Shown: positions 1 to 64,000 of the stretch, piece after piece | How the letters are laid out: each line of letters opens with the position of its first letter | Position numbering within the stretch: the first letter of the stretch is position 1 | Virus record (IMG/VR): IMGVR_UViG_3300045988_145635 | Origin: a virus | Taxonomy: Duplodnaviria; Heunggongvirae; Uroviricota; Caudoviricetes | Direction: 5' to 3' (one strand) | Length of the DNA stretch: 64,000 nt | Translations under genes and position numbers: made by a program | The notes under the pieces: model-generated | What the model was told of the DNA's origin: nothing | The model's database searches: none | The model's input: only the letters and a program-made list of their open reading frames with translations

Positions 1-2
1 TT

Positions 3-644
3 ATCAGCGATCTGAAAGCATTACGTAAGAGCGTAGAAGGTGATAACCATGACGTTGTTATCCATACATCCATTAACAAAGCCATTCCAACAATGCCTGA
101 CGTCGGTATCGATGCGCAGGAGTTAAAGGATATCGGCTTTCGTCTCGTGCTTAGTGGGCATTACCACAACCACAAAGAGGTCATTCCTGGAGTTATCAGT
201 GTCGGTGCGCTGACCCATCAAAATTGGGGAGATGTTGGATCTCTGGCTGGTTACATGATCGTAAACCCGGACGGCAGTTTCAGTCACTACGAAACCAGTG
301 CGCCTAAATTCATTAACCTGGAAGATTATGTTGCCGATGACCAAATTCGCGGCAACTACGTGCGTTTCCGCGCCGTAATCGAGAACGATGAAGAAGGCAT
401 TAAGTACCAGAACATCCTTAAAACAATGGGTGCAAAAGGTGTTGTGTGCAACTTCATCCGTAAGTCATCAATGATGGAAGGGACAGCAAGCACAACGGAA
501 ACCAGCAAAATCGATAGCCTGGGAGAGTCGGTATCTGCTTATTGCAAGATTGTCCACGATACTGACGGCGGATTTGATCTGAGCAAGTTGGATATTTTGT
601 GTCAGGAAATCCTCACCGAAGCGGAGAGTTCGGAGGCTGTGTGA
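3..644 (+). CDS. SbcD/Mre11-like nuclease, C-terminal part (5' end lies outside the window)
   Basis: Frame is open from the window start to the stop at 644; metallophosphoesterase-type motifs GDNHD and SGHYHNH; lies directly upstream of an SbcC-like gene. Confidence 0.55.
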   Translation: MSDLKALRKSVEGDNHDVVIHTSINKAIPTMPDVGIDAQELKDIGFRLVLSGHYHNHKEVIPGVISVGALTHQNWGDVGSLAGYMIVNPDGSFSHYETSAPKFINLEDYVADDQIRGNYVRFRAVIENDEEGIKYQNILKTMGAKGVVCNFIRKSSMMEGTASTTETSKIDSLGESVSAYCKIVHDTDGGFDLSKLDILCQEILTEAESSEAV

Positions 645-873
645 GGCAAAGTCGTTATGGGAGCTTTCGAGACTTTGCCATCACGATGAAAAGACTTGAA
701 CGAGGCCAGACGGTGATGTTTCACAAGCCCTACCCGCCACAAGGAAATCCCGTAGCGTTTTATCTTGGAAGGTTAACAAGAAAAGGCGTATTGAGGCGCA
801 GATCCTTCCCGGCGCATACGGAGTTCAGATTGAAAGAAGGCCAAAAGCTAACACACGGTATCAGAGGTGTTAT

Positions 874-2790
874 ATGAAGTTTTTAAAGCTCCAGGTTGAG
901 AATTTTATGGCTATCGCCAGCGCGGAGGTCGAGTTAGATCAGCGTGGTTTAGTGCTCATTCAGGGTGTTAATAGTGATGATAGTTCCGCATCAAGTAATG
1001 GCTCTGGAAAGTCAACGCTAATGAATAGCCTGATGTGGTGTCTTTATGGCGAAACAGCTCATGGTGTGAAGGGTGACGATGTGTTGTCTACCGACCATGA
1101 AAAGAACTGTCGTGTTGCAGTAACCATCGAGGATGAAGGCAAGAGATATGCGATCATTCGTCACCGTAAACACAAAGAGTTCAAAAATCGGCTTATCGTT
1201 CGTGGTGAAGACGGCGATATGACGAAAGGCAAAGATGCGCTGACGCAAGAGTTCGTCGAGCGTCTGATCGGTGCATCTAAAGAGGTTTTCATGGCTTCCA
1301 TCTATGCGAGCCAAGAAGCTATGCCAGATTTACCTGGAATGTCCGACAAAAACCTCAAAACCATCGTAGAAGAAGCCGCTGGCGTTGACAGACTGACACG
1401 CGCCTACGCTATTGCTCGTGAGCGAGCTAATGCAGCTGCCGCACGTATGGATGTGGTTAAAACCAAATTGGAGTCGACAATCTCGACCATTGAGGCAACA
1501 CAGTCAGAAATTGAGTCAGCGAAAGCCTCCTCTGAATCATGGGAGCAAGAGCGTTCTAAACGTTATGACGATGCCCTGGCTGGGCTGGCCAGTGCCGAAG
1601 TTGAGTTAACGGAAGTTGAACTTGAGATCCGCACTCTTCCCGAACAGATCCGTGATACCGAGAAGGCAATCGAAAGTGAGCGCAAAAAGTTAGCCTCAAA
1701 AGAAGAACATGACGCCAAGTTGCTCAAAGTTCGTGGTGCGATAACTGATATTCGGGCAAGCATCAAAGCTACAGAAAATAGTCAGGCTGATGCAATGAAC
1801 CGCGCGCGTAATTTTAAGACCAAAGCAGAAGAGGTTGGTACTAAAGTGGGATCACCATGCCCTACTTGTGGCAAAGCCTACTGCGAAGAAGATCTATCAA
1901 CGGTGAAGGAGAATTTCATTGAACAAGCACGTCAGGAAATTGGTCAGGCGAAGACACTTGCAGAGGCAATGGCTAAACACAAAACGAATCTTGAGAAAGC
2001 GTTAAGCATTGAGTCTGCCCTTGTTAAAACGACACCTGATGTAACGGCTATCATTGCCCGGATTGAAGAGCTTACGAAACAACTCTCATCTTTGCGTCAT
2101 CGTGAGAAGGAGGTTGTTGCTATTGAGTCTCTTGTGACTCGTGCTCGTACTGAGGTCGATCGTATATCAAAAGAGATTAATCCGTTTATTGCTCTTATCG
2201 CCAGACACGAAGATAACCTGGTATCCAGTAAGTCTACCTTCAAGTCCTTAAAAGATGAGTTGAAGGCTATTCAGGAACAAACGTTGCTATTGGAAAAAGC
2301 TCGTCAGGTCTACTCTCCTGCCGGGGTGCGTTCTCATATTTTGACGTCTGTTACGCCTTTCCTGAATACACGCACTGCCGAGTATCTCAATACGTTGTCT
2401 GACGGGAATATTACTGCTGAGTGGTCGACGATGGATGTCACTAAAAAAGGTGAGTATCGCGACAAATTCAACATTAGTGTGCAGAAGAAAGGTTCAAGTA
2501 AGTCGTTCCAGACCCTCTCTGGTGGTGAGAAGCGGAAGGTTCGCATTGCGTGTTCTTTGGCATTGCAGGATCTGGTTAGTAACCGGGCGAGTAAAAACAT
2601 CGATTTGTTTATCGGCGACGAAATTGACGATGCACTCGATACAGCCGGTCTTGAACGCCTCATGGGTATTCTGGAGTCCAAAGCTCGCGAGCGAGGTACT
2701 GTGCTGATTATCTCCCATAAAGAGATGAAGTCATGGTTCCGGGAAACTATTACGCTGGAAGTTAAAGAGGGGCGCAGCTATGTCGTTTAA
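874..2790 (+). CDS. SbcC/Rad50-like recombination ATPase
   Basis: N-terminal Walker A GSGKST, long coiled-coil with a CPTCG zinc-hook-like motif, C-terminal ABC signature LSGGEKRK and Walker B DEIDD. Confidence 0.85.
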   Translation: MKFLKLQVENFMAIASAEVELDQRGLVLIQGVNSDDSSASSNGSGKSTLMNSLMWCLYGETAHGVKGDDVLSTDHEKNCRVAVTIEDEGKRYAIIRHRKHKEFKNRLIVRGEDGDMTKGKDALTQEFVERLIGASKEVFMASIYASQEAMPDLPGMSDKNLKTIVEEAAGVDRLTRAYAIARERANAAAARMDVVKTKLESTISTIEATQSEIESAKASSESWEQERSKRYDDALAGLASAEVELTEVELEIRTLPEQIRDTEKAIESERKKLASKEEHDAKLLKVRGAITDIRASIKATENSQADAMNRARNFKTKAEEVGTKVGSPCPTCGKAYCEEDLSTVKENFIEQARQEIGQAKTLAEAMAKHKTNLEKALSIESALVKTTPDVTAIIARIEELTKQLSSLRHREKEVVAIESLVTRARTEVDRISKEINPFIALIARHEDNLVSSKSTFKSLKDELKAIQEQTLLLEKARQVYSPAGVRSHILTSVTPFLNTRTAEYLNTLSDGNITAEWSTMDVTKKGEYRDKFNISVQKKGSSKSFQTLSGGEKRKVRIACSLALQDLVSNRASKNIDLFIGDEIDDALDTAGLERLMGILESKARERGTVLIISHKEMKSWFRETITLEVKEGRSYVV

Positions 2791-3538
2791 ATTAAGCCGC
2801 TCGCAGTTTTTGCAGGTATTTGCAGTGATGCAGTCGATAAAACTGATCAATGGGCATACTTCCAATGGTGCGGCTCCACGTATTCTGTGGGGCAGCAACA
2901 ATATTGACGGAGTACAATTCGCCGCGTTGCTTGGTCTAATATCCGAGACGCCATTGATGCAAAGTTTGAAATCACTACCACCTGGATGTATTGCGCCGAT
3001 CCTGATTAATCCTTTTGTTGAGGGGGGATATCTTCCCAACGTCGGGCCTGGGTTTATTGCATCCCATGAAACTGAAGATCTTAACATTAATAGCGAAGGG
3101 TTCTTTGGGGGAATGGGTGCGCATCACTGTATGGCTTTCACGAACCTTATTCGACTTGCCAATAAGCGGGTGGATAGTTTGGCATCGCCAGGTGATGCTT
3201 TTACTGGTTTCCTTATCCAAAGGAGGGATAAAAAGTACAGTGCGGACAAACTACAGTTTGTTGGTAAGTATGGAGAAATGGTAGAAATCGAACTTCAGCT
3301 CCCTCATGTTTTAGCAAACGATAGTGCAGACAGTCGGAGGCTGTTGGGCATCATGCGTCATTTCATAGCAAGTGGTGTAAAACATGCCGCAGATAAACAT
3401 GCCGCAGATAAACGTGTCACGCAGGAAAATGAGTATTCAGACTTTGCAAACTATCCCCAACCAACGTTGCAAACGGCAATAGTAGCCAATTCGTTGGAGG
3501 CGAGATTATTGGAAAACCCTATATGGGGAACATGGTAA
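2780..3538 (+). CDS. hypothetical protein
   Basis: 252-aa ORF co-directional with neighbours; contains a tandem 15-bp duplication (KHAADKHAADK); no recognisable motif. Confidence 0.4.
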   Translation: MSFKLSRSQFLQVFAVMQSIKLINGHTSNGAAPRILWGSNNIDGVQFAALLGLISETPLMQSLKSLPPGCIAPILINPFVEGGYLPNVGPGFIASHETEDLNINSEGFFGGMGAHHCMAFTNLIRLANKRVDSLASPGDAFTGFLIQRRDKKYSADKLQFVGKYGEMVEIELQLPHVLANDSADSRRLLGIMRHFIASGVKHAADKHAADKRVTQENEYSDFANYPQPTLQTAIVANSLEARLLENPIWGTW

Positions 3539-3547
3539 GGAGACTAT

Positions 3548-4117
3548 ATGAGTAAAAAAATCAGCGTAGTTGGTGTTGATCCCTCAATGAGCAACTTTGG
3601 GCTTGCTGTGGGCACTTTAGACCTTGAGACGGACGAACTTGAGATTCACGGCCTTACTCTTGTTGAGACTAAAGCGGGGAGTAACAAAAAGACCGTTCGT
3701 GTGAACAGTGACGATCTGCGCCGAGCCAGTGAAATATGGCGTGTTGCGAAGCCAATCATTGATAAGGCAAATATGGTTTTTTGTGAGCTACCGGTTGGGA
3801 GCCAAAACTCTCGTTCGCAGACGTCTTACGGTATTTGTATCGGTGTACTTGCGTGTGTGGATAAGCCATTGATCCAGGTTACTCCAAACGAAATCAAGCA
3901 TTTTGTCGGCAATAAACTTACTACATCGAAAGAAGAGATTATCCAGTGGGCTACGAAAAAACACCCTAAAGCACCGTGGCTGCGTCGTAAGCAATCTGGA
4001 CAGGATGTTCTCGTGAACAAAAACGAACATTTGGCTGATGCGGTGGCTGCCATCCATACCGGTATGCAAACAGATCAGTTCCGCCAGGTGCGCGATGTTC
4101 TTAAGTCTCTCATTTGA
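3548..4117 (+). CDS. putative RuvC-like Holliday junction resolvase
   Basis: N-terminal VVGVDPS motif and acidic residues spaced as in the RuvC/YqgF fold (CELP, ADAVAAIH); sits between SbcC and nrdA. Confidence 0.45.
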   Translation: MSKKISVVGVDPSMSNFGLAVGTLDLETDELEIHGLTLVETKAGSNKKTVRVNSDDLRRASEIWRVAKPIIDKANMVFCELPVGSQNSRSQTSYGICIGVLACVDKPLIQVTPNEIKHFVGNKLTTSKEEIIQWATKKHPKAPWLRRKQSGQDVLVNKNEHLADAVAAIHTGMQTDQFRQVRDVLKSLI

Positions 4118-4190
4118 TTTCATTGATAGGTAAGTGCTTATCTATTAACATGGGCCACTATATTTAGTGGCCCTCTTTATTTGGTGATAC

Positions 4191-6506
4191 ATGATAAGCA
4201 TCGTAAAACGTAACGGCCAAACAGAGCCGTTATCCGAAGAAAAATACAACCGCGTCGTAATGTATGGCGTAGAAGGCATTCGTGGTGTAAGCGCATCCGC
4301 TGTAGCAATGGGAGCTGCGGCCAGCATTTTTGATGGGATGACCACCAGCCAGTTGCATGAGGCTTTGGTTAAATCTGCCGCTGATTTGATCTCACCAGAA
4401 GCACCAAATTACTCACAGGTGGCTGCCCGCCTGAACATTTTTAAAATCCGCAAAGATGCCTTCGGTCGTTACGACTATCCGAACTTCTACCAACACATTG
4501 TCAAGAACGTTAACAAGGGCGTTTATGACAAGGATTTGCTGACACATTATTCGTTTGAAGAGATCGAAGAACTCGGCAATTACATTAAGCCGAAACGTGA
4601 CGATCTTTTTGGCTATGCAGCTACGGTGCAGTTGCAAAGCAAATACCTCGTTCAAAACCGTGTTACTGGTGAGATTCATGAGGGACCGCAACATATCTAT
4701 ATGCTGGTAGGCATGTGTCTGTTCCAGAATTGGGAAGACGACTGCGCTGGCAAAACACGTATGGAGATGGTCAAAGGTTTCTATGACGTTACAAGTACGT
4801 TCAAACTGTCTCTGCCCACACCAATCATGGCCGGCGTCCGTACTCCAACCCGTCAGTTCTCCAGTTGTGTGCTGATTGAGTCTGGCGATAGTCTGAAAGG
4901 GATTAGTGCAGCTTCAGCCGCAATTATCGACTACGTTTCACGTCGTGCTGGAATTGGTATTGGTTTTGGCCGTATCCGTGCGCTGGGCAGCGAGATCCGC
5001 AATGGTGAAGCCACCCATACTGGAGTTATTCCATTCCTGAAGCATTTCCAGACGGCTGTTAAATCTTGTTCGCAAGGTGGTGTTCGTGGTGGCGCAGCAA
5101 CAGCGTTTTACCCGATCTGGCATCTTGAAGTTGAAAGTCTGCTGGTGGTGAAAAATAACCGTGGTATTGATGAAAACCGCGTTCGCCATCTTGATTACGG
5201 CGTCATGAGTAACCGTCTAATGTACCGTCGACTCGTCAGAAGCGAGAACATCACTCTGTTCAGCCCGCATGATGTGCCTGATATGTACGAAGCCTTCTTC
5301 ACAGACCAGGAGCTGTTTGAAAAGCTGTACCATAAATACGAAGCCGATGATTCAATTCGCAAGAAGTCAGTACCTGCCATTGAGCTGTTCTCATCTCTGA
5401 TGCAGGAACGAGCGTCCACGGGCCGAATTTATATTGCGAACGTCGATCATATTAATGAGCATGGCGCTTTCATTCCTGCTCTTGCACCTGTTCGCCAGTC
5501 AAACCTGTGTATGGAGATCACCCTACCCACCCGTCCACTGGCATTTACCGACGACCCGAACGGTGAGATCGCGCTATGCACTTTATCCGCTTTTAACCTC
5601 GGAGCCATCCGTTCACTGGAGTCTCTTAAAGAGGTGGCGTTCTATGCCGTTGCTGCACTGGATTCGTTACTGGATTATCAAGACTATCCGATGGAGGCAG
5701 CCGAAGTGCCTGCCAAAGCTCGTCGTAGCTTGGGAATTGGTGTAACCAACTTTGCTTATTACCTGGCAAAGAATGGCGTTCGTTATTCTGATACCGCTGG
5801 CAATAAACTGGTGCATGAAACGTTCGAAGCTATCCAGTATTACCTTCTTGATGCCAGCTGCCGACTTGCTGAAGCAAAAGGTGAGTGTGACTGGTTTGAG
5901 CAGACCAAATACGCAATTGGTCAGTTGCCGATCGACCATTACCGTTCTTCATTAGACGAAAGTGGCGAAACCAACTTTGAGTTAAAGATGCCGTGGGAAG
6001 AACTGCGTGAACGTATTGCAAAATACGGCCTTCGCAACTCCACACTGACGGCACAAATGCCATGCGAGACTTCCAGCCAGATCACTAATTCCACCAACGG
6101 CATCGAACCGCCTCGTGGCCCGGTGTCAGTGAAATCTTCTAAGGACGGCATCGTCAAGATGGTCGTGCCTGAGTTTGAAAAACTGAAGGAACAGTATGAA
6201 TACCTGTGGGATATGCCGGACAACCGCGGCTATCTGACAAAGGTGGCGATCATCCAGAAGTTCTTTGACCAGGCTATTTCAGCCAATACCAACTATGACC
6301 CTTCTCGCTTTGAAGGCGATAAAGTCCCAATGATGACGCTACTGTCAGATTTGCTTCTCGCCTACAAGATGGGAGTTAAAACGCTTTACTACCACAACAC
6401 CAGAGATGGGGCAGGAAAGCGTGATGACGACGAACCGCAGAATCCACTGACGCAAGCTGTAGCCGTCGAGCCAGAAGATGAGTGCGACGGAGCCTGCAAA
6501 ATCTGA
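4191..6506 (+). CDS. nrdA: ribonucleoside-diphosphate reductase alpha subunit (class Ia)
   Basis: 771-aa protein collinear with recalled E. coli NrdA, including YLVQNRVTGEI, PTPIMAGVRTPTRQFSSCVLIE and VRQSNLCMEI blocks and the C-terminal CxxC tail. Confidence 0.95.
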   Translation: MISIVKRNGQTEPLSEEKYNRVVMYGVEGIRGVSASAVAMGAAASIFDGMTTSQLHEALVKSAADLISPEAPNYSQVAARLNIFKIRKDAFGRYDYPNFYQHIVKNVNKGVYDKDLLTHYSFEEIEELGNYIKPKRDDLFGYAATVQLQSKYLVQNRVTGEIHEGPQHIYMLVGMCLFQNWEDDCAGKTRMEMVKGFYDVTSTFKLSLPTPIMAGVRTPTRQFSSCVLIESGDSLKGISAASAAIIDYVSRRAGIGIGFGRIRALGSEIRNGEATHTGVIPFLKHFQTAVKSCSQGGVRGGAATAFYPIWHLEVESLLVVKNNRGIDENRVRHLDYGVMSNRLMYRRLVRSENITLFSPHDVPDMYEAFFTDQELFEKLYHKYEADDSIRKKSVPAIELFSSLMQERASTGRIYIANVDHINEHGAFIPALAPVRQSNLCMEITLPTRPLAFTDDPNGEIALCTLSAFNLGAIRSLESLKEVAFYAVAALDSLLDYQDYPMEAAEVPAKARRSLGIGVTNFAYYLAKNGVRYSDTAGNKLVHETFEAIQYYLLDASCRLAEAKGECDWFEQTKYAIGQLPIDHYRSSLDESGETNFELKMPWEELRERIAKYGLRNSTLTAQMPCETSSQITNSTNGIEPPRGPVSVKSSKDGIVKMVVPEFEKLKEQYEYLWDMPDNRGYLTKVAIIQKFFDQAISANTNYDPSRFEGDKVPMMTLLSDLLLAYKMGVKTLYYHNTRDGAGKRDDDEPQNPLTQAVAVEPEDECDGACKI

Positions 6507-6613
6507 CATATGGTGGGGGATATCCCCACCTTCTCTTTGATTTGTAAGCCTTGTTTAAACACATAAGATAACAACTTGTTTAAACGCACCAAAAAAAGAA
6601 AAAGGAAAAACAC

Positions 6614-7756
6614 ATGTCATATTCAACGTTCCGTTTGGGTGCTAATGATGCAACCAAAGAGCCTATGTTCCTCGGACAATCTGTCAACGTGGCACGTTAC
6701 GATCAGCAAAAATACCGTGATTTTGAAAAGTTGATTGAACGTCAATTGTCTTTCTTCTGGCGGCCGGAAGAAGTTGATATTTCGAGCGATCGTATCGACT
6801 TCAACACGAAGCTGCGGGACCACGAACGTCACATTTTTCTGAGCAATCTCCGTTATCAAACGTTACTCGATTCAGTTCAGGGACGTAGCCCAAATGCAAC
6901 GCTGCTGCCGCTTATCTCTATTCCTGAACTGGAAACGTGGGTTGAAACGTGGTCTTTCTCTGAGACTATCCATAGCCGTAGCTACACCCACATTATTCGT
7001 GGCATGGTGGACGATCCGAGTATTGTTTTTGACGGTATTGTTACGGATGAAGAAATCATCAACCGAGCGATCAGTATCTCTGCTGAATATGACAGGCTTT
7101 ATGGGATGACATGCGAGCGCCAGTCGTTAGGTGAGAAGGAGTTTGAACGTCTGTACGTAAATGAATATGGCTGGGAGCCATACCCTTTGCATCGTCAGCT
7201 TTTCCGCACGTTGGTGTCCATTAATGCGCTTGAGGCGATCCGTTTCTATGTAAGTTTTGCATGTACGTTTGCCTTTGGCGAACGGAAGTTGCTTGAGGGT
7301 AACACCAAAATTATGCGCTTTATTGCCCGTGATGAAGCTCTGCATTGCGAAGGAACTGAACGCATGATCCGCTTCATGCGTACCGGTCGCGAAGGTTTAT
7401 TGTGGAAAGAGATTGCTGCTGATGAAGAAAACGTCATTTACGACACCATGAAATCAGTCGCCGAACAAGAAATGAACTGGGCAGACTATCTCTTCAAAGA
7501 CGGTTCGATGATTGGTTTAAACGCGGATATTCTGAAGACCTATGTAAAATACCGCACCAATCTGGCTATGAATCGTCTTGGCCTGAAGGCTTTATTTCCA
7601 GAAGTTACCACAGATCCGCTGGTCTGGATGAACAAGTGGTTGTTAACCGACACACTGCAAATTGCACCACAAGAGGCAGAGCAAAGCACATATCTGGTAG
7701 GTCAGATCGATTCTACCGTGGATAAGGCTTCTCTAAGCCAGTTTGCAGACCTGTAA
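6614..7756 (+). CDS. nrdB: ribonucleoside-diphosphate reductase beta subunit
   Basis: 380-aa protein with long blocks matching recalled NrdB ([38 protein letters not shown]); class A motif immediately upstream. Confidence 0.92.
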
Positions 7757-7833
7757 ACCGATACAAAGCATTATGTGGCCTGGCAACGCTGGGCCACAAT
7801 GGATCACAAGAATTAAGAAGGAACAAAACTAGC

Positions 7834-8703
7834 ATGAACTTTACCAAACTGACTGACCACCTGAAACTTGCCACCGATCGTCTCATTGGATTTAAGCCAG
7901 AACCATATGAGTTGCATGAAGGTCATGGTGTAGCTACTGAAAGTATTTACAAGATGGTCGATCAGTTTCATGAACTCTTCCAGCATCCGAGACGCGTTAT
8001 GCCGACACCAGAGCTGCTTCGTCTCCGTGCAAGCCTGATTCATGAAGAAGCTGTAGTGGAAGGTATTCCAGCCGCAATGAATGGGGATATTGAGCAACTG
8101 CTGGATGCAATGGCCGACTTTTTATACGTTGGTGTTGGTACGATGGTCGCCATCAAAGGTGGTATTTCTACCGGCATGACCTATTACACGCAGGAACAGA
8201 GCATTGATCGCTTTATGCAGACAATTTTTGTGCCCGGTAACACTGTTTTCGATGATATGGCAATGCCATTTCAGGAAGCTCGTGAGGCGTCATATATGCT
8301 CGAAGAGCTGGCAGATAAACTTGAGAACAAGACTGTTAAGGATTCTGAGCTGATTCAGGAACTGCGCCGTGTCATGAACAAAATCTATGTGGCGTGCATG
8401 ATGACCTATCGACTGGCTGATTTCCTCGGTATCAATGTAGTCGAGCTGGTTGGCGAAATTCATCGGTCTAACATGACAAAATTATGGCCTGCTGATGTCG
8501 AGGAACGTCGCCAGGCTGTGGCCAACTGCAAATACGACTCTTCAGACCTGGGATTTCGCCATGCTGATGGTACCGATAAGATGATCGGTTTTCGAATTTC
8601 CGATGGAAAGATTCTGAAGTCTCCAACCTATAGTGATGTCGATTTATCCTCCTTTGTTGAGCAAGCTAAAGCCTCAGCAATGTACGGAATGATCAAAAAA
8701 TAA
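7834..8703 (+). CDS. hypothetical protein, possibly MazG-like NTP pyrophosphohydrolase
   Basis: 289-aa ORF with two E/D-rich helical segments (LIHEEAVVEGIPAAMNGDIEQLLDAMADF; LIQELRRVMNKIYVA) resembling all-alpha NTP-PPases; assignment tentative. Confidence 0.4.
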   Translation: MNFTKLTDHLKLATDRLIGFKPEPYELHEGHGVATESIYKMVDQFHELFQHPRRVMPTPELLRLRASLIHEEAVVEGIPAAMNGDIEQLLDAMADFLYVGVGTMVAIKGGISTGMTYYTQEQSIDRFMQTIFVPGNTVFDDMAMPFQEAREASYMLEELADKLENKTVKDSELIQELRRVMNKIYVACMMTYRLADFLGINVVELVGEIHRSNMTKLWPADVEERRQAVANCKYDSSDLGFRHADGTDKMIGFRISDGKILKSPTYSDVDLSSFVEQAKASAMYGMIKK

Positions 8704-8846
8704 TTGTAGGTAGTTATCTATCTATGTATATTGTGTTAGCGCGTTAAATTCCTGAAACAACTATTCATTTTGGTGGCCTATGGCCACCATTTTTTTATCT
8801 ATCTGGCCTTGTTCCCTCAATAAATGTAAACTCACGTAATGAATAA

Positions 8847-9977
8847 GTGATTACTTATCTTTGTGAGGTTTTTGTGTCACTCCTTTTGAATCGTGAGCAT
8901 ACGAACGGTCAGGTAACAAACGCATCGTATGCAAAAGTTATTGAGACGGTGCTTAAAAGCGGCGTGCAGGCTGATGATCGCACAGGCACTGGTACTTTAA
9001 GCACCTGCTACGTTCCCTCTTACTACATGCTTACTGGTGGGACTGTGCCGCTTATTTCTGGAAAGGCGGTAAATCTTAAGCCACTGCTTGTCGAACTTGA
9101 GTGGTATCTGAAAGGCACGGGCAACATCCAATTTCTCAAGGATAACGGCGTTAAGATTTGGGATGCATGGGCCGATGAGAATGGCGATTTGGGGCCAGTT
9201 TACGGTAAGCAGTGGCGTCGATGGGAAGATACCCGCATCGTGAGCCATAGTGAATATCTGAGCAAGATCGCTACTTTCCGTGAACGCGGGTACAAAGTCG
9301 AGGGATACCTAGGTATCAGTGAAGATCGCGTAGTGCTGTCCCGTGAAATCGATCAGCTACAGCGTATTGTCGATACACTGCGCACGAACCCTACCGATCG
9401 TCGCATCATGCTTAACGCATGGAACGTAGGCGAGCTTGAGGATATGAAACTGCCACCTTGCCACTTTGTCTTCTCTTTGTGGAGTCGTGAGCTTGATTTT
9501 GAAACCCGTTTAACGATGGCAACTGACATTGGTCTTCAACACAGTCGCCTCGGTTACGAGTCTATCTACACCAAGATGCTATACGATCTGGAGATGGACG
9601 GCAGTGTTACTGAAGCTGAACTGGATGAACTTGGAATCCCCAAACGCATCCTCAACTCCTGCCTCGTACAGCGTAGCGTAGACACTTTTGTTGGTATGCC
9701 ATTCAATATTGCTGGCTATGGCATTCTCACTCATTTTCTCGCGAAGATTACGGGTCACATGGCCGGTGCATTTGTGCATTTTGGCTTTGACGTGCATTTG
9801 TACAACAACCACATGGAAGGTGTGTGTGAGCTAATGAAACGACAGGCTCCAGAGCATTCAGATCCGGTCGTTATTTTCCCTCATGAATGGTCAGAGTTGG
9901 ATGATTTCAAATGGGACGAGGTTTTAATTCTTGGCTATGACCCTCTATCGTGGATCAAGGTTCCAGTGGCGGTGTGA
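8847..9977 (+). CDS. thyA: thymidylate synthase homologue with internal insertion
   Basis: DRTGTGT, IWDAWADENGDLGPVYGKQWRRW, active-site LPPCH and DTFVGMPFNIAGY blocks; about 45 extra residues between the PCH and PFNIA blocks; start codon uncertain (ATG 8847 or GTG 8874). Confidence 0.85.
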   Translation: MITYLCEVFVSLLLNREHTNGQVTNASYAKVIETVLKSGVQADDRTGTGTLSTCYVPSYYMLTGGTVPLISGKAVNLKPLLVELEWYLKGTGNIQFLKDNGVKIWDAWADENGDLGPVYGKQWRRWEDTRIVSHSEYLSKIATFRERGYKVEGYLGISEDRVVLSREIDQLQRIVDTLRTNPTDRRIMLNAWNVGELEDMKLPPCHFVFSLWSRELDFETRLTMATDIGLQHSRLGYESIYTKMLYDLEMDGSVTEAELDELGIPKRILNSCLVQRSVDTFVGMPFNIAGYGILTHFLAKITGHMAGAFVHFGFDVHLYNNHMEGVCELMKRQAPEHSDPVVIFPHEWSELDDFKWDEVLILGYDPLSWIKVPVAV

Positions 9978-9978
9978 T

Positions 9979-10392
9979 ATGGCAAGAGGTATGTATGTCT
10001 TATGCGAAATTGAAGGTGTGCTGGCAAATGCCAGCCATCGTAAATCAGTATCTGACGCGGATGCAGGCCAGCTCATTGCCGGTGATGAACTCATTTTCCC
10101 CACCAGCCGTATGTTGCGTGGTTTTGCTCGCTCAGGGGCTGAAGTGGTGCTTATCAGTAGCCGCTCTGAAACTCTTGAAGCGCCAACTAAACGATGGCTG
10201 AAAGATTTTGGCGTTGATTATGACTGGCTTCATCTCGTACCGAATGGCACCAGTTATGAGAAGCATATTAAGCGCACATTAGCGGAGCATAAAGGCGATC
10301 TGCTTATCGCTGCGCTGGTGCACGATCCTCGACTCCGTGCCGCTTTAGCCGACTCTCACCATCGACCGGTCATCTATGAGGTGAGCAAATGA
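9979..10392 (+). CDS. hypothetical protein
   Basis: ATG overlaps the thyA stop (TGATATG); 137 aa; no confident motif. Confidence 0.45.
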   Translation: MARGMYVLCEIEGVLANASHRKSVSDADAGQLIAGDELIFPTSRMLRGFARSGAEVVLISSRSETLEAPTKRWLKDFGVDYDWLHLVPNGTSYEKHIKRTLAEHKGDLLIAALVHDPRLRAALADSHHRPVIYEVSK

Positions 10393-10865
10393 AGATGATC
10401 GCTGCTGTTGGCCGTAACTATGAGATCGGCATAGCGAATGAACTCCCCTGGCGTTGTTCTACCGATCTGAAGCTATTTAAGAGACTCACCAAAAACGCCA
10501 CTGTCGTTATGGGGCGTAAAACGATGGAAAGTCTCAAACGCCCTCTTCCAGAGCGTCATAACCTCGTTTTGACGCGCTCTCATGGCTTTGTACCAAATGG
10601 ATTCTACCCTGCTGGTGTGGATGATGTGTTGCGATTACCAGAGCCTGTGTGGGTGATTGGCGGGGAACAAATTTACTCGCTATTCATGCCGCATGTTGAA
10701 GAGATTTGGCTCTCCCACATCGGCGTTGATGTGCCAAACGCCGATGCATTCTTCCCGGCAAGCATGATGCGTAATTTAGGCTTTGTGCCTGTTGAAACAG
10801 CTTATACCCAACGAGCCAGCGAGGAAGAGCCTGGCTTTTCGCAGATCGTATACAGAAGGTCGTAA
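10389..10865 (+). CDS. dihydrofolate reductase
   Basis: 158 aa; IAAVGRN, LPWRC, VVMGRKT and VIGGEQIY blocks typical of DHFR; translationally coupled to flanking genes. Confidence 0.85.
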   Translation: MKMIAAVGRNYEIGIANELPWRCSTDLKLFKRLTKNATVVMGRKTMESLKRPLPERHNLVLTRSHGFVPNGFYPAGVDDVLRLPEPVWVIGGEQIYSLFMPHVEEIWLSHIGVDVPNADAFFPASMMRNLGFVPVETAYTQRASEEEPGFSQIVYRRS

Positions 10866-11509
10866 TGGATTACCGGATTGGGATCACTGGTGCTCAGGGC
10901 AGTGGGAAAACAACCCTGGCTAAATATATCGACAAACATTACGGAATCCCTTACGTGGATGCTGGTGTCGGAAGTTTGATGAGCCGCCTCGGTGTTCGAG
11001 TAGGTGATTCTATGCCTCTATATGAGCGGCTTCAGATTCAAATGGAAATAGCAAAGCATATAGAGCTACTTACGCGTGGTGTTGAAGGCTTTGTTATCGA
11101 TCGCACACCTGCTGATGTTATGGCCTACACGTTGGATTTGGTCGGCCATACAAATGAAGATCGGTGTATTGAGTTAGCCCTCGATATCGAAAAGTTTTGC
11201 CACAAAACTGCTATTTCAAACTTTAACGCCATTGCTGGCCTACGCCCGGGGGTCGCTCTCTCAGAGCGAGATTACTTGCGGTCACAACGAGCATCATTAG
11301 ACCGTCTGTATGTCGCTCGTATTGATGCGTTGATGTGCGGGGAACTGACAAAAATTCACCTGCATCCGCAAAGGGGAGATCTGCAAACCTTCGTCGTTTC
11401 CAACCGGTATCGCACAGTTGAAGCAAGAGCCAGATCAGTGATGAGAATGCTAGATAACGCTGTAGAAAAGATAGAAAACCGGTTCTGTGGCCGAGTGACC
11501 GTTCATTAG
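10865..11509 (+). CDS. P-loop NTPase, putative (deoxy)nucleotide kinase
   Basis: N-terminal Walker A GAQGSGKTT within the first 20 residues; 214 aa; sits in the nucleotide-metabolism cluster. Confidence 0.5.
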   Translation: MDYRIGITGAQGSGKTTLAKYIDKHYGIPYVDAGVGSLMSRLGVRVGDSMPLYERLQIQMEIAKHIELLTRGVEGFVIDRTPADVMAYTLDLVGHTNEDRCIELALDIEKFCHKTAISNFNAIAGLRPGVALSERDYLRSQRASLDRLYVARIDALMCGELTKIHLHPQRGDLQTFVVSNRYRTVEARARSVMRMLDNAVEKIENRFCGRVTVH

Positions 11510-11570
11510 AAATTGTTCGCCTCTTCGACATTGCGACAATAAAACTCTCAAAATGGGTTAAGGATAAAAA

Positions 11571-11990
11571 ATGTTTAGTGAAATGTTGCTTGAAGATGAA
11601 CTGGATCGGAAAACAACAGAGGCTTTGATTCGTGTAGCGGACGAACATTCCCGGTCGCTTATGAGCGATCGAGAGGCTCGTCTGGCTATTCGTGCCATAT
11701 TCGAAACTGCGCAGGGGCTTGTTGGTACACAAGTGGGTGAAGCCATTAACATCGCCATGTCTCAGTTCAGTGAAGGCAGTAAAAAGCCTCTGTTTCCTAT
11801 GCATTTGATGCTGGCTGGTGGCACGGTGCTTTATATCTCTGTTTGTCTGGATAGCAACCAAATCAATATTCTCAACACTGTGTCAGGTAAGTGGAAAGAT
11901 CCGATTGTCTGTGAAACCAGTGAAGAAACTTTGAAAAAAGCGGCTCAATTTGTACGTAGCGCACTACTTAAGGGCGCTAAGAAGTTGTAA
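11571..11990 (+). CDS. hypothetical protein
   Basis: 139-aa ORF with plausible AAGGA ribosome-binding site upstream. Confidence 0.45.
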   Translation: MFSEMLLEDELDRKTTEALIRVADEHSRSLMSDREARLAIRAIFETAQGLVGTQVGEAINIAMSQFSEGSKKPLFPMHLMLAGGTVLYISVCLDSNQINILNTVSGKWKDPIVCETSEETLKKAAQFVRSALLKGAKKL

Positions 11991-11999
11991 GGAGTTCTG

Positions 12000-12557
12000 A
12001 TGACAACGATTGTTGCAGGCATCGATATCGAGTCTACGGGACTGGATTTCCTTGCTGGTCATAAAATTATTGAAATCGCAATTACCCGCTATGAACTGGA
12101 GACACAGAGACATATTGATAGTCTGGAGATGCGTTTTAACCCTCGCAGAAACATAGATCCGAAAGCTCAAGCCGTTCATGGCATTTCATTGGAACAGCTC
12201 GCAGCTGAACCTTTGTTGTCAAATCATGCCAGCGAAATTGGCGCTTATATGGGGGCATGTAGTGTGTGGGTTGCTCATAACGGCGAAGCATTTGATATAC
12301 CATTTATTCGACACGAGTTTTCAGGGTATGGAGTAAGACTGCCAGAAGTTCCTGTTATAGATACTATGTTATCGGGATTGTGGGCCACAGAAGACGGTAA
12401 ACGTCCCCGCCTTGAAGAGTTGGCCTTCTCTCTTGGCTTTATATACGATCATGCCAAAGCACATAGTGCCTTATATGACACAAACTTAATGATGCAATGC
12501 TTCTTTAAGGCACGTAATAAGTACGGATTTTTTAAATTACCCTCTGAAATTGTGTAA
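12000..12557 (+). CDS. DnaQ-like 3'-5' exonuclease (DEDDh family)
   Basis: Exo I GIDIESTG, Exo II VAHNGEAFDIPF, Exo III HSALYD motifs. Confidence 0.75.
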   Translation: MTTIVAGIDIESTGLDFLAGHKIIEIAITRYELETQRHIDSLEMRFNPRRNIDPKAQAVHGISLEQLAAEPLLSNHASEIGAYMGACSVWVAHNGEAFDIPFIRHEFSGYGVRLPEVPVIDTMLSGLWATEDGKRPRLEELAFSLGFIYDHAKAHSALYDTNLMMQCFFKARNKYGFFKLPSEIV

Positions 12558-12715
12558 AACAAAAGCCTACTTTAAAAAGTTTAAAGTAGGCTTTCTTTTA
12601 AAGAACAGTCGCCTTTCAATCATTTCCTGCCTGTATTTAATACTTTTCCGCCTGATAGGTTTAGTCAAAATGTAGCCATCGAAACGCAAATGTAACCAAA
12701 CAGAAGGAGACTTAC

Positions 12716-13525
12716 ATGAGTTCGGTTGAAAATGTAATGACAAATGATGATCTGGACGAGCTGGCAGCCATGTTGCAATCACTTGATGAACCAGTAAAAA
12801 AAGCTGCGCAGGTTGAAAATACTGATGATATTGACGATCTGCTGCTCGGCCTAGATGCTGGCGTAGCCATGAGTTCTGATGATGTTGCCGAAGAACTGTT
12901 CAATGAAGAAAAAGCAGGTGATTTCAGCTCAGCTTTAAATGAGTTGGAGTTAGCGCATGAGCCTATAAACGTAATTAACGCTGAAAGTGGTGAAGCTGCC
13001 GAAAACGAACCAGAACAGTTGGGGATCATCGAGGTTGAAGGGTGTGTTGAGATTAATGATGAATTAAAAGTTCAACAGTCAAATGATAGCAACACAAATA
13101 AAAAAGCGCGTACTGCAAGAGGTCCTCGTTTTGCTCTAAGTGATAAAGATGATGCGTTTTTCAATAAAGCGGGTTTAGAGAAAGATATTTTTTTAGACGC
13201 TTACGATAACGCGCCTGTCAAAGCAAAGGATAAGATATTAAACCTTCTTAATTGGTTTAGCGGAGGTCCAGATATTAGTGTTTACACGGTAATTTCCATG
13301 AGACACCTTCTCACAGAAAAGAAGGCTACAAGTAATAGTATTAAGATTGCTTTAATGAGCAATCCAGAAAAACCGTATCCGCTTAACACTGCGTCAACTC
13401 AGGCTGGGCAAATGATGGCTGTATTTCCAGCGACAGGAATTGCCGTTAGAGACGGTGGAAATCTAACATTGAACGAAGAATCACCGATCGTTAAGAAGTT
13501 TGTCGCGGAGTACACTATTGGATGA
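12716..13525 (+). CDS. hypothetical protein with highly acidic N-terminal half
   Basis: 269-aa ORF; first ~130 residues are strongly D/E-rich. Confidence 0.5.
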   Translation: MSSVENVMTNDDLDELAAMLQSLDEPVKKAAQVENTDDIDDLLLGLDAGVAMSSDDVAEELFNEEKAGDFSSALNELELAHEPINVINAESGEAAENEPEQLGIIEVEGCVEINDELKVQQSNDSNTNKKARTARGPRFALSDKDDAFFNKAGLEKDIFLDAYDNAPVKAKDKILNLLNWFSGGPDISVYTVISMRHLLTEKKATSNSIKIALMSNPEKPYPLNTASTQAGQMMAVFPATGIAVRDGGNLTLNEESPIVKKFVAEYTIG

Positions 13526-13708
13526 CGTTCCCCTACTGAAAATAAAGCCCATAGAGAGCTTTATAGTGCTGGGTAAGCCAATCACATACCCAGCACCACA
13601 AAAACGCGCCAGAGAGCTTCTCGTTTGCATTTCTGGCGCGTTTTATTTGATTGCCAGACATAAAATCAAATGCAAAAATAGGTATTTACTTACCTATCGA
13701 GAAAGAAG

Positions 13709-14302
13709 ATGATTGCAGCCGAAAAAATCAAACAGCGAAAGCGCGACAACTCTCTTCGTGACCTCTGGAGAACACCTGACTGGCTGTTTTCTGCCATTCA
13801 ACGTTATCTTGGAGTGACATTTGATGTTGACGTTGCCTGCAACAAGGACAATGCAAAGCTGCCTAATTTCATAGGCGTTGAGCGTGATGCTTTGAAATCT
13901 GAATGGGGACAGCCAGGTACAATTGCCTTCCTCAATCCACCCTACTCCAAAATCTCCCCCTGGATTGATGCGGCTATACGTGAGCAGGCTCGCGGAGTTA
14001 CAACAGTGATGCTAATTCCTCAATCCCTAGATACAAAGTGGTATGAGCGTGCAACAGAGTGTGCGAATGAGACGATTATTCTGTCTGGTGGCCGCGTAGC
14101 GTTTGTCGAGCCTGACGTCAATCTGGGTCAGGTAGAAGTAAACATCAACCCAGGTGGCAGTATGCTCGTTGTTTTTCGAGGATTCTGTCAGGACGCTGGG
14201 CACTCTATAAGCAAGATCCCTTTGGACGTCATGAAAAGTCTGGGAGGGTATGATCCTGCGAATGTGATCAGGAAAAAAAGACCATCAAAGAAGGCTGCTT
14301 AG
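13709..14302 (+). CDS. DNA N6-adenine methyltransferase (phage Dam-like)
   Basis: FLNPPYS catalytic motif in a ~190-aa protein typical of small phage adenine methyltransferases. Confidence 0.75.
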   Translation: MIAAEKIKQRKRDNSLRDLWRTPDWLFSAIQRYLGVTFDVDVACNKDNAKLPNFIGVERDALKSEWGQPGTIAFLNPPYSKISPWIDAAIREQARGVTTVMLIPQSLDTKWYERATECANETIILSGGRVAFVEPDVNLGQVEVNINPGGSMLVVFRGFCQDAGHSISKIPLDVMKSLGGYDPANVIRKKRPSKKAA

Positions 14303-14324
14303 TTTGTTCTGGCGTCTGTAATTA

Positions 14325-14381
14325 GCCTGCTTCTGTATATATAAATAACTACATATTAATTATTAATATACGGAAGCAGGC
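14325..14381. repeat. long AT-loop hairpin element, copy 1
   Basis: GCCTGCTTCTGTATATAT ... ATATACGGAAGCAGGC inverted repeat (about 16-bp stem) downstream of the Dam-like gene; near-identical copy at 45681-45736. Confidence 0.7.
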
Positions 14382-14487
14382 TGTTTTGTATCAGAGACTC
14401 CAGACCTGAACATCACTACAGAATCCACTAGAACCCCTTCCCAGACGCTTTAAAATCGATTTTATGAACCACTTTAAGGAAACCAAC

Positions 14488-14715
14488 ATGTCATACCCGA
14501 CTAATGTCGTTGCGCTCGTAGAGAGCGATTTTCTGGCCCAGGCTCGTGAAATGATGAAAGATCGTGAGCAGGCTTTCAACTTGTACGAATGGGCAATTAA
14601 GTGCTTGCATCTTGGCGAGCATCGCGAACTTGTTGAACAGCTTTTAGGTGAGTTGATCAATGAGGTGTTTGCCTTGAATGTTCAACTACATGGTAGAGAA
14701 AATAATCAATCATAA
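14488..14715 (+). CDS. hypothetical small protein
   Basis: AAGGAAA ribosome-binding site 8 nt before ATG 14488; 75 aa. Confidence 0.4.
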   Translation: MSYPTNVVALVESDFLAQAREMMKDREQAFNLYEWAIKCLHLGEHRELVEQLLGELINEVFALNVQLHGRENNQS

Positions 14716-15303
14716 TGATAGATAAGTACAAACTATTCATAAAGTGAATTGTAAGTGCTAAGATCTGATAGTTTCCAGTCGTAGACTGGAGACTCGACCT
14801 GATGGGTGGGGGTAAGCGTCACTGGCGTCAGGTTTAAAAAAAGCTCACTACCAGCGTAGAACTGGTGCCGTTTAGGTGTCGGGGAAGGGGGAACCAAAGT
14901 GAGCGGAGACAAGGGTCACTTTATGATTGTCGAGTCTGGGGTGTTTCGAGAGGTTGAATCCAGTACTCCCCTTCATAAAGTGTGGGAAGATCTCGGTTCT
15001 GGGGTGCTGTCATCCATAACTTCCCAAGTCTAAGCTGGCAGTAGACTTAGACCATAACTTTTCAGGTTATGAAACGACCAGGTTGGTGAGGGATTTTTAT
15101 ACTCACCTCCCTGGGAGAGTATTACCTGAAAAGACAACCTCTCACTTCGTTCGAGGTGAACTTCACTCACTTCGTTCGTTCAGTTCAGGTTTATAAAAAC
15201 CTGTTCTGGGAAGTAATTTGTTTATTTTAATAATTATTAACACGCACGCGTGTGCGCACGCGCGAGGAAAAAAATCGGCGCGGCGCTTGATTCAGGAGTT
15301 TAT
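14716..15303 (+). other. ORF-free structured intergenic region (candidate ncRNA or regulatory region)
   Basis: ~590 bp with no ORF of 60 aa or more in any frame; G-tracts, repeated TCTGGGGTG and CACTTCGTTCG units, and a 25-bp alternating CG/CA tract at ~15240-15268. Confidence 0.3.
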
Positions 15304-15897
15304 ATGACGACGAAGACACCAGCCCGATCGCAAGAAAAAACTCGCAAAAAAGCCAAAAACAAAAATTCTCCCCGCACCAATTCCACAACGCCTGTCGTAG
15401 AGTTCAATCCCCAGCTTAAAACCGTGAAAATCTTCAGTGATGGCTCTTGCCTTAAAAATCCGGGTGGCCCGGGCGGTTACGGTATAGTTCTCCAGTATCG
15501 TGGTGAGGAACGCGAGTTCTCAGATGGTTTTCATAGCACCACCAATAACCGCATGGAGATGATGGGGGCACTTATCGGGCTGGAGCGTTTGAAATATCCA
15601 TGCAACGTTATTTTGCACTCTGATAGCCAGTATCTGAAAAACGGCATGACACAGTGGATGAAATGGTGGAAACGCAATGGATGGATGACTTCTGACAAAA
15701 AACCGGTAAAGAATGTTGATCTGTGGAAGCGTCTGGATGAGGCCGCAAGTCGACATAATGTTCGCTGGAAGTGGGTTAAAGGTCACGCCGGGCATCGTGA
15801 AAATGAAATATGTGATCGACTCGCGAAGATCGCAGCTTTTTCCGCAGCAGATATGCCTCACAAGAAAGATATTGGTTTTGTTTACAACAAGCAGTAA
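15304..15897 (+). CDS. rnhA: ribonuclease HI
   Basis: Strong collinear match to recalled E. coli RnhA ([62 protein letters not shown]); start placed at ATG 15304 after an AGGAG site. Confidence 0.9.
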
Positions 15898-16042
15898 GTA
15901 AGTGTTTACCTATCATTTTAAATCATGTATCTTATCGGCGTCAGGATGACAATGTGTCGGTAAGACACAGTTCCAGGATGGAACGAGAAAGGCGGCTGGC
16001 AATCGCCAGCCGCAACTCTTTCTGACACTGGATGGAGTCCAC

Positions 16043-16537
16043 ATGGCACGTCAAACCTATTTCACTTCTGCAACTAAACGTCCTCGTTCACTACGTCAAA
16101 TTTTGGCCGAATTATTTAGCGGTCGTGTTCTGTCACGTCTTGATGAACTAGAGACTGCCGTTCGGTTGCTGAATGAACGTTTAGATAAGCAAGCGTCAGT
16201 TGTTGCGAACGTGGGGGCGATTGTTACCTCTGGTTCTTCACGCGAAGCGAAAAGTACACGGCCTTTAGTGAAGGAGAAAAACAACAAGGACAGTTCGAAT
16301 GGAAAATTTTCAAAGAAAGAGGCTGAAACCAATGGCCTACGTTCTCATTATAGTTTCACTGGCGACGGTAGCCGTTCCAGCCGGCCAGAGCCTTTTGATG
16401 CCGGGTTCATCCATCACCACACCTCCGTCGACGACAATTACCACCACTCCAGTAGAGCGTCCTGTCACTCTGGATGGGATGACGGTGGATGCGATACCTC
16501 AAGTTCATCCAGTTACTCAGGATCATGCTGTGACTAA
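16043..16537 (+). CDS. hypothetical protein
   Basis: 164-aa ORF; N-terminal ~90 aa look protein-like, C-terminal part is Ser-rich and overlaps an alternative ORF. Confidence 0.35.
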   Translation: MARQTYFTSATKRPRSLRQILAELFSGRVLSRLDELETAVRLLNERLDKQASVVANVGAIVTSGSSREAKSTRPLVKEKNNKDSSNGKFSKKEAETNGLRSHYSFTGDGSRSSRPEPFDAGFIHHHTSVDDNYHHSSRASCHSGWDDGGCDTSSSSSYSGSCCD

Positions 16538-16550
16538 GGCGGTTGTATGA
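16332..16550 (+). CDS. alternative small membrane/secreted protein (overlaps previous ORF in another frame)
   Basis: AGAGG site 9 nt upstream of ATG; hydrophobic N-terminus MAYVLIIVSLATVAVPA followed by a Pro/Thr-rich segment; only one of the two overlapping models is likely real. Confidence 0.3.
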   Translation: MAYVLIIVSLATVAVPAGQSLLMPGSSITTPPSTTITTTPVERPVTLDGMTVDAIPQVHPVTQDHAVTKAVV

Positions 16551-16744
16551 ACTGGTTTTCAAATCACTTTGGAAAAACTTGGCTGGCGATTCTGGCTTTC
16601 ATAGCTCTCATGGCCGCCGGTTGGGTATCGAACATTGTAAAACTCGTTTGCTCTGGTGATCTCCAGTTTCAGGCTGGTATGACCTTGGCTCGTGTTGTTG
16701 GGATTTTTGTTTTTCCAGTCGGTTCGGTACTTGGTTATTTCTGA
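16547..16744 (+). CDS. small membrane protein
   Basis: 65 aa with two hydrophobic segments. Confidence 0.4.
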   Translation: MNWFSNHFGKTWLAILAFIALMAAGWVSNIVKLVCSGDLQFQAGMTLARVVGIFVFPVGSVLGYF

Positions 16745-16798
16745 CGGTTGTTAGTGCATATGCATTGACCGTCTTTTCGTAAGCAATTCATGTAACTA

Positions 16799-16817
16799 GA
16801 AAACAACTTGTTTTAAC
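16799..16817 (+). promoter_or_regulatory. class A palindromic motif (AAAACAA-C-TTGTTTT)
   Basis: GAAAACAACTTGTTTTAAC about 20 nt upstream of ATG 16838. Confidence 0.5.
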
Positions 16818-16837
16818 AAATAACAAAAGGAAAGCAC

Positions 16838-17263
16838 ATGTTAGGTTTATTCAAAAAGAAAACTCGTAAAGCTGTTATCGAGGTCAAAAAAATGGAGAAC
16901 CGAGATGCGGTTGAAGCCACCGTGTGGGGCGCGTACATGATCTCCTATGCCGATGGCACATGCGACGCAAAGGAAATTTCCATTCTTGAGAAAACAATTG
17001 CAGCTCTGCCTGCGTTTTCTCCGTTTGCTGGTGAGATTGCCCAAATGAGCGCCAATATCCGTGCTCAATACGAAGCCTCACCGCGCCGCGCTAATGCCCA
17101 GGCTTTACGTGAGCTGGCTGATGTGGCCGGGACTAATGATGCAGTAGATGTACTGTGTCTGTGCCTTGATATTGCCGACCAAGACGGTATTGGCGAACAA
17201 GAAGAGCTGGCCCTGAAAAAGATCGCACAGGCGCTTCAGTTGTCACTGGATGCTTATCTCTAA
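16838..17263 (+). CDS. hypothetical protein (possible TerB-like fold)
   Basis: 141-aa ORF directly after a class A motif; helical acidic protein, weak resemblance to TerB-type domains. Confidence 0.5.
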   Translation: MLGLFKKKTRKAVIEVKKMENRDAVEATVWGAYMISYADGTCDAKEISILEKTIAALPAFSPFAGEIAQMSANIRAQYEASPRRANAQALRELADVAGTNDAVDVLCLCLDIADQDGIGEQEELALKKIAQALQLSLDAYL

Positions 17264-17527
17264 TGCTTGAGAGATTCCGGCTTGTGACCGTCATTGCTCT
17301 TCTGGTGATGGCGGTGTTGGTGGATTTTACGGGAAAGATGATGTCTGTCATTTCTGATGGCGTCCTCATTGGTCTGGCGATCTACTTCGCTTATCCGCTA
17401 GTCCGTAAAGCAACGTGTTAATGACAAGGGCCAAATGGCCCTTGTGTTTCGTTGACCGAAATAGAGAGTTTGCACCTTTACGTTTAGCTTGCTCCCCTTT
17501 TATGCCACATCACAATAAAGCCAATAA

Positions 17528-17546
17528 GAAAACAACTTGTTTAAGC
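17528..17546 (+). promoter_or_regulatory. class A palindromic motif
   Basis: AGAAAACAACTTGTTTAAG about 15 nt upstream of ATG 17561. Confidence 0.5.
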
Positions 17547-17560
17547 ATTAGGAAAAACAC

Positions 17561-18130
17561 ATGTGCAAGAAATGCAAAGCGATAGCTGATGAACAAAACG
17601 CCTTATTCGAAGAAATGGATGCTAATGAACTGGTCAAAATGTTAGCCATTCTTCGAGGAATAGAAGACGTTTCCATATTTGAGAGAGTGGTTACAGCACT
17701 TAATTTTGAGTCCACCTTTGAAGAGCCAACTCAGGTTGTAGCTTTAGCACATCATTTCGGTGTTCATTATCTTGCTGAAAAAGAGCGCGCTGATAAGTTG
17801 CAGGCGACTTTGGATATGGTGAGCGAGACTCAACGAACTGATGACACTAACAAGAGTGAGGCGATTATTGCCAGCAAAGATCGTGAAATTGCTGGGCTTA
17901 AATCCTCTCTAACGATGTTGATGTCTGCGTTCAATCTTATGTCTTCTCAGGCGGGTTATAAAATGCCATCACTAAACAGCGATGATCCGATGGCCGTTCG
18001 TCAGCTTTTGGGAGCAATGGCCGACCAACTCGACGACACAAAGAGTCGGCTTGAAGACATGATGCGTGAGTTAAGCCATCGACATAACCTCGCAACACAG
18101 CCACACAAAGCCTTTCAAAGCTCTAATTGA
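17561..18130 (+). CDS. hypothetical protein
   Basis: 189-aa ORF after a class A motif. Confidence 0.5.
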   Translation: MCKKCKAIADEQNALFEEMDANELVKMLAILRGIEDVSIFERVVTALNFESTFEEPTQVVALAHHFGVHYLAEKERADKLQATLDMVSETQRTDDTNKSEAIIASKDREIAGLKSSLTMLMSAFNLMSSQAGYKMPSLNSDDPMAVRQLLGAMADQLDDTKSRLEDMMRELSHRHNLATQPHKAFQSSN

Positions 18131-18185
18131 TCTGATATGGCCGCATGATCGGCCATATTGTGTTGATAAAAAACAAGGATGAAAA

Positions 18186-18467
18186 ATGGCATACGGTACA
18201 GGGATTTACAACAATAAAGGAATTAACGTTACTGGCTTCCTTACTCCTATTTTTTTTCTTGATCGATTTACTGCGTCATCAGGCTCTAAGACGTACTCCA
18301 ATCCGCCACCGGGTAAATCGCTACATGCCGTGTGGTCATTGATGCCTCTTAACAACGACAACTACATTAATTTACCTGTTCCAACAGTTACTATTAATGG
18401 AAATACGGTTAGTTGGTCAAATTTATATACGGGGCTTGGTTCTTACATATACACATACTGGGGATAA
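18186..18467 (+). CDS. hypothetical protein
   Basis: 93-aa ORF; stop overlaps the next start (TAATTATG). Confidence 0.3.
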   Translation: MAYGTGIYNNKGINVTGFLTPIFFLDRFTASSGSKTYSNPPPGKSLHAVWSLMPLNNDNYINLPVPTVTINGNTVSWSNLYTGLGSYIYTYWG

Positions 18468-18469
18468 TT

Positions 18470-19084
18470 ATGTTCGGGATGTCAATTACTCAATCAGATG
18501 GAAGTTTGTGGATGAGTCCAGAATTTACTCCGCAAAATCTGATTAATAAAGGGACAATGTCTACATCTAAAGGTTCTGTTTTTCAAACATCAATCCCATC
18601 AAACAAATCATGCTTTTTCTTCATAAAAAGCAGTAATAAGGCGAACATGATGTTTATTCATGAGCATAGTAACGGATACAATGCTCTCAGATTGCATCAG
18701 GTAAATGGTAGCCCCGGAACAATAACAGTTTATGCTTTTTCTGATATGGTGTTACCACATTCTGGCTATGGCATTGCCATGTATAACAGCGCAGGCGCAA
18801 TGGTGTATCACGGTGAGATGATGCCCCTTGATGCGAAACTTATCACTATTTCGGACCCTCAATTTACCATAGATGTGGGGTATCCGTGTGCGGTAATGCC
18901 TGCTATGGTTGGGGTTTATAACTATAGACGAACCGATTACGACAGACCTGTCTATGTAACTATGACCGGTGCAACTGGAAACCAAGTATATAACGGTCAA
19001 TGGTATTCCGGTAATGTCACATGGGATATTAAGAAGATTTATACAAACAAAATCCTGGTTATAAATACCTCAAAGTATGATTAG
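18470..19084 (+). CDS. hypothetical protein
   Basis: ORF-track entry 18413-19084 trimmed to the internal ATG 18470 that follows the upstream stop. Confidence 0.45.
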   Translation: MFGMSITQSDGSLWMSPEFTPQNLINKGTMSTSKGSVFQTSIPSNKSCFFFIKSSNKANMMFIHEHSNGYNALRLHQVNGSPGTITVYAFSDMVLPHSGYGIAMYNSAGAMVYHGEMMPLDAKLITISDPQFTIDVGYPCAVMPAMVGVYNYRRTDYDRPVYVTMTGATGNQVYNGQWYSGNVTWDIKKIYTNKILVINTSKYD

Positions 19085-19187
19085 CAAATACCTTTATTTA
19101 AAGGATTGCCTGTTAATTTCTATTTAGCACCTTTTCATTTTTGAAATAATTGCACCATTAAACAAATCTTTTCTTAATGGTGCAATT

Positions 19188-20873
19188 ATGAATACAGCTC
19201 TTTCCATCATCGACGATGCCAACTCAAACACTGCTATCGATTATCGTCAGGAAATGAACGTCATCCACGAAATTGTGGCCGAGTGCGAGAAGGAGATCGC
19301 CTTCATGTATCAGGTTCACGACTTCGTTTATGGAGACGAACGCCACAACATGATTAATCGCCTGCTGCAACTGAACCACCGACCAGATGAAGAACGCTCA
19401 CGTTTGAATCGAGCTTGGCTGGATAAAGTCGATCTGGAATGGGTGAAACAGAATATTTGGGCCGAGTACTGGAGGAAGGTCACGGATATGACTAACGTTC
19501 TGCTGATCATGCCAGCTTCCCGTCGCGACGAGTGGCGTGAGCAGTTTATCGAGGGTAAGCAGGAAGTCATCAAAACTGACAGAACCGGCTATCAGATGAA
19601 GGTAAAAGAGTTCGTTGGTGTACCGGAGTTCAAAGCAGAAACGGTCATACCCACGATGCTTAATTTGCTGAATGACAGGCACAAATATCTCTCTGAGCGC
19701 GTGTATGGCTTGTTTAAGGCGCTGAGTCCTGCGCACAAGACAAATAAGACAAACGGTTTCAGCGAACGTCTGATAATCGCTGACTGCATTTCTGATTTCT
19801 GGCGGGACAGCGTTAGTGTGAACTATCGCAAAGAGGACTATATCGACGATCTGCGTGTCTTGCTTCATTTCTTCGCGCACAAAGAATTTATTACCATCAA
19901 CCGCACTGCTGAGGTGCTATCAGCTGCGTATCGGGCAAACGACTGCCAGACCGGTGACTGGATGAACGTCGATGGAAATCTGATGCGCGTGAAGATGTTC
20001 AAGAACGGCAACGTTCACTTTGAAATACATCCTGACGTGGCCTGGAAGTTGAATGAGGTGCTGGCTTACAGTATGCCTGCTGCAATCCCCGCGCCATGTC
20101 GCACCGCGCCAAAAACACGGGCACCAAAGCAGTTCGGGTTAATCCAGAAGACGATCTCCGTGCCGGTTCGCACTGCGCTTCGTGACGGGCGATTGAGCAA
20201 AGACAAAGGCGTATGGTACTTCTCTGATTCAGCTCTCCAGAAGTCGCAGGTGGAAGAGCTTGAGCGCACACTGAGCTTCATTGGCGGCGTGCAGGAGAAA
20301 AAGCACTGGCAGTTCCCGTATGACATCGTCCATACGCTAAATACGATTGTGGCTACCGGTTTAATACCGGATACAAAATCACACCAGTTCTACCCTACCC
20401 CACGCTTGATTGCTGAGTACGTTGCCAGAGCCACTGAATTGAAGCCTGGTGAGAAGCTGCTGGAGCCTCAAGCCGGACGTGGGGATCTTCTGGCCTATAT
20501 TAACGCCGATCTGGAAGATGTTACCTGCATAGAAATCGCACCTCTCTTCGCTGATATCCTGCGTGGAAAAGGGTATACGAACACGATTTGCTGCGACTTC
20601 ATAAAGTGGTCTGAGGACAACGTAGGTTATCAGTTCGACAAAATCGTTATGAACCCGCCGTATTCGCTTGGTCGTCATAGAGAGCACACGCTGGCTGCGC
20701 TGGGGCATCTGAAAGTCGGCGGGCGTCTTGTAGCAGTATTGCCGGGCACTGCGCCAATACTGGACTGGATGACGATGGATAATTACGTTTATGCCAGAGG
20801 GAAGTCGTTTACCAACGAGTTTGAAGACACAGGGATCACAGTCAGCGTATACGTTTTCAAACGCGTTAAATGA
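19188..20873 (+). CDS. DNA N6-adenine methyltransferase with large N-terminal domain of unknown function
   Basis: C-terminal region has motif I LLEPQAGRGDL and motif IV VMNPPYS (gamma-type order); N-terminal ~400 aa unassigned. Confidence 0.65.
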   Translation: MNTALSIIDDANSNTAIDYRQEMNVIHEIVAECEKEIAFMYQVHDFVYGDERHNMINRLLQLNHRPDEERSRLNRAWLDKVDLEWVKQNIWAEYWRKVTDMTNVLLIMPASRRDEWREQFIEGKQEVIKTDRTGYQMKVKEFVGVPEFKAETVIPTMLNLLNDRHKYLSERVYGLFKALSPAHKTNKTNGFSERLIIADCISDFWRDSVSVNYRKEDYIDDLRVLLHFFAHKEFITINRTAEVLSAAYRANDCQTGDWMNVDGNLMRVKMFKNGNVHFEIHPDVAWKLNEVLAYSMPAAIPAPCRTAPKTRAPKQFGLIQKTISVPVRTALRDGRLSKDKGVWYFSDSALQKSQVEELERTLSFIGGVQEKKHWQFPYDIVHTLNTIVATGLIPDTKSHQFYPTPRLIAEYVARATELKPGEKLLEPQAGRGDLLAYINADLEDVTCIEIAPLFADILRGKGYTNTICCDFIKWSEDNVGYQFDKIVMNPPYSLGRHREHTLAALGHLKVGGRLVAVLPGTAPILDWMTMDNYVYARGKSFTNEFEDTGITVSVYVFKRVK

Positions 20874-20934
20874 TAGGTAAATACTTACCTAATTTGTGTA
20901 AGAATGTAGTTACTAAACGATAAGAGAAAAACAC

Positions 20935-21639
20935 ATGAACAACCTCCAGTTAGAGCATTTTAACGTCACAGGCCATTCTGATTTTCCTTTCAAGTTTACA
21001 TTGAAAGGTTATGCAGAGGATGCGGTAGGCCAGATCATTATTGATAAAGGCATCGTTAAGTTTGAGGGGGATTTTGATGAATCCGCGAAAACATTCATAG
21101 ACTTCGTTGCCAAACGTTGGAGCGAGCAATGGAAAAACCTGGAAAAGCGCGCCAATGAGTTTGATCGGTTCATGGATGCAATGGATACAGCAAAAGAGGC
21201 TCTTGATGCCGGGACTCCGTTAGATCTGGAGTCACTTTTCAACGGCGAAGTGGCCTCTGCGATGTTTGCCACCATGTTCGCGGGTGAGTTCGTCCGCAGC
21301 GGTGCCAAAAACTACCTTGAGCTGGATTACAACGTCCCTGCAATTGGCGATTTCGTCGTTACCATCCAACGCAAAGAAGGTAAGACGCCAGGTGAACGCG
21401 TCGCAGAGCTTGAGGCCGTTGTGGATCAGCGTAACGGAGAGTGTGACCGTTTGATCAACGAGCTTCATGCACTTCGGGAAGAAAGAATATGCGCGGGTAG
21501 TAATACACGTAATGCAGCGGATATCTACTTCCAGTTAGTTGAGGAATGCCAGATTCCACCAGGTGGCTCTCTTGTCGATTACGTAAGACATTTAATGGCG
21601 GAAGTTAGCTCCAGCCATAAAGATGGTGAGGTGCGCTGA
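20935..21639 (+). CDS. hypothetical protein
   Basis: 234-aa ORF preceded by a class B palindrome and a purine-rich site. Confidence 0.5.
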   Translation: MNNLQLEHFNVTGHSDFPFKFTLKGYAEDAVGQIIIDKGIVKFEGDFDESAKTFIDFVAKRWSEQWKNLEKRANEFDRFMDAMDTAKEALDAGTPLDLESLFNGEVASAMFATMFAGEFVRSGAKNYLELDYNVPAIGDFVVTIQRKEGKTPGERVAELEAVVDQRNGECDRLINELHALREERICAGSNTRNAADIYFQLVEECQIPPGGSLVDYVRHLMAEVSSSHKDGEVR

Positions 21640-22019
21640 TGTTTGGCATTGACGCACAGCGTATAGCCGCTTTTGCAAAAAGCCCTCTTGATAATCCCTT
21701 GTCTCGTAGTGAGCAAATGGAGCTGGCAAGGCTTTTTCTTCACATTCAAAAACAGGCAGACATTTTCAATAACATGCCTAATCAACCTATTCTGGATGGT
21801 CACATCCAGATGGTCATTAACAGTCATGAGAAAGGCTGGGCTGCAATCGTCCCCAGCACAATTACATACAAGTTGGCGAAAGAGGTTCAAGAGTTTCGAA
21901 AAGCCAGTGTCGAATCTGAGTCTACCAAAGCCGCAATAAACACTCTTATTCGCATGGGATTCACATGGAACGGTGGAGCCTACTGGCAAGCACCTCACCC
22001 CATTTTATCCGGCAATTAG
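21639..22019 (+). CDS. hypothetical protein
   Basis: 126-aa ORF whose start overlaps the upstream stop. Confidence 0.45.
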   Translation: MFGIDAQRIAAFAKSPLDNPLSRSEQMELARLFLHIQKQADIFNNMPNQPILDGHIQMVINSHEKGWAAIVPSTITYKLAKEVQEFRKASVESESTKAAINTLIRMGFTWNGGAYWQAPHPILSGN

Positions 22020-22074
22020 ACGCTACAAATCCTTCTGCGTGAATAAATAAAGGCCATAAGTTGTGGCCTTAAAT

Positions 22075-22130
22075 AAATTGTTTTCTGCCTTTTCTTATTT
22101 GTGAAAATAACCACAACTAGAAAACAACGG
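22075..22130 (+). promoter_or_regulatory. class A extended module (AATTGTTTTCTGCC ... TTTGTGAAAAT ... AGAAAACAA)
   Basis: Conserved ~55-bp module also present at 30182-30247 and 34255-34305; ends about 10 nt before ATG 22139. Confidence 0.5.
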
Positions 22131-22138
22131 AGTTAAGA

Positions 22139-22780
22139 ATGTCTAGTATTTCCGAAGCACATATGTTCGCCGCTGGCGCTCATGGTGGCGTTGGTCAGAA
22201 AAGAAAATATACCGGCGAAAACTACATCAACCACCCGGTTGCTGTCCGAGAGATTGTTGCATTGCATGACGGAACCGTGGAGATGCAAATCGCGGCGCTT
22301 CTGCATGATGTGGTCGAAGACACCCATGTAACCATAGAGATGGTTCGTGATCACTTCGGTGAGCGCGTAGCTGAAATGGTTCAGGCTCTGACCAACATTG
22401 CAAGGCCAGAAGACGGCAATCGAATACAGCGTTTCATCATCAATGTCCGGGAGCTGGAGCAAAATCTCGACATGCAGACGCGCATGATCAAGCTGGCTGA
22501 CCTGCTCGACAATACCTCTTCTATCGTGAGTCGCGATCCTGAGTTTTCAGCTATCTACCTTGCAGAGAAAGAGCTGATGCTGGACGTACTTTTTAACGGG
22601 AAGGAGATTGGTGCCAACGCTGATGTTGTCGAGTACATGGAGAGGATAGGTATAGAACACCCGTTGTTATTAAGCGCAAAGGCGAAAGTCACTGAAGGTA
22701 TTGCGCTTCTGAAACCGGTACACATCAAACGTTATGAAAAACACAAATCGCTGATCTGGAGCGCGTGGGAGGCTGCATGA
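22139..22780 (+). CDS. HD-domain (p)ppGpp hydrolase-like protein (RelA/SpoT hydrolase domain only)
   Basis: HPVAVREIV ... AALLHDVVEDT block matching the SpoT/RelA HD hydrolase signature; 213 aa, no synthetase domain. Confidence 0.7.
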   Translation: MSSISEAHMFAAGAHGGVGQKRKYTGENYINHPVAVREIVALHDGTVEMQIAALLHDVVEDTHVTIEMVRDHFGERVAEMVQALTNIARPEDGNRIQRFIINVRELEQNLDMQTRMIKLADLLDNTSSIVSRDPEFSAIYLAEKELMLDVLFNGKEIGANADVVEYMERIGIEHPLLLSAKAKVTEGIALLKPVHIKRYEKHKSLIWSAWEAA

Positions 22781-23319
22781 AGGTCGAAAAAATAGATGTT
22801 CTTTCCTTTGTGCTGACGGATCTGGAACGCCTCGATCCGGTTCGAGTGATGATTGAAAACTACGAACCTGGTAAGGGAAGAATCACCATCACCTGCTACG
22901 GAAAAGCGTGGACTGCGGCTTGGTTTGCTATGGGCGGTGATGATGTGCAGACGTTCATTAAGCGAGTTAGCAACGATTATCTAATCGACAATTTCGACCC
23001 TCAACTGCTAAGCACGGTCGACGATGACAACGATGCAAATCTGCTTTTCGTAAAGTCAGAAATCATAAAGTTACGAAGAGAGAGAGAAATAGACGCCGTA
23101 CTGGCTCGCGAAATGTGGGACGAGGCGGAAAACGCCGATGACGTAAAAGAAAGCTGCTGTTGTTTCGGCGTCGGTAACAAACTGCTGAATCTCTTTGGTG
23201 ATGATCCGTGGTATGCCGACTGGCCAACGGTACCAAACCCGAAATACCAGTATCTGGAACGCATTGTGAACGCGGTACGTGAAGGGCTGAAAGAGTTAGA
23301 TAAGTTAGAGGCATCGTAA
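22777..23319 (+). CDS. hypothetical protein
   Basis: Start set to the ATG overlapping the upstream stop (ATGA). Confidence 0.5.
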   Translation: MKVEKIDVLSFVLTDLERLDPVRVMIENYEPGKGRITITCYGKAWTAAWFAMGGDDVQTFIKRVSNDYLIDNFDPQLLSTVDDDNDANLLFVKSEIIKLRREREIDAVLAREMWDEAENADDVKESCCCFGVGNKLLNLFGDDPWYADWPTVPNPKYQYLERIVNAVREGLKELDKLEAS

Positions 23320-23762
23320 TGAGAGAGAAAATCAAGAACCCGGTCGTCGTATTGTATAAACGGGAAACCAGCGATTCTTATGCGGTATCCATCACTGATG
23401 GAAGCCAGAACATGCACGATGGTCTGCTAATGGCCTCCGTATCTCCTGATGATTCTGACTACCCTTTCGCCACTTTCGCTATGGTTGGTTACTACATGGC
23501 TGCCGAAATTGAGAAGTTGCGTGTTGAGCTGGAGACCGTTAAACAGCGGGAAAAGGATCTGTTTATGGAAAATGTTCGACTTAAGTCAGGTATAGCAGGT
23601 CTGATACACCTCGGTATTCGATATGCGGATGTCGAAGTCATGAAAATAGCTGGAGATGCCCAGCTTTCTACTCCCTGTACTGACAGCATCATAAACAGTA
23701 TTGCATCAGGCGTTTTCACCAAAGAGGGTCAGCATGATGAGAACAGTAGAAGTTCGCGCTGA
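23319..23762 (+). CDS. hypothetical protein
   Basis: 147-aa ORF in the co-directional array. Confidence 0.5.
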   Translation: MREKIKNPVVVLYKRETSDSYAVSITDGSQNMHDGLLMASVSPDDSDYPFATFAMVGYYMAAEIEKLRVELETVKQREKDLFMENVRLKSGIAGLIHLGIRYADVEVMKIAGDAQLSTPCTDSIINSIASGVFTKEGQHDENSRSSR

Positions 23763-23922
23763 AGATGTAATCCCAGGTGATGTGGTCATAACATCTAAAG
23801 GCAAACGATGTGCGGTTAAATCTTTCTGGATGGAAGGTGACAAAGTGACTCTGTTCGGTACAGATGGTTCCGAAACGGATTATGACTACGACGAATTGCT
23901 TGTTGTTGAGAGAGCTATCTAA
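23734..23922 (+). CDS. hypothetical small protein
   Basis: AGAGGG site before ATG 23734; 62 aa. Confidence 0.35.
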   Translation: MMRTVEVRAEDVIPGDVVITSKGKRCAVKSFWMEGDKVTLFGTDGSETDYDYDELLVVERAI

Positions 23923-24575
23923 TGACCACCGTTAACAATAAGAAATGCTACCCAAGCGAGAAATATCTTAATGAGCTGATCACCAACATTGAGTTTGCTG
24001 CAAGGGCACCAGTTGAAGTCGTGAGAGCGATTGCAGCAGAGCTACAGAAGCACCGTAAGGCCTATGCCAATACAGCAGCAACTAAGGATGGTTGGATAAG
24101 CTGTAGTGAGCGAATGCCTGTAATTGGCGAGCTAAATTGGAGAACTAGTTTTCCTTTACTGGTTACGTGTGAGATCGGCGTTATACCTGCTTATTACGGC
24201 TTTGTGAGCGTTAATGGTGATAGGCATTATGGCTTTATGGAGAGTCTTAAATACGGAGACGATAACGGCAACCATCCTCAAACTAATGAATATGGTCTGA
24301 TTAGCAATGTCACACACTGGATGCCACTACCAGAACGCCGCAGGAGTCGAACAGTGAATAAAGCAGAGTTATTTCAGAAAATATCGGCTCTCGCGACTGA
24401 ATGCCACGCTATAGCATCTGAGCTTGATGTTGGCGATGAACGAACCGAGATGTTCGAAATATACAGTGTGCTGCGCAATCTCTGTCGGCGTGGCTACGCC
24501 ACTCAAGTAGGGCGAATGACTAACCCACTACTCTCATCCTGTGATGAGGATGACTCGGATGAGGATGACGAATGA
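23922..24575 (+). CDS. hypothetical protein
   Basis: 217-aa ORF with acidic C-terminal tail; start overlaps the upstream stop. Confidence 0.5.
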   Translation: MTTVNNKKCYPSEKYLNELITNIEFAARAPVEVVRAIAAELQKHRKAYANTAATKDGWISCSERMPVIGELNWRTSFPLLVTCEIGVIPAYYGFVSVNGDRHYGFMESLKYGDDNGNHPQTNEYGLISNVTHWMPLPERRRSRTVNKAELFQKISALATECHAIASELDVGDERTEMFEIYSVLRNLCRRGYATQVGRMTNPLLSSCDEDDSDEDDE

Positions 24576-24955
24576 TGCATAAATCAGTAGCCGGTGAGTT
24601 TCAGAAGGAAGTCGATAATACCACTGATCTATTGGACGATATTTTAAGCATTCTCGCGCTGCTTGAGGCTGGCGATTGGTCAGAACATTGCACTAAAACA
24701 GAGCTAGGCGGTCGGCTTGAAAGAGAGATTACACGACTGATTAGCGATGCCCAAAATGATTTGTCACCTGAGCATCTCCCCTGCGATGTAGTTCTTGTGC
24801 CAGGGATGAGGATACACGAAGGCGTCAGAACGAAAACATTATTAACCGCATTACAGAGAAGAGCCGAACTAAGCTCGCGGATAAAGTTGATGCCATCCAA
24901 AATATTTGATGTCGTCAAATTTATGCCATCGCAACATACTGAGAGAGATAAATGA
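24572..24955 (+). CDS. hypothetical protein
   Basis: 127-aa ORF, overlapping start/stop with neighbours. Confidence 0.5.
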   Translation: MMHKSVAGEFQKEVDNTTDLLDDILSILALLEAGDWSEHCTKTELGGRLEREITRLISDAQNDLSPEHLPCDVVLVPGMRIHEGVRTKTLLTALQRRAELSSRIKLMPSKIFDVVKFMPSQHTERDK

Positions 24956-25578
24956 GCACGGTAGCGAAAGATCTCACAGAAGATATTCTCAATGAAATTA
25001 TTGCTGGTGCAAATACCTCGCTTGAGCAACTTCTTGCGTTAGCACTGAGAGCCGAACGTCGAGACAGAAATCGTTTTTATGAGCGATTACCAGGGAAGCG
25101 ACCAGATAGATCGGATGAAGAAGGTTGCGATATAGACTACATGGAGCCTTCAGAGATTTATCAACTTGGTAAAGATGACGGCTGGAACGCTTATCACGAT
25201 GCTGTGATGAAGTTGGATGAAAAAGTTAAACCTCTTTCTCGACCGGTAGATCACGGTTTCCGCGATAACTGCGAATGCTCTAGTTGCCAGACCACGGCCC
25301 GTATTTGTTCCGAATTGACAGATAAGTCCAGCCTAATCTACGAAGTTAATGTAGGCGGTAATACATGGGTCGAATGCACAAGAGCTGCATACGTAAGAGC
25401 AAAAGACAAGGGTGAATTAACCAGAGTTGTTACCAATCACCCAAATAATGAGCTTAAAGATCACCAGATTCGAGAACTGGTGAACGAGTTGAGAGATATT
25501 GCGGTTCAGTACCACGGAACGCAGCAATTGCGGGAGAAGATTGCCAGAGCAGTGAACAACTCAGTCCGTAAAAAATAA
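24952..25578 (+). CDS. hypothetical protein
   Basis: 208-aa ORF, last gene of the + strand array before the non-coding gap. Confidence 0.5.
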   Translation: MSTVAKDLTEDILNEIIAGANTSLEQLLALALRAERRDRNRFYERLPGKRPDRSDEEGCDIDYMEPSEIYQLGKDDGWNAYHDAVMKLDEKVKPLSRPVDHGFRDNCECSSCQTTARICSELTDKSSLIYEVNVGGNTWVECTRAAYVRAKDKGELTRVVTNHPNNELKDHQIRELVNELRDIAVQYHGTQQLREKIARAVNNSVRKK

Positions 25579-25596
25579 GCAATAGTACGATAAAGA

Positions 25597-25621
25597 GGCC
25601 CCATGCTCTTGATGGGGCCTG
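25597..25621 (+). terminator. hairpin AGGCCCCAT-N7-ATGGGGCCT
   Basis: 9-bp perfect inverted repeat directly after the stop of the 24952-25578 gene; no clean T-run. Confidence 0.4.
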
Positions 25622-26016
25622 TAGCAACTAGCGTTATGGACGCTGGTTTACGTACTCAATGATCGCTTTGATAATCGCGAACATCGGCGGCACGATTTTG
25701 AACAGTAAGTTAACCATAACAGGCCTCACTTAGTTTTATCGCGCCTAGCTGCAAATACCTTTGGGCTTGCCTTTGCAGTTGCAATATCTGTAGTCGCCAG
25801 ATACTTACGGCACGATTTCGAGTTAAGGTAAGGTTTTAGAGTCACCAAAAACCTGGACTTAAATCTTCTTTGAGAACAACGATGTTTAGTAAATGGTCAT
25901 TATTACCTGGTATGACCACTCAACGTTTCTTGATGAATCCAGTACATTCGGTTAATCTTAATTCAGTCGCCAGATACTTATGGCTCAGGAACAGAGCCGC
26001 AAACTCTGTTTCCTTT

Positions 26017-26047
26017 TAAAAAGCCCAGCCTAGTCAACTGGGCTTTT
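26017..26047. terminator. bidirectional rho-independent terminator
   Basis: AAAAAGCCCAG-loop-CTGGGCTTTTT: GC stem flanked by an A-run and a T-run. Confidence 0.6.
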
Positions 26048-26343
26048 TAATGTCTATTTTTAACCCAATGAACCTTCAATACCGCAACATCAGTGTCTTG
26101 CGAATTAAGATAGTGTGTATAGGTTATGCATGCAAGTGCATAACTCTGTGGATAACTCAGGAAGGAAAAAGTAGCTTCCGCGCAATTTAGGCCAGACAAG
26201 GCTTTCGCAAAAGTCAACAGAGAGAAAAAATTTGTTAAAAATAACGTTTGTTGGAATTGTATATATTTATGCCTTTCAATAGTTAGCATCTTATTAACAT
26301 CTTTTTTAAGAGATAGAGTTCAAAAATATATAGCTTCAACATA

Positions 26344-26363
26344 TACTGTATGTGTATACAGTA
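26344..26363. promoter_or_regulatory. LexA (SOS) box
   Basis: TACTGTATGTGTATACAGTA fits CTGT-N8-ACAG with AT-rich centre; 16 nt upstream of the umuD'-like start, overlapping its promoter region. Confidence 0.75.
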
Positions 26364-26379
26364 TTAAGAGGCGAGTATT

Positions 26380-26769
26380 ATGGGCTTCCCTTCTCCTGCG
26401 GCGGATTATGCTGAGAGCCGTATTTCTCTTGATCAGCAGATAATTAGACATCCTTCAGCGACCTACTTCATGAGGGCAGCTGATAGTCATCATCGTGAGG
26501 GAATATTGCAGGGCGCATTGCTGGTGGTCGATTCCTCACTTACCCCGGTTGATGGTTCTCTGCTTGTATGCGCTCTGGATGGGGAATATCGCGTAAAAAG
26601 ATACCGGAAGTATCCACGTCAGCATCTGGAGGATTTAAGAACTGGTAAGAAGGAAGCATTGCCAAAGGATGACGATGGATGCACGGGCAGCAATGCCGTG
26701 TTTGGTGTGATCACTCACATTATCAACGACGCAAGAAGTGGCGAGTTTGATGATTGTCCTGTGATGTAG
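26380..26769 (+). CDS. UmuD'-like protein (UmuD homologue beginning at the position of the RecA-mediated cleavage site)
   Basis: Begins MGFPSPAADY ... HPSATYF, matching UmuD residues directly after the Cys24-Gly25 cleavage site; Ser and Lys retained in ADSH and VKRY; AAGAGG ribosome-binding site; LexA box upstream. Confidence 0.75.
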   Translation: MGFPSPAADYAESRISLDQQIIRHPSATYFMRAADSHHREGILQGALLVVDSSLTPVDGSLLVCALDGEYRVKRYRKYPRQHLEDLRTGKKEALPKDDDGCTGSNAVFGVITHIINDARSGEFDDCPVM

Positions 26770-26780
26770 GAGAACTGTTT

Positions 26781-26806
26781 AGGTGGTGCAATGCACCACC
26801 TTTTTA
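26781..26806 (+). terminator. rho-independent terminator
   Basis: Perfect 10-bp palindrome AGGTGGTGCA/TGCACCACCT followed by TTTTAT, between the convergent umuD'-like and mrp genes. Confidence 0.7.
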
Positions 26807-27907
26807 TCACACTGCGCGGAATGCGATTTCGCCAGGTATTACTTCACCTTGCCAATACATTTGGGCAGCAACGCGATCTGCGAGGTCACGATAAATAGCC
26901 GTAAATTCGCTATCTGGACGACTAATAACGGTTGGTGTTCCGTTATCCAGATCTTCACGAAGAGAGATATGAAGTGGCATTTGGCCTAACAACTGCGTGT
27001 TGTATTTCTCGGCCAGTTTCTGTGCGCCACCGGTGCCAAAAATTGGCTCGTGATGACCGCAGTTACTGCAAATATGCACACTCATGTTTTCGACGATACC
27101 CAGTACCGGCACTTCGACTTTTTCGAACATCACAATGCCTTTCTTCGCATCGATCAGCGCGATGTCTTGCGGCGTAGTTACCACAACCGCACCAGTTACA
27201 GGAATGTTCTGCGCCAGCGTCAACTGAATATCACCAGTGCCCGGCGGCATATCGAGAACGAGATAGTCCAGATCAGGCCATAGAGTTTCCTGCAACATCT
27301 GCATCAGCGCCTTGCTGGCCATCGGTCCACGCCACACCATTGCATTGTCGTCGGTGACCAGATAACCAATAGAGTTGGTTGCCAGGCCATGAGACATGAT
27401 AGGTGCCATGTGAGTACCGTCCGGTGAGGTTGGACGTTGGTTTTCCGCGCCCAGCATGGTTGGAATTGATGGACCATAGATATCGGCATCCAAAATACCA
27501 ACTTTCGCACCTTCAGCAGCCAACGCCAGTGCCAGATTTACCGCCGTGGAGGATTTACCTACGCCGCCCTTGCCTGAGCTGACGGCGATAATGTTCTTAA
27601 CGCCATTAATGCCTGGTTGGTTTTTGACGCGCTTAAGCGTGGCAATGTTGTACGACAGCTTCCAGTCAATAGCCTTTGCGCCAGTGATACGGAGCAGATC
27701 ACCACTACATTGCTCTTTCAGGTCTTCAAAAGGCTTATTCCACACGAAAGGCATGATTAGTTCGACATGCAGTGTGTCATCCATCAACGCAACATGGTGT
27801 AACGCTTTAAGCGTAGTCAGGTTGTGTTTCAGGGTTGGGTGCTGAAAATTAGCCAGCGTACCGGCTACCATTGCTCTCAGGGCATCCGGCGATTTGGACT
27901 CGCTCAT
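26807..27907 (-). CDS. apbC: Fe-S cluster carrier ATPase Mrp/ApbC (host-type)
   Basis: 366-aa protein that matches recalled enterobacterial Mrp almost throughout (SGKGGVGKSSTAVNLALAL, CSNCGHHEPIFG); divergent from metG as in enterobacterial chromosomes. Confidence 0.95.
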   Translation of the reverse strand: MSESKSPDALRAMVAGTLANFQHPTLKHNLTTLKALHHVALMDDTLHVELIMPFVWNKPFEDLKEQCSGDLLRITGAKAIDWKLSYNIATLKRVKNQPGINGVKNIIAVSSGKGGVGKSSTAVNLALALAAEGAKVGILDADIYGPSIPTMLGAENQRPTSPDGTHMAPIMSHGLATNSIGYLVTDDNAMVWRGPMASKALMQMLQETLWPDLDYLVLDMPPGTGDIQLTLAQNIPVTGAVVVTTPQDIALIDAKKGIVMFEKVEVPVLGIVENMSVHICSNCGHHEPIFGTGGAQKLAEKYNTQLLGQMPLHISLREDLDNGTPTVISRPDSEFTAIYRDLADRVAAQMYWQGEVIPGEIAFRAV

Positions 27908-28064
27908 CCCGTCTCCTTTATTTTAATTTGCGCAATTGTCGCCTTGTAGTGTACTCCAGCTACGACATTTAATCATTTATGAGAAATGCTGTTATCACAT
28001 GGCAGACATAAGGCCATTTTGTTACTATCAAGCCCCTTTTCACTACAAAGAAGTAATGCCTACT

Positions 28065-30098
28065 ATGACCCAAGTCGCGAAGAAAATTCTGGTGACGTGC
28101 GCGCTGCCGTACGCTAACGGCTCAATCCACCTCGGCCATATGCTGGAGCACATCCAGGCTGATGTCTGGGTTCGTTACCAGCGAATGCGCGGCCACGAGG
28201 TTAATTTCATCTGTGCCGACGATGCCCACGGTACGCCGATCATGCTGAAAGCGCAGCAGCTTGGTATCACACCGGAGCAGATGATTGGCGAAATGAGTCA
28301 GGAACACCAGACTGATTTCGCAGGCTTTAACATCAGCTATGACAACTATCACTCGACGCACAGCGAAGAGAACCGTCAGTTGTCTGAGCTTATCTATACT
28401 CGCCTGAAAGAGAACGGTTTTATTAAAAACCGCACTATCTCTCAGTTGTACGACCCGGAAAAAGGCATGTTCCTGCCGGATCGTTTTGTAAAAGGCACCT
28501 GCCCGAAATGTAAAGCGCCAGATCAATACGGCGATAACTGTGAAGTCTGCGGCGCAACATATAGCCCGACTGAATTGATCGAGCCGAAATCGGTGGTTTC
28601 TGGCGCTACCCCGGTAATGCGTGATTCCGAACACTTCTTCTTTGATCTGCCTTCTTTCAGCGAAATGTTGCAGGCATGGACCCGCAGCGGCGCGTTGCAG
28701 GAGCAGGTGGCGAACAAAATGCAGGAATGGTTTGAATCCGGCCTGCAACAGTGGGATATCTCCCGCGATGCGCCTTACTTCGGTTTTGAAATTCCGGACG
28801 CGCCGGGCAAATATTTCTACGTCTGGCTGGACGCGCCGATTGGCTACATGGGTTCCTTCAAGAATCTGTGCGACAAGCGCGGCGATACCACCAGCTTCGA
28901 TGAATACTGGAAGAAAGACTCCACCGCCGAGCTGTACCACTTCATCGGTAAAGATATTGTTTACTTCCACAGCCTGTTCTGGCCTGCCATGCTGGAAGGC
29001 AGCAACTTCCGCAAGCCGACCAACCTGTTTGTTCACGGCTATGTGACAGTGAACGGCGCGAAGATGTCCAAGTCTCGCGGTACCTTTATTAAAGCCAGCA
29101 CCTGGCTGAATCATTTTGACGCCGACAGCCTGCGTTACTACTACACTGCGAAACTCTCTTCGCGCATTGATGATATCGATCTCAACCTGGAGGATTTCGT
29201 TCAGCGCGTGAATGCCGATATCGTGAACAAAGTGGTTAACCTGGCCTCCCGTAATGCAGGCTTTATCAACAAGCGTTTTGACGGCGTGCTGGCAAGCGAA
29301 CTGGCTGACCCGCAACTGTACAAAACCTTTACTGATGCCGCTGAAGTGATTGGCGAAGCATGGGAAAGCCGCGAATTTGGTAAAGCTATCCGTGAAATCA
29401 TGGCATTGGCTGACCTGGCTAACCGCTATGTCGATGAACAGGCTCCGTGGGTGGTGGCGAAGCAGGAAGGGCGCGATGCCGATCTGCAGGCGATTTGCTC
29501 TATGGGCATTAACCTGTTCCGCGTGCTGATGACGTACCTGAAACCGGTACTGCCGAAACTGACTGAACGTGCAGAAGCATTCCTGAATACAGAACTGACC
29601 TGGGATGGTATCCAGCAACCGCTGCTGGGCCATAAAGTGAATCCGTTCAAGGCACTGTATAACCGTATCGATATGAAACAGGTGGAAGCACTGGTGGAAG
29701 CATCCAAAGAAGAAGTGAAAGCCACAGCCGCACCGGTAACTGGCCCACTGGCTGACGACCCGATTCAGGAAACCATCACCTTTGACGACTTCGCCAAAGT
29801 TGACCTGCGTGTGGCGCTGATTGAAAACGCGGAGTTTGTTGAAGGCTCTGACAAACTGCTGCGTCTGACACTGGATCTCGGTGGGGAAAAGCGTAATGTC
29901 TTCTCAGGCATCCGTTCTGCTTATCCCGACCCACAGGCATTGATTGGTCGTCACACCATTATGGTGGCTAACCTGGCTCCGCGTAAAATGCGCTTCGGTA
30001 TCTCCGAAGGCATGGTGATGGCTGCTGGCCCCGGCGGGAAAGATATCTTCCTGTTAAGCCCGGATGCTGGTGCTAAACCTGGCCACCAGGTTAAGTAA
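28065..30098 (+). CDS. metG: methionine--tRNA ligase (host-type)
   Basis: 677-aa protein from [25 protein letters not shown] to the C-terminal tRNA-binding domain; essentially identical to recalled E. coli MetG with a handful of substitutions; HIGH and KMSKS motifs present. Confidence 0.97.
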
Positions 30099-30117
30099 TT
30101 AAACAACCTCTGTTCGC

Positions 30118-30146
30118 AATGCCCGGCAACACGCTGGGCATTTTCA
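30118..30146 (+). terminator. metG terminator hairpin
   Basis: AATGCCCGG-loop-CTGGGCATTTT immediately after the metG stop. Confidence 0.55.
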
Positions 30147-30181
30147 TATAGACACAATCCCTTCTGATTTACGCATACCCT

Positions 30182-30247
30182 AAAACAATTTGTTTTCTGC
30201 CTTTTGTTAATTGAGATAATAAGCCACATAAGAAAACAAATTGTTTC
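30182..30247 (+). promoter_or_regulatory. class A extended module
   Basis: AAAACAATTTGTTTTCTGCC ... AGAAAACAAATTGTTT ending a few nt before ATG 30251; marks resumption of phage-type sequence after metG. Confidence 0.55.
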
Positions 30248-30250
30248 GGA

Positions 30251-30559
30251 GTGGTTGAAATGTTGAACATTACCCAAGCCTACCAGGTGGCATTGATCAG
30301 TTCATCTCATACATCAGAGGAAGATGCTCGTCGATTCATGATCGCAAGCAATGAGCTGGATTGGGTTTCGCAAATTGACGGCGGTTGTATTGTCCACGCC
30401 GGGTTACAGGATGATGTCTGGAAAGACGACTTGCGTCGATATGGTATATCCGAAGGCGCGATTGCTAACATTCAGAAAGTACTTGATGTAGGCTTTGACT
30501 CTGTACATTTTGATTGTGGTGCGCCGGTCGTTGAAGGGCTTGAGTGCTGGAACTGGTAA
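30251..30559 (+). CDS. hypothetical protein
   Basis: 102-aa ORF directly downstream of a class A module. Confidence 0.5.
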   Translation: MVEMLNITQAYQVALISSSHTSEEDARRFMIASNELDWVSQIDGGCIVHAGLQDDVWKDDLRRYGISEGAIANIQKVLDVGFDSVHFDCGAPVVEGLECWNW

Positions 30560-30604
30560 CAGATATTAAAGCATTGGTAGTTTGTTTTTAGGATTATCAA
30601 AGAA

Positions 30605-31339
30605 ATGAAAAAGTTGAAAAGTTTAGAAATCCCTGGGACTGGTTATAAATTCTTTATGGACAACGCGGAGTGTGCACCTAACGCGTTGGAAAAAATACAA
30701 AGTCTTATCAACAGCCTTACTGAAGAAGCGAAAGAACTGAAGAGCGAGGCGACAAAGGACAATACAGCTAAAATCCAATGCTTAAATCTCGTTTCTTATT
30801 GTTTATATCAAGTGTCCAAGACACTGATTAAAGGCAATATCTATTACGACGATGAAGACACCTCGACACCTGAAGAAAAAGATAGCGATGAAGAACTCTA
30901 TGAAGATATCTCTACTAGTGCGGGTCACGCTGCCTTCGATGCTATGGGTAAATCGTCAGGCATCAGATCATTTGTTGAACAGAACAATTCGACAATAATG
31001 ATTGAGTACTGTGAACAAACAAGCTCCAAGGCCATACATGTTCTTCACGATGTTGCTGCAGGGGTTCGCTGTGAGGCTGAAGCGGTCAGAAAAGATGTAT
31101 TTGGTGCAGACAGTAATACCGTGAAAGCGTTCATCAACAGTGCTCTGCTAAATTCTTACTCAAACCTTATCGTCAATGCGGCACTATGCGCAAATTCTGG
31201 TGAAGAACACATTGTCATAACCGAAACCAAATATGAGCATCAACAGTCACCAACCATAGAAGAGGTAACTGCATTGGCTATCAAACAGGCGAGTGAAATT
31301 AGTGATGAAATTCTCTCTCTGCTAAACAAAACTAAGTAA
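30605..31339 (+). CDS. hypothetical protein
   Basis: 244-aa ORF with plausible ribosome-binding site. Confidence 0.5.
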   Translation: MKKLKSLEIPGTGYKFFMDNAECAPNALEKIQSLINSLTEEAKELKSEATKDNTAKIQCLNLVSYCLYQVSKTLIKGNIYYDDEDTSTPEEKDSDEELYEDISTSAGHAAFDAMGKSSGIRSFVEQNNSTIMIEYCEQTSSKAIHVLHDVAAGVRCEAEAVRKDVFGADSNTVKAFINSALLNSYSNLIVNAALCANSGEEHIVITETKYEHQQSPTIEEVTALAIKQASEISDEILSLLNKTK

Positions 31340-31446
31340 AACATTGATAATGGCGGTCACAATTTGATTCTTTTCTATAAGAATCCGTTGATCGCCACTA
31401 CTCCCCTTCCATGCCTGGAATCACATCCTTAAATATCAATAGGTTA

Positions 31447-31482
31447 CAGTTGTTTATACCAATAAGAAAACAACTGAATAAC
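31447..31482 (+). promoter_or_regulatory. class A motif, split-palindrome variant
   Basis: CAGTTGTTT-N11-AAACAACTG inverted repeat including CCAATAAGAAAACAA, placed at the start of the AC-rich ORF-free tract. Confidence 0.4.
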
Positions 31483-32337
31483 AGATCAACGAAACATCAA
31501 CGCTTTCACCCGATTTGGTCTAAAAAATTGACGTTTTCACACATCACTGCTTATACCCGTAATTCTACGCAGCAGACAGCGCCACAGCGTCCAATTTTCA
31601 CCACAGACGACCCAACACACTACCAACAAAAACACACGCTCAAAATCGTTCCCGTTGCGTTACATAACCATATAAACAACTTATTTTCAGGAATAACAAA
31701 ACAACTAAATAACACATATGCCATTCCCAAAACAACCAACCTCTTTATGGCAGGCTACCGAAAAGACCCACCTCTTCTTCCCAGGCTACCGGACAACCAA
31801 CCTAACTTTCACAGGCAATCCGAAAACATTCATACGCGCGATACCCACGACACGCCATTACCCAAACAACGAAGAAACACCTGAACCACTGAAACCCCAA
31901 CGAAGCCTGTTACCGCAAGGATTCTCTCAATCCCAAAAGACACGAAACATAACAATCACGGGAAACGCCATTACCCAATACACGAATAACTACAAAAGCC
32001 CTTCACACACTCCAGACAAACAACTCAAACACAATAACGAAAGGAATCGCCCACCTGCCATTACTCCATACACGGAGAAGAACAATCACCAAAACGACGA
32101 GAACACCCCATAGAAGAACCACCGCAAAACGAACGAAACCACATACACCGACAGAGAGAACAACACACCCAATTCACCAACAGAAATAGTCGCCGTATAG
32201 AACGTTCTGGAAGGAGTGAGCATTAACGCCTATAGAGAGGTTGAAACAGATAAAACACGAAGAAAACACAACATGTATAGCGAAGAAGCCAGGTATGTAT
32301 AAGTGGGGAGGGAAGGAGGGGTGTCGCCTCCTTTTTC
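31483..32337 (+). ncRNA. candidate long A+C-rich non-coding transcript (hypothetical)
   Basis: ~850 bp with strong depletion of G and T on the + strand and no credible ORF; begins after a class A-like motif and ends at a GGAGG-loop-CCTCC-TTTTT hairpin (32314-32337). Confidence 0.2.
32314..32337 (+). terminator. rho-independent terminator-like hairpin
   Basis: AGGAGG-GGTGTCG-CCTCCT followed by TTTTT. Confidence 0.5.
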
Positions 32338-32399
32338 GTATTTATTCAACTCCTGATTTTATCCCCCGTAACACCCCTACGGTCAGCCTTCGGTCCATA

Positions 32400-32540
32400 C
32401 AGGGAAAAGGTTGCATCCCGCTACAGAAACGGCTGGGTTGCCTTCGGGGAACGGCTGGGGATTTTCAGGGAAACGGTCGAGTTGCCTGTGTGGATTTCGG
32501 GAAAAGGCTCGATGCCGGTTCAGGAACGGTGGCGTACCGG
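32400..32540 (+). repeat. degenerate tandem repeats, about 6 units of ~20-23 bp (CAGGGAAA-CGG-CTG type)
   Basis: Successive units CAGGGAAAAGGTTGCATCC, ACAGAAACGGCTGGGTTGCC, GGGGAACGGCTGGGGATTTT, CAGGGAAACGGTCGAGTTGCC, CGGGAAAAGGCTCGATGCC, CAGGAACGGTGGCGTACCGG. Confidence 0.6.
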
Positions 32541-32853
32541 TATAGCGTGAGGGAGAGTTGCGGCTGTCCACCTGTAATGTGCGGGAAGAAGAGAGGCGCT
32601 CACGTGCAGGCGAACTTACTTACCGTTGGACTCCCTCTGAATGCCCAGCTACAGCGTAATTGTGCCAGACAGTCAGCGGGTCACAATCGATTTCAGTAGG
32701 TTTTCGGGGAGAGGATTATTCTGCCCACCAGCCACCTTCGGCCACTAAATCAGAATAATGTAAAAAGTGTACTCGGTACTGAACCTGAAAACTCACTGCC
32801 AAAACCACATTCACCGGAATAAAATCCTTTTTCGCCTGTGCGTTATTGCGATA

Positions 32854-32885
32854 ATAACACCAACAAGAAAACATGTTGTTTAAGG
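32854..32885 (+). promoter_or_regulatory. class A palindromic motif
   Basis: TAACACCAACAAGAAAACATGTTGTTTAAGG; upstream half conserved with 35007-35036. Confidence 0.5.
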
Positions 32886-32893
32886 ATTGCTTT

Positions 32894-33223
32894 ATGTTTG
32901 CAAATATCGACATCAACCAAATCAAGAAATTAACTCAAAAAGAGTTTGATCAGTTTTATGAGTTAGAAGGTTGGTCTTCCACTCTGATCAATTCGCGGTG
33001 GGTGCTTGAGCTGATGACTCGTGATGACGCACCTGCTTTGATGATTTGCGACATGGGTGAAGATGCTGACTTTATGGATATGAGCGAATTTTGTGTGGAC
33101 ACATACAACCGCAGCCAGAAGTACTACTTCACATGCGATAGCGAAAATGACGTGATTTCTAAGGTCTATCTTCACCTCGTCCAGCATTGGGACGTTCAGG
33201 AGTTTCTTGAAGTATTCGAGTAA
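32894..33223 (+). CDS. hypothetical protein
   Basis: ORF-track start 32873 lies inside the class A motif; moved to ATG 32894 which follows an AAGGA site. Confidence 0.45.
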   Translation: MFANIDINQIKKLTQKEFDQFYELEGWSSTLINSRWVLELMTRDDAPALMICDMGEDADFMDMSEFCVDTYNRSQKYYFTCDSENDVISKVYLHLVQHWDVQEFLEVFE

Positions 33224-33349
33224 CCCCAACCAAAGCCAGCATTGCTGGCTTAACTTAATCTGTAGCCGCAGGGAAGAACCTGCATATCGCCCATGCACCT
33301 GATCAATATGCTTTGTAGCCGTTTTCTTACTGGTATTATTTACGCCATT

Positions 33350-33370
33350 GAGAAAACAAGTTGTTTACGG
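33350..33370 (+). promoter_or_regulatory. class A palindromic motif
   Basis: GAGAAAACAAGTTGTTTACGG ending 8 nt before ATG 33378. Confidence 0.5.
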
Positions 33371-33377
33371 AGTTGTG

Positions 33378-33689
33378 ATGAAAAAATCATTGGTTCTTGG
33401 TCTGGACAAAGACCAGAAGAGAAAAGAGAAGCCTGCGCTGGTTGCTCAATTAACTTTGCTGGACATCGTTGCCAATGGAACCTCTATTCGTCTGTTCCGT
33501 GAAACGGCGGTGTCTTTCGATAAAAACACCTTTACTCGTTATGTAATGAATGTTCGTCGCCAGCGTGGAAAAGGCTGGGTGGCATTTCAAAGAATGTGGC
33601 CGGAACATCAGCTCGAACTGGCTTTGATGGAAGTTAACCGCGTGGCCCAGCAAGAAATTCAGAGAGCATCAGTGATGGCAATAGCCTGA
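33378..33689 (+). CDS. hypothetical protein
   Basis: Start at ATG 33378 after ACGGAG; 103 aa. Confidence 0.45.
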   Translation: MKKSLVLGLDKDQKRKEKPALVAQLTLLDIVANGTSIRLFRETAVSFDKNTFTRYVMNVRRQRGKGWVAFQRMWPEHQLELALMEVNRVAQQEIQRASVMAIA

Positions 33690-33723
33690 TAATGTGCAAG
33701 TGGTAATTAGTCGACAGTACGAC

Positions 33724-33753
33724 AGCCCCGCCATCCTTACGGGGCTTTTTTTG
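33724..33753 (+). terminator. rho-independent terminator
   Basis: AGCCCCG-CCATCCTTA-CGGGGCT followed by TTTTTTT. Confidence 0.7.
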
Positions 33754-33816
33754 TATTGTAAGTACATACTTACGATCATAGAATATAAAAATAACCAAAA
33801 CACTACGGAGAGTGAA

Positions 33817-34212
33817 ATGACCGTTAAACGCGAAAAACTGACAGTTGATGTTTACTATGCCTCTGAAACCGCCGAAGGTAAGAATGTGGCAAAAATCACC
33901 GTTGTTACGTACAACACCGAAACTGGCGCCGAAGTCCAGGCCAGTACGATCGTGCGTAAAGGTGATGCCTCCGGCGGCGAGTACGAGACTCAATACCAGT
34001 CTATTTTCGATGCAACTGACCCGCTGCTGCTGAAAATCGAGAACTACTTCCGCCAGGTTGATGAAGAGGTGTTTGAAACCATGATGAATATGGTTAACAC
34101 CGTATTCGCCTCCAGCCTGAATACCAGCACCACCTGGATTGGCCAGTACGGTCTGCGCATTACCTCTGGCATTCCTGCCGACACCTTAATCCCTGAAAGC
34201 GTATTCGCTTAA
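33817..34212 (+). CDS. hypothetical protein
   Basis: ORF-track entry 33694-34212 trimmed: its 5' part contains the terminator; ATG 33817 follows a GGAGAG site. Confidence 0.45.
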   Translation: MTVKREKLTVDVYYASETAEGKNVAKITVVTYNTETGAEVQASTIVRKGDASGGEYETQYQSIFDATDPLLLKIENYFRQVDEEVFETMMNMVNTVFASSLNTSTTWIGQYGLRITSGIPADTLIPESVFA

Positions 34213-34220
34213 TCCTCTTT

Positions 34221-34246
34221 AAATGGCGCGTAAACCGCGCCATTTT
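34221..34246. terminator. bidirectional terminator hairpin
   Basis: Perfect 10-bp stem AAATGGCGCG/CGCGCCATTT with 5-nt loop, T-rich on the 3' side. Confidence 0.65.
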
Positions 34247-34254
34247 CTTATACC

Positions 34255-34305
34255 CGATAACAATTTGTTTTCTGCCTTATCTGATTTGTGAAAATGATTT
34301 CACTG
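34255..34305 (+). promoter_or_regulatory. class A extended module
   Basis: CGATAACAATTTGTTTTCTGCCTTATCTGATTTGTGAAAATGATTTCAC, same module as at 22075 and 30182. Confidence 0.5.
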
Positions 34306-34329
34306 AAGCAACTTAATAAGGAAACCATC

Positions 34330-34704
34330 ATGGGACTTGATATCTATATCGAGACACAGCCTAAAAACGATCTGAATAACGAGGCATCCAGAAAGCGGGT
34401 TGCTTACTTCTGTAAGTTCAATGCGCTCGTTGGGTGGATGGAGCGCAACGTAGGTGAAGTCGAAAATTGTGAGCTTTTAGAATTAACGATGAATGACATT
34501 TGTCTTCTGAAAGCTCATTTGATGCACATAAACGAAAGTAATTGCGAAGAGTACTTGCCTACTCGGGAAGGTTTTTTCTTCGGCAGTCAGGAGTACGATG
34601 AAGGTTACTGGCATGATGTGGGGGAGTTGAAAGAGCTTGTGGAAGATCTGATTAAGAACCACGACTTTCACAATAACAGACTGACCTTCTGCGCCTGGTG
34701 GTAA
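34330..34704 (+). CDS. hypothetical protein
   Basis: ORF-track start 34288 is a GTG inside the conserved module; ATG 34330 with AAGGA site preferred. Confidence 0.45.
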   Translation: MGLDIYIETQPKNDLNNEASRKRVAYFCKFNALVGWMERNVGEVENCELLELTMNDICLLKAHLMHINESNCEEYLPTREGFFFGSQEYDEGYWHDVGELKELVEDLIKNHDFHNNRLTFCAWW

Positions 34705-34706
34705 AT

Positions 34707-34850
34707 ATGGGCGATTTCAAGAAACGCCTGAAGGAAAGAGCCGAGATGGTCAGAAAGCAAAACGCCTCTTCTGTCATCAGATACGCAAGGCAGTTTAGTC
34801 GCAACAACAAATCAGTTGAGGAAAAGATCCTTAGCGTAATCGTGCGATAA
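34707..34850 (+). CDS. possible small protein (47 aa)
   Basis: ATG 2 nt after the upstream stop; basic peptide; below the ORF-track size cutoff; followed by a hairpin. Confidence 0.25.
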   Translation: MGDFKKRLKERAEMVRKQNASSVIRYARQFSRNNKSVEEKILSVIVR

Positions 34851-34855
34851 TTATT

Positions 34856-34879
34856 AAGGCCACCAGCATTGGTGGCCTT
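34856..34879. terminator. terminator-like hairpin
   Basis: Perfect 10-bp stem AAGGCCACCA/TGGTGGCCTT with GCAT loop; a related AAGGCCA...TGGCCTT hairpin occurs at 22049-22071. Confidence 0.5.
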
Positions 34880-35006
34880 AAATGACCATCCTGTTTCCCG
34901 CAGGCTAAAACACCAACCTCTTACCTCCAGGCAACCGACAAACCCACCTGTTCCCGTCCGGCTACCGCAACTTTCCACTTTGACGCCTTATTCGTACAAC
35001 GATAAT

Positions 35007-35036
35007 TAACACCAACAAGAAAACAATTTGTTATTT
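35007..35036 (+). promoter_or_regulatory. class A palindromic motif
   Basis: TTAACACCAACAAGAAAACAATTTGTTATTT about 20 nt upstream of ATG 35054. Confidence 0.5.
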
Positions 35037-35053
35037 ACGATAAGGAATTAATC

Positions 35054-35536
35054 ATGAATTTTATCGCTACTGTAAACGCACCCGCACATGGCAATATCGC
35101 TGTAACGTTCTCTGACATTGAAAAACGAGTACTTGGTGCATGGCGCGACAATGAGACGGTAGAACTGTCAGCACAAGAAAAATGCATTATTGCACGCGAC
35201 ATCATTGGCAATCGTCGTTACTCGCGGGTATTTGAGAAAGCGTATGTGGTAAATTCTGGATTCGGAACGTTCGTCTTTCCGGTGCGCTCCGGGCGATTCT
35301 GCCAGTCCAAGTTGATTGAGTTCGCTACGCAGATTTCTGTCTGGATTAAAACTCAATCGTCGTTCAAATTTTCCGACGATGAAGCAGTATCGCAGGGGAT
35401 GCGGATCGCCAACAATGCAATTAAATGCAAAAACATTACGTATACCGCTGGCGTTGATACATGGAAACTGTTTTGCGCTAACTTTATGCTGAATGTATAC
35501 GCAAGCAACCGCATCCACATCCTTGATGGCGTGTAA
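35054..35536 (+). CDS. hypothetical protein
   Basis: 160-aa ORF after a class A motif; followed by a terminator hairpin. Confidence 0.5.
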   Translation: MNFIATVNAPAHGNIAVTFSDIEKRVLGAWRDNETVELSAQEKCIIARDIIGNRRYSRVFEKAYVVNSGFGTFVFPVRSGRFCQSKLIEFATQISVWIKTQSSFKFSDDEAVSQGMRIANNAIKCKNITYTAGVDTWKLFCANFMLNVYASNRIHILDGV

Positions 35537-35544
35537 CTGAGAAG

Positions 35545-35568
35545 AGGGCCAGAAACGGCCCTTTCTCT
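35545..35568 (+). terminator. rho-independent terminator-like hairpin
   Basis: AGGGCC-AGAAAC-GGCCCT followed by TTCTCT. Confidence 0.5.
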
Positions 35569-35570
35569 AT

Positions 35571-35710
35571 AGCCACCAGCTGCCGCAGGGAAATTTTCAG
35601 AAACGGCAAGGAACGCATTCATGAGCCGACGGGAAACGGCCAGGATTTTTTCGGGAAACGGCTGCATTCGCCTTTGTGTAGAAAAAAACATCGGGAAGCT
35701 GGTGGAATCC
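35571..35710. repeat. GGGAAACGGC-type repeats enclosed by a 9-bp inverted repeat
   Basis: CCACCAGCT (35574-35582) and AGCTGGTGG (35697-35705) flank CAGGGAAATTTTCAGAAACGGC, CGGGAAACGGCC and CGGGAAACGGCTG units; same repeat family as 32400-32540. Confidence 0.55.
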
Positions 35711-36084
35711 AACCAGCGGTTGTCGGACAGGTGAGCGGGGAAAATTATGATGACTTTCGTCGCCTGAGACATCCAGATTTCTTTCGTAGCATAATCACAT
35801 ACGTGATTAAGTGGTGTGATTATGTGAAAAATCACGCGCACATAATACGCGAGCGGATACGGAACAAAACAAAATGCCGATCCGCGCCGACAAATAAACG
35901 CGGATCATAAAGCAAGACTAAAAGCCAATGATTAACCATACACCATAACGCAATATAACGCGTTTTAAGCGCGTTAATGCGCTAAGTAATGGGTATATAC
36001 TGGTAAGGATATAAAAGCTCGTCTGTGGCGTTATTTTGGCGCTTATTTTTATGTTGTTGGAGTGAGTCAAAGACAATAAAAAAA

Positions 36085-36148
36085 GCGCCATCATTGGCGC
36101 GTTATGGTGGAAGTATTGGAAACGAAAAAAGCGCCCATAGTGGGCGCT
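36085..36148. terminator. pair of bidirectional terminator hairpins closing the minus-strand island
   Basis: GCGCCA-TCAT-TGGCGC and AGCGCCCA-TAG-TGGGCGCT, both flanked by A-runs upstream and T-rich sequence downstream. Confidence 0.6.
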
Positions 36149-36153
36149 CGATT

Positions 36154-36390
36154 TTATTTATGTAAACTGATTTCAAATCCCATTTCTACAAACGCTTTTA
36201 ACATTAAAAATATATCAGCGTCATTCACGTCTGCTTTTTTTCGCTCCTGGTCGCTCAATAAGTCAATTTTGCGCGTCGTTTCATCTATAAGCTCGACTGC
36301 GCGCCCAGCGTAACCAGCGATCCCAGCGATGCGATTAACATAATATTCGTTATGGACGTTAACGCCAGCGATAAGAACAAACATGATCAA
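36154..36390 (-). CDS. hypothetical protein
   Basis: 78-aa ORF, last gene of the minus-strand array. Confidence 0.35.
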   Translation of the reverse strand: MIMFVLIAGVNVHNEYYVNRIAGIAGYAGRAVELIDETTRKIDLLSDQERKKADVNDADIFLMLKAFVEMGFEISLHK

Positions 36391-36404
36391 GCTCCTTAAA
36401 AAAA

Positions 36405-36608
36405 TTAAATAGAATTTTGAAGTTTTCCGATTAATGCGCTTAAACGTAAGTATTCACGTTTGCGCTTGCAATCTCGCTTGCTGTTAAGCAAATCAGAAAA
36501 CGTAAAATTTAATTGGTCGCGTTGCGCGATCAAATCATCGATTAATTCCAGTTTATAAGCGCGATACTTTGCGCGATATTCCGCGCGGATCTTGTCATAG
36601 CTGACCAT
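36405..36608 (-). CDS. hypothetical protein
   Basis: 67-aa basic ORF; AAGGAG site between the upstream hairpin and the ATG. Confidence 0.4.
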   Translation of the reverse strand: MVSYDKIRAEYRAKYRAYKLELIDDLIAQRDQLNFTFSDLLNSKRDCKRKREYLRLSALIGKLQNSI

Positions 36609-36624
36609 TTTAAAGCTCCTTTAA

Positions 36625-36643
36625 AGCGCCCATAGTGGGCGCT
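36625..36643. repeat. second copy of the perfect hairpin AGCGCCCATAGTGGGCGCT
   Basis: Identical 19-nt hairpin to 36130-36148, here placed between two minus-strand genes directly upstream of a ribosome-binding site. Confidence 0.6.
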
Positions 36644-36655
36644 TGATTCCATTAA

Positions 36656-37306
36656 TTACGCTTTGAAAGCATCAGCTAGATAATTGTAGAAATCATTCTT
36701 GATAAAGCGATATTGCTGCGTACCAGCTTTCGCGCTCCCAGCTCCTTTGACTTTTTCAACAAGTCCAAGACGTTCGCAAAGATTGATCAACTGGTTGGCT
36801 TGAGTATAGCCAGCGTCCAATTTAATCTCGCACGCTTTTTTCGCTTCATTCATTAAATCGAAAACAGCGCCATTGGTGAACGTGTCGATCTCGTCGTTAA
36901 TCATATCGATTAAAGCGAATACACGAGATCCTGACATATCAGCGACGGAATAAACACATTTACCAGCTTTAATGGATTTAACCAGATAAACCAGTTTTTC
37001 CAGTGAATAACTATTAGTCATTGCATCACGGAAAAATACTTCTGGCGCTTGTTTACTTGCTTTGATCGCATAGTAGAAAACAGAGCATAATTTTTCGTCT
37101 TCTACTGCGTTTACGACGTTGTTGATGAAGTAAGCAAGTTTAGTGGTAGCAGCTTGCATATTTGCTTTGTCTGCTTTGGTGTGCGTACCATTTTTATAAT
37201 GTTCATTATATGTTTGAGTTGCCAGATCTGCTTTTTCGCGCAGCTCGTCGGATACAATGGATGCAGCTTCAATGATGGATTTTTTAGAAATGATAATGTT
37301 AGCCAT
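36656..37306 (-). CDS. hypothetical protein
   Basis: 216-aa ORF in the AT-rich minus-strand island. Confidence 0.5.
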   Translation of the reverse strand: MANIIISKKSIIEAASIVSDELREKADLATQTYNEHYKNGTHTKADKANMQAATTKLAYFINNVVNAVEDEKLCSVFYYAIKASKQAPEVFFRDAMTNSYSLEKLVYLVKSIKAGKCVYSVADMSGSRVFALIDMINDEIDTFTNGAVFDLMNEAKKACEIKLDAGYTQANQLINLCERLGLVEKVKGAGSAKAGTQQYRFIKNDFYNYLADAFKA

Positions 37307-37587
37307 GATTTCAATCCTTAGTATAAAATTTAATTGTCGTTAGCGATTTCGCTTTCGATGAGTCCAATTATCGATATGAGAAAAAAGATTGCAAGCGTTT
37401 TTTAATTTTTTTTTGCAGGGCGAAAGTCCTAGAAATAAATACGAGATCGTCGAAGGTGTTCCCTAAATAAATAATCGATTCCGGCTTTAGACCTTATATA
37501 TTTATACGGGGTAGAATTGAAAGAGTATAAAATGAATGGCGTGTAAAATAATAACCGGACTTAGCCGGTTATTACCCTTATAGGAAT

Positions 37588-37887
37588 TTACATCTTTTTT
37601 GCATAGTTCCTGATTTCTTTTATTATATATTCCTGAAAACGCTCCGAGTTTTCGCATTTGTCTTTTGAAGACTCATCAAGTCCCAACTTGCATCCCGCAA
37701 CGATCAGTCCATCTTGATATGCAGCGCCTAAAGCCATGCTTAGGTCTAACATGCACAAATCGTAGTCTTCCGCCTTTGAACACAACTCTGTAGAGACACG
37801 TTGCACTCGTTCAATGCTATTTTCTTGAGAAAATGCGGAAGAGCTAAAAATGAAAGTTAAGAATGTGAATGCTGCTACAGTTTTCAT
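37588..37887 (-). CDS. small secreted Cys-containing protein (paralogue A)
   Basis: N-terminal signal peptide MKTVAAFTFLTFIFSSSAFS; four cysteines with spacing similar to the paralogue at 37963-38259. Confidence 0.5.
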   Translation of the reverse strand: MKTVAAFTFLTFIFSSSAFSQENSIERVQRVSTELCSKAEDYDLCMLDLSMALGAAYQDGLIVAGCKLGLDESSKDKCENSERFQEYIIKEIRNYAKKM

Positions 37888-37903
37888 ATCAATATCCTAA
37901 AAC

Positions 37904-37955
37904 GGTAAAATTCGGTCAACCAAATCGAAGAAAACAAGAATTTTTCTGCCGTCTT
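37904..37955. repeat. 52-bp direct repeat, copy 1 (second copy at 38270-38321)
   Basis: GGTAAAATTCGGTCAACCAAATCGAAGAAAACAAGAATTTTTCTGCCGTCTT, about 94% identical to the copy that encodes the C-terminus of the 38263-38826 ORF. Confidence 0.8.
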
Positions 37956-37962
37956 CATACAT

Positions 37963-38259
37963 TTATCGGACTGACTCTACAGCCTTACGATTGGTGTCAA
38001 AAAGCGCATCAACGAACAGCAATGAAGAGTTGTTCAATTCACATGGTTCATAATTTTCCACCTGTTCACATAGTTGAGCGGTCTTACCTATGTTTATCCC
38101 TAGTTTTACTGCTGCTGAAAGTTGAAACATGCAAACTGGAATATTCTGAGACGTTGAGCATACGTCATGCATCAGCGACTTAATAATTGCAATATCATCC
38201 TTTGCATTGGCTGAAATTGAGTAAACTAAAAATAATGATGTCAATAGTATCGATTTCAT
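37963..38259 (-). CDS. small secreted Cys-containing protein (paralogue B)
   Basis: Signal peptide MKSILLTSLFLVYSISANA; four cysteines. Confidence 0.5.
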   Translation of the reverse strand: MKSILLTSLFLVYSISANAKDDIAIIKSLMHDVCSTSQNIPVCMFQLSAAVKLGINIGKTAQLCEQVENYEPCELNNSSLLFVDALFDTNRKAVESVR

Positions 38260-38262
38260 AAC

Positions 38263-38826
38263 TCAAAAAGGTAAAATTCGTTCAACCCAATCGAAGAAAA
38301 CAAGAATTTTTCTGCCGTCTTTCAACTTAAGTGTGACTAGGCAGGCATCAACGCCATCTGACGTTCCCTCAATTTCGCGGCCGTCTGCCATGTAGACCCT
38401 TATAGATTGGCCGTTTTGATAAGCCTTGCGACATATCTTAAAAAAATCACGACGTGATGGCTGGTTGTCTACATAGTCAGGGTGTATTGTTAGTCTCCCT
38501 TTGAAATCGTAATCAATGCCATCAATTACGCCTGATTCAATTGTGCTAATGCGCTCAAGTGGGAGCCTTATACGATTTTCTTTGTCAAATGGAGTTGGAC
38601 AAAGGTCAACTTTGTTACGAGATGACATGAGACCATAAACGTACATGCAAAACACTTGGCCGTCTTCGAGAGTGACTCTTACAGGAAATTTAGCCCTCCG
38701 CCAGAAGAGCAAGGTGCGTTCAGCATGTTCGTAGTCTCGCGGCCATACTTCAGCCGGTATGCCGTAGGTGATATCTTTCGTCGTCATATCATTATAAAGT
38801 GGTTGGCAATATGTCCATTGTACCAT
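38263..38826 (-). CDS. hypothetical protein
   Basis: 187-aa ORF; alternative start at ATG 38787 would avoid overlap with the lipoprotein gene; its last 19 codons lie in the 52-bp repeat. Confidence 0.45.
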   Translation of the reverse strand: MVQWTYCQPLYNDMTTKDITYGIPAEVWPRDYEHAERTLLFWRRAKFPVRVTLEDGQVFCMYVYGLMSSRNKVDLCPTPFDKENRIRLPLERISTIESGVIDGIDYDFKGRLTIHPDYVDNQPSRRDFFKICRKAYQNGQSIRVYMADGREIEGTSDGVDACLVTLKLKDGRKILVFFDWVERILPF

Positions 38827-39211
38827 CCCAGGTAGTGAAAACCCGATATGTTTTCGAATCGCCCTGCTTTAGCTTTATTTCTCGTTCCATCCTGGAGGGG
38901 TTAAATGCGCAAAGACCTGAACTTTCAATTGATGTCCCAACGATCCACTCTCCTTCGTTAAGGTAGAAAGTTGCTTTTTCACCAGGTTCTAGCTTTGCAG
39001 CCGTTTCTCCATTGATGAAAATGGAAGCGTTACATGCAGAACCAACCAGCCCTTTGTCTCGAACTATTGTTAGACTAGACTCATGTGGTGTTTGATATTT
39101 AAATATTCTGCTTTGAGGTGCATCCTTTGCCTTTGAAATAGATATAGACGAAGACGAACACCCAATTAGTGACGTGGTTAGCATTAGAATCATTAAGTTT
39201 TTTGCTTTCAT
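38792..39211 (-). CDS. putative lipoprotein
   Basis: MKAKNLMILMLTTSLIGCSSSS: signal peptide with LIGC lipobox; 139 aa. Confidence 0.6.
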   Translation of the reverse strand: MKAKNLMILMLTTSLIGCSSSSISISKAKDAPQSRIFKYQTPHESSLTIVRDKGLVGSACNASIFINGETAAKLEPGEKATFYLNEGEWIVGTSIESSGLCAFNPSRMEREIKLKQGDSKTYRVFTTWDGTMDILPTTL

Positions 39212-39238
39212 ATTTGATTGACTATGATTAGTGAGTGG

Positions 39239-39787
39239 CTACATGCTATTCTGAGTTCTGTTGTAAATATCTTTTAAGAGGTCATCTCTTTTTATGTTTT
39301 TACAGACTTTGTCGAAACTTAATTCACCTGATGATATGCAGTTGTTGTATTTTTCGATAAAATTTTTTAATGCCAGATGATTTTTGAAAAGAAAAGAAAA
39401 ACCATAGGGTGACGTGCTATCTCTTATCCATTTCCGAGCACTGGGATAAGTGTATAAATTTGAATGCAACTCCAATTTTCCAGGGGCCACGCCATCACAG
39501 GAGTCCATAATAGCGAACATTTTTGATATATCAAAAGGATAAAAGACTACTCCGCAATTTGTCCTGGTGCCTTCAATATCTTTCACGTATATATAGTGTT
39601 CATAACGATCTTTACGTGAAGTCTTTAACCTGTATTGTATTAGTTTGTGCTCTTCTTTTTGAGAAGAAGTTAGGTGTCTAGGGTTTTCTAAGCAAGATTT
39701 CTGTTTATTTTTTTTATGATAAAAATCCACACAGTCCTTTATTTCCTTTGCACTTAAAAATCTCTTATCAAAAGGTAAGTGACCCAT
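39239..39787 (-). CDS. hypothetical protein
   Basis: GGAGG site 5 nt before the ATG; 182 aa; AT-rich codon usage. Confidence 0.5.
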   Translation of the reverse strand: MGHLPFDKRFLSAKEIKDCVDFYHKKNKQKSCLENPRHLTSSQKEEHKLIQYRLKTSRKDRYEHYIYVKDIEGTRTNCGVVFYPFDISKMFAIMDSCDGVAPGKLELHSNLYTYPSARKWIRDSTSPYGFSFLFKNHLALKNFIEKYNNCISSGELSFDKVCKNIKRDDLLKDIYNRTQNSM

Positions 39788-39927
39788 TCATGCCTCCGGT
39801 TCTAAACATAGGTAAGCCTACAAATATCGTTCAGCCAATCAAGATCTTTTTTCAGCCGGAGGTATATGTTTCAAAAAACGTGACGAATGTCACATGCAGG
39901 TGCTCTCATACACCTGCATGTAGACTA

Positions 39928-40494
39928 TTAATCATTCAATAATCTATATTTTCTTTTGATTAAATCTTCACCTTTTTTGGTGAACACAAAACCAAATTGC
40001 GATTTTTTGTTCAGCCTAAGGACTCTGTTATCCAACGCATCGGTTGATGGAATCAATGTTTGATCATCTATCCAATTTAGTAGCGTAAGAAAGTTCAGCA
40101 GCCTCAACGTTGTTGTGCGAAGCTCTTTCGATATATTTTCAATGCTGGCAATTCGTCTTTCTTTTTTCTCAGGTGGTACAGATAATTGTTCTTGAGGTTT
40201 CGTGGATAGATAATCAATTTCGTTTGCAGCATCGAATGATATATGTGGCGTAATTTTGCTAAAAAAGCCTTTCGCTGACTCACTTGATAATAAACCAGAC
40301 CTATTCATATCGTTTGTTATTCTGTACAGGAGTGGACTGTGTTTCATTTCAGGATAACGTTGATAAAAGTTAAGCAATTCAAAAGCAGCATTAGCGCCAA
40401 CAAGAAAATCAGAAGGATCGCTGACTTTCCAGAAAGAATGATTTTTCTTAGCGCCAGTGGTGTCAACAAATGATAATTCTTTTAACCAACTCAT
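39928..40494 (-). CDS. hypothetical protein
   Basis: ORF-track start 40527 trimmed to ATG 40494, which follows an AAGGAG site at 6-nt spacing. Confidence 0.5.
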   Translation of the reverse strand: MSWLKELSFVDTTGAKKNHSFWKVSDPSDFLVGANAAFELLNFYQRYPEMKHSPLLYRITNDMNRSGLLSSESAKGFFSKITPHISFDAANEIDYLSTKPQEQLSVPPEKKERRIASIENISKELRTTTLRLLNFLTLLNWIDDQTLIPSTDALDNRVLRLNKKSQFGFVFTKKGEDLIKRKYRLLND

Positions 40495-40559
40495 GATGTG
40501 CTCCTTTCTAACAAGTGAGCACATCATAGAATTAGTAGATAGGGGGTAAATATGAAATG

Positions 40560-40838
40560 TTACGGCAACCTGCTCAGTATTTCCTCTAAATCTTTTTTTG
40601 TCATATTGGAGTTTTCATAGATGCGCATGATTTTCTCACGCGTCTTAGCGGAAACCCCAACAGCAGATGTGACTTTGTCAAATTCAGCCATAGTCATCGT
40701 CTCCAGAATGGCATTGATAACTTCAGCCTTAGACATCTTAATTTTTTTCTCTTTGAGTTTTATTTGAAATTTTCCAAGTTTTTCATTGGCCTTATCAGAC
40801 AATGCCACTTGGCAATAAGTTGTTTTTTTTTCGCTCAT
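40560..40838 (-). CDS. hypothetical small protein
   Basis: 92-aa Lys-rich ORF immediately downstream of the helicase gene. Confidence 0.45.
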   Translation of the reverse strand: MSEKKTTYCQVALSDKANEKLGKFQIKLKEKKIKMSKAEVINAILETMTMAEFDKVTSAVGVSAKTREKIMRIYENSNMTKKDLEEILSRLP

Positions 40839-40840
40839 AA

Positions 40841-42400
40841 CTAATCTCGTTTCAGAATTCCAAAATCGAATGCGCCATCAATAGGCAATACACCTTCCGC
40901 AAAGCCAGGTGTGGTGTCGATGATGTGTTTTCGCTCATAAGAGTGAGACAACAGGTATTTGTTGCTAGTGTCAATGAAATCAGTGATAAAACACACGTTT
41001 GCCTGATTCTTCTTGGCTCGTAAGCCACGACCGACACGCTGTCTCATTTCAACTTCTGCTTTCCCACCACCAGCAAGAATGACCGCACCAACGCTTGGCA
41101 CATCAACACCAACATCCAGAATAGTCGAGCCTATTAAAACATCTATTTCACCAGACGCTAAACTGTTCAGCTTTGCTTGCCTTGTCGACTGGTTCGATTC
41201 CCCATAAATGAAGTCAACTCTAAGGCCGGACTCTTTCATCATTTCCATCAGGATTTGCCCGTGGCGTTTAAGACGAACCAGAGTCATACAATTGAGAGAA
41301 TGTTGCTTATAGAGCAATGCTTCGCGAACAATGGCCTCATTACGTCCCAAATTATACACGATCCCCAACTGATAAGCCTTTTGGTAGGCAGTGCTCATAC
41401 CTACTCTAAAATTGAGGTGTTTGTTGGCAAGTTCTGCCTTGATTCTGGCCTCGTCCGGCTTGTAGGCAACTTTATGATAAAGGAAGTATGGTTTTGCCAG
41501 AATGCCTCGATCAATCAGGTACTTTTCTGTGACTTTAATTTCAATTCGCCCGGCCACAGCCATCAGACGCATGTTGGCTTCTGTAGAATCCTTCATGAAC
41601 GGCGTGGCCGTAAGCGCCAGACGATAGTCTGCGTTCACACATAATCTGGCAATGTCATAGAAATTAGAGCCTGAAGACTCATGCGCTTCTTCCAGAATAA
41701 GCAGAGACACACTTGAAAGGAAGCGTTTCACTAGCTCCCGACGTTTGAGGTGGTAGCTCTTTTTATCTGGTGTTGCATCGCGTGGTGGTTCTTCAAGGAA
41801 ACTTGCCAGAGTTTGAACTGTAGCGACGTTGATATGTCGTGATACCTGGAACTCACCCGAGCCAATGACTCCAACCTTTTGGCCCTTTAACCACGGTTCG
41901 CCATTTTCGGCGCGGTAGTCGATGGATCTCTGGAAGTTTTCGGCCATTTGAAACATCAGAACAGAGCGGGTTGTTAAAAATAATGTCATTCGACCGATAC
42001 GTGCAGCTGCTTTGCAGGCAACATTAGATTTCCCGCCACCAGTAGCGATCTGCGCAATCATCATTCCCTCTCGAACCAGTGTTTCCACAGTCTGATCCTG
42101 ATACGCATAATCAGGATTGTATGGGAATGGGTTAACCGCCGGATTTGGTTTTCCAAGCGCCGGGGCTTTGTCTTTGCGGATATGAACACATTTGATGCCC
42201 GCCTTGTTCAAGTTCGCCGCTACAGGCTTGGCAAAGCCAGCAGGGAACGAGTTTTTACTCCAGTTGAACATCGTGCTTGTGCCCTTCCAGTCGCCAGTCT
42301 CGACTTCGTAGCTCAACATCTGTTGCACCAGTTGCTTTACCTTGTCATCTGCGCCAGAAATAAGCGCATTAACTGCGTTAGATACAATCCGAACAGTCAT
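40841..42400 (-). CDS. superfamily 2 helicase
   Basis: Motif I ATGGGKS, motif II LILEEAH (DEAH-type), motif III LTATP, motif VI QRVGRGLR; AAGAGG ribosome-binding site. Confidence 0.8.
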   Translation of the reverse strand: MTVRIVSNAVNALISGADDKVKQLVQQMLSYEVETGDWKGTSTMFNWSKNSFPAGFAKPVAANLNKAGIKCVHIRKDKAPALGKPNPAVNPFPYNPDYAYQDQTVETLVREGMMIAQIATGGGKSNVACKAAARIGRMTLFLTTRSVLMFQMAENFQRSIDYRAENGEPWLKGQKVGVIGSGEFQVSRHINVATVQTLASFLEEPPRDATPDKKSYHLKRRELVKRFLSSVSLLILEEAHESSGSNFYDIARLCVNADYRLALTATPFMKDSTEANMRLMAVAGRIEIKVTEKYLIDRGILAKPYFLYHKVAYKPDEARIKAELANKHLNFRVGMSTAYQKAYQLGIVYNLGRNEAIVREALLYKQHSLNCMTLVRLKRHGQILMEMMKESGLRVDFIYGESNQSTRQAKLNSLASGEIDVLIGSTILDVGVDVPSVGAVILAGGGKAEVEMRQRVGRGLRAKKNQANVCFITDFIDTSNKYLLSHSYERKHIIDTTPGFAEGVLPIDGAFDFGILKRD

Positions 42401-42445
42401 AAACCTCTTTCCTTAGTGCCTTTTGTATGTTATTTGGCTATTATA

Positions 42446-42466
42446 ATAAGTAAGTGATTACTTAGT
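42446..42466. promoter_or_regulatory. class B palindrome (AATAAGTAAGTGATTACTTAG) in a divergent promoter region
   Basis: Sits in the 65-bp gap between the divergently transcribed helicase and ParB-like genes. Confidence 0.45.
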
Positions 42467-42482
42467 GGATTGTAGCAATAAA

Positions 42483-43163
42483 ATGGATGTAAAAATCACG
42501 ATTTTGCAGGTTGATGTTGCCAACCTTCGCCCGAATACCTGGAACACCAATTCGGTTGGTGCGCAGAATTTTGAAAAACTGAAAGGTTCTATCGAAAAAT
42601 TGGGCTTTTTTAAGCCAATTTTGGCTCGTGAACTTGAAGATGGATTTTTTGAAATCCTCGGCGGCGAACATCGCTGGCGTGCCGCTATTGAGCAAGGAAT
42701 TTCAACGGTTCCAGTGCTTTCTGTGGGCAAAATTAGCGATGTCGTAGCTAAACAGATGTCACTGGTGGACAACGAGCGATACGGTGAAGACGACCAAATC
42801 GCATTGCAACGCTTCATTGAAGAAATTCAGTCAGAACTTGACTATCAACTGTCTGAAATCGCCCCGTATGACGACGAAATCTCGATGGTTTTAGCAAAAG
42901 AGGCGGCAATCGACCTTGAAGCACTGGAGGCGTTGTCTCGTGGTAGTGATGGGCCTGTCGATACCGACAAACGAGAGAAAACCGAACGTGTGGGGGCGGA
43001 ACATCAGACCATGCGCTTCAAAGTAACTTTCGATGCGTCAGATCGTGTTGCAGAAACCATAAAAAACATCATCAAAGAGCAGGCTATTAACACCGGTAAT
43101 GAAATGGAGAACGCTGGTGAGGCTCTGGTGTGGCTGGTCGACTACTACAAGGAGCGTATGTAA
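42483..43163 (+). CDS. ParB-like nuclease domain protein
   Basis: ILGGEHRWRAA motif of the ParB/sulfiredoxin fold; ORF-track start 42465 is GTG, ATG 42483 preferred. Confidence 0.65.
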   Translation: MDVKITILQVDVANLRPNTWNTNSVGAQNFEKLKGSIEKLGFFKPILARELEDGFFEILGGEHRWRAAIEQGISTVPVLSVGKISDVVAKQMSLVDNERYGEDDQIALQRFIEEIQSELDYQLSEIAPYDDEISMVLAKEAAIDLEALEALSRGSDGPVDTDKREKTERVGAEHQTMRFKVTFDASDRVAETIKNIIKEQAINTGNEMENAGEALVWLVDYYKERM

Positions 43164-43831
43164 TGACCAAAAAGTTTGAAATCGTATATCGCGACCCGGC
43201 AGATCTTATTCCCTATGAGATGAATGCCAAAAAGCATGATGAACAGCAGATCCGAGATCTGGCCGCAGCCATTAAAAAGCGCGGATTTGACCAGCCAATT
43301 ACGGTCGATAAGAACGACGTAATTATTACTGGCCACGGCCGCCGTGAGGCTGCAATTTTTGCTGGACTTGAGCGCGTGCCGGTTATTGTTCGCGATGATC
43401 TGAGTGATGACGAGGTACGTGCAAAGCGCCTTGAAGATAACCGACTTGCCAGCATTGATTACGATGCAATTAAGCTACAGAAAGAGCTTGAGTCGCTTGT
43501 TCTGGACGATATCGAGGTTTTCGGCTTCGAAGAGCGTGAGTTGAATGTTCTCGTTGGCAGTATGACAGAAGAAATGGACACCGACTCGCTAGTTATCGAT
43601 CTTGGCGAAGAAACTAAACGACAGAAGGATGAACACACCGAGATCAGTCGTGAAGTTGCAGCGGAAGAAGTACGTGTTGTCGACGTATTGGGCTTTAAAA
43701 CGCTCCCTGCTGGCTCTGCCATTGTTGTTGGTGATTTGCTTGCCCATATGGAAGAAATGACGGGAGAAAGCGGGGTAGACGCATTTGTGGCATATGCGGA
43801 GAAGATCTCTTCCGGGGAGATGGCTGCATGA
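43163..43831 (+). CDS. ParB-like nuclease domain protein (second copy)
   Basis: ITGHGRREAA motif; start set to the ATG overlapping the upstream stop (TAATG). Confidence 0.65.
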   Translation: MTKKFEIVYRDPADLIPYEMNAKKHDEQQIRDLAAAIKKRGFDQPITVDKNDVIITGHGRREAAIFAGLERVPVIVRDDLSDDEVRAKRLEDNRLASIDYDAIKLQKELESLVLDDIEVFGFEERELNVLVGSMTEEMDTDSLVIDLGEETKRQKDEHTEISREVAAEEVRVVDVLGFKTLPAGSAIVVGDLLAHMEEMTGESGVDAFVAYAEKISSGEMAA

Positions 43832-44493
43832 GCAAATACATCATCAACGTATCGTTTCAGACACGCGTAAATAAAACCACGCGCACGTTGGAAATCGCTG
43901 AGTCGTTCGGGCTTGGCCTGGACGAAAAAGAGTGGACGCTTTACGACAATCTGGAGCTGGAAGTGAAGCAGGGCGATGTGGTGTACATCACCGGCCAATC
44001 CGGTTCCGGCAAATCCGTTGTGCTGCGCGAGTTGCAACGACAGATGAAGGATGAAGGGCTGTCTGTAGCCTCCATCGATGATTTTACCTTCGATAATGAG
44101 GTTAACGTCATCGATCAGTTGGGCAAAACGACCAGCGATGCGCTTGGGTTGTTATCTATGGCTGGTCTGAACGATGCATATCTGTTTGTTCGCAAGCCTT
44201 CTGAAATGTCAGACGGCCAGAAATATCGTCTCAAGATTGCCAAACTGATTGAGTCAGGCGCTAAAGTGTGGGCTGCTGACGAGTTCGGCGCTGTTCTCGA
44301 CCGTGTAACCGCTCAGGTTGTGGCGTCTAACCTCCAGCGTGCCGCTCGAAAGGTTGGTGCGACGGTAATGGTGGCGACGACTCACGAAGACCTGAAGAAC
44401 GCGCTGCGCCCGGATATGCAGATCACCAAGCACTACAAAGAACGCGTGAAGGTGGAATATCACAATGGTAGTCATGATGAGGTTCATTTATGA
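43828..44493 (+). CDS. ABC-type ATPase-like protein (nucleotide-binding domain only)
   Basis: Walker A GQSGSGKS, signature-like SDGQKYRL, Walker B VWAADEFG, H-loop ATTHE; no transmembrane domain. Confidence 0.6.
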   Translation: MSKYIINVSFQTRVNKTTRTLEIAESFGLGLDEKEWTLYDNLELEVKQGDVVYITGQSGSGKSVVLRELQRQMKDEGLSVASIDDFTFDNEVNVIDQLGKTTSDALGLLSMAGLNDAYLFVRKPSEMSDGQKYRLKIAKLIESGAKVWAADEFGAVLDRVTAQVVASNLQRAARKVGATVMVATTHEDLKNALRPDMQITKHYKERVKVEYHNGSHDEVHL

Positions 44494-45380
44494 CGGACAT
44501 CATCATTAAACGCTACCGCCCTGAAGAGTTTCCGCGTCATCTGGATTTTCTGGAGCGAATGACTGTCACAAAGGGAACTGTAGAGGACTGGCACGCTCTT
44601 AAGTCGCTTCACTACAAAACAGACGGCAAACCTTTCGCGCCAACTTACTATCGCTGCGAACTTGATGACCGTCTGGTGGGCGTCGTGGTTATGGCTTACC
44701 CGAAACTACTGTTGGCACCTCGCCACCGCATGTTTCCTAAGTTGAAACCAACCACTAATACCACCGTGGCTAACCAGTACTGGGGTCGGTACGTGAATAA
44801 CAACTTTGCGGTGATCAGTCGCTCAGTTGTGGATACTCAGTATCGTGGCGTAGGCGTCTCTTATCGAATGATTAACCTGGTTAGCAGGATGCATGACCGG
44901 CCAATCATTGAGATCCAGTCCTCGATGAGCAAATACAATCCCTTCGCCATGAAAGCAGGGTTTAAGTTCATCCGCCCTGAGCGACCGAAGAGCTATGAAA
45001 GTGCACTGCGTGTATTCCAGCGCCATTTCCGTTCCGACCCGGGTGATAACGAGGCGATCGTCAAAGAGTTGTTCGCAATGAGCGAGTCTCGTCGTCGCCG
45101 TGCACTGCGTGATCTGGTGGCGGACTACCACAAGAACAGTTCCCTGGCAAAAGCTGGGCGGAATCGTGGCACGACGATTCAGGACATTGCCGACAGTCTG
45201 GTGGACGAGGCCAGCATTGTGAAGCTGCTCAAGGACATTCACAACCTGAGCTTTACGTCTCCGTTGTATGGTGTGTACCGAAACCCTGACTTTGGTCGTC
45301 GACTGCCTGACACGCTGCCACTGCTGGCATTCGACAAACAACCTTTGGATAAACCGTTAGAAATTGCTTTACCGGCATAA
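44490..45380 (+). CDS. hypothetical protein (possible GNAT-like fold)
   Basis: 296-aa ORF; QYRGVGVSYRMI segment resembles GNAT motif A; tentative. Confidence 0.4.
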   Translation: MTDIIIKRYRPEEFPRHLDFLERMTVTKGTVEDWHALKSLHYKTDGKPFAPTYYRCELDDRLVGVVVMAYPKLLLAPRHRMFPKLKPTTNTTVANQYWGRYVNNNFAVISRSVVDTQYRGVGVSYRMINLVSRMHDRPIIEIQSSMSKYNPFAMKAGFKFIRPERPKSYESALRVFQRHFRSDPGDNEAIVKELFAMSESRRRRALRDLVADYHKNSSLAKAGRNRGTTIQDIADSLVDEASIVKLLKDIHNLSFTSPLYGVYRNPDFGRRLPDTLPLLAFDKQPLDKPLEIALPA

Positions 45381-45389
45381 GGATTTGCC

Positions 45390-45656
45390 ATGACGTTAAC
45401 CGATAAACAAAAGGACATCATCAAAACGCTCAATCTCGGTTATGAGCGAGGTCATTTACTTGATCTGGACGAATTGCTTGAAGTTTTGCCGTACAAGACA
45501 ACCAAGCAAAGTATCCAGTTCTCAATTCGCGCTCTGATAAAAAAGGGGCTGGTGGAGAAAGGGCATACGCGCCAACGCAGTGACAATCGCTATCACCGCC
45601 GGACTCTTGGGTTAACCACTTTAGGTCGAGCCAAAGCGAAGTTACTGGTGATGTAA
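45390..45656 (+). CDS. small putative DNA-binding protein
   Basis: 88-aa basic protein with helix-turn-helix-like segment. Confidence 0.4.
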   Translation: MTLTDKQKDIIKTLNLGYERGHLLDLDELLEVLPYKTTKQSIQFSIRALIKKGLVEKGHTRQRSDNRYHRRTLGLTTLGRAKAKLLVM

Positions 45657-45680
45657 TCGGTCTGGGAGCTTATTTAAAGA

Positions 45681-45736
45681 CCTGCTTCTGTATATATAAA
45701 TAATAAGTAACTTATTAAATATATACGGAAGCAGGC
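45681..45736. repeat. long AT-loop hairpin element, copy 2
   Basis: CCTGCTTCTGTATATATAAATA ... ATATATACGGAAGCAGG, near-identical arms to 14325-14381. Confidence 0.7.
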
Positions 45737-45770
45737 TTAGTAAGACATGCCCAGACCTAATTAAACACCC

Positions 45771-45818
45771 CAGAAAACAAGTTGGTTAGCATATGCAGTA
45801 AACAAGTTGTTTTAGAGC
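45771..45818 (+). promoter_or_regulatory. class A motifs (two adjacent copies)
   Basis: CAGAAAACAAGTTGGTTAGC and GTAAACAAGTTGTTTTAGAGC upstream of the terminase small subunit gene. Confidence 0.5.
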
Positions 45819-45852
45819 GCATGGACGCGCTCTGTGTGTTTTAGAGGGATCT

Positions 45853-46485
45853 ATGACGGTCGAAAAAGACGAGGTAAAAACTCGCCTGACACCAGCGGAG
45901 TGGGCCGAAGCTGAAGCCAAATGGACGTCAGGCGAATATACACTCTCAAAGCTGGAGGAAGAGTACGGCATTCGTCGTGAAACACTCTCCAGACATTTCA
46001 AAAAGCGAGGATTAGAGAAAGGCGCGGACTCTGTTGGGAAGATGGTTCGTGAGTCTCTTAAATCTGACGCAGAGCTTCGCGCTAAAGCCCGTGCGGAAAA
46101 GATAGAAGAACGTCGTACACGTTATGACGGCTGGGCGTATGCGTTGGGGCAGATGGTGATGGTCGAAGTCACTACGGCCAAACGTGAGGGTAAGCCTTTA
46201 GGGGCGATTGAGGATTCTCTCAAGAGCTTACAGAGAGCCAGTAATACCCTTGCAAAATGCTTTGAAGTTTCGTCCAAAGCATTGGGCATGGATCATGCGG
46301 AAAATGACGAGGAAGAAATTCCGAACCTGGTATTTGGTGAGCTTACGCCTTCCCAGGTGGCGAAATTACGTCAGGAAGACGACGAGCCTGAAATCATCGA
46401 TGACGAATTGCTTGAGACGTTGGAAGAAGAAGCTCTAAGCGAATTTGATGCGACAGATGATGGAAGTGAAGGGGAGGACGAATAA
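45853..46485 (+). CDS. putative terminase small subunit
   Basis: Position immediately upstream of the large terminase; N-terminal helix-turn-helix-like region; acidic C-terminus. Confidence 0.55.
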   Translation: MTVEKDEVKTRLTPAEWAEAEAKWTSGEYTLSKLEEEYGIRRETLSRHFKKRGLEKGADSVGKMVRESLKSDAELRAKARAEKIEERRTRYDGWAYALGQMVMVEVTTAKREGKPLGAIEDSLKSLQRASNTLAKCFEVSSKALGMDHAENDEEEIPNLVFGELTPSQVAKLRQEDDEPEIIDDELLETLEEEALSEFDATDDGSEGEDE

Positions 46486-47741
46486 TGGCAATCCCGTCCT
46501 CGCTCAGTCTTGTGCAACTGCATTCTGGACAGATGAAAGTCTTCCAGTCTCCGCATCGATTTAAAGTTGTTTGTGCTGGTCGACGCTGGGGAAAATCCCG
46601 GTTGTCGATCTCCACTATTATTCGTGCGGCGGCAAAGGAAAAAAAGCAAAGGGTCTGGTATGTCGCTCCTACTTACCAGATGGCTCGTCAGATTTTGTGG
46701 GACGATCTACAGGAAGTTCTGCCCCGTAAGTGGGTTAGGAAAAAGAACGACACCACGATGACAATCGTGTTGAAGAACGGTTCGGAGATCGCCCTCAAAG
46801 GTGCTGATAAACCTGACACTCTGCGCGGCGTAGCGTTGCATTTTGTAGTGCTTGATGAATTTCAGGATATGAAGGCTGACACCTGGTACAAGGTGTTACG
46901 ACCTACTCTTTCATCGACACGCGGCGGTGCACTGATCATTGGTACGCCAAAAGGCTTCTCGGAATTTCACAAACTGTGGACTATAGGCCAGAACGTAGAG
47001 CTGCAAAGAAAGGGACAGTGGAAGAGCTGGCAGTTTGTAACTGCTGATTCGCCGTTTGTGCCTACGGCGGAAATTGAAGCTGCTAAGAACGATATGGACC
47101 CTAAATCGTTCGCTCAGGAGTACCTGGCCAGCTTTGAAAATATGTCCGGGCGCGTTTACTACCCGTTCGATCGAAACGTGCATGTTAAACCGCTTCAGTT
47201 CAACCCTCGGTTGCCTATATGGGTAGGACAGGACTTCAACATTGACCCGATGTCTTCCGTAATTTTGCAACCTCAGCCAAATGGTGAGCTATGGGCAATT
47301 GATGAATTGGTGCTCTTTTCCTCTAACACGGCAGAGGTTTGTGATGAGCTTGAGAGACGCTTCTGGCGCTGGAAATCACAGATAACGGTATTTCCAGATC
47401 CGGCAGGTGCTTATCGCCAACATGCTCGCGGGGAGTCTGACGTCGACATATTCAAAGAGAAGGGATTCTTACGTGTCGATTATTCGAAAAAGCACCCGCC
47501 AATTGCGGATCGTGTTAATGCTGTTAACCGAATGCTGATGACCGCATCTGGAGATATCCGGCTGTATATCGATCCGAAGTGCAAGCATTTGATTGATTCA
47601 TTGGAAAAAGTCATCTACAAGCCTGGAACACGAGATATGGATAAGACAGGTGGCATTGAGCATAGTGCAGACGCATTGGGCTATCCAGTACATCGTAGGT
47701 ATCCAGTCAAAAACCGTGTTATTCTTGGTGGCTCTCGATAG
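46485..47741 (+). CDS. terminase large subunit
   Basis: Walker A VCAGRRWGKS and Walker B FVVLDEFQ in the N-terminal ATPase domain; C-terminal nuclease-sized domain. Confidence 0.85.
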   Translation: MAIPSSLSLVQLHSGQMKVFQSPHRFKVVCAGRRWGKSRLSISTIIRAAAKEKKQRVWYVAPTYQMARQILWDDLQEVLPRKWVRKKNDTTMTIVLKNGSEIALKGADKPDTLRGVALHFVVLDEFQDMKADTWYKVLRPTLSSTRGGALIIGTPKGFSEFHKLWTIGQNVELQRKGQWKSWQFVTADSPFVPTAEIEAAKNDMDPKSFAQEYLASFENMSGRVYYPFDRNVHVKPLQFNPRLPIWVGQDFNIDPMSSVILQPQPNGELWAIDELVLFSSNTAEVCDELERRFWRWKSQITVFPDPAGAYRQHARGESDVDIFKEKGFLRVDYSKKHPPIADRVNAVNRMLMTASGDIRLYIDPKCKHLIDSLEKVIYKPGTRDMDKTGGIEHSADALGYPVHRRYPVKNRVILGGSR

Positions 47742-47759
47742 GTAAGTAATTATCTAAGG
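47737..47759. promoter_or_regulatory. class B palindrome (GATAGGTAAGTAATTATCTAAGG)
   Basis: Between terminase and portal genes. Confidence 0.4.
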
Positions 47760-47767
47760 TTATTCAA

Positions 47768-49342
47768 ATGGAATTGAACGACAAACAAATTAAGGATCTG
47801 GTGGTGCGACGCCACCCGGAATACGAAAAGAAAAAAGAACATTGGGACTTCCTCGCCAGCACTTACGCTGGCGGGCGTGGTTGGTTTACAGACAATATCT
47901 TTCGTTACTTTAAAGAGGGAGATCAGGAGTTTAAGGAGCGAGTTGAGCGTGCTTATCGCTTCAACCACACTCGTGAGGTGGTAAACCTCATCAACAAATA
48001 TCTCTTTAAAGAAGACATTCATAGAAATATCGAAGAGGCACCAGAGCAGATCCGCAATTTCTGGAAACGTGCGACTCGCCAGAATGCCTCTATTGACTCA
48101 TTTATGGCCGCTATTGATTTGCAGTCGTCTATTTACGGTCGCATATGGGTTGTTGTCGATAGCACGATGAGTGGTGATGTTGAGTCAGTAGCTGACGAGA
48201 AAAAGAAAGATGCTCGCGCCTACGCCTACTGGATTTCACCTCAGCAAATGCTGGATGTGGCATGGGACGACGACGGGAATATGTTATGGGCGTTAATTGT
48301 GGAAGTCGCTCGCGATGACGCAGATCCTTTTACTTCTACAGGTCAGGAATACCAACGTTATCGTCTGTGGACACAAAACGAGTGGTATCTGTTCCGTGAG
48401 GAAGTGAAGAAGGGGGCTGGTGGAGCAGGTCGTCGTCAGGCAAAAGTTATTTTAGAGGACAGCGGCGCGCATAATCTCGGCGTAGTTCCTGTGTTTCCTG
48501 TTGATTGTATTGGAGAAAGTGAATCACCGTATTTCAGCCCATCGTTGATCGATGATATCGCTTATCTTGATCGTGCGGTTGCAAACTATCTGTCAAACCT
48601 TGATGCCATTATTCAGGATCAGACATTTAGCCAGTTGGCTATACCGGTACAGTCGCTTTTACCTGGTGATGAAAACCACACTAAAGTGCTTGAAATGGGC
48701 ACAAAGCGAGTCTTCACCTACGATTCTGAAGGTGGAAACCAGCCGTTTTATCTGTCACCAGACCCGAAACAAGCTCAGATGATCATCACTACGATTAAGA
48801 CGGTGATTAACGAAATCTACCATTCAGTTGGTGTAGCTGGTGAGCGAACGAAGCAGGACAACGCACAGGGAATCGATAATTCATCTGGTGCCGCAAAAAT
48901 GTATGACTTCCAGCGTGTAAATAGCTTGCTTGTCACAAAAGCAGAGCGTCTGGAAAGGGCTGAACGCCAAATCATGCTACTGGTTGCGAAATGGATGGGG
49001 GTAGATCTGGACGAAGACCACTCTTTAATTGCGTATCCAGAAAGTTTCGATATTCGTGGCCTTACTGATGAATTTTCTGTTGCCGAGAAACTGTCATTAC
49101 TTCAGGCACCGGACTCTGTACGTCGTCACCAGATGGAAATGCTTATTGAGAAGATTTTCCCGAACATTACTGAGGCGATGAAAAAGGAATTTGATAAAGA
49201 TCTCTTGAATTTTCCTCCAAAAAATGATCTAAATACCCTTGAAAATAAGTCAGTACTTACTTATGATCGTGGTGCAGCCCAAGAAAGCGGGCAAGATCAA
49301 CCCCGAGGGAATGGGGACTCATCTACTCAAGAGAACGAGTGA
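47768..49342 (+). CDS. portal protein
   Basis: 524-aa protein immediately after the large terminase; acidic C-terminus; position and size typical of portal proteins. Confidence 0.75.
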   Translation: MELNDKQIKDLVVRRHPEYEKKKEHWDFLASTYAGGRGWFTDNIFRYFKEGDQEFKERVERAYRFNHTREVVNLINKYLFKEDIHRNIEEAPEQIRNFWKRATRQNASIDSFMAAIDLQSSIYGRIWVVVDSTMSGDVESVADEKKKDARAYAYWISPQQMLDVAWDDDGNMLWALIVEVARDDADPFTSTGQEYQRYRLWTQNEWYLFREEVKKGAGGAGRRQAKVILEDSGAHNLGVVPVFPVDCIGESESPYFSPSLIDDIAYLDRAVANYLSNLDAIIQDQTFSQLAIPVQSLLPGDENHTKVLEMGTKRVFTYDSEGGNQPFYLSPDPKQAQMIITTIKTVINEIYHSVGVAGERTKQDNAQGIDNSSGAAKMYDFQRVNSLLVTKAERLERAERQIMLLVAKWMGVDLDEDHSLIAYPESFDIRGLTDEFSVAEKLSLLQAPDSVRRHQMEMLIEKIFPNITEAMKKEFDKDLLNFPPKNDLNTLENKSVLTYDRGAAQESGQDQPRGNGDSSTQENE

Positions 49343-49363
49343 TAAGTAACAAAAGGAATTTTT

Positions 49364-50251
49364 ATGAATCTGTGGCAAATGCTTTTGGCCCGTCGTGGTC
49401 TGATGGATGTCGCTGAAGCGCATGAGCGTGGAGGCGCTGGCGGTGTAGCTGCTGATAATGAGCAGAGTACACAAGATCCTGACAAACAGGGTGAACAAAA
49501 AGAGCAGCCGAAGGGCGATGACGAATACGCTGGCATGACTCAGGAAGAGTTACTGGCCGAGCTTCGTAAAACCAAGAAAGCTGGTGCTGAACTGCTGAAG
49601 GAGAACATGAAGCGCAAAGAGAAAGAGCGCACATTGGCCGATCAGCTTGCTCAGTACGGTGATATCGATCCGGCTCGTGCTCGCCAGCTTTTAGAAGCTG
49701 AACAGGCCGCAGAAAACGCACGTCGTGAGGCGGAGCAAGCTGAACTGGAGCGTCGTGGTGAGTTCGATGCTGTTAAAAAACAGATGATCGAAGCACACCA
49801 GGCAGAGCTAGCACAGCGTGACGAACGTTATGCAGCACTGGAAAGTGAAAACGCATCACTGAAATCTCAATTAGTCGAGATGACCGTGGGCGCTTCCTTC
49901 AGTAACTCTCTCTTCCTACGTGACAAAGTTCTGATGACCCCGGCAAAAGCCCGCGTGATCTACGGTTCTCATTTTGAAGTGGGTGAAGACGGTAGCGTAG
50001 TGGGTTATGACAAACCGGCAGGTCACAAAGAACGAGCTGTTCTGGTTGACGGTGAAGGTAAGCCGTTGCCGTTTGAATCCGCGATTGAACGCATTGTGCG
50101 GGCAGATCCGGAAGCTGACGCATTGATGCGTAGCGAAGCCAAGCAGGGTGTAGGCTCACATTCCAAATCGACCTACACAATATCCCAACCGAAGAACAAG
50201 TCGACTATGGATAAGTTGGCCTCCGGTCTGGGGAAAATTGGACTTAAGTAA
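49364..50251 (+). CDS. putative head scaffolding protein
   Basis: Coiled-coil-rich (EQAAENARREAEQAELERR) 295-aa protein between portal and major capsid genes. Confidence 0.5.
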   Translation: MNLWQMLLARRGLMDVAEAHERGGAGGVAADNEQSTQDPDKQGEQKEQPKGDDEYAGMTQEELLAELRKTKKAGAELLKENMKRKEKERTLADQLAQYGDIDPARARQLLEAEQAAENARREAEQAELERRGEFDAVKKQMIEAHQAELAQRDERYAALESENASLKSQLVEMTVGASFSNSLFLRDKVLMTPAKARVIYGSHFEVGEDGSVVGYDKPAGHKERAVLVDGEGKPLPFESAIERIVRADPEADALMRSEAKQGVGSHSKSTYTISQPKNKSTMDKLASGLGKIGLK

Positions 50252-50276
50252 CATCTAAATCAAAGGGAATTGATAG

Positions 50277-51152
50277 ATGCCATTACTGCGTGAAGAAGCT
50301 GAAAAGCTGTCTAACAACGAACTTGAACAGGGTGTGATCGAAACTATCATCGATCGCGATGACCTGTTTGCCATCCTGCCTTTTATGAAAATTAATTCAA
50401 AGGCATATCTGTACAACCGTGAAAAAACGCTGAGTGAAGCTACCTTCATCGACGTTAACGACACCATCCCTGAAGGTGCAGCAACCTTCGAAGAATGCGT
50501 TGCGAAACTGCGTATTCTGGCTGGTGACGTAGACGTTGATAAATTCCTGGCGACCACTATGGCCGACACCAACAACCAGTTGGCTATTCAGGTTCGTCAG
50601 AAAGTTAAAGGTCTGGCTCGTGCGTTCCGTCGCAACCTGATTTTGGGTGACTCCAGCTCCAACAACAAGGCGTTTGACGGCATTCCACGCCTGATGCACG
50701 CAGATCAGAAGATCGATATCGCCGGTGCATCTATGACTTTCTCTATGTTCGACGAACTGGTCGATGCGGTGAAAGATCTTGGTGCTGACTGCATCATGAT
50801 GCGTTCAGAGCACCTGCGTGCTTACCGTGCGCTGCTGCGTACAGTAAACGTAGGTCCGTCTGAAATCATGATGGAGAACTTCGGTCGTCCGATGCTGTGT
50901 CATAACGGCGTTCCGTTCATCATCAACGACTTCATCCCGACCGATGCTGGCAAAGCAAGCATCTACTGCCTGCATCTGTCAGAAGAGAACGGCGTTACTG
51001 GTCTGTATGGCGGCGATAACGCAGGTATCGTTGTTGAAAACATTGGTACTGTACAGAACAAAGACGCAGTACGTACCCGTGTGAAGTGGTACTGCTCTCT
51101 GGCGAATAAGCACGATAAGGCTATCGCTGCACTGACCAATGTAAAAATTTAA
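50277..51152 (+). CDS. major capsid protein
   Basis: 291-aa protein following the scaffold; highly expressed-type codon usage; strong terminator downstream. Confidence 0.7.
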   Translation: MPLLREEAEKLSNNELEQGVIETIIDRDDLFAILPFMKINSKAYLYNREKTLSEATFIDVNDTIPEGAATFEECVAKLRILAGDVDVDKFLATTMADTNNQLAIQVRQKVKGLARAFRRNLILGDSSSNNKAFDGIPRLMHADQKIDIAGASMTFSMFDELVDAVKDLGADCIMMRSEHLRAYRALLRTVNVGPSEIMMENFGRPMLCHNGVPFIINDFIPTDAGKASIYCLHLSEENGVTGLYGGDNAGIVVENIGTVQNKDAVRTRVKWYCSLANKHDKAIAALTNVKI

Positions 51153-51186
51153 TCAGTGTGGTAGATAAGCAATTATCTATGTTTAA

Positions 51187-51215
51187 GGGTGGGCTATACG
51201 CCCACCCTTTTTGTA
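51187..51215 (+). terminator. rho-independent terminator
   Basis: AGGGTGGGC-TATAC-GCCCACCC followed by TTTTTG, directly after the capsid gene. Confidence 0.75.
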
Positions 51216-51225
51216 GGAGCGAGAA

Positions 51226-52146
51226 ATGCCAGAACAAAAGATGAAGATTACGGAAGAGGCATTTTCGGATTTTACGGGGCATATGTGCCGCGCCGGATTT
51301 ACCAATTCTATCTCCGATGAACCTTTAACCGAGCGGCAACAAAGTCAGCTATCTGCTTGTTTGCAGGCGGTTCCCCTCTCCCAATCCGTAAACATAACCC
51401 CGGCTTCACCGTCAGTTTTGGTTGGGAAAACTGTTCAACTTAGTGCAGGTATTAGTATGGGTAAGAGTGCCAGTTCATTCACCTGGAAGTCAGCGAATGA
51501 TCAAATTGCAACCGTTAACGGCACTGGATTAGTAACTGGTGTAGCACCAGGCAAAGTAAAAATTACTGCAACTGATCAGGAAACCCAGCTTTCCGCTTCA
51601 GTGGAAGTCACCGTAAATCCGGTAGCCGTTCAATCCGTAACGGTAACGCCAGACTCAACCTCTGTTGAGAAAGGGAAATCAGTCAGTCTGAAAGCGAATG
51701 TTCAGCCGTCAAATGCGACGAATAAGGCTGTTACCTGGTCTTCCAAAAATGAAGATAAGGCAACGGTAGACCAGAGCGGGAACGTTACTGGTGTAGAAGT
51801 TGGCACTGCGACGATTGAGATCGTTTCCCAAGATGGCAGCAAAAAGGCAACTGCAACGGTGGAAGTAACTGCGCCTGTTGTAGCTGTTACCGGCGTCGAA
51901 ATCGACCCAAATAGCACAACCGTTGAGGCAAACAAAACTGTTCAGCTGACCGCAAATGTCGAGCCGGCAGGAGCAACAAATAAAACCGTTACTTGGGAAT
52001 CCAAAAATACCGAGTTTGCAACGGTGGATAGCGAAACCGGTGTTGTAACTGGCGTTGCGGCTGGTACTGCCACAATCGAGGTTACTACCCAAGATGGTAG
52101 CCACAAAGCGACAGCGACCGTAGAAGTCACTGCTGCACAGGAATAA
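51226..52146 (+). CDS. Ig-like (Big_2-type) domain protein, probable head decoration protein
   Basis: Three tandem ~90-aa repeats of the pattern TATVDQSGNVTGVEVGTATIEI typical of bacterial Ig-like domains. Confidence 0.65.
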   Translation: MPEQKMKITEEAFSDFTGHMCRAGFTNSISDEPLTERQQSQLSACLQAVPLSQSVNITPASPSVLVGKTVQLSAGISMGKSASSFTWKSANDQIATVNGTGLVTGVAPGKVKITATDQETQLSASVEVTVNPVAVQSVTVTPDSTSVEKGKSVSLKANVQPSNATNKAVTWSSKNEDKATVDQSGNVTGVEVGTATIEIVSQDGSKKATATVEVTAPVVAVTGVEIDPNSTTVEANKTVQLTANVEPAGATNKTVTWESKNTEFATVDSETGVVTGVAAGTATIEVTTQDGSHKATATVEVTAAQE

Positions 52147-52190
52147 TCAATATTGGGCGGCGAAAGCCGCCCAAGTGGAGAGAAAGCGTT

Positions 52191-52625
52191 ATGAAACCAG
52201 CAAAAATTGTTTTATTAGAACCGCAATTTTCCGGTTATTCGGGAATGCTGTGTGGCGTTCAGTTCGAGAACGGGGTGTCCGTAGCGGAGTTGCCTTTTAT
52301 CGATCAGCAAAGGATTTGTGCCTCAATGCGAGCATCAACAGTCGAGGGCAAAAATGTTTCTCCGTCTGCCGCATACAGTGATCGTGGCGAGTTGACCGCA
52401 GACCTGATTACCGAGCCAGCAGCACCTGACATTGTGCCAATGAAACGTGGGACACCAGATGAACCGGCCAAACAGATCCAAACTTTCACACGAGAAGAGT
52501 TGGAGTCAATTGCAGACAATGAAGGCATTGCCGGTCTACGTGTGATTGGTAATCAGGTTGGTGTCAAAGCGAAAGGAATTGTCGAGATGATTGAAGGCAT
52601 CCTGAAAGCACAAGGCGGTGAGTAA
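52191..52625 (+). CDS. hypothetical structural protein
   Basis: 144-aa ORF in the head-tail connector region. Confidence 0.4.
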   Translation: MKPAKIVLLEPQFSGYSGMLCGVQFENGVSVAELPFIDQQRICASMRASTVEGKNVSPSAAYSDRGELTADLITEPAAPDIVPMKRGTPDEPAKQIQTFTREELESIADNEGIAGLRVIGNQVGVKAKGIVEMIEGILKAQGGE

Positions 52626-53458
52626 TGGCGCAGATCGACTCGTATCGTAGCGGTGAAGCTGTTTCCCTTTCATTTGCCTTCAACGTGCTGGATATCGAAT
52701 CTGCTACCTACACAGTAAAGGACAGCACCGGGGCTATTCTCGTTGATGGCGAGCCGCTAGAAATTACCAGCGGTCAAATGTCGATTCCGGTTGTCGTGTC
52801 GGCTGAATATAACCAGCTCTCTGAGAAAGAACGCGATCTGCGGTACGTCATTGTGAAGGCTGTTGCATCGGGTCTGACGCATGAAGAGCGGCAAATGTAT
52901 GTTCTGCTGAATAGTTTTGAACTGTCGATACCAGAACAGTCGTTTGCAACTGTCGCTGATGCTCAAATGCAGGCGATCGATATGCTGAATGGGGACACTT
53001 TGCTGTCGGATGGTGAAGGCTTAATGCGCAAGCGTCTCATTGAGGCTACCAGACGAATTAAAACTTTACCGTTCTCAATCCGCAAAATTCTACGTATCGA
53101 CTTTGACCGATACGATCGCCCTCAAAATATGCTGAATGTGTATGACATTCCGTGGGGAGCAGATGGAGCGTACCGGCATGATTTAGTCGATTGGGAAAAG
53201 ATGACGCAGGAGAAGTTTGAAGAGTTCCCTGACTACTTCAAAGAAGCGTTGATGCTTGCCGTTGTCAACGAAGCGTGTGAGATCGCAAATGGCAATGATG
53301 TTGCCGCAGCACGAGAGGATGGCATTTTGTCAGAGTCCATCGGTGAAACAACCAACATGTACCGTACCGGTAAAGCCGCAAGCGTGCATGTGGCTCGCAG
53401 TACCTGGCGCTTGCTGGTCAGTTACATCAACAACCGTATGATTGTTCGCCGTGCGTAA
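52625..53458 (+). CDS. hypothetical structural protein
   Basis: 277-aa ORF; start overlaps the upstream stop. Confidence 0.4.
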   Translation: MAQIDSYRSGEAVSLSFAFNVLDIESATYTVKDSTGAILVDGEPLEITSGQMSIPVVVSAEYNQLSEKERDLRYVIVKAVASGLTHEERQMYVLLNSFELSIPEQSFATVADAQMQAIDMLNGDTLLSDGEGLMRKRLIEATRRIKTLPFSIRKILRIDFDRYDRPQNMLNVYDIPWGADGAYRHDLVDWEKMTQEKFEEFPDYFKEALMLAVVNEACEIANGNDVAAAREDGILSESIGETTNMYRTGKAASVHVARSTWRLLVSYINNRMIVRRA

Positions 53459-53537
53459 CGCCAGTCGCATTATTTACTTTTGGTCTAAAGGGTTTTTGGC
53501 CAGTAATGAGAGCGACCGACAACAACAGGGAGAGAGC

Positions 53538-53882
53538 ATGAATATTTCATGGCAAACAGAAATTGCGATCTACCGCTTTGGCGCAAAGAACGTTTACGGT
53601 GAGGCGCAATTACAATTCGTCAGGAAGACGAATGTCGGCGTGGTTAAGTTCGAACAGAGTAATGAGAAATCGTCAGTTCGTGCTGATAGCTCTGGTAGTC
53701 GTGGTAAGGCGAGTCTGGAGCTGTTTGATGCTGTGTTAGTTGTCCCTTTAGAAGCGGCTGTACAACTTGATGATGTACTGATCCTTGAAGGTCAAAAATT
53801 AAAGGTGTCCAGTGTTCATCGCCGCTGGGGGCTACGAGGAAGACCTGGGCATCTTGAAGTAGGGGCGAATATATGGGTCTGA
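53538..53882 (+). CDS. hypothetical head-tail joining protein
   Basis: ORF-track start 53442 trimmed to ATG 53538, which follows a GGGAGAGAG site. Confidence 0.4.
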   Translation: MNISWQTEIAIYRFGAKNVYGEAQLQFVRKTNVGVVKFEQSNEKSSVRADSSGSRGKASLELFDAVLVVPLEAAVQLDDVLILEGQKLKVSSVHRRWGLRGRPGHLEVGANIWV

Positions 53883-54346
53883 AATACGATGCGCATCAGT
53901 TCAAACGTGCGGGGAATCGACTCAACAACAGCCAGAAAGCATTTAAGCGATATCTTATTCGGGACATGGAAAAGCTGGCGCGTTTGGTTGAGCGTCTCAG
54001 CCGTGCAATGGCCCCGCTGGAAACCGGATCTCTGGAGACAGCCATCTTTGCCAGGGTGATTAAAGAAGGTTATTCAGGGCTGCGTATTGAGCTTTCTGTG
54101 TCTGGAGCAAAACCACGTCAGGGGCATCCGGGCGTAGAAGTCGGTGACTATGCTAAGTACATGGAGCTGGGTAAATACCGACTCGGTTATCTTTCTCGAA
54201 TGAAGAGCGTGACAAACCCACCAATTGCCGGTGTTAAACCTCGTGTTGGGCCACACTTTCTGGAAAGAGCGGTGGAAATTAGCGAGAAGCAGTTCTCAGA
54301 AGCGATTCTTGAGGCTGCCAGAAAAGCCGGTTTTACGAGAGGTTAA
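53873..54346 (+). CDS. hypothetical tail completion-type protein
   Basis: 157-aa ORF with position and size typical of HK97 gp10-like proteins. Confidence 0.4.
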   Translation: MGLKYDAHQFKRAGNRLNNSQKAFKRYLIRDMEKLARLVERLSRAMAPLETGSLETAIFARVIKEGYSGLRIELSVSGAKPRQGHPGVEVGDYAKYMELGKYRLGYLSRMKSVTNPPIAGVKPRVGPHFLERAVEISEKQFSEAILEAARKAGFTRG

Positions 54347-54347
54347 T

Positions 54348-54731
54348 GTGTTTATTGAAGCGTTTGCAAGTTTGATGCAGAAGGCAAAGATTGGCACGGT
54401 CGGGACTGACATTTTCTGTCACTACTTGCCTGCCAATGTGAAATCTGGCGTCCTGCTTATTAACCCAAATACCGGTATCAGCATCGATCATGAGCTACAG
54501 GGCTTTTATCACGAATCATTCACAATCATTGTGCGTGGTTCGTCAATTACTACGACGGTTGAGAAAGCCAATAAAATCATTGAGATGTTTCCAGTAGAGG
54601 AAACGGAATCTGGTGGTGTTTATTTTCGACTGGTACGACCGATGGCGATGCCAATCATTTATCCCAAAAATGATGGGGCATTAATAGAAGCAGGCATTCC
54701 TGTTGAATTTGCTGGCTATTTATTGAATTAA
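54348..54731 (+). CDS. hypothetical tail protein
   Basis: GTG 54348 after a GAGAGG site, directly following the upstream stop; 127 aa. Confidence 0.4.
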   Translation: MFIEAFASLMQKAKIGTVGTDIFCHYLPANVKSGVLLINPNTGISIDHELQGFYHESFTIIVRGSSITTTVEKANKIIEMFPVEETESGGVYFRLVRPMAMPIIYPKNDGALIEAGIPVEFAGYLLN

Positions 54732-54734
54732 GTT

Positions 54735-54759
54735 AATCGGTAAGTATATACTTACTATT
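54735..54759. promoter_or_regulatory. class B palindrome with perfect GTAAGTATATACTTAC core
   Basis: Located upstream of the major tail protein gene. Confidence 0.45.
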
Positions 54760-54805
54760 AGCGCAATGAATGCGTAGAATTAACGGAAAAAGGAGTTTTC
54801 CATCA

Positions 54806-55552
54806 ATGTCTAATACCCATGTAAAAAACATCAAACTTGGTGCCTGTAAGGTGTCGTTTGGTGGTGTGGATTTGGGTTACACCAAAGGTGGTGTTCAGGT
54901 TGAAGTAGCCACTGAAACGCTGAAAGTCACCGTCGATCAGTTGGGGCAGACCGTAATTTCCGAATTAGTTCAGGGGCGCAACATTACCATCACCGCGCCT
55001 CTGGCTGAGTCTGTACTCCAAAACATGGTTGACCTGATGCCTGGTTCTACTCTGAGCGAAGATGACAACTCTGTCACGATCACATCTGCACAGGGCGTTA
55101 ACCTGATTGATGTGGCGAAGGAGCTGGTTCTGACTCCGCAGGACACCACCGACTATGTGTTGACCATCCCGAAAGCGGCAACCGCGGGCAACTTCACTAT
55201 GACCTACCAGTCTGATGATGTTCGTGTGTTCTCTGTTCAGTTCAGCGCATACCCGGATGATGAAGGCGTTCTGGGCAAAATGAGCGGCCCTAAACCGGTA
55301 AAAACTGTGTCGATCTCACCGGAATCTCCAACCGTAAAAGCTGGAGAAACTGTGCAACTGACAGCCGAAATCACTCCAGCTGATGCCGCAGACAAAACCG
55401 GTGTTTGGGAATCCGAAGACCAGGAAAAGGCCACGGTAGATCAAACGGGTCTGGTACGTGGTGTGGCGCAGGGTTCTACAAATATTTCCTTCACCAGCAA
55501 TAGCGGTGGTAAGAAGGCAACTAAGTCAGTAACGATTAACCCCGCAGATTAA
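54806..55552 (+). CDS. major tail protein with C-terminal Ig-like domain
   Basis: ATG 54806 after AAAAAGGAG; C-terminal 90 aa form a Big_2-like repeat similar to those in the decoration protein; position upstream of the chaperone and tape measure genes. Confidence 0.65.
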   Translation: MSNTHVKNIKLGACKVSFGGVDLGYTKGGVQVEVATETLKVTVDQLGQTVISELVQGRNITITAPLAESVLQNMVDLMPGSTLSEDDNSVTITSAQGVNLIDVAKELVLTPQDTTDYVLTIPKAATAGNFTMTYQSDDVRVFSVQFSAYPDDEGVLGKMSGPKPVKTVSISPESPTVKAGETVQLTAEITPADAADKTGVWESEDQEKATVDQTGLVRGVAQGSTNISFTSNSGGKKATKSVTINPAD

Positions 55553-55607
55553 TCAGTAATTAAGCAGAGGCTCAGGATGGGCCTCTCTTTTAAAAGGATT
55601 TTAACCA

Positions 55608-55925
55608 ATGACCAAATTACTCGATCTCGATTCCATTCTGCCTCCGAAGAAAAGCATCAAATTTGGCGGTCAGGAATATCCCATCGTTGAAATGACGGTA
55701 GGTCTGTTCGTTTCCATCAAGCAGATGGAAGGCAAAGATCTCATGAACATGTCTCCTGTTGAGCAAGTGACAGCTTATGCAGATCTGGTTCGTAAGGTTA
55801 TCCCTTCAGTACCTGACGAAGTTCTTGAAAAACTGACTGTTCCGCAACTCCAGCAGATCTTCACCTTCGCTATGGAAGTGATTGATGAAGAAAACGAAAA
55901 AGCGGCTGGCGAAGGGGCAAAGTAA
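55608..55925 (+). CDS. tail assembly chaperone (lambda G-like)
   Basis: 105-aa acidic protein directly upstream of the tape measure gene. Confidence 0.55.
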   Translation: MTKLLDLDSILPPKKSIKFGGQEYPIVEMTVGLFVSIKQMEGKDLMNMSPVEQVTAYADLVRKVIPSVPDEVLEKLTVPQLQQIFTFAMEVIDEENEKAAGEGAK

Positions 55926-56005
55926 TTTCCCGCGATGAATCCGGGACAAGGACCGTCTCAATAGATCTCGGATTCTATTTCAGTCGTGTAGTTGCTCACT
56001 ACGCC

Positions 56006-56275
56006 GTGTCGCCATTAGAGCTACTGAACGTTCCTCTCACGATGTTCTGGATGCTCAGTCGCAATATAGACCGTCTGCGTGCGGAAGAGGATGTCCGCAA
56101 CTTACAAGTCGCTCGTGCGTCCCAGGCGGATGGCGAGGCTGTGAAGGCGTTCATGGAGGGTTTGCAACTCAGGATTGGAAGACCAGTCGTAACAGATAAA
56201 GTCTACGATCCAAGCCAGGATAAGGCAGACCCTGACGCCAAAGAGCAACTGATGCAAATATTTGGCAGAGGATGA
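56006..56275 (+). CDS. tail assembly chaperone T-like segment (possibly made as a frameshift fusion)
   Basis: The -1 frame is open from 55889 through 56275 and overlaps the end of the G-like ORF; A-rich candidate slip region GAAAAAG at about 55896-55902. Confidence 0.35.
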   Translation: MSPLELLNVPLTMFWMLSRNIDRLRAEEDVRNLQVARASQADGEAVKAFMEGLQLRIGRPVVTDKVYDPSQDKADPDAKEQLMQIFGRG

Positions 56276-59200
56276 CAAGGGAATGTCACAAAACGTAGAG
56301 TTTATCCTGTCGCTGGAAGACAAACAGTTTACAGCGTCAATCGATCGTGCGGGGAAACTGCTTACTCGATTTGGTGAGCAGGTAACAAAGCCTGCTCAAA
56401 AAATCCAAACCTTTGAACGCTCTTTGGGTTCGGTCGCCCGTATCATTGGCGTTCTGGAAAGCAAGCTCGATTCTACGGCAGATAAACTACAGGATGTAGC
56501 TGCCGGTTTTGAGCTTGCTTCAGATGCTACGCGTAAAATGCGTGGCAACATCACCAGCCTCAATTCTGGTCTTAAAGCCCTGATTGAGCGCGTCGATACG
56601 ACAACTTCTTCAGTAGATAAACTCACCGCGTCATTACGTAAAGTGCAATCAGAGCTAAATGATTTCTCTGATTGGGCGACCTATGCAAGCAAAAGCGCAA
56701 GCCGCTTTGGTACGGAGGTCAAAGAAGCCTCTGTGTCCGTGAGTGGCATGAATACGCGCCTTAATACCACGACGAAGCGACTCAGTAATTGGGGTGTCAC
56801 AACGAGTCAGGCTGCCGAGGGACTGAAAAAGGTTCGTGAGCAGATGGACGAAGTTATCGGACGTCAGCAACTGATTAGCAAGCCGGTACGCGTTCGTACA
56901 TCTGGAAGTGGCGATGGTGGTAGCGGGCGGCGTAGCGGCGCTTCTGGCCATAGCGGTAAAAGTAACGAAGGAGGTATGTTCTCTGGCCTTCGTGGCAACA
57001 TTTTCCTGCTTGGCGAGATCGGAGATGCAGCCAGAACGGTTACTGACATCATGTTTGGGTGGCAGAAGCCTATTGTTGAAGCTGCGGCCGAAATGGAACG
57101 TATGCGGGTGATGCTTCGAGGGTTGAATAAGGAGAAGTCCAACCCGGGCCAGGCTGCCGCTGATGATATGAAGTACATCGTAGACATGGCTCAAAATGCG
57201 CCGTTCGCGATGCAGGCGTTAACAGACTCCTTCGTGAAGTTTCGTTCTGCTGGCTTAGATCCAACCGATGGTTCTCTGAAGGCGCTGGTGGACTCCGTTG
57301 CTCGTTTTGGTGGTGATAGTGAGCTGTTGAAACGTGCGGCTGTGGCCGTTCAGCAGATGTCCGGTAAGGGCGTTGTGTCAATGGAAGAGCTACGTCAGCA
57401 ATTAGGTGAAGCCGTTCCTAACGCGATGCAGGCAATGGCAGACGCCGCAGGCATCACTATGGGGGAACTGACTAAAGCCGTTGCCAGCGGTACGGTTGAG
57501 GCAAAACAGGCGTTGTCTCTGATGTTTGTTGGTCTGCGTGCGGAGAATGAGAACGCAGCGAAAGACATGATGCAAACCTACACAGGTGCGCTGGCGCAAC
57601 TTCAGACGTCATTCACGTTATTTGCTGATCGGGTTGGTCAGGCCGGATATCTGGATTCTCTATCGAAGGGGATGAAAGAACTGGCTTCAATCATGAATAG
57701 CGCCGAAGGGATTTCGTTTGCCAATTCTTTAGGTTCGGGGTTAACAACGGCAATCGATGGGTTGCGTCAGCTTGCTCAATGGTTAGCAAAGAACCAAGAG
57801 CTGGTAATTAATCTCGGTAAGGTCGTGGCCGCGATGGTTGCGTTCAAACTGATGCGAGCAGGGATCATGGGGGTAGTTGGCGCTGGGAGCCAGATGGTTA
57901 GCACCTTTGCCACTATGGCGACCGCCATACAGACTCCATTTAACCTCGGCGCTACAGCAGTAACTCGATTCAATCGTGCGGCACGTATGGGGCTGGCTCC
58001 GATCCCCTCTCTTATTTTCGCCATCCGTGGGGCGATTACGGGGCTTAAAGGCGCTTTTGCTGGCTTGACTGCGTTTATTGCGGCGAATCCGATAGGTTTT
58101 GTTTTCACTGCTGCAATGACCGCTGTTGCTGGCTTAATCACGTATATGACCATGCTTCGTAGCGAAACTTCAAAGGTCGTTGACGAGATTAGGAAAATAC
58201 CAGAAGCGATGACGGCGGCCAAACGTGCACAGATGGCGGAGTATAAAGCGCGTCTCGAGCAACAAATCACGCAAAAGGAACAACAGTTAAAATCTGGCGA
58301 AAAGGTGGTTTATGGGCCGGGTATGGCCGGAACCACAGTAAAGATTGATCAGGATGAACGGAAGCGAATAGAAACTGGGCTAAATGATCTTCGTAAGGAA
58401 CTCGATAAAACTACTGGGGCTATTGAACGTGGAGACACAGCTGTTGCAAAACGTCTTGCAAAAGATGCGGCAGAATCACAGATAGAGAAAATACTCGAAG
58501 AGAATAAAGACTTTGCGGCAACATTCGTTAAATCTCGTCAGGAGGCTCTGGAGAAGATTCAGAAAATCAAGGATGACGGTTCACTTTCAGATGACGAAAA
58601 GAACAAGCTATTGGCACCGTTACGTGAAACGGTAAACAAAAGCTATCTGAAACCAGCGCAAGAATTGGTTGATTCACTTTCTTCTCGTAAGAATGCTGTC
58701 GAGGGGCAAATAGCCACTCTTAATGATCAGCTTGAAAAAGCGAAAAAGGAAGGAAACACCGAGCAGATCAAGAAACTGCAAGGCAGTATTCGTGGTTATC
58801 AGGAGAATTTGGAAGTCGTCGCTCAGGAACTGACTCAGGCAGAGTTTAAGAGGGATAACGCGGCCAAAAGTGGTAATGGCTTAATGTCAGTCAATGGAGA
58901 TGTTCTTGGGTTAGGTACAACTGATAAAGCTGCTCAGAAGGCGCTGGCGCAATATATGCGAAACCAGATGGATTCTGCGACTTATCAACGTACTTTGCCT
59001 GACGGCACTCCGATGATGGACTTCGAAGGTAAGCCGATTATTGGGCCTAAACAACTCAAGACGCAGCTTAATTTGCAGAAAGCATCCAGTGCCAGCTCTC
59101 TGGAGAAAATGAGCGATGAAGAGCGTGCCGCAGCCATTGCCGCACTGACTAAAGCTCGTGAACAGGATGCAGCAGCAGCCGAGAAAGCAGCCCAACGATC

Positions 59201-60860
59201 AGCTAACGCCTCGCAGCGTGCGGCCAAGAAGGAACAGGCAGCGCAACAGAAACTGGCAGCCGGATACCAGAAGGCTCTGGACAAAGCCGATCAGCTTATG
59301 GGGCAAATGGGTGAAAGCTCTAAGGCTACGGTATCGTTTGATCAGTCTCTTCGCGATACAACGAAATCGCTGACAGATTTGGCTAATGCGGTTCCTAACG
59401 AGTTCATCACTCAAGAGATGATCGACAAGGCGAAAAAACGTCTTGAAGACCTCAAAAATGCGACACCTGAATATCGCGAGATGTTTAATCGCCGCAATGT
59501 TGAGCAGATGATCTCCACTTGGGCACCGGAGGCGGATTCCATTATTAGTGCTGGCTATACGCCGTCTCGCGAAGAGAAAGTTGCTGATTTCGAAGACACC
59601 TACAACCGCAATCTCAAAGCGTTGATAGAACTTCGTGATAAGGCGTCTGATCCTAAAGTCGTGGCGCTTTATACAAAGAAAATCAATCAACTTATTGCTG
59701 CTGGCAATACCGCGCTCATTAAAGAGACAGGGACTGCGACGCAGAAGTTGGCACTGGAATACGAAAACCTGGCAGAGCAGATCGAAAGCACCTGGACTGA
59801 TTTGTTTAGTGGCTTAACGGATGTCCTGACTGATTTCGTTATTAACGGGAAGATGAGCTTCTCCAGCCTGTCTCAGTCCATTTTGAAAGATATCACCAAT
59901 ATGGTCGTGAAGTCGCAGATCACGCTGCCTCTAATGAACATGTTGGGGATGGGAACCACCGCAGCTGGTAGTTCACAGAGTGGTAATTTGCTCACCGGGG
60001 TTGCTTCCGCCGTTGCCAATCAAGGGGTACGAATGGGCAACACTGTTAACGGCGACAAGTCGGTAGGAGAAGCCACGAAGGAGACGTCCAGTTCGGTAAC
60101 TGGATTGGGGCAAACGACACAGCAGACCACCAGCGCAATTGGCACAGCAACAAATGCGATTGGTAGCTGGGTATCAGGGCTATTTGATAGCACCGAAGCC
60201 AAAGATGCTGAGACAAAAGCAGTGAAGGATTCCATCTTCTCGATGCAGAACCTCAGCTCTGTTACCGGCGCTCTGTCTGCCGCGTTTGCAATGCTTGGAG
60301 CTAATGCTTCCGGCTCTGGTAATAAGTGGTTGAATTTCGGCGCGACAGTTGCATCTGGTTTGGTTTCAGTATGGGCTGGTGGTGGATTCGATGGATTGAT
60401 GTCCGGTTCTTCTGGCTCAACTTCCGGGTTCAACAATCTGACCAGTTCTGCTGCCGATGGCACGAATGGTATTCCTGCAATTCCGAAGTTTGCAAATGGT
60501 GGCATATTCGGAAAAGACGGCGTGATCCCGCTCCGGGCATACCAGAAAGGCGGTATCGCCAACTCACCTCAATTGGCGTTGTTTGGGGAAGGCGATATGA
60601 ATGAGGCGTATGTTCCATTGCCTGATGGTCGAACAATCCCTGTAACGCTCAGTACCGATGGTATGAGTGGAGGAGGAAATGTTCTTTCTCCTGTATCAAT
60701 TGAGATCAACGTCCATAGTGACGGTAGCACAACTGAATCCGGCGATACAGAAAGCATATGGAACAATGCCGCTCAACGGATGAAAGCAATCGCGCTTGAG
60801 ACTATCGCTCAAGAGAAACGCCCTGGCGGATCACTCAACCCAAACACTCAACGTAACTAA
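56262..60860 (+). CDS. tail tape measure protein
   Basis: 1532-aa protein with long coiled-coil regions, Gly/Ala-rich hydrophobic segments and its position in the tail module. Confidence 0.9.
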   Translation: MAEDDKGMSQNVEFILSLEDKQFTASIDRAGKLLTRFGEQVTKPAQKIQTFERSLGSVARIIGVLESKLDSTADKLQDVAAGFELASDATRKMRGNITSLNSGLKALIERVDTTTSSVDKLTASLRKVQSELNDFSDWATYASKSASRFGTEVKEASVSVSGMNTRLNTTTKRLSNWGVTTSQAAEGLKKVREQMDEVIGRQQLISKPVRVRTSGSGDGGSGRRSGASGHSGKSNEGGMFSGLRGNIFLLGEIGDAARTVTDIMFGWQKPIVEAAAEMERMRVMLRGLNKEKSNPGQAAADDMKYIVDMAQNAPFAMQALTDSFVKFRSAGLDPTDGSLKALVDSVARFGGDSELLKRAAVAVQQMSGKGVVSMEELRQQLGEAVPNAMQAMADAAGITMGELTKAVASGTVEAKQALSLMFVGLRAENENAAKDMMQTYTGALAQLQTSFTLFADRVGQAGYLDSLSKGMKELASIMNSAEGISFANSLGSGLTTAIDGLRQLAQWLAKNQELVINLGKVVAAMVAFKLMRAGIMGVVGAGSQMVSTFATMATAIQTPFNLGATAVTRFNRAARMGLAPIPSLIFAIRGAITGLKGAFAGLTAFIAANPIGFVFTAAMTAVAGLITYMTMLRSETSKVVDEIRKIPEAMTAAKRAQMAEYKARLEQQITQKEQQLKSGEKVVYGPGMAGTTVKIDQDERKRIETGLNDLRKELDKTTGAIERGDTAVAKRLAKDAAESQIEKILEENKDFAATFVKSRQEALEKIQKIKDDGSLSDDEKNKLLAPLRETVNKSYLKPAQELVDSLSSRKNAVEGQIATLNDQLEKAKKEGNTEQIKKLQGSIRGYQENLEVVAQELTQAEFKRDNAAKSGNGLMSVNGDVLGLGTTDKAAQKALAQYMRNQMDSATYQRTLPDGTPMMDFEGKPIIGPKQLKTQLNLQKASSASSLEKMSDEERAAAIAALTKAREQDAAAAEKAAQRSANASQRAAKKEQAAQQKLAAGYQKALDKADQLMGQMGESSKATVSFDQSLRDTTKSLTDLANAVPNEFITQEMIDKAKKRLEDLKNATPEYREMFNRRNVEQMISTWAPEADSIISAGYTPSREEKVADFEDTYNRNLKALIELRDKASDPKVVALYTKKINQLIAAGNTALIKETGTATQKLALEYENLAEQIESTWTDLFSGLTDVLTDFVINGKMSFSSLSQSILKDITNMVVKSQITLPLMNMLGMGTTAAGSSQSGNLLTGVASAVANQGVRMGNTVNGDKSVGEATKETSSSVTGLGQTTQQTTSAIGTATNAIGSWVSGLFDSTEAKDAETKAVKDSIFSMQNLSSVTGALSAAFAMLGANASGSGNKWLNFGATVASGLVSVWAGGGFDGLMSGSSGSTSGFNNLTSSAADGTNGIPAIPKFANGGIFGKDGVIPLRAYQKGGIANSPQLALFGEGDMNEAYVPLPDGRTIPVTLSTDGMSGGGNVLSPVSIEINVHSDGSTTESGDTESIWNNAAQRMKAIALETIAQEKRPGGSLNPNTQRN

Positions 60861-60902
60861 CTATCGACTGCCCCCGACGGGGCAGTCTTACAAGGATGTG
60901 AG

Positions 60903-61238
60903 ATGGAAAGACAGACGTTTAATTGGTATCCAGATTACGAATCTGAGAAAAGCGTAAAACCGAATGTAACGGTACTTAATTTTGGTGATGACTACGAGCA
61001 ACGACAGGCTCAAGGTCTTAATCGTATTAAAGAAGAATGGTCGCTAACCTTTACCAGACCATACAACGAAATTAATGCAATCGATGACTTCCTGACTGAG
61101 CGAGCAGGCGTTGAGTCGTTCTATTGGGTTAATCCAAGAGGAAAACGGATTGTAGTTGTATGTGACAGTCATACGGTCAAGCGATATCAGGGGTACTGTG
61201 TCTTAACTGCTACATTCAGACAAGTATTTGAGGCTTAA
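60903..61238 (+). CDS. minor tail protein (lambda M-like)
   Basis: 111-aa ORF immediately after the tape measure gene. Confidence 0.55.
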   Translation: MERQTFNWYPDYESEKSVKPNVTVLNFGDDYEQRQAQGLNRIKEEWSLTFTRPYNEINAIDDFLTERAGVESFYWVNPRGKRIVVVCDSHTVKRYQGYCVLTATFRQVFEA

Positions 61239-61244
61239 GTATCT

Positions 61245-61270
61245 GGATAAGTAAGTACTAATTTACTATC
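61245..61270. promoter_or_regulatory. class B palindrome-like motif
   Basis: GGATAAGTAAGTACTAATTTACTATC followed by a GGCGCT/AGCGCC hairpin. Confidence 0.35.
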
Positions 61271-61320
61271 ATTGTGGCGCTGACAGGATGTTAGCGCCTA
61301 CTTATTTCAAGGATGAAACA

Positions 61321-62019
61321 ATGGGAATTAAAGCTGATATTCAGAGCTTATCTCCCTCTGCACTCATTGAGTTGTTCGTACTGGATATGTCGAACACAAC
61401 TTCAGGGGGGAAGCTATTCTTCCACGCCGGAACAAACGAACTGATGCAACCGGTCGTCTGGCAAGGAGTGACATACGAGCCGTGGCCAATCAAAGCATCA
61501 GGCTTTGACAAAACTGGCCAGGGAACGTTGCCACGTCCAAAAATTCAGGTATCGAACTTTGCCGGAACTGTCTCTGCGGAAGTTCAGGCAAACGACGATC
61601 TTGTTGGCTGCCGCATTATTCGCAAGATGACACTGGCTCGCTTCCTCGATGCCGTTAATTTTAAAGACGGCAACCCAACAGCAGATCCAAACCAACATTT
61701 CCCGGATGAAATGTGGTTTATCGAACAGAAAACTCTCGAAACTCATCAGGTTGTCGAGTTTGAATTGTCCAGTGTGTTCGATTTGATGGGGGTGCAACTG
61801 CCGTATCGTCAGATCATTAAAAACACCTGCCCGTGGAAATACCGAGGGCCAGAATGCGGCTATACCGGTCCATATATCGACAAAAATAACCAGCAGACGT
61901 CTATGTCTGGTGCGGATTACTGCACAAAACGTTATGACGCCTGTAATGCGCGTCGGAATTATTTTGTCGACGGTGTGATCCATTTTGGCGGATTTATTGG
62001 AGCTACGCGGTATGGGTAA
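61321..62019 (+). CDS. minor tail protein (lambda L-like)
   Basis: RFLDAVNF ... NTCPWKYRGPECGYTGP block matching the recalled lambda gpL cysteine region; start set to ATG 61321 after AGGATGA. Confidence 0.8.
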   Translation: MGIKADIQSLSPSALIELFVLDMSNTTSGGKLFFHAGTNELMQPVVWQGVTYEPWPIKASGFDKTGQGTLPRPKIQVSNFAGTVSAEVQANDDLVGCRIIRKMTLARFLDAVNFKDGNPTADPNQHFPDEMWFIEQKTLETHQVVEFELSSVFDLMGVQLPYRQIIKNTCPWKYRGPECGYTGPYIDKNNQQTSMSGADYCTKRYDACNARRNYFVDGVIHFGGFIGATRYG

Positions 62020-62809
62020 TAAAGCAATCCCTGAGCTTGGCTCTGACGTTATGCAGCAAATCTATCTCTGCGCCATAAATCGCTACCCTAATGAAGCGTG
62101 TGGCTTTCTGGTTAGAACTAATGGCGACAAATATCGCTTTATGGAAGCGCGGAATGTTTCAGAGAACCCGCAGAACACTTTTGTAATGCACGTTGACGAC
62201 ATTATGGCGGCAGAGGATGCAGGTGACGTAATCGCAATCTGGCATTCACATACTGATGAATCAGCAGAAGCATCTGATGCCGATCGTGCAGGCTGTGAAG
62301 CGACGGAAGTTCCGTGGATGATTCTGGCTATTCGCAAGAATGTTGAGGGAGATGCCCCTTTCCATTTTAGCGAGATGAATGTGATCACACCTGATGGTTT
62401 CGAAATGCCATACCTGGGCAGACCGTATGTATTTGGCGTATTCGATTGCTGGATGTTGTGTCGGGACTATTTGAAGCGTGAGTTTAACGTCGAACTAAAC
62501 CCGAACGCACACCTGCATATTCCATCGTGGTACACCGGCGATAACGACATTCTCGACCAGAACTACCGAAACGAAGGATTGGTACGGCTTGCGCCCGGAA
62601 CAGAACCTCAACGTGGGGACGTCTTCTTTATCCAATACGGAAAAATGCCTGACCACTGTGCGGTTTATATCGGCGATGGAATGATTCTTCATCACCAGAT
62701 CGACCGTCTTAGTTGTCGTGCTTATTACGGCGGGATGTATCAGAAACATACGACGCATCACTTGCGTCACAGAGACTTGCTCAAGGGAGATGAGACGTGT
62801 CTGAGTTAG
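62012..62809 (+). CDS. tail assembly protein (lambda K-like, JAB/MPN plus NlpC/P60-type)
   Basis: HSHT-x8-SDAD metalloprotease-type motif followed by a Cys/His-containing C-terminal half; start overlaps the L-like stop. Confidence 0.7.
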   Translation: MGNKAIPELGSDVMQQIYLCAINRYPNEACGFLVRTNGDKYRFMEARNVSENPQNTFVMHVDDIMAAEDAGDVIAIWHSHTDESAEASDADRAGCEATEVPWMILAIRKNVEGDAPFHFSEMNVITPDGFEMPYLGRPYVFGVFDCWMLCRDYLKREFNVELNPNAHLHIPSWYTGDNDILDQNYRNEGLVRLAPGTEPQRGDVFFIQYGKMPDHCAVYIGDGMILHHQIDRLSCRAYYGGMYQKHTTHHLRHRDLLKGDETCLS

Positions 62810-63390
62810 TTCATGTGCAGCTTGGCGGCCCTATGGCCAAACATTTTGGCCGCCACTGGCATCTAAAGGTGCGCAATACAAAACAGGCTCTGGATTTAAT
62901 TGAGGCCAACAAGCCTGGGTTTAAAGCATGGATGAAGCGCAATATCAAAACCTATGACCGTTACCACATCCAGATCACCAATAAACAGGGCCACAAGTGG
63001 TCTGTGGACGAGAGTGAATATCAGATGATGGGGCAGTCTGACAACATTGCAAAAATCCGCATTACCCCTGTTCCGCGAGGGAGCGGCGGATCTGCTTTTG
63101 GGTGGTTTCAGACGGTAGTAGGCGCCGCTTTGTTGGTTGTATCGGCGGTAATGATGCCTGCTTTAGCACCTCTCGGTTTGTCACTGATGATGGGTGGTAT
63201 ATCACAAATCATATCGCCGCAAGCCACTAACGAAAGTGTGAGGCAAGCGGATAATTCGAACTCATATTATTTCGACGGCCCTCAAAATACAGAAAACCAG
63301 GGAAACCCAGTACAACTTATCTACGGCGAGGAAATTCTGGTTGGCTCACAGGTTGTGAGTTCTTCAATCACGATTGACCAGCTAATGTAA
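62797..63390 (+). CDS. tail assembly protein (lambda I-like)
   Basis: 197-aa protein with C-terminal hydrophobic stretch; position between the K-like and J-like genes. Confidence 0.55.
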   Translation: MSELVHVQLGGPMAKHFGRHWHLKVRNTKQALDLIEANKPGFKAWMKRNIKTYDRYHIQITNKQGHKWSVDESEYQMMGQSDNIAKIRITPVPRGSGGSAFGWFQTVVGAALLVVSAVMMPALAPLGLSLMMGGISQIISPQATNESVRQADNSNSYYFDGPQNTENQGNPVQLIYGEEILVGSQVVSSSITIDQLM

Positions 63391-63408
63391 ACAAGGATTT
63401 TTTTGAAC

Positions 63409-64000
63409 ATGGAACAGTTCAAGAAGAAAAAGTTACCGCTGTTTATTGCAGGTGCGGGTGGTAAAAAAAGCAGCAAAAGCTCCAGCCGTACACCGGTTGA
63501 AGCCGACGATACCGTAAATTCTCGTGCAATGGCCGCTATCCTCGATCTTCTTGGGGAAGGGGTAATTGGCGGCTTAGTAAATGGCGCAAGATCTATTTTT
63601 ATCGACGATCTGCCGATTGTAAATGAAGACGGTTCCTCCAACTTCAGCGGAATCACATGGGATTTTCGCGACGGTTCACAAGACCAGACTCCAATGTCTG
63701 GCTTTGATTTCGTTGAAACGCCTAAATCCGTCAATATCCAGTTAAAAAAAACACATTATGTAACGGTTTCAATCGATAACGATGAAGCTGATCGGGTTCG
63801 TGTCATCATGAAGTTTCCTTCTTTGCGAAGCATAGATAAAAAAACTGGTGACACGAACGGTACGACTGTTGAGTACAAGTTCCAGATAGCAAATGGCGAC
63901 TCAACATTTGTAGATGTGGTCGCTGAAGGTGAAAAAAGCGTTGGCATTAAGCTAACAGCAAAGAAGACCGGCGTTTATTACCGTAGCTATGAGCTGAAGC
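63409..64000 (+). CDS. host specificity / central tail fibre protein (lambda J-like), N-terminal part; continues past window end
   Basis: Open frame from ATG 63409 to the window end; N-terminal segment LDLLGEGVIGGLVNG ... GSQDQTPMSGFDF parallels the recalled lambda gpJ N-terminus. Confidence 0.75.
   Translation, partial: MEQFKKKKLPLFIAGAGGKKSSKSSSRTPVEADDTVNSRAMAAILDLLGEGVIGGLVNGARSIFIDDLPIVNEDGSSNFSGITWDFRDGSQDQTPMSGFDFVETPKSVNIQLKKTHYVTVSIDNDEADRVRVIMKFPSLRSIDKKTGDTNGTTVEYKFQIANGDSTFVDVVAEGEKSVGIKLTAKKTGVYYRSYELK

Follow-up and report, generated by a model that had tools for sequence, protein, structure and literature searches.

A predicted stand-alone RSH hydrolase of the PaSpo subfamily, carried as an accessory gene by SSU5-like phage-plasmids of Escherichia coli

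The stretch of DNA considered here (the window, 64,000 nucleotides in its entirety) is about 98% identical to, and colinear with, the 108.5-kb E. coli APEC plasmid NZ_CP126951.1. Across the window, the annotation of this plasmid combines phage and plasmid genes (terminase, portal, capsid, tail and ParB-type partition) with metabolic genes, namely nrdAB, thyA, dfrA51, RNase HI, metG and the gene for a DUF4942 methylase. We identify the window as an SSU5-like E. coli phage-plasmid, whose relatives include Salmonella phage SSU5, the Escherichia phages Cyrano and CMS-2020a, pECOH89 and the S. Typhi plasmid pHCM2. Within a long array of early and accessory genes, all on the same strand, lies the gene that is the subject of this analysis, which encodes a protein of the small alarmone hydrolase (SAH) type and whose features are collected in Table 1. 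The initial annotation had described it as phage-encoded; this stands, and can be made more precise, the carrier being a phage-plasmid and the gene an accessory one there. The order of the genes is DUF4942 methylase, an Ea22-like ORF, an Eaa-like ORF, SAH, an ORF of 180 codons, and then more Ea22-like and DUF551 ORFs.

Table 1. Features of the SAH locus, in positions of the window
Feature	Position	Strand	Remarks
GC-rich hairpin, intergenic, 5' of SAH	22050..22070	.	Conserved in SSU5 and Cyrano
Variable two-gene cassette (SAH and downstream ORF)	22114..23365	+	Missing in Escherichia phage Cyrano
Shine-Dalgarno GGAG	22129..22132	+	6 nt 5' of the SAH ATG; conserved in SSU5
SAH CDS (PaSpo orthologue)	22139..22780	+	ATG start, TGA stop, 213 aa
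His32 codon, predicted first Mn2+ ligand (MESH1 His35 equivalent)	22232..22234	+	HMMER alignment to 3nr1; invariant, 45 sequences
HDVVED, codons 56-61: His56-Asp57, predicted metal ligands, and Glu60-Asp61, predicted catalytic pair	22304..22321	+
DLLDN, codons 121-125: Asp121 (predicted fourth metal ligand, MESH1 Asp122 equivalent) and Asn125 (MESH1 Asn126 equivalent)	22499..22513	+
C-terminal extension, residues 161-213	22619..22777	+	Three predicted helices: 161-170, 175-189, 193-212
Downstream 180-aa ORF	22777..23319	+	ATG overlaps the SAH stop codon (ATGA, 4 nt)

The GC-rich hairpin that separates the upstream gene from that for SAH is probably a terminator or else an element of RNA stability. 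The intergenic stretch from the hairpin to position 22113 is also kept in SSU5 and Cyrano, and the fold of the SAH leader is more stable than that of shuffled controls (z=-3.6). The leader was considered as a repeated sequence marking module boundaries, and this was rejected as it is unique: no second copy of the hairpin or the leader was found in the window. Nor could it be assigned to a known RNA, Rfam giving a sub-threshold chance match to DapZ (22.5 bits, where the gathering threshold is 56; E=0.5). Promoter prediction for the + strand gave no sigma-70-like candidate from position 20800 to 24700. Immediately 3' to this leader comes a segment that varies between elements. Indeed, when the locus is compared with that of Cyrano by blastn, homology ends at position 22113 and restarts at 23366, leaving a gap of 1.25 kb that holds SAH and the ORF coupled to it, the product of which matches the Ea22-like family phrog_3451 in its C-terminal half.

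The SAH protein matches the Pfam family HD_4 (PF13328) over residues 8-135, with E=1.2e-18 and 67.8 bits for a cut-off of 27.2; the other Pfam match is the generic HD domain, and no Pfam domain of a non-HD type is matched. Among the PHROGs it falls into phrog_990, "metal-dependent phosphohydrolase" (E=1.4e-54). Such similarity greatly exceeds what chance would give. The profile TIGR00691 (spoT_relA) is also matched (E=1.2e-24), solely at positions 1-123 out of 687, that is, in its hydrolase part, and the match to the SpoT equivalog NF008303 is likewise restricted to positions 23-152 out of 702. A scan of the whole 64-kb window in six frames revealed no occurrence of the synthetase hallmark E[VILM]Q[IVLM]R[TS] and a single occurrence of HDxxED, at nt 22304. 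Since the SpoT and RelA profiles match through their hydrolase segment only, the protein is just 213 residues long and the synthetase motif is lacking, the product is best described as a stand-alone SAH. This agrees with the initial annotation, which had recognized a hydrolase devoid of a synthetase domain from a RelA/SpoT signature that is indeed present, HPVAVREIV occupying residues 32-40 and AALLHDVVEDT residues 52-62.

A sequence search of the PDB with SAH returned 24 matches, 22 of which are RSH hydrolase domains or SAHs. They comprise, on the one hand, SpoT of A. baumannii (7qps/7qpr) and the Rel proteins of M. tuberculosis, S. equisimilis, T. thermophilus, B. subtilis and S. aureus and, on the other, single-domain proteins, namely human and fly MESH1 and the bacterial SAHs 7qoe, 7qoc, 6yvc, 6z3n and 7smg. 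A HMMER alignment places H32, H56-D57, E60-D61, D121 and N125 of SAH opposite H35, H61-D62, E65-D66, D122 and N126 of MESH1. The published structures of MESH1 and Rel establish these residues as the four ligands of Mn2+, the Glu-Asp pair of catalysis and an Asn that binds the substrate; R22 and N125 of SAH are the conserved Arg and Asn of the substrate-binding site. In a MAFFT alignment of 45 relatives, 43-88% identical to SAH, the invariant positions are R22, Y24, Y29, H32, P33, H56, E60, D61, T62, K118, D121, N125 and E143, and D57 is shared by at least 90% of the sequences. Thus, the His-Asp metal ligands, which were to be checked by alignment, are all in place, as is the Glu-Asp pair.

The structure predicted by AlphaFold2 from the alignment of the 45 relatives consists of twelve helices and is of high confidence (mean pLDDT 97, pTM 0.92). 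When this model was compared with the PDB by means of Foldseek, the top 50 matches were all RSH hydrolase domains. The best one is human MESH1 (3nr1), with a TM score of 0.82 (on target) and an rmsd of 2.4 A, followed by an SAH of P. aeruginosa, RelH of C. glutamicum, an SAH of L. levettii, Rel of T. thermophilus and SpoT. By its sequence and its modelled fold, the gene product is therefore assigned to the single-domain RSH hydrolases, with the residues of the active site intact, and the small alarmone hydrolase candidate of the initial annotation is borne out by the HD_4 match, by the exclusively RSH character of the structural neighbours and by the orthology described below.

A tblastn search of 50,697 phage records retrieved a single close match to SAH; HD_4 homologues are present in 247 phage records. 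The close match is SSU5_099 (AFL47026.1) of Salmonella phage SSU5, 87.3% identical over 100% of the query and annotated as [quoted passage not shown]; the protein carried by pHCM2 of S. Typhi is identical to it. SSU5_099 is also the only SAH match within the SSU5 genome. Being the sole RSH-like match there, it corresponds, we infer, to the "SSU5 SAH" of the literature, which Jimmy et al. 2020 (PMC7229694) assigned to PaSpo, a subgroup defined by Atkinson et al. 2011 (PMC3153485). The window and SSU5 proteins differ at 27 positions, none of them in an invariant column, and 17 of the 27 fall within the C-terminal 53 residues (161-213). On this sequence evidence, the window SAH is the orthologue of PaSpo in an E. 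coli phage-plasmid and a member of the PaSpo subfamily.

The protein is consequently already known, as the E. coli orthologue of a named enzyme that is in experimental use, a fact that had escaped the initial annotation. Expressed from plasmids in E. coli, PaSpo of SSU5 and PbcSpo of PVP-SE1 each neutralise five out of five toxSAS toxins: CapRel, PhRel, PhRel2, FaRel2 and FaRel (PMC7229694). The same authors proposed that alarmone hydrolases let incoming phages bypass alarmone-mediated defence. Co-expression of PaSpo has since made it possible to purify CapRel^SJ46, PhRel2 and FaRel2, and Kurata et al. 2021 likewise relied on PaSpo in order to produce PhRel2. [quoted passage not shown] That PaSpo removes the modification installed on tRNA by FaRel2 is asserted in a methods-type sentence of the literature on its co-expression; the in vitro data concern MESH1 and ATfaRel. 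The neutralisation of the five toxins was reported for the orthologue rather than for the window allele, to which it would extend by analogy. A literature search for PaSpo, or any other phage SAH, in the context of a native infection or of a phage-plasmid found no such study.

The nucleotide and amino acid identities to the SSU5 gene are both about 87%, which at first raised the suspicion of positive selection. This was rejected on the strength of a Nei-Gojobori comparison of Escherichia-type with SSU5-type alleles, in which dN/dS amounts to 0.18 over the entire gene, 0.11 over residues 1-135 and about 0.30 over residues 161-213. SAH is under purifying selection throughout, more relaxed in the C-terminal extension. 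This extension is confined to proteins of about 210 residues encoded by enterobacterial SSU5-like elements (contigs of about 110 kb); more distant SAH relatives are about 170 residues long and do not have it.

The gene is far from constant in the elements that can carry it. Among 5426 complete E. coli genomes, 239 contain an SSU5-type terminase and 41 contain SAH, which is of full length in 36 of them and is found on plasmids only. About 17% of the E. coli SSU5-like elements carry SAH, and about 80% are without it. In PLSDB, the ratio of SAH to terminase records is 39/47 for Salmonella, 41/84 for Enterobacter, 14/25 for Citrobacter and 48/206 for Escherichia; the values of 0/62 for Yersinia and 0/27 for Klebsiella reflect the sensitivity of megablast only. 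Indeed, Klebsiella elements carry an orthologue of SAH with 51% identity, located directly upstream of a DUF4942 gene and otherwise among different neighbours. Copies identical to that of the window occur on several independent plasmids. At the same time, decayed relatives are recurrent. They include a deletion fusion of an AAA-ATPase to SAH (P0010), fusions of an Ea22-like protein to SAH (P0012-14), a 139-residue truncation that is present on 139 contigs (P0011), a variant in which HD is changed to HG (P0009), and alleles inactivated by Y140stop in C. freundii and by D61V in E. asburiae. The absence of SAH from some 80% of the E. coli SSU5-like elements, together with its repeated decay, shows that it is dispensable: the gene is accessory and patchily distributed, kept by most Salmonella elements, while most of those in E. 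coli have lost it or bear it in decayed form.

No RSH synthetase or toxSAS gene was found next to SAH, be it in the window, in the annotation of the 98%-identical plasmid, or beside the Klebsiella and marine orthologues, and PADLOC gave no match for SAH or for the small neighbouring genes. Since no toxSAS lies in the window or beside the orthologues examined, we class SAH as an orphan rather than a cognate antitoxin.

For the window allele itself, we infer the substrates, as well as the native role during infection or lysogeny, along the following lines. Like other RSH hydrolase domains, SAH would remove the 3'-diphosphate from 3'-pyrophosphorylated purine nucleotides, for instance (p)ppGpp and (pp)pApp. 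If MESH1 and ATfaRel are a guide, it should also act on tRNAs whose 3'-CCA end has been pyrophosphorylated by toxSAS toxins that target translation, and the relevant substrate may be such a tRNA rather than a free alarmone, a possibility that the initial annotation had not raised. SAH would most likely serve counter-defence, by undoing the output of toxSAS systems of the CapRel, PhRel and FaRel types that cause abortive infection or superinfection exclusion. The systems targeted would be those harboured by the prophages and P1-like phage-plasmids that compete with the element for the same enterobacterial hosts, and a lowering of host (p)ppGpp would be a secondary effect. In our judgement, SAH is probably a catalytically competent, Mn2+-dependent enzyme of the PaSpo subfamily, whose most likely role is counter-defence against toxSAS.

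Fused CapRel defences have been reported in Salmonella phage SJ46, in E. coli prophages, in Enterobacter and in Klebsiella. The elements that bear CapRel compete for the same hosts as those bearing SAH, which supports the counter-defence role. Homologues of CapRel^SJ46 (KU760857 J46_0058) are found on 89 plasmids of PLSDB, 67 of them from Escherichia. Within complete E. coli genomes this gene is restricted to plasmids of about 95 kb, in 14 of 5426 genomes. Its rarity there (0.3%) counts against the counter-defence reading, as does the dispensability of SAH. Counter-defence genes are usually accessory and patchy in their occurrence, and the distribution of SAH is of the same kind.

A narrower proposal, which we put forward only tentatively, is that PaSpo is a weapon in conflicts between phage-plasmids, directed at the fused CapRel-type toxSAS of resident P1-like phage-plasmids and prophages, and that the fast-evolving C-terminal extension of the enterobacterial proteins adapts the hydrolase to pyrophosphorylated tRNA in preference to free alarmones. 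Were this the case, PaSpo would be a dedicated tRNA-repair enzyme with an anti-defence function, and not a modulator of the stringent response.

That the main role of SAH might nonetheless lie in host physiology is a possibility that deserves discussion. By hydrolyzing (p)ppGpp, the enzyme would avert the stringent response and thereby favour lytic replication or the stable maintenance of the plasmid-prophage. SpoT, Rel and MESH1, all true hydrolases of (p)ppGpp, are among the closest relatives of SAH in sequence and in structure, and the gene is located amid early genes of nucleotide and DNA metabolism. Precedents exist for a depletion of (p)ppGpp driven by phages, through the MazG-like protein Atd1 or through inhibition of RelA/SpoT by a portal protein, and the window encodes a MazG-like protein of its own, with a PRA-PH domain (7834..8703). 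However, E. coli already possesses SpoT, the phenotype demonstrated for the orthologue is the neutralisation of toxSAS, and a gene of patchy, accessory occurrence is more readily understood as a weapon for a particular niche than as part of core physiology. The two roles are mutually compatible, and a pure stringent-response role is plausible, if less specific to the data; as the main role, we regard it as doubtful. Both functions had been envisaged in the initial annotation, as a reprogramming of host stringent signalling or a degradation of defence signals. Neither is new, as both were already proposed in the literature, where the neutralisation of toxSAS was moreover shown for the 87%-identical PaSpo (PMC7229694).

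A further suggestion is that SAH might act on NADPH or PAPS instead of an alarmone, as a 3'- or 2'-phosphatase comparable to metazoan MESH1. The best structural matches of the model are indeed MESH1 structures, among which are the complexes with NADPH and PAPS (5vxa and 9chy), and SAHs are known for their promiscuity (PMC9765508). Yet SAH is just 26-28% identical to MESH1, no nearer to it than to bacterial SAHs or SpoT, and the five RSH toxins against which PaSpo protects cells all yield products with a 3'-pyrophosphate. Because of this rescue phenotype, a MESH1-like role on NADPH or PAPS appears improbable.

The 4-nt overlap between the stop codon of SAH and the start codon of the downstream ORF recurs, with the pairing of the two genes, in elements of Salmonella, Enterobacter, Citrobacter and E. 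coli, and SAHs that act as antitoxins do exist (ATfaRel). One could imagine, on these grounds, that the two genes make up a toxin-antitoxin pair, SAH acting as the antitoxin and the coupled ORF as the toxin. However, the product of this ORF matches half of an Ea22-like phage family and shows neither a motif of RSH synthetases nor a Pfam domain or PADLOC match; it occurs without SAH in the 40-kb coliphage EC.W1-9, just as the Klebsiella and marine orthologues of SAH occur without the ORF; and the downstream gene is intact beside the SAH alleles inactivated by a stop codon or by D61V. We hold such a pair to be very improbable. Equally remote is the idea that the window SAH is an inactive remnant or pseudo-enzyme, which is brought to mind by its clearly decayed relatives (deletion fusions, HD changed to HG, D61V, Y140stop) and is excluded for the window copy by its full length, its intact catalytic residues, the low dN/dS (0.11-0.18) and the identical copies on independent plasmids.

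As to the import of these observations, SSU5 PaSpo has been a published and widely used tool for neutralising toxSAS since 2020, and the idea that phage SAHs bypass alarmone- or toxSAS-based defence is already in the literature, so that the present finding adds little to either. What value remains lies in the native role of the enzyme, in its accessory occurrence and in what the C-terminal extension, specific to the clade, contributes. The SSU5-like phage-plasmids are a clinically common family, which includes pHCM2 of S. Typhi and carriers of CTX-M-15 such as pECOH89.

Several known systems can be compared with the window SAH. One of them is Atd1, which is also a phage enzyme proposed to lower alarmones and to allow escape from abortive infection; its fold is nevertheless unrelated, MazG/PRA-PH as opposed to HD, and it was rejected as a precedent for a phage HD hydrolase for the reason that it is MazG-like. 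SpoT of E. coli and the hydrolase domain of Rel (7qpr, 1vj7, 6s2u) have an HD domain that is homologous to SAH and shares its catalytic residues, but in proteins of about 700 residues where synthetase, TGS and ACT domains regulate the hydrolase, whereas the window SAH is the hydrolase alone. Human and Drosophila MESH1 (3nr1, 5vxa, 3nqw) share with SAH the single-domain RSH hydrolase fold and an identical H...HD...ED...D...N active site; they are metazoan proteins with a reported NADPH phosphatase activity, and they lack the C-terminal extension of SAH, about 35-50 residues in this comparison. ATfaRel of Cellulomonas marina, an SAH-type, type IV antitoxin of FaRel, is a stand-alone SAH as well and, with the phenotype also seen for PaSpo, neutralises all the toxSAS tested, whose products it degrades, but it adjoins its cognate toxSAS, while the window SAH has no toxSAS neighbour. 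PbcSpo of Salmonella phage PVP-SE1 and the SAHs of jumbo and other phages are, like the window SAH, phage-encoded orphans with a toxSAS-neutralising phenotype, though they belong to another SAH subfamily, are found in virulent phages and show less than 50% identity to it. The closest counterpart remains PaSpo of SSU5. It has the same length of 213 residues, all the catalytic and invariant residues are identical, and its gene occupies the same position, 3' of the DUF4942 methylase and the Ea22/Eaa-like genes, with the same overlapping gene downstream; the two proteins are set apart by their 27 substitutions and by their hosts, Salmonella in the one case and Escherichia in the other.

Escherichia phage Cyrano (L003 3615-3705) lacks a 1.25-kb cassette (window 22114-23365) made up of the hydrolase gene and the ORF that follows and overlaps it. 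CMS-2020a and PhiR41_1 match only in part, which suggests that the cassette is absent there as well. Among SSU5-like elements, only ~17% of those from E. coli carry the hydrolase, versus ~83% of those from Salmonella. The match between the window and the E. coli plasmid NZ_CP126951.1, ~98% identical and colinear, is interrupted at 11995-12379, 30559-31338 and 57850-59145; at these small segments, too, the element is variable.

Upstream of the hydrolase, the N-terminus of a 234-aa ORF (20935-21639) matches positions 13-101 of the 287 positions of phrog_3451, and the ORF downstream of the hydrolase (22777-23319) matches positions 105-282. From these protein matches, it looks as if one Ea22-like gene had been broken in two, or had recombined, with the Eaa-like gene and the hydrolase gene now lying between its parts. 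Such mosaicism is typical of lambdoid ea-region genes.

Conservation of the intergenic leader 5' of the hydrolase gene (22040-22140) in SSU5 and Cyrano reaches position 22113, despite their differing flanks. This leader folds with a minimum free energy of -22.3 kcal/mol (z=-3.6) and contains a GC-rich hairpin of 9 bp (22050-22070); a second, long-range stem may also form, with its end immediately 5' of the RBS. No Rfam family was found for the leader, and a search within the window for a second copy of it found none.

In other phage-plasmids the hydrolase gene has decayed repeatedly, as seen in the protein relatives P0009-P0014 (see the table) and in the C. freundii (L015) and E. asburiae (L019) loci at 701-1342, which hold a Y140stop and a D61V allele, respectively.

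Hydrolase variants and the CapRel^SJ46 gene from elsewhere, and further genes of the phage-plasmid
Feature	Location	Description
P0009		hydrolase variant, HD -> HG
P0010		in-frame deletion fusion, AAA ATPase N-terminus joined to hydrolase
P0011		hydrolase truncation, 139 aa, found on 139 contigs
P0012-14		in-frame deletion fusion, Ea22-like N-terminus joined to hydrolase
CapRel^SJ46	L022 6389-7510	toxSAS defence gene, Salmonella phage SJ46 J46_0058
MazG-like	7834-8703 (+)	289 aa, PRA-PH pyrophosphohydrolase domain (PF01503, E=7e-9)
DHFR	10389-10865 (+)	annotated trimethoprim-resistant DfrA51 on near-identical plasmid
metG and apbC-like (joint entry)	28065-30098 (+) and 26807-27907 (-)	metG: full-length methionine-tRNA ligase, 677 aa, tRNA_bind domain

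The CapRel^SJ46 gene occurs in 14 of the 5426 complete E. coli genomes, on plasmids only and mostly on plasmids of ~95 kb (P1-like phage-plasmids), and 89 plasmids in PLSDB carry homologues. Because of this distribution, a possible conflict between SSU5-like and P1-like phage-plasmids is suggested.

The phage-plasmid also carries metG and an apbC-like gene; an aminoacyl-tRNA synthetase on a phage is of note when the neighbouring hydrolase is presumed to mend the 3' ends of tRNA. Genes for thymidylate synthase and nrdAB adjoin the DHFR gene, and nrdAB, thyA and dfrA51 are likewise neighbours of the MazG-like gene. Through the product of the latter, the element may possess, besides the hydrolase, another enzyme that degrades nucleotides or alarmones (cf. 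Atd1, the MazG-like phage anti-defence enzyme that depletes (p)ppGpp).

Follow-up and report, generated by a model that had tools for sequence, protein, structure and literature searches.

The question raised by this locus is why a short UmuD'-like reading frame, placed behind an SOS box, stands without a umuC gene next to copies of mrp and metG, and whether it belongs to a phage or to a block of host genes. We analysed it within a window of 64,000 nucleotides of viral DNA, all coordinates being those of the window unless another sequence is named. We identify the gene as humD, which is UmuD' in the form carried by phages and phage-plasmids, and the whole window is part of an SSU5-like phage-plasmid, humD belonging to the mobile element. 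The locus is composed of the following features:

26319..26347, plus strand: sigma-70-like promoter with TTCAAA (-35, 26319..26324), a 17-nt spacer and TATACT (-10, 26342..26347); its 9/12 consensus matches are no rarer than chance in the AT-rich stretch upstream of humD.
26344..26363, no strand assigned: LexA (SOS) box TACTGTATGTGTATACAGTA, a palindromic operator recognized by its match to the consensus and by a position homologous to the annotated sites of P1 humD and phiKO2 gp23.
26366..26371, plus strand: Shine-Dalgarno motif AAGAGG, 8 nt 5' of the ATG, read from the sequence.
26380..26769, plus strand: humD, coding for a UmuD' homologue of 129 aa that is pre-processed and has the S24 peptidase fold, recognized by its ORF and by its matches to NF051876, 1umu and P1 HumD.
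26781..26806, plus strand: intrinsic terminator of humD, with a 9-bp stem (6 GC pairs), a 3-nt loop and a TTTTTA tail.

The limits of the gene are well defined on both sides, humD forming a self-contained transcription unit. Its product begins MGFPSPAADY and its stop codon is located at 26767..26769. An in-frame TAA at 26365..26367, four codons upstream of the ATG, makes a longer upstream reading frame impossible, so that the short N-terminus is real, and the same start position is common to 10 homologues. The stop codon upstream and the shared start together rule out an annotation artefact hiding a longer ORF, the weak point that the first-pass annotation had itself designated. On the 3' side, the terminator hairpin (26781..26801, GC-rich and followed by the T-run) is stable at -15.3 kcal/mol (z = -2.86), and the next gene is the convergent apbC/mrp on the minus strand (26807..27907), as had been read from the letters for both the strong terminator and the convergence with mrp. 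The Rfam scan of the window returned no family at its gathering score.

The identity of the protein was assigned from profile and structure comparisons. The NCBIfam equivalog model NF051876, "HumD family translesion DNA polymerase", was matched with 219.8 bits for a cut-off of 120 and from end to end, residues 1-129 covering profile positions 1-129 of 129. The UmuD model NF007621 (Pol V autoproteolytic subunit) gave 87 bits and did not reach its cut-off of 110, the LexA model TIGR00498 gave 27.2 bits for a cut-off of 110.95 and was matched only over profile positions 91-166, its C-terminal part, and the only Pfam match was the generic Peptidase_S24 (PF00717; 37.9 bits, gathering score 23.3). 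In the comparison with solved structures UmuD' came first (1umu, E = 6.7e-23), LexA chains being matched at E = 1e-3. HumD residues 2-116 align with UmuD residues 25-136 (8gmt_B), M1-G2 being opposite C24-G25, and G2 corresponds to Gly25 of UmuD as well as to residue 1 of 1umu. S36 and K73 stand at the positions of UmuD Ser60 and Lys97, the Ser-Lys dyad thus being kept, while the N-terminal arm and the Cys/Ala-Gly self-cleavage site are absent, the protein beginning at the post-cleavage glycine. The proposals that the ORF starts immediately after the Cys24-Gly25 cleavage site and encodes a pre-cleaved UmuD' form are therefore borne out by the alignments. The gene has every testable feature of the HumD family and lacks three of the four UmuD features (a score above the model cut-off, the N-terminal arm with its cleavage site and a place in a umuC operon). 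The HumD-family identity, described for P1, was absent from the earlier reading, which is correct but not new: humD is here an ordinary copy of a known family.

Alignment with the phage UmuD-like families leads to the same assignment. HumD of P1 has the same length of 129 aa and 118 identical residues out of 129 (91.5%), a difference of 8.5% which could have a functional consequence. Two proteins are identical to the one studied here, CYRAN_98 of Escherichia phage Cyrano (pLF82), labelled "LexA-like peptidase S24" by its annotators, and RefSeq WP_000506720.1, named "HumD family translesion DNA polymerase" by PGAP. In the phage collection, the identities are 98-99% for the proteins of CMS-2020a and PhiR41_1, 91-93% for the HumD of P1, P7, D6, RCS47 and SJ46, and 64-71% for the orphan UmuD-like proteins of phiKO2, N15, HK140 and HK639. 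The protein is also present at an identity of at least 99% in 149 PLSDB records. The catalytic Ser position is occupied by Thr in the HumD-like proteins of phiKO2, N15, HK140, HK639 and Ecl_MII_001, and in HK639 the catalytic Lys is moreover replaced by Met; P1, D6 and the window HumD keep both Ser and Lys. The loss of these residues, seen in the alignment, would be consistent with protease activity being less needed once a protein is made in its cleaved form, but this does not account for the retention of the dyad in the present HumD, which needs no cleavage. A C-terminal tail NDARSGEFDDCPVM (residues 116-129, window 26725..26766) is conserved in all the HumD-like proteins examined and is absent from E. 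coli UmuD, whose end comes about 10 residues earlier.

The near-consensus SOS box announced upstream of the ORF was confirmed by scoring. Compared with TACTG(TA)5CAGTA, TACTGTATGTGTATACAGTA has 2 mismatches, both of them central; it is the sole 20-mer with 3 mismatches or fewer in the 64-kb window, and none of 100 dinucleotide-preserving shuffles gave such a match. The CTGT-N8-ACAG core by itself is not rare (0.77 expected by chance), so that the significance of the box rests on the full 20-mer; a chance origin is ruled out for the 20-mer and the 8-base core alone is not significant. The end of the box is separated from the humD ATG (26380) by 16 nt, as first noted, and the -10 hexamer TATACT overlaps the box. 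No other promoter-like site was found over 25900..27000, but TTCAAA-17-TATACT has to be taken as a consensus match only, the shuffles giving a mean of 2.6 such sites. The operator differs among near-identical plasmids at window 26352..26354, with GTGT in the window and in Cyrano (2 mismatches) and GTAT in the sister plasmid pMB3825A_2 (1 mismatch; compared at L001 12745..12764), a variation by which the strength of repression may be tuned.

The operator is also a feature of the family. The curated P1 record contains a "LexA binding site in the regulatory region of lxr and humD" located 19 nt upstream of humD, and the E. coli umuDC box TACTGTATATAAAAACAGTA is likewise 19 nt upstream of its ATG. 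The upstream regions of nine homologues were extracted and searched for LexA boxes. Boxes with 1-4 mismatches were found 14-44 nt upstream in P1, D6, N15, phiKO2, HK639 and Enterobacter phage Ecl_MII_001, and one (TACTGTACAGATAAACAGTA) is again present in the sister phage-plasmid PhiR41_1, 18 nt from the ATG, although the DNA upstream of the gene is not the same there. LexA boxes are therefore kept upstream of seven homologues, including where the surrounding DNA differs. HK140 is the sole exception, no box being detected within 200 nt upstream of its start, where the gene directly follows another small ORF. At the nucleotide level, the window resembles P1 (84%) over 26344..26768, from exactly the first base of the box to the stop codon, and neither the -35 region nor the terminator of humD is shared with P1. 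Since the similarity is confined to the box and the coding sequence, both behave as one exchangeable cassette ('moron'), which has passed between unrelated temperate phages.

The nature of the carrier was established from its relatives. Of the 64,000 bases of the window, 59,457 align with pMB3825A_2, a complete sister plasmid of 114 kb encoding RepB and ParB-family partition proteins together with terminase, portal, capsid and tail genes, as well as its own RecA, DnaE, primase, DnaB-like helicase, ligase, NrdAB and tRNAs. Full-length matches to 25600..27200 were found in 97 out of 5,426 complete E. coli genomes, all of them on plasmid-sized records of 100-240 kb; the gene thus does lie beside mrp in Escherichia genomes, but on plasmid-sized records only. 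The humD-apbC junction is also present in the phage genomes Cyrano and CMS-2020a. Cyrano is pLF82, an SSU5-like phage-plasmid producing siphovirus virions (PMC9928086), and the Cyrano paper makes no mention of UmuD or LexA (PMC9928086).

The apbC(mrp)-metG segment (26807..30098) is 88% identical at the DNA level to K-12 mrp-metG over 3,298 nt, and 347 of the 369 residues of ApbC are identical. Similarity to K-12 begins at 26811, four bases beyond the apbC stop, and the block is bounded almost exactly by two stop codons. Because the chromosomal homology begins at the apbC stop, humD and its terminator lie outside the captured block. The segment is a copy captured from an enterobacterial chromosome, the donor being apparently an enterobacterium other than E. 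coli. The first-pass annotation had taken the mrp segment for a host block; this does not hold for a plasmid-borne captured copy on an SSU5-like phage-plasmid. A prophage inserted beside the chromosomal mrp is ruled out, since the matches are on plasmid-sized or phage-plasmid records, 59.5 of the 64 kb correspond to one phage-plasmid and the identity to K-12 is 88%. A complete methionyl-tRNA synthetase and a carrier of Fe-S clusters are thus part of the cargo of the phage-plasmid.

Several observations were made on the element and on the surroundings of the locus. About 800 nt upstream of humD (25579..26379) are without annotated gene, and a small RNA or small protein gene could lie there. At 26027..26044 (plus strand), just past a 49-aa TTG ORF (25870..26019), a hairpin and its T-run resemble a terminator, with no Rfam match. 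The interval also contains an 80-aa ORF on the minus strand (26047..26289), divergent from humD, whose start is 55 nt from the LexA box. This ORF matches phrog_28987 (function not assigned) at E = 6e-57, was annotated neither by PGAP nor by the Cyrano curators, and has a composition resembling that of an AT-rich spurious ORF. By analogy with P1 lxr, a divergent SOS-controlled transcript opposite humD is conceivable. In pMB3825A_2, outside the window, a second strong LexA-like box TACTGTATAAGTAAACAGTA with 3 mismatches (19501..19520) is located 27 nt upstream of the start of a tyrosine recombinase gene (18371..19474, minus strand), and its position points to a further gene under SOS control in these phage-plasmids. 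In the same plasmid, an ISEcp1-blaCTX-M-14-IS903B insertion, with a TonB-receptor fragment, splits the thymidylate synthase gene; the window is colinear around 9014..9022 (compared with L007 5550..10345) and is without the insertion. The segments 22114..23720, 30551..31343, 37591..37952 and 39061..40589 of the window are not shared with pMB3825A_2; they fall in an ead/Ea22-like gene cluster and downstream of metG, and constitute the variable cargo of the lineage.

If HumD acts as a UmuD', it needs a partner. The absence of an adjacent umuC, stated at first sight, was extended to the whole element: tblastn of E. coli UmuC gave no homologue in the window (best E = 9.9) or in the whole of pMB3825A_2 (best E = 2.9), and no Y-family polymerase is annotated in the latter. 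A hidden umuC elsewhere on the element is thus ruled out by tblastn and by the annotation, and, since no UmuC homologue is carried, the partner of HumD would most likely be the UmuC of the host. For P1 HumD, the curated record states that the gene "functionally complements E. coli UmuD'", the protein is presented by McLenigan et al. (1999) as a functional UmuD' homologue that facilitates SOS mutagenesis, and humD is referred to as a LexA-regulated SOS gene in PMC9603915. By comparison with P1 HumD, we infer LexA binding, partnership with the host UmuC and an effect on mutagenesis for the present protein.

Taken together, these data make it very likely that humD encodes an SOS-controlled, pre-cleaved UmuD' which joins the host UmuC in a Pol V-like enzyme. 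In the undamaged cell, the host LexA, bound to the operator over the -10 hexamer and the transcription start, would keep humD off. Upon DNA damage, activation of RecA* would lead to the self-cleavage of LexA and to the transcription of humD. Met1 is likely removed, Gly being at position 2, which would leave the N-terminus GFPSPAADY as in UmuD'. HumD would in this way skip the slow activation of UmuD to UmuD', no RecA*-mediated cleavage being needed, and its dimer with the host UmuC would form an active Pol V-like translesion polymerase. The delay before mutagenic translesion synthesis would be shortened, and both damage tolerance and SOS mutagenesis would rise in the cells carrying the element.

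Several other hypotheses could be issued. UmuD-family dimers contact Pol III subunits and RecA, and Pol V is down-regulated by UmuD/UmuD' heterodimers. HumD might for these reasons be a modulator or a damper, forming heterodimers with UmuD or UmuD', or binding RecA filaments, Pol III subunits or the replication proteins of the element; it could then delay replication or alter the SOS timing to the benefit of the phage-plasmid, with no Pol V-like enzyme formed. The proximity of humD to hot, a homologue of Pol III theta, in P1 and D6, the RecA, DnaE, DnaB-like helicase and primase encoded by the sister plasmid, and the tail NDARSGEFDDCPVM, which is found in all HumD-like proteins and not in UmuD and suggests an additional interaction, are in agreement with such a role. 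We nevertheless hold it to be improbable, since positive UmuD' complementation and a facilitation of SOS mutagenesis are stated for P1, both in its record and in the title of the paper, and nothing in the present data indicates inhibition. A related hypothesis starts from the replication genes of the SSU5-like elements, which, in contrast to P1, code for a RecA, a Pol III alpha, a helicase and a primase of their own: HumD might work with the element-encoded RecA and replisome, and not (or not only) with the host UmuC, as an SOS-timed replication checkpoint or as a mutator for the element, in which case the HumD-specific tail would be the interaction surface. We regard this as very unlikely. 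The ORF could also be what is left of a LexA/CI-type phage repressor, its S24 C-terminal domain, after loss of the DNA-binding domain, and intervene in the choice between lysis and lysogeny, for instance through the poisoning of repressor dimers. The generic Pfam match, the weak LexA matches (27 bits for TIGR00498, E = 1e-3 for the LexA chains) and the label given to the Cyrano protein are compatible with this origin. A 129-aa protein has no space for an HTH domain, the N-terminal DNA-binding domain of LexA and CI-type repressors being absent. UmuD' is matched better than LexA by some 20 orders of magnitude, the N-terminus GFPSPAADY has the signature of UmuD', the HumD equivalog model is matched over its full length and the same cassette occurs in unrelated phages with unrelated immunity regions, which together render this origin extremely unlikely. 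Finally, a silent passenger or decaying remnant without function in the element, as might be supposed of an accessory gene located in a variable region of the element, beside host genes that were captured, has a negligible chance of being correct, given that many plasmids carry the ORF in intact and identical form (the 149 PLSDB records, and the entire locus in 97 complete E. coli genomes), that box, Shine-Dalgarno and terminator are all intact, and that the box was kept despite the replacement of the upstream DNA in PhiR41_1.

With humD as an SOS-controlled UmuD' provided in its processed form, the distribution of the cassette is of some practical interest, the SSU5-like phage-plasmids that carry it being common in clinical and animal E. 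coli. In bacteria exposed to antibiotics, SOS mutagenesis could proceed faster with a UmuD' that such elements supply ready for use; one sister plasmid, pMB3825A_2, carries blaCTX-M-14.

Compared with the known systems, the closest is humD of P1, for which the family, the pre-cleaved architecture, the LexA control and the effect on SOS mutagenesis were already described in 1999. Both genes encode 129 aa with the MGFPSPAADY start, the same Ser and Lys positions and the C-terminal tail, both have a LexA box just 5' (19 nt in P1, 16 nt here) and no adjacent umuC, and both belong to a phage maintained as a plasmid. The only differences lie in the carrier, a P1-like myovirus in one case and an SSU5-like siphovirus phage-plasmid in the other, and in the neighbours. 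In P1, humD is preceded by hot/lxr and followed by phd-doc, whereas here it faces the convergent apbC-metG; the P1 operator is shared with the divergent lxr, whereas no divergent lxr-like gene is annotated here; and the promoter and terminator sequences of P1 are unrelated to the present ones. E. coli UmuD/UmuD' (1umu, 1i4v, 8gmt) has the S24 fold, about 38% identity, equivalents of Ser60 and Lys97 that are kept in HumD, and in umuDC a LexA operator at about the same distance. In contrast to UmuD, HumD is without the 24-residue N-terminal arm and the Cys24-Gly25 site, so that no RecA*-mediated processing is needed; it contains in addition a small insertion, is extended by 10 residues at its C-terminus, and is not part of a umuC operon. 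The orphans N15 gp26 and phiKO2 gp23 and those of HK140 and HK639 have the same length and start and, in most cases, a LexA box, followed after the gene by a terminator, which makes each of them a self-contained moron at a module boundary; they differ by the Thr in place of the catalytic Ser, and HK639 by its Met in place of Lys, and in phiKO2 and HK140 the gene is paired with a divergent dinI homologue, none being seen here. Finally, mucAB, impAB, rumAB and samAB are likewise LexA-regulated UmuD-family genes borne by mobile elements (thousands on plasmids, with less than 60% identity), but they encode full-length cleavable UmuD homologues, always with their own UmuC-type polymerase, whereas the humD described here is pre-truncated and solitary.

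Follow-up and report, generated by a model that had tools for sequence, protein, structure and literature searches.

The apbC–metG gene pair is set in a region of phage-plasmid DNA (positions 26380–30559) of a 64,000-nucleotide stretch recorded as a Caudoviricetes virus (the whole stretch is hereafter designated the window), between humD on the left and a DUF5983 gene on the right. The region contains the following features.

26380–26769, plus strand: humD, UmuD-like and P1-type (NCBIfam HumD equivalog, 219.8 bits; PHROG UmuD-like)
26781–26801: hairpin terminator lying where humD and apbC converge, with a 9-bp stem followed by TTTTT
26807–27907, minus strand: apbC/mrp, Fe-S cluster carrier P-loop ATPase of 366 residues (NCBIfam ApbC equivalog)
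27908–28064: divergent intergenic regulatory region (cross-genus alignment)
28065–30098, plus strand: metG, full-length methionine-tRNA ligase of 677 residues, including the C-terminal tRNA-binding domain (NCBIfam equivalog)
30118–30146, plus strand: metG terminator hairpin with a T-run (folding energy)
30178–30246, plus strand: SSU5-type promoter/operator cassette (homology to the sequence upstream of SSU5_104)
30260–30559, plus strand: DUF5983 gene (Pfam DUF5983, PHROG 5003)

Searches for tRNA genes and Rfam families found none. As a preliminary description of this DNA had recognized, mrp (apbC) and metG are both present and retain the divergent order and orientation of the chromosomal locus in Escherichia coli K-12, and both products scored above the cut-offs of their NCBIfam equivalog models. 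ApbC reached 759.3 bits on NF008669 (cut-off, 348) and carries the deviant Walker A motif GKGGVGKS and the cluster-binding CXXC motif in the form CSNC. MetG reached 1020.9 bits on NF001100 (cut-off, 587) and 697 bits on TIGR00398 (cut-off, 336), and its C-terminal tRNA-binding/dimerisation domain (residues 543–677) gave 163 bits on TIGR00399 (cut-off, 116.65). The MetG motifs, that is, HLGH (residues 22–25), KMSKS (333–337), the CPKC...CEVC Zn-knuckle, and the anticodon-binding W462, are intact and all as in K-12. A longer open reading frame in the metG frame begins at position 27936. The persister mutations reported for metG, namely G263S/S264F, a deletion of ETIT 569–572, and a C-terminal frameshift (PMC11004401), were looked for in the window MetG and were absent.

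The preliminary description took the block to be host-identical, which the alignments contradict. At the nucleotide level, metG is 93.6% identical to its K-12 counterpart (131 differences) and apbC 82% identical, and over the block as a whole the identity to the 5,426 complete E. coli chromosomes is in every case only about 89–90%. The MetG protein is 98.7% identical to that of K-12, differing in 9 of 677 residues, with a C-terminus (residues 620–677) that is identical; the substitutions are conservative and mostly represent common states of other Enterobacteriaceae. The ApbC protein is 94.5% identical and is shorter by 3 residues at the N-terminus. Homology to K-12 is confined to positions 26811–30099, ending at the stop codons of apbC and metG, and yehE and yehF, which flank the chromosomal locus, are absent beside the block. 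In comparisons with Escherichia genomes and phage databases, the pair largely turned out to be what the preliminary description had named as evidence against its reading, a phage-encoded homologue that has diverged from the host genes: the synonymous divergence (dS) from E. coli is about 1.6 for apbC and 0.33 for metG, and the pair is fixed in its clade. Comparison of base composition, as proposed in the preliminary description, gave a GC content of 51.2% for the block and of 45.3% and 42.0% for the flanking 10 kb on either side.

The two genes were further analyzed for their separate histories. The dS of apbC is 1.4–1.8 to all genera compared, with a dN/dS of about 0.02, and in the tree the gene sits on a long branch having no supported position among the genera. 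Its GC3 (0.525) is below those of all 13 chromosomal orthologues (0.60–0.76). These features suggest that apbC looks like an ancient capture since ameliorated toward the phage base composition; a scan of genome contigs (at least 80 loci, among which chromosomes of E. albertii, E. fergusonii, and E. marmotae were absent) revealed no donor of apbC, and an ancient capture is favoured over an unsampled donor because of the GC3 amelioration and the saturated dS. As for metG, the gene groups inside Escherichia in 100 of 100 bootstraps, has a GC3 (0.618) about equal to that of K-12, and shows a dN/dS of 0.02 to E. coli. Its alleles are mosaic, with K-12-like tracts that are clustered (permutation p < 5e-5), examples being 283 nt at 100% identity in one copy (L090) and nucleotides 1731–1842 at 98% in one complete plasmid. 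Judging from these alignments, metG is a mosaic that has been repeatedly patched from Escherichia chromosomes.

The intergenic region (27908–28064) is almost invariant, being identical in 6 of the 8 other copies, with one difference in PhiR41_1 and one additional base in the E. marmotae copy. Its architecture is of the Citrobacter type, containing a segment of about 25 nt that is missing from E. coli and Salmonella; it is Escherichia-like over only the last ~47 nt, and most of it does not align to E. coli. A consensus promoter scan of this region revealed no strong sigma-70 site. A TGnTACTAT element is conserved across all the genera aligned, and from this conservation we propose a putative extended -10 promoter for metG, TGTTACTAT, at 28020–28028.

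On the left side, the phage genes, stated in the preliminary description to end at position 25578, in fact continue up to the P1-type humD, which ends 37 nt from apbC and is 86–87% identical to humD of P1/P7. The hairpin between humD and apbC has a folding energy of -15.3 kcal/mol (z = -4.4) and shows a compensatory change among copies (GGTGGTGC/GCACCACC versus GGCGGTGC/GCACCGCC). The left edge of the constant block is at about 26798, and copies with other left neighbours keep in common only the last ~10–17 nt before the apbC stop codon. In an E. marmotae plasmid, humD is replaced by der, and in another variant it is deleted. With 91.6% identity to der of K-12, it adds another captured housekeeping gene in this E. 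marmotae relative.

On the right side, a hairpin with a T-run does follow metG, as had been described (-16.9 kcal/mol; z = -3.9; pair states of G-C, G-U, and A-U among copies); it is, however, not the native terminator, its sequence being unlike those inspected from E. coli and 8 other genera, K-12, Citrobacter, and Salmonella among them. The statement that a phage module resumes just past this terminator was upheld, with SSU5-type backbone homology starting at 30178. The cassette at 30178–30246 matches the region upstream of SSU5_104 at 88.6% identity, contains a perfect 16-nt inverted repeat (30183–30198/30231–30246), and carries the motif AAACAAWTTGTTT, of which the window has 9 sites versus 0.35 expected. 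Some relatives have an additional DUF1380 gene between metG and the DUF5983 gene, as in SSU5. A search around the block for mobile-element signatures gave neither direct repeats at its flanks nor IS elements or att-like repeats, short repeats occurring at chance level. Elsewhere in the window, a weak Pfam mark (ValRS_modifier) given to a 99-residue protein of the relatives was not reproduced for the 99-residue open reading frame at 37588–37887, which was equated with that protein by position alone.

Selection on the pair was examined among phage-plasmid copies. In 9 copies of apbC, chosen by DNA similarity, the encoded protein is identical despite 67 segregating DNA sites, 60 of which are at third codon positions. 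For metG, pN/pS among phage-plasmid copies is 0.015. From the equivalog scores, the motifs, the low dN/dS values, the invariant ApbC, the low pN/pS of metG, the near-invariant intergenic region, and the compensatory changes in the terminators, both genes are judged to be functional and under strong purifying selection.

The block is not peculiar to this window. Together with its flanks, over the full 6.5 kb, it occurs at 97–99% identity in 107 complete E. coli genomes, and at 95% or more the block is present in about 219 complete E. coli records, on plasmids of about 108 kb. In PLSDB, the block and its junctions are present on plasmids from E. coli, E. albertii, E. marmotae, and Shigella sonnei (the block at 97.7–98.7% in the last), and the phage records of Cyrano, PhiR41_1, and CMS-2020a also contain them. 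An ApbC protein of exactly this sequence is listed for 12,090 assembly blocks. Among the complete E. coli genomes, the backbone at 95% or more was matched in 216 records, all of them plasmids, compared with the 219 carrying the block, and none of the 248 backbone matches was chromosomal, the plasmids being about 100–116 kb. Essentially every close relative of the backbone has the block, and within this clade of phage-plasmids the two genes belong to the fixed core. The relatives are of the IncFIB replicon type. The window encodes terminase, portal, Ig-domain structural, tape-measure, and RNR proteins and has genes of nucleotide metabolism; an adjoining 24 kb aligns with SSU5 over 22% of its length at 85.5% and with Cyrano over 85% at 97%. 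These homologies assign the window to a phage-plasmid of the SSU5 type, akin to Cyrano/pLF82 and probably to pWPMR2.

Comparison with known relatives delimits what is particular to the window. The window has in common with SSU5 and pHCM2-type elements its backbone, its repeated promoter/operator cassettes, and a variable accessory region that follows the DUF4942 gene; SSU5, however, has no apbC–metG, and the equivalent site upstream of SSU5_104 holds other small genes. Cyrano, which is pLF82 of E. coli LF82 (OV696614/NC_011917), has the same backbone, block, and junctions, the two genes being annotated there as MinD and MetRS; it differs from the window by 30 nt in metG, by 22 nt in apbC, and in the variable genes left of humD. 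Cyrano has been described as an SSU5-like phage-plasmid present at 5.5 copies per cell, for which virion production was inferred rather than demonstrated, the virome coverage having been indecisive and the identity of a matching siphovirus with Cyrano having been put forward only as a hypothesis (PMC9928086). The K-12 mrp (apbC)–metG locus (b2113–b2114) resembles the block in the gene pair, orientation, protein lengths, motifs, and metG-proximal promoter element, but differs from it by 6.4% (metG) and 18% (apbC) of nucleotides and in the intergenic architecture, terminators, and flanks. The S. sonnei phage-plasmid pWPMR2 is likewise a member of the SSU5 supergroup, also found in E. coli, and its clade yielded no AMR or defence genes (bioRxiv 10.1101/2025.09.12.675607). 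Its metG has been described as multi- and highly variable, and is reported to produce a subpopulation with a predisposition to resistance against cephalosporins (Tam et al. 2024, doi 10.1101/2024.10.27.24316207, as cited in PMC12452169). The likeness of pWPMR2 to the window, a phage-plasmid of the SSU5 supergroup with a second metG, is drawn from the citing papers and the S. sonnei plasmids; the best matches of the window are at 98.9%, which points to a sister variant and not to an identical isolate. In the passages of the citing texts that describe pWPMR2, there is no mention of a co-captured apbC, of its age, or of a gene-conversion pattern in metG.

Several explanations of the block may be weighed against these data. 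The two genes might serve the phage or plasmid directly and not the antibiotic survival of the host, for instance by keeping up the charging of Met-tRNA and the supply of Fe-S clusters in lytic growth or under starvation, or, on the analogy of the plasmid-borne MupA and MupB, by providing a reserve MetRS insensitive to a toxin or inhibitor directed at MetRS. Such a role would suit the conservation of both genes and not of metG alone, the invariance of ApbC, and the nucleotide-metabolism genes of the element. The MetG substitutions, however, are common enterobacterial states and do not define a distinct resistant type, and no experimental support was found in the literature searched; we regard direct service as unlikely.

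Another explanation is that the block is chiefly a patch of homology for reversible integration at the chromosomal metG, where a cointegrate could mobilize or transduce neighbouring DNA. The gene-conversion tracts indicate that plasmid and chromosomal metG recombine, and draft assemblies contain both a junction running from the left side of the phage-plasmid through its apbC and metG into yehH/I (L086, L089, and L094) and the reciprocal one running from yehBCDE through the chromosomal apbC and metG into the right side of the phage-plasmid (L097, L098, L102, and L103), with the switch of the hybrid metG in or near the longest identical run (nucleotides 829–954). Strains with hybrid contigs include GCA_009790885.1 and GCA_028652695.1. 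A switch within a shared exact repeat is, however, also expected of an assembler mis-join, and since neither hybrid junction occurs in any of the 5,426 complete E. coli genomes, the draft contigs are ambiguous between mis-joining and rare integration. Moreover, the backbone was chromosomal in none of 248 places, and a homology patch would leave the strict protein-level selection on both genes unexplained; as the chief role of the block, it appears improbable. A broader proposal is that the two halves of the cassette differ in history because metG is in continual homologous exchange with the chromosomal metG of whichever Escherichia or Shigella carries the element, perhaps occasionally via reversible cointegrates inside metG. 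The element would then shuttle metG alleles, including tolerance-conferring ones, among chromosomes and lineages, with the long-captured, invariant ApbC as co-selected cargo having a role of its own. We advance it only tentatively, as a conceivable and rather doubtful extension.

The preliminary description offered two origins, capture of chromosomal DNA or a chimera, of which capture stands, though neither as a recent event nor from the present host. A recent pick-up from the current host, akin to specialised transduction, would account for the chromosomal gene order and orientation and for the high identity of the MetG protein to that of K-12, and the identity of der in the E. marmotae plasmid (91.6% to K-12 der) is roughly what a fresh capture from E. 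marmotae might be expected to show. Against it are the dS of apbC and its GC3 moved toward the phage value, the intergenic region and terminator that are not of the E. coli type, the lack of chromosomal flanks, and the fixation of the block across the clade, and we consider it very improbable. Freshly captured host DNA was likewise rejected on the match of only 89–90% to the 5,426 E. coli chromosomes and on the non-chromosomal flanks and terminators. As for a chimera, in which host reads were misjoined into a phage contig during assembly or construction, the GC content of the block does exceed that of its flanks and some draft assemblies do fuse phage-plasmid and chromosomal DNA inside metG, but this origin is excluded for practical purposes by junctions that agree base for base among phage genome records and more than 200 complete plasmids, each assembled independently, from four species, and host reads could not yield a block that differs by 6–18% from every E. 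coli chromosome.

It is thus highly probable, in our estimation, that the window represents part of an SSU5-type phage-plasmid with an apbC–metG cassette captured long ago and kept by selection, in which metG has been homogenised by chromosomal exchange, and which, according to the literature, has a role in survival. In the distant past, the variable accessory region would have taken up the chromosomal mrp (apbC)–metG from an enterobacterium of the Escherichia/Citrobacter/Salmonella group, and the cassette is pared down to the gene pair with the divergent promoter region between them, and has a hairpin terminator on each side. Lying between two terminators, it would presumably be expressed from its own signals while the element rides as a plasmid, and, both proteins being intact and selected, the cell may gain a second MetRS at plasmid dosage and a second ApbC. 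Subsequently, apbC would have diverged, drifting to the phage base composition, and metG probably keeps swapping segments with the chromosomal metG of the host by homologous recombination; this repeated exchange would explain why metG is Escherichia-like and yet highly variable between plasmids. Expression of the auxiliary metG may then give rise to an antibiotic-surviving subpopulation, as the literature describes, favouring both the host and the element. Plasmid-borne second aminoacyl-tRNA synthetases, such as the IleRS enzymes MupA and MupB, provide a precedent for an extra copy on a mobile element that alters drug survival. MupA and MupB are divergent and inhibitor-resistant, whereas the window MetRS is a near-ordinary enterobacterial enzyme and the effect reported in the literature is persistence, not target resistance.

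Collectively, it may be concluded that the block is real, long-established, and apparently functional cargo on an SSU5-type phage-plasmid that is widespread in Escherichia and Shigella, and that earlier work has already described the plasmid-borne metG and connected it with the survival of antibiotics. A presumably working copy of an essential translation enzyme on a phage-plasmid would alter host physiology without a classical resistance gene, and such an element is missed by standard resistance-gene screens; accounts of pWPMR2 in citing papers connect plasmid-borne metG with antimicrobial survival in epidemic S. sonnei. For genome scanning, the case illustrates that an island of apparent housekeeping genes within phage DNA can be fixed and selected cargo, not an artefact. 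The new detail added here is modest, namely, the apparently ancient, ameliorated, and protein-invariant apbC, the near-invariant promoter region, the mosaicism of metG by exchange with chromosomes, and der in the E. marmotae relative, and these provide leads on how such cargo persists and diversifies.

The ORF positions, equivalog scores and motifs agree with the coordinates and gene identities given in the preliminary description, which are therefore correct for the apbC(mrp)-metG block. Thus, MetG scored 1020.9 bits against an NCBIfam equivalog cut-off of 587 and has intact HLGH and KMSKS motifs, zinc-knuckle cysteines, anticodon-binding tryptophan and C-terminal tRNA-binding domain, and ApbC scored 759.3 bits against a cut-off of 348 and retains the Walker A and CXXC motifs. 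The G+C content of the block is 51.2%, versus 45.3% and 42.0% in the adjoining 10 kb on either side.

Features of the block and related sites in the window
26380–26769, humD (P1-type), left neighbour, separated by 37 nt from the end of apbC
26781–26801, hairpin between humD and apbC (−15.3 kcal/mol)
26807–27907, minus strand, apbC/mrp (ORF listing and translation)
28065–30098, plus strand, metG (ORF listing and translation; the mechanical ORF begins upstream at 27936)
16801, 17530, 22071, 30183, 30234, 33354, 34258, 35021 and 45800, all listed on the plus strand, near-palindromic AAACAAWTTGTTT sites

The initial observation is thus real but was described too strongly, as the block had been called host-identical. 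Homology with E. coli K-12 is limited to 26811–30099, from stop codon to stop codon (88% overall). In metG, which shows 93.6% nucleotide identity, 131 differences produce nine amino-acid changes, all conservative and mostly to common states of other Enterobacteriaceae; apbC shows 82% nucleotide and 94.5% protein identity, with an N-terminus three residues shorter. Against all 5,426 complete E. coli chromosomes, the block matches at ~89–90%. Within the 157-nt intergenic region, Escherichia alignment is confined to the 47 nt adjoining metG, the remainder having a Citrobacter-type layout with a ~25-nt segment absent from E. coli and Salmonella. Nor is a native terminator borne out, the hairpin downstream of metG (30118–30146, −16.9 kcal/mol) being unlike in sequence the terminators of E. 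coli metG and of eight other genera.

An assembly or construction chimera, previously considered beside capture, is excluded by the presence of the same block and junctions in complete plasmids and phage records, among which the junctions compared are the same base for base. The block occurs at at least 95% identity in ~219 complete E. coli records, and the surrounding 6.5 kb (25000–31500) is whole at 97–99% in 107 complete genomes of E. coli, in every case within a plasmid of ~105–121 kb. Further block-bearing plasmids were found in PLSDB for E. albertii, E. marmotae and Shigella sonnei, and the phage collection yielded Cyrano (pLF82 of E. coli LF82), PhiR41_1 (recorded host, K-12 MG1655) and CMS-2020a. 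An identical ApbC protein is listed for 12,090 blocks of the public assembly collection. Separately, OR850913.1 (Salmonella phage S.Kent 1-2-1, 5,272 bp) matches 27313–30099 at 84%, ordinary Salmonella-level metG divergence, and seems to be mrp-metG DNA of chromosomal origin filed under a phage name.

Among the products of the window are class Ia ribonucleotide reductase and an SbcC-like nuclease subunit, together with terminase, portal, a tape-measure protein of 1,532 aa and a structural protein with an Ig domain; its conserved parts are 97% identical to those of Cyrano and 85.5% to those of Salmonella phage SSU5. Cyrano is an SSU5-like phage-plasmid with 5.5 copies per cell, whose virions were inferred from electron microscopy and not demonstrated, virome coverage being inconclusive (PMC9928086). 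Complete E. coli genomes contain 248 occurrences of the terminase-portal segment, none of them chromosomal. At at least 95% identity it is found in 216 records, about as many as carry the block; therefore, the cassette is a core feature of this phage-plasmid clade and not a sporadic passenger. It lies in a variable accessory region after the DUF4942 gene, a place filled by other small genes in SSU5. In two relatives (L086 and L093), the same region holds, at 11843–14236 and a few kb from the block, genes for a 291-aa beta-lactamase and a 420-aa DDE transposase, recalling the CTX-M-15 phage-plasmid pECOH89 (PMC3999498). To the right of the block, ~850 nt (31400–32250) are very G-poor on the plus strand (GC skew, −0.27; AT skew, +0.23) and contain degenerate 28–31-nt repeats, followed by a G-rich stretch (32290–32720). 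The region gave no Rfam match, and the corresponding 1.5 kb of Cyrano and of the B-1109 and E. marmotae plasmids carries no gene annotation; an origin or iteron-like region is one possibility, a long non-coding RNA another.

At the left junction, the hairpin between humD and apbC shows a compensatory T-A/C-G change among copies. The left neighbour differs in two relatives, by der in an E. marmotae plasmid and by a deletion in the contig L087, and similarity to both begins only 10–17 nt before the apbC stop, placing the left edge of the block at ~26798. In the E. marmotae plasmid (NZ_CP072690.1, 5476–6948), full-length der, encoding a ribosome-assembly GTPase, replaces humD adjoining apbC; it is 91.6% identical to K-12 der in nucleotides with 9/490 amino-acid differences, and with it came ~115 nt from its upstream side and a vestige of the 3′ end of bamB. 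This represents a second capture, independent of the first, of a housekeeping gene with a role in translation in the same position. On the right, ~80 nt including the terminator follow metG before SSU5 homology resumes at 30178 with a promoter/operator cassette, evidently the 'class A module' of the preliminary description, in which a perfect 16-nt inverted repeat flanks an AT-rich core. Its motif, AAACAAWTTGTTT, has 9 sites in the window versus 0.35 expected; the sites, common to SSU5, occur in pairs that flank AT-rich, promoter-like cores ahead of accessory genes, and the motif is probably the operator through which a phage-plasmid regulator controls accessory-gene cassettes. The block is not flanked by direct repeats, IS elements or tRNA genes.

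Both genes have a dN/dS of ~0.02 relative to chromosomal orthologues. Nine copies, fetched by DNA similarity and hence without pre-selection on protein, were compared (the window, Cyrano, E. coli B-1109, AVS0747, E. marmotae, S. sonnei, E. albertii, PhiR41_1 and CMS-2020a). In apbC, 67 variable sites, 60 of them at third positions, gave no amino-acid change, and in metG, 242 variable sites gave seven proteins (pN/pS, 0.015). The 157-nt intergenic region is the same as that of the window in 6 of the 8 other copies, with one base different in PhiR41_1 and one base longer in E. marmotae. Selection on the element therefore maintains the two genes as well as the control region that they share. Lying 37 nt before the metG start and conserved across all genera in the alignment, a TGnTACTAT sequence is a candidate extended −10 promoter; a simple consensus promoter scan returned no site at this intergenic position.

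The histories of the two genes disagree. apbC, with saturated dS (1.4–1.8), lies at about the same distance from Escherichia, Citrobacter and Salmonella, and forms a long branch within this group with no supported sister. Its GC3 (0.525) falls below that of every one of the 13 chromosomal orthologues (0.60–0.76) and near that of phage genes (0.39–0.51), as would be expected of long residence on the element. metG keeps the chromosomal GC3 and falls inside Escherichia in 100/100 bootstraps (dS to K-12, 0.33). Its alleles differ between plasmids by up to 6.9%, twice the apbC figure, and contain clustered K-12-like tracts: 283 nt in the relative L090 are 100% identical to K-12, the window allele being 93% there, and nt 1731–1842 in a complete plasmid are 98% identical versus 90% (permutation p < 5e-5 for each). 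Sites fixed across the plasmid metG alleles and different from both Escherichia chromosomes examined number only 10. On the simplest reading, the mrp-metG cassette was captured once, long ago, and its metG was then patched repeatedly by recombination with homologous copies on host chromosomes. Such exchange probably does not extend to apbC, whose 82% identity would be too low for homologous recombination.

Draft-assembly contigs of 0.2–0.6 Mb (L086, L089, L094 and L097, L098, L102, L103) fuse the phage-plasmid, within metG, to the yeh-mrp-metG region of the chromosome; the two reciprocal forms both occur, humD-apbC(phage-plasmid)-metG-yehH/I and yehBCDE-apbC(chromosomal)-metG-DUF5983. Their metG is a hybrid gene, switching in or near a 126-nt run identical between both copies. 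Neither junction occurs in any of the 5,426 complete E. coli genomes, where the backbone is never found on a chromosome; the contigs may reflect an assembler joining sequences across the shared repeat, or rare or transient cointegrates. Block-bearing phage-plasmid DNA also lies inside chromosome-sized GenBank records, namely CP043541.1 (5.57 Mb) and the contigs L087 and L092 (2.7–4.9 Mb), in the last of which lambdoid tail genes adjoin apbC and metG is interrupted. These represent either integration at another site or mis-assembly, and the RefSeq complete E. coli set contains no such case.

The S. sonnei plasmids carry the block at 97.7–98.7%, from which we infer that the window belongs with the lineage of pWPMR2, the S. 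sonnei phage-plasmid with auxiliary metG. In a 2025 bioRxiv survey (10.1101/2025.09.12.675607), pWPMR2 is placed in the SSU5 supergroup, is found mostly in S. sonnei and also in E. coli CC131, CC23 and CC73, and has no AMR or defence genes. Expression of phage-plasmid metG is reported in PMC12452169 to create a subpopulation predisposed to third-generation cephalosporin resistance, a phenotype credited there to Tam et al. 2024 (doi 10.1101/2024.10.27.24316207). In independent work, mutations in metG, and lower metG transcription, raise persistence (PMC11004401); none of these mutations is present in the metG of the window. Incremental additions, not mentioned in the texts consulted, are how old apbC is and that its protein does not vary, the invariance of the control region, the exchange of metG with chromosomes and the captured der in the E. 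marmotae relative. Collectively, a known phage-plasmid lineage carries the cassette as a probably old cargo, kept by selection and presumably expressed from its own signals, and its metG is already linked to antimicrobial survival in published work.

Follow-up and report, generated by a model that had tools for sequence, protein, structure and literature searches.

The region described here lies within a 64,000-nt stretch of DNA (the window, meaning the whole stretch that was analysed), which is an SSU5-like phage-plasmid with 97.5% identity to Escherichia phage Cyrano. Over 1.5 kb between an upstream gene and the first of several small downstream genes, no gene is found; this space holds a tract of unusual base composition, an array of direct repeats and a number of short conserved elements. 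The tract is a non-coding, strand-specific element, one part of a conserved control region that spans 1.5 kb in SSU5-type phage-plasmids. Searches of the literature found no account of the tract and no curated description of the 1.5-kb gene-free region in these elements. The features of the region are as follows.

31352..31396, + strand: composite hairpin/palindrome directly after the stop codon of the upstream gene, with outer arms GGCGGTCA/TGATCGCC, an inner stem GATTCTT/AAGAATC and a CTATAAG core that is invariant in all lineages
About 31343, 31386 and 31528: inverted copies of GTTGAC type
31447..31476, + strand: split palindrome with arms CAGTTGTTT (31447-31455) and AAACAACTG (31468-31476), containing AGAAAACAA at 31465-31473
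31484..31502, + strand: two direct boxes, GATCAACG-N4-ATCAACG (GTCAACG in relatives)
31528..31556, + strand: promoter-like element composed of an A-tract, TTGACG, a 17-nt spacer and TTATAC
31560..32200, + strand: core of the tract, poor in G and T and free of structure, as defined by composition, folding and the lack of a conserved frame and of periodicity
31654..31715, + strand: conserved island with GTTGCGTTA(T/C)AT..., a degenerate copy of the AAACAAGTTGTTT palindrome and a second AAAACAA half-site
31727..31818, + strand: three tandem units of ~31 nt, ACC(C/A)ACCTCTT-N5-7-CAGGCTACCG (repeat family D3)
31849..32079, + strand: dispersed 28-nt repeats (A/C)(C/T)GCCATTACYCMATACACGGAGAAGAAC (family D1), with copies at 31849, 31962 and 32052 and a weak copy at 31715
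32200..32304, + strand: purine-rich (GA) end of the unit, closing with an invariant TATAAG (32298-32303)
32305..32336, + strand: G-cluster GGGGAGGGAAGGAGGGG, overlapping a terminator-like hairpin GGAGG-GGTGTCG-CCTCC followed by TTTTT
32363..32377, + strand: conserved C-block CCCCCGTAACACCCC
32402..32545, + strand: six direct repeats of ~22 nt, G(G/A)AA(A/C)GG(C/T)..., G-rich on the + strand
32850..32895, + strand: promoter/operator unit (TGCGATAAT ... AGAAAACATGTTGTTT) serving the first small gene downstream, at the right end of the 1.5-kb non-coding region

Base composition and strand skew were recomputed across the window. The + strand of 31560-32200 contains 0.402 A, 0.326 C, 0.125 G and 0.147 T; its A+C content lies about 8 SD above the window mean and is unique within the 64 kb. 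The best 600-bp interval (31583) reached 74% A+C, the mean for the whole window being 49.6% (sd 3.1%), and the three 200-bp intervals richest in A+C all fell inside the tract. Intervals between 31400 and 32199 gave a GC skew of -0.33 to -0.54 and an AT skew of up to +0.70. An initial first-pass annotation, made from the letters alone, had reported an extreme bias over 31390-32340 and a strand built almost entirely of A and C. The strong strand skew was reproduced, whereas the extent was not: the extreme part is confined to 31560-32200, and the last ~140 nt (32200-32340) are purine-rich, with a GC skew of +0.27. The excess of A+C was likewise real but overstated in its wording, the measured value being 73%.

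The tract was found in 833 plasmid records (PLSDB) and in 243 of 5,426 complete E. coli genomes (4.5%). At ten loci detectable by blastn, A+C over 600 bp was 68-74%; it was 70-72% in plasmids of Pectobacterium, Providencia and K. oxytoca, three relatives in which the tract interior cannot be aligned and only motifs of 32-42 nt are shared with the tract of the window. A pattern scan of IMG/VR returned mostly chance matches and added one lineage, L095, with a like pattern (A 0.44, C 0.26, G 0.17, T 0.13). The bias was present in all relatives examined, composition being kept even where sequence is not: across all lineages C/G was 1.5-2.6 and A/T 2.4-3.2, with C/G at 2.6 in the window and 1.5-1.9 in the others. 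Tract length was 630-850 nt in the lineages compared, and the flanking architecture is also kept in Pectobacterium, Providencia and K. oxytoca. Position is constant, with variable genes upstream, including defence genes among the cargo directly adjoining the tract, and the conserved array and small genes downstream. The nearest upstream gene is on the + strand at most loci and is directed away from the tract at two, L004 and L009. Large non-phage Klebsiella plasmids contain partial copies; these truncated remnants offered no hint of a function.

The interior of the tract evolves fast, and alignability is lost between distant lineages. Within the E. coli clade, segregating sites per site numbered 0.065 in the tract versus 0.145 in the adjoining array region. 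Polarised substitutions comprised 16 changes toward G/T and 13 toward A/C, near compositional equilibrium; in the substitution spectra, which were inspected for selection versus mutation bias, transitions predominated. The island at 31654..31715 corresponds to alignment columns 740-800, among the most conserved, and its copy of the AAACAAGTTGTTT palindrome is perfect in SSU5-type relatives. The tandem 31-nt units are imperfect (65-74% identical); this C-rich unit recurs at 34900-34990, in a stretch that with its terminator spans 34858-34990, and in Pectobacterium L014 at 8040-8095, each time just past a terminator hairpin. Between three and six copies of the 28-nt repeat occur in enteric lineages, and related ACGTCA...GGAGAAAAC units were seen in L095 and Pectobacterium. 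A degenerate tandem array was considered as the source of the bias and rejected, there being no global periodicity, only a weak local signal at ~31 nt and no array reported by TRF.

Two ORFs are present in the tract, 31411-31884 and 31718-32113 (157 and 131 aa), which had been taken at the outset for artefacts of composition. The present results agree with that assessment, and the tract encodes no protein. Indels among relatives are multiples of three in only about a third of cases, the open frames across the tract are inconsistent between relatives, and no 3-nt (codon) periodicity was detected in it. Neither ORF matched a Pfam or PHROG family, while all seven flanking genes match PHROGs, and no conserved coding frame emerged by homology. 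The start codon at 31718 is missing from SSU5-type relatives, and the dispersed DNA repeats fall in differing reading frames of the 31718 ORF. A coding role for the tract, with one or two products of low complexity rich in P/T/N/Q (the annotation given to CYRAN_103 of Cyrano), is therefore very improbable: hypothetical proteins are annotated here in some records, but their strand and position vary from record to record, and RefSeq (PGAP) annotates no feature in the tract, including in the 243 E. coli genomes. As first proposed, no annotated gene accounts for it.

For analysis of RNA structure, both strands were folded in 200-nt windows. In the + sense, the seven least stable folds of 639 windows all lie in 31501-32300 (-11 to -20 kcal/mol, compared with a mean of -51.6, sd 9.1), as anticipated for an unstructured RNA. 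The - sense RNA of the tract folds normally, confining the lack of structure to the + sense, and folding of the whole unit against shuffles gave z = +0.35. Rfam 15 contained no match at E <= 1 in 30000-34000 and none at gathering score across the whole window, such that the blastn and covariance-model searches recommended earlier yielded the loci described above and no Rfam family. A panhandle between CTTATACC (31549) and GGTATAAG (32296) was rejected. Covariation of the two sites is seen in E. coli/SSU5, Klebsiella and K. oxytoca, but shuffled sequences gave duplex energies as good (p = 0.16-0.83), and in Pectobacterium, Providencia and L095 the sites no longer match. Antiterminator pairing with the G-cluster arm of the terminator was also rejected: the best site was the CCUCUUCUUCCC unit in the window and SSU5-type loci, with an energy no better than shuffled tracts (p = 0.18-0.53).

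In line with the first-pass annotation, the tract has boundary elements on both sides: control-like sequence that is conserved at the left end, and a hairpin at the right end. The composite hairpin after the upstream gene (-19.1 kcal/mol, z = -3.8) forms a block conserved across all lineages, and in Pectobacterium and L095 this block is followed by a canonical T-tailed terminator. The split palindrome, initially placed at 31447-31482, is present with the arms given above, and its AAGAAAACAA is invariant in the alignment. This motif is operator-like: elsewhere it precedes the ATG of many small genes by 20-35 nt, whereas at this site there is no ORF after it. The direct boxes at 31484..31502 are kept from E. 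coli to Pectobacterium, Providencia and L095. Within the promoter-like element, the -35 is conserved, the spacer is variable and the -10 is poor because its final T is missing; a strict scan of the window and three relatives predicted no canonical sigma-70 promoter at the + strand 5' end of the unit.

At the right end, the hairpin expected at 32314-32337 was located at 32315-32336 (-18.6 kcal/mol, z = -3.4). It occurs in all lineages with weak covariation support, and a conserved 3' structure was rejected on weak RNAalifold support (consensus hairpin -4.2 and -1.9 kcal/mol, covariation term near zero). The T-tailed terminator is clear only in the clade of the window and in Klebsiella and was not predicted in SSU5 or Pectobacterium. 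The array beyond it has the lowest RNA:DNA-minus-DNA:DNA energy of the whole window for a + sense RNA (minimum -0.155 per step at 32397), making it the most R-loop-prone sequence there. Four of nine G-cluster matches on the + strand of the window lie at 32305-32321 and 32435-32460, and the array holds the only G-cluster site in the window that is followed by a stretch of at least 40% G; G-clusters lie 3' of the tract in other lineages too. In having six direct repeats at ~22-bp spacing and a second cluster 3.1 kb away (35552-35670, with no tract in front), the array resembles iteron-type plasmid origins and centromere arrays. It differs from these in lacking an adjacent rep or par gene and an AT-rich unwinding element; no rep gene adjoins it because repA is about 33 kb away.

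Transcription in lysogens could be followed in published RNA-seq of strain LF82 carrying Cyrano, which is ciprofloxacin-inducible (PMC9928086). As tabulated there in S1 Table, CYRAN_102 had values of 5.6-9.2 log2(fpkm+5). CYRAN_103 (window ~31450-31806), which starts 110 nt past the upstream stop codon and covers the 5' 360 nt of the unit, had 2.32 in LB, equivalent to zero, and at most 4.27 elsewhere; this corresponds to zero to about 14 fpkm in ten of ten samples and is roughly 3- to 50-fold below CYRAN_105 and CYRAN_107 where those are raised. In the untreated lysogens of this table, transcript level thus drops sharply over the boundary, with the upstream gene expressed and the tract silent in the plasmid state. 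The proposal of a discrete ~850-nt transcript was not sustained by these values, by the promoter scan or by the limited occurrence of the T-tailed terminator.

Taken together, our preferred reading, which is tentative and possible rather than probable, is that the tract may be an insulator of giant size that loads Rho in a rut-like, strand-specific manner and has a terminator hairpin behind it; this would create a one-way transcription stop zone. For a rut site, the RNA must be C-rich, G-poor and unstructured over no less than ~70-80 nt and must not be covered by translating ribosomes; the tract shows the composition, the lack of structure and the lack of translation that this entails. RNA over the tract is unable to fold because G and U are too scarce; being untranslated and unfoldable, with C well above G, it would therefore constitute an unusually long rut-like Rho site. 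The closest comparison is with rutA-rutB of lambda tR1 (NC_001416, 38236-38305; A 0.37, C 0.30, G 0.13, T 0.20), which is near-identical in base composition and likewise untranslated, unstructured, G-poor and richer in C than G. The tract is also, like lambda rut, strand-specific and followed by a hairpin that could serve as a pause or termination point, but it is about nine times longer and has conserved repeat islands and control-like boxes of its own. The 64 kb contain 422 windows of 70 nt that equal or exceed lambda rut in this respect; 314 of them start in the tract, and most of the others lie in a mini-tract at 34800-34900. The location of the 31-nt C-rich unit just 3' of intrinsic terminators fits a role in back-up termination. 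A resemblance of this unit to lambda rutA/boxA was rejected, local alignment with lambda 38236-38305 being no better than shuffles (p = 0.13-0.6).

The tract would act in cis on rightward (+ sense) transcripts. Rho, together with the hairpins at both ends, would stop transcription that starts at leaky local promoters or arrives from the variable cargo genes active in the plasmid state, and would so keep it off the G-rich iteron array and the downstream small genes, each of which has an operator-like motif. In this scheme, the loading of Rho, selection for an insulating function and the control of the downstream genes by a repressor are inferred. YC dimers in the tract were not enriched beyond composition, and the left hairpin may insulate alone because the drop in RNA-seq signal comes before or at the tract start. 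Rut sites need no depletion of U, which we would explain by avoidance of structure, and to our knowledge 650-750 nt is far above the need of any described rut. The 5' boxes, the operator-like motif, the promoter-like element and the interior repeat islands are unexplained by a pure insulator. The orientation of the upstream genes at L004 and L009 also speaks against one.

Several features of the unit could instead be read as those of a long non-coding RNA made early under repressor control, with its start at about 31465 or 31560 and its end at 32336, which would be single-stranded and act in trans during lytic growth. The operator-like motif opens the unit with no ORF after it, the -35 element and A-tract are conserved, the unit ends in a hairpin that is T-tailed in two lineages, its length is kept, it is structure-free in the + sense only, and silence in lysogens fits repression. 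However, in S1 Table CYRAN_103 stays well below the operator-bearing CYRAN_105 and CYRAN_107 where these are raised, and no canonical promoter is predicted. In the E. coli, SSU5 and Klebsiella lineages, the counts of GGA, (ARN)n, AAYAAYAA, YC and ACA are no higher than composition predicts; the Pectobacterium repeat units do not conserve GGA, and Rfam gave no match. Such an RNA, which would serve as lattice or decoy for a factor that binds single-stranded RNA (Rho, Hfq or the gp32-like SSB of the phage, for example), appears unlikely. We would put at the same level the idea of a transcription-activated lytic origin of R-loop type at 32305-32600, in the G-cluster and iteron array, with the tract as its untranslated leader; being structure-free and accessible to Rho, the leader would prevent leaky transcription from firing the origin. 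With RepA about 33 kb away, a second origin is plausible, and a lytic-only origin fits silence in the plasmid state. The energetics of the array and the G-clusters in and beyond the window favour this reading, as does the annotation of UvsW, UvsX/RecA, UvsY, a gp32-like SSB and RNase H. As in ColE1 RNA II and T4 oriF/oriG, a promoter-like element lies several hundred nt 5' of a G-rich, R-loop-prone segment, and RNase H and UvsW-type helicase genes are annotated in the same genome; the leader RNAs are structured in ColE1 and short in T4, whereas the tract RNA is neither. The part assigned to UvsW and RNase H is taken from annotation and from the T4 system. RNA-based origins of extrachromosomal prophages exist in mycobacteriophages (PMC7157519), which also favours this reading; their origin RNA is expressed in the prophage state, whereas the tract is silent in the plasmid state. 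Also counting against an origin leader, a terminator-like hairpin separates tract and array, the second array copy has no tract before it, and no initiator gene is adjacent; the arrays might instead serve as centromeres or as sites for a regulator. As an R-loop former the tract itself was rejected, its nearest-neighbour energetics being unremarkable (32nd percentile), and it is not AT-rich; the DNA unwinding or nicking region once suggested for it gains no direct support from these two results.

A combination in which tract, G-cluster and iteron array form a lytic, transcription-primed (R-loop) origin gated by a Rho-loading leader is less probable still. In the plasmid state, leaky transcripts would be removed by Rho; after induction, read-through would place G-rich RNA on the array and start replication, and the annotated RNase H, UvsW, UvsX, UvsY and gp32-like set would handle it; in a variant, the tract RNA may be a dedicated unstructured decoy for Rho or another single-stranded-RNA-binding host factor. 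Lastly, the tract might be a weakly constrained spacer, with the skew as a mutational footprint of deamination of the - strand while single-stranded. An excess of A over T and of C over G on one strand is the product of C-to-T and A-to-G changes on the opposite strand, and a comparable single-strand deamination skew is found in the heavy strand of vertebrate mitochondrial DNA. The skew of the tract is of this type, its interior loses alignability and its substitution flux is about at equilibrium. On the other hand, it has sharp boundaries and a plateau, with no consistent gradient in ten lineages, so that a mitochondrial-type mutational gradient was rejected, and it is stronger than any genome-wide asymmetry in the window. 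Length, position and repeat islands are kept across distant lineages, polymorphism is lower than in neighbouring non-coding DNA, and S1 Table records no lysogen transcription that could expose a strand. We consider a purely mutational origin improbable.

Known regulatory RNAs were compared in the same way. Like the CsrB/CsrC sponges of CsrA and the CrcZ sponge of Hfq/Crc, the tract is a long non-coding unit with dispersed repeats; unlike them, it has no GGA enrichment and, in the main lineages, no (ARN)n enrichment beyond composition, no motif-bearing hairpins and no Rfam match, and it is silent in the plasmid state. A CsrA sponge was rejected, with 11 GGA observed versus 7.4 expected (p = 0.115; z of -0.9 to 1.5 across six lineages), almost no hairpins, and GGA absent from several Pectobacterium repeat units. 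The repeat AUACACGGAGAA resembles the CsrA SELEX consensus. Hfq (ARN)n, Crc AAYAAYAA and MazF ACA decoys and YC dimers gained no motif-level support, none exceeding composition in the main lineages; for (ARN)n and AAYAAYAA these were E. coli, SSU5, Klebsiella and K. oxytoca, and an excess of runs of at least four ARN triplets was confined to Pectobacterium (z = 3.0) and Providencia (z = 2.4). The ToxI antitoxins of type III toxin-antitoxin systems consist of near-identical tandem repeats of ~34-36 nt directly upstream of the toxin gene. A ToxI-like antitoxin was rejected, as the tract has only the three imperfect 31-nt units, with no TRF array, and no gene lies before the iteron array.

SSU5-type phage-plasmids are common in clinical Enterobacteriaceae, and genome annotation of their 1.5-kb gene-free region is either blank or occupied by spurious ORFs. 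Should the tract prove to be an insulator of giant size that loads Rho, a mobile element would be using it to separate exchangeable, constitutively expressed cargo from its replication/partition repeats and lytic genes, and it would provide a natural, portable, orientation-specific terminator module. A lytic origin leader would reveal the lytic origin of the SSU5-type family, and a decoy RNA would be a new phage way of dealing with Rho. Candidate protein-binding motifs in the region are the GTCAAC boxes, the AGAAAACAAnTTGTTT motif and the 22-bp repeats.

Base composition around the A/C-rich, G/T-poor tract was recomputed in 100-bp windows, and the strand skew described in the first-pass annotation was present, with GC skew of −0.33 to −0.54 across 31400-32199 and AT skew of up to +0.70. 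The A+C bias had been assigned to 31390-32340; the bias itself held up but its extent did not, the core being 31560-32200 (A 0.402, C 0.326, G 0.125, T 0.147) and the final ~140 nt ahead of the hairpin being purine-rich, not A+C-rich. The top 600-bp window reached 74% A+C versus a window-wide mean of 49.6% (sd 3.1%), and no comparable level was seen anywhere else in the 64 kb. Both strands were folded, and the proposed lack of structure in a CA-rich RNA was borne out: + sense RNA of 31501-32300 gave the seven weakest folds among 639 200-nt windows (−11 to −20 kcal/mol versus a mean of −51.6, sd 9.1). RNA of the − sense folded normally because of G-U pairs. The whole unit folded no better than shuffles (z = +0.35), failing the test for a structured RNA, and a covariance-model search, suggested earlier, was run against Rfam and matched no family. 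The unusual selected property of the element is that one strand is unable to base-pair.

The two ORFs reported in the tract, 31411-31884 and 31718-32113, are present as placed and are the artefacts they were taken for, with unconserved frames. A coding gene was ruled out by the indels, only about a third of which were multiples of three in an alignment of ten homologues; by the long open frames, which in that alignment differed among relatives in frame, position, and strand; by the lack of 3-nt periodicity in the tract; and by the lack of a Pfam or PHROG match for either ORF. All flanking genes (7 of 7) matched PHROGs (E-values between 1e-49 and 1e-170). SSU5-type relatives lack the ATG at 31718, and the 28-nt DNA repeats dispersed over 31849-32079 occupy different reading frames of that ORF. 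Depositors' annotations conflict, placing an ORF on the + strand in Cyrano but on the − strand in SSU5, and PGAP leaves a gap of 1.4-2.1 kb in all RefSeq plasmids examined.

The blastn search proposed for the tract was carried out. Window 31340-32400 matched Escherichia phage Cyrano (OV696614), an SSU5-like phage-plasmid of E. coli LF82, at 97.5% identity, Salmonella phage SSU5 at ~70%, and Klebsiella phage-plasmids at 64-75%. Matches were found in 833 plasmid records (PLSDB), mostly ~110-kb non-mobilizable plasmids of Klebsiella, Escherichia, Enterobacter, Salmonella, Citrobacter, and Cronobacter. The tract occurred in 243 of 5,426 complete E. coli genomes, plasmid-borne every time; as the remark "unexplained by any gene" had it, PGAP/RefSeq annotate nothing beneath it in any of these. 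Genes 5′ of the region vary by plasmid (MetRS, MinD-like, type I R-M with DUF262, NYN, ydfZ, umuDC, and others), and genes 3′ of it are conserved. The element is real, deeply conserved, widespread, unannotated, and non-coding; no description of it was found in the portions of the literature searched.

Within the variable cargo just upstream lies a full-length MetRS gene (27936-30098, +; CYRAN_100 in Cyrano), which LF82 expresses at a low level (normalized counts of 14-18 in the LB columns of S1 Table, PMC9928086); a LexA-like S24 peptidase gene and a MinD/ParA-like gene adjoin it. The left third of the element alone (window ~31455-31790) occurs in several 140-270-kb non-phage Klebsiella plasmids, including NZ_CP092407.1 and NZ_CP056568.1. 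In the former it adjoins the same type I R-M and DUF262 genes that the phage-plasmid L009 carries as cargo. These partial copies look like truncated remnants of phage-plasmid DNA.

Alignment of homologues revealed a fixed order of parts across the whole intergenic region 31340-32895 (+ strand):

Directly 3′ of the upstream stop codon: composite hairpin (−19.1 kcal/mol, z = −3.8) around a CTATAAG core, identical in every lineage
After the composite hairpin: AGAAAACAA, half of the AGAAAACAAnTTGTTT motif
3′ of AGAAAACAA: two direct (G/A)TCAACG boxes
3′ of the boxes: A-tract and promoter-like TTGACG-17-TTATAC, with conserved hexamers, variable spacer, and poor -10
3′ of the promoter-like element, core 31560-32200: the G/T-poor tract
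3′ of the tract: GA-rich end, closing with an invariant TATAAG and a G-cluster
3′ of the G-cluster: lineage-specific hairpin
Between that hairpin and the array: C-block
32402-32545, last part of the region: array of six ~22-nt G-rich direct repeats

The split palindrome (31447-31476) and the T-tailed hairpin (32315-32336) were found where the first-pass annotation had located them. Inverted copies CTTATACC (31549-31556) and GGTATAAG (32296-32303) flank the tract; they co-vary as CTTATATC/GATATAAG in Klebsiella and CTTACAC/GTGTAAG in K. oxytoca, with no joint change in Pectobacterium, Providencia, or the IMG/VR lineage L095. RNA pairing between the two was not significant, and a shared DNA-binding protein is possible. 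The AGAAAACAAnTTGTTT motif precedes the ATG of many small genes by 20-35 nt (16798, 17527, 22119, 30231, 32866, 33351, and 35018, +), with sites also listed at 31465 and 45772 (+) and (TGn)GATAAT often ~10 nt upstream; these sites look like a regulon of putative promoter/operator (or 5′-UTR) units.

More distant relatives were located via a downstream protein. Pectobacterium Drgb1, Providencia pPROV236-2, and K. oxytoca pCAV1099-111 keep this order of parts and a tract, 600-700 nt long, with 70-72% A+C, sharing only 32-42-nt motifs with the window's tract by blastn; L095 likewise keeps composition without sequence. In hosts richer in AT, the share of A climbs to 47-48% and that of C drops to 23-24%, while G and T remain scarce at 12% and 16-18%; the conserved feature is therefore G+T depletion on the + strand. 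phiKO2 and a Proteus phage have only the downstream gene in common and lack the tract. The left and right anchor motifs stand 735-770 nt apart in enteric lineages (632-837 nt overall), and segregating sites per site in the E. coli clade number 0.065 in the tract versus 0.145 in the adjoining array region. A purely mutational origin of the skew, which this conservation of length and motif islands argues against, is unlikely; the profile is also sharp and plateau-like, with no gradient.

For expression in lysogens, values were taken from S1 Table of the LF82 study (PMC9928086), in which RNA-seq data from five conditions had been re-analysed. CYRAN_102, upstream of the tract, stood at 5.6-9.2 log2(fpkm+5), and CYRAN_103 (window ~31450-31806) at 2.32, equal to zero, in LB and at most 4.27 in other conditions. 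On these values cargo-side transcription ends at the left edge of the tract, which stays silent in the plasmid state.

The defining substrate of Rho is RNA that is neither translated nor structured and is much richer in C than in G. The lambda rutA-rutB segment (from NC_001416; A 0.37, C 0.30, G 0.13, T 0.20) has almost the composition of the tract, and of 422 70-nt windows in the 64 kb at least as rut-like as lambda, 314 start in the tract. Most others fall in a 150-nt mini-tract (34800-34900), which, like its Pectobacterium counterpart, carries the 31-nt repeat unit of the main tract directly after an intrinsic terminator, suggesting a back-up termination module. Our best explanation, a tentative one, is that the tract may be a one-way Rho-loading insulator of rightward transcription; its position, orientation, and the RNA-seq step fit. 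Cargo genes, interchangeable and active in the plasmid state, would send transcription toward the tract, and the insulator would bar it from the iteron array and the downstream genes with the operator-like motif. Depletion of U would be accounted for only indirectly, via loss of A-U pairing. Among known systems the tract is most like a rut site in composition and proposed working; membership cannot be claimed, since it lacks sequence similarity to lambda rut and Rho dependence is a proposal. The left hairpin alone may suffice, as the RNA-seq drop precedes the tract, and the insulator leaves the conserved boxes, promoter-like element, and internal repeat islands unaccounted for. If true, it would be exceptionally long for a rut-like insulator.

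The tract could instead give rise to an early non-coding RNA that is under repression and acts in trans, since the unit opens with the small genes' operator-like motif and closes at a hairpin. Against this, no canonical promoter was predicted; GGA, ARN, AAYAAYAA, YC, and ACA were none of them above composition in the main lineages; and tract RNA stays low while neighbouring genes rise, CYRAN_103 being roughly 3- to 50-fold under the downstream CYRAN_105/CYRAN_107 in samples with those raised (PMC9928086, S1 Table). The tract also failed the tests for a CsrA sponge and a ToxI-like antitoxin. For an Hfq sponge the signal was mixed, runs of four or more ARN triplets being enriched in Pectobacterium (z = 3.0) and Providencia (z = 2.4) alone. 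A further possibility is an R-loop-type lytic origin with the tract as its leader: no part of the window is more R-loop-prone under rightward transcription than the adjoining array, where nearest-neighbour energy reaches its minimum (32397), RepA is 33 kb distant, and RNase H, UvsW, UvsX, UvsY, and a gp32-like SSB are annotated in the genome. Of the nine G-cluster matches on the + strand, four fall at 32305-32321 and 32435-32460, one of these four being unique in preceding a stretch with G at 40% or more. However, R-loop propensity is not a feature of the tract itself, a hairpin separates it from the array, and the second array (35552-35670) has no tract ahead of it. A more novel function, as an R-loop origin gated by Rho or as a decoy RNA, seems improbable.

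The two ~22-nt repeat clusters, G(G/A)AA(A/C)GG(C/T) in the same orientation at 32402-32545 and 35552-35670, have no counterpart elsewhere in the Cyrano genome, and between them lie some six small genes of unknown function. The clusters may be iterons or centromere-like sites; neither a rep nor a par gene adjoins them. Copies of the Chi octamer GCTGGTGG number 8 per strand in the 64 kb versus about 1 by chance (e.g. 32725-32732, 34860-34867, and 35573-35580, −; 35698-35705, +), several copies lying in terminator stems or adjoining repeat arrays. A mini A/C-rich segment at 34858-35010, with two or three copies of the 31-nt unit, lies directly 3′ of a terminator hairpin carrying the Chi complement in its stem and ahead of the next promoter/operator unit, an arrangement shared by Drgb1 (8030-8095 of that locus). 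In the 31-nt units at 31760-31800, the reverse complement of CAGGCTACCG is CGGTAGCCTG (−), which agrees with the RfaH ops element, GGCGGTAGnnTG, at 8 of 10 specified positions; this possible resemblance is not on the coding strand of the flanking genes but on the other one. In pCAV1099-111, a ~170-nt G/T-rich block (5230-5400 of that locus; A+C 0.33) directly follows the A/C-rich tract, replacing the short G-cluster of other lineages with at least four copies of TTTGGGAAG at 17-27-nt spacing.
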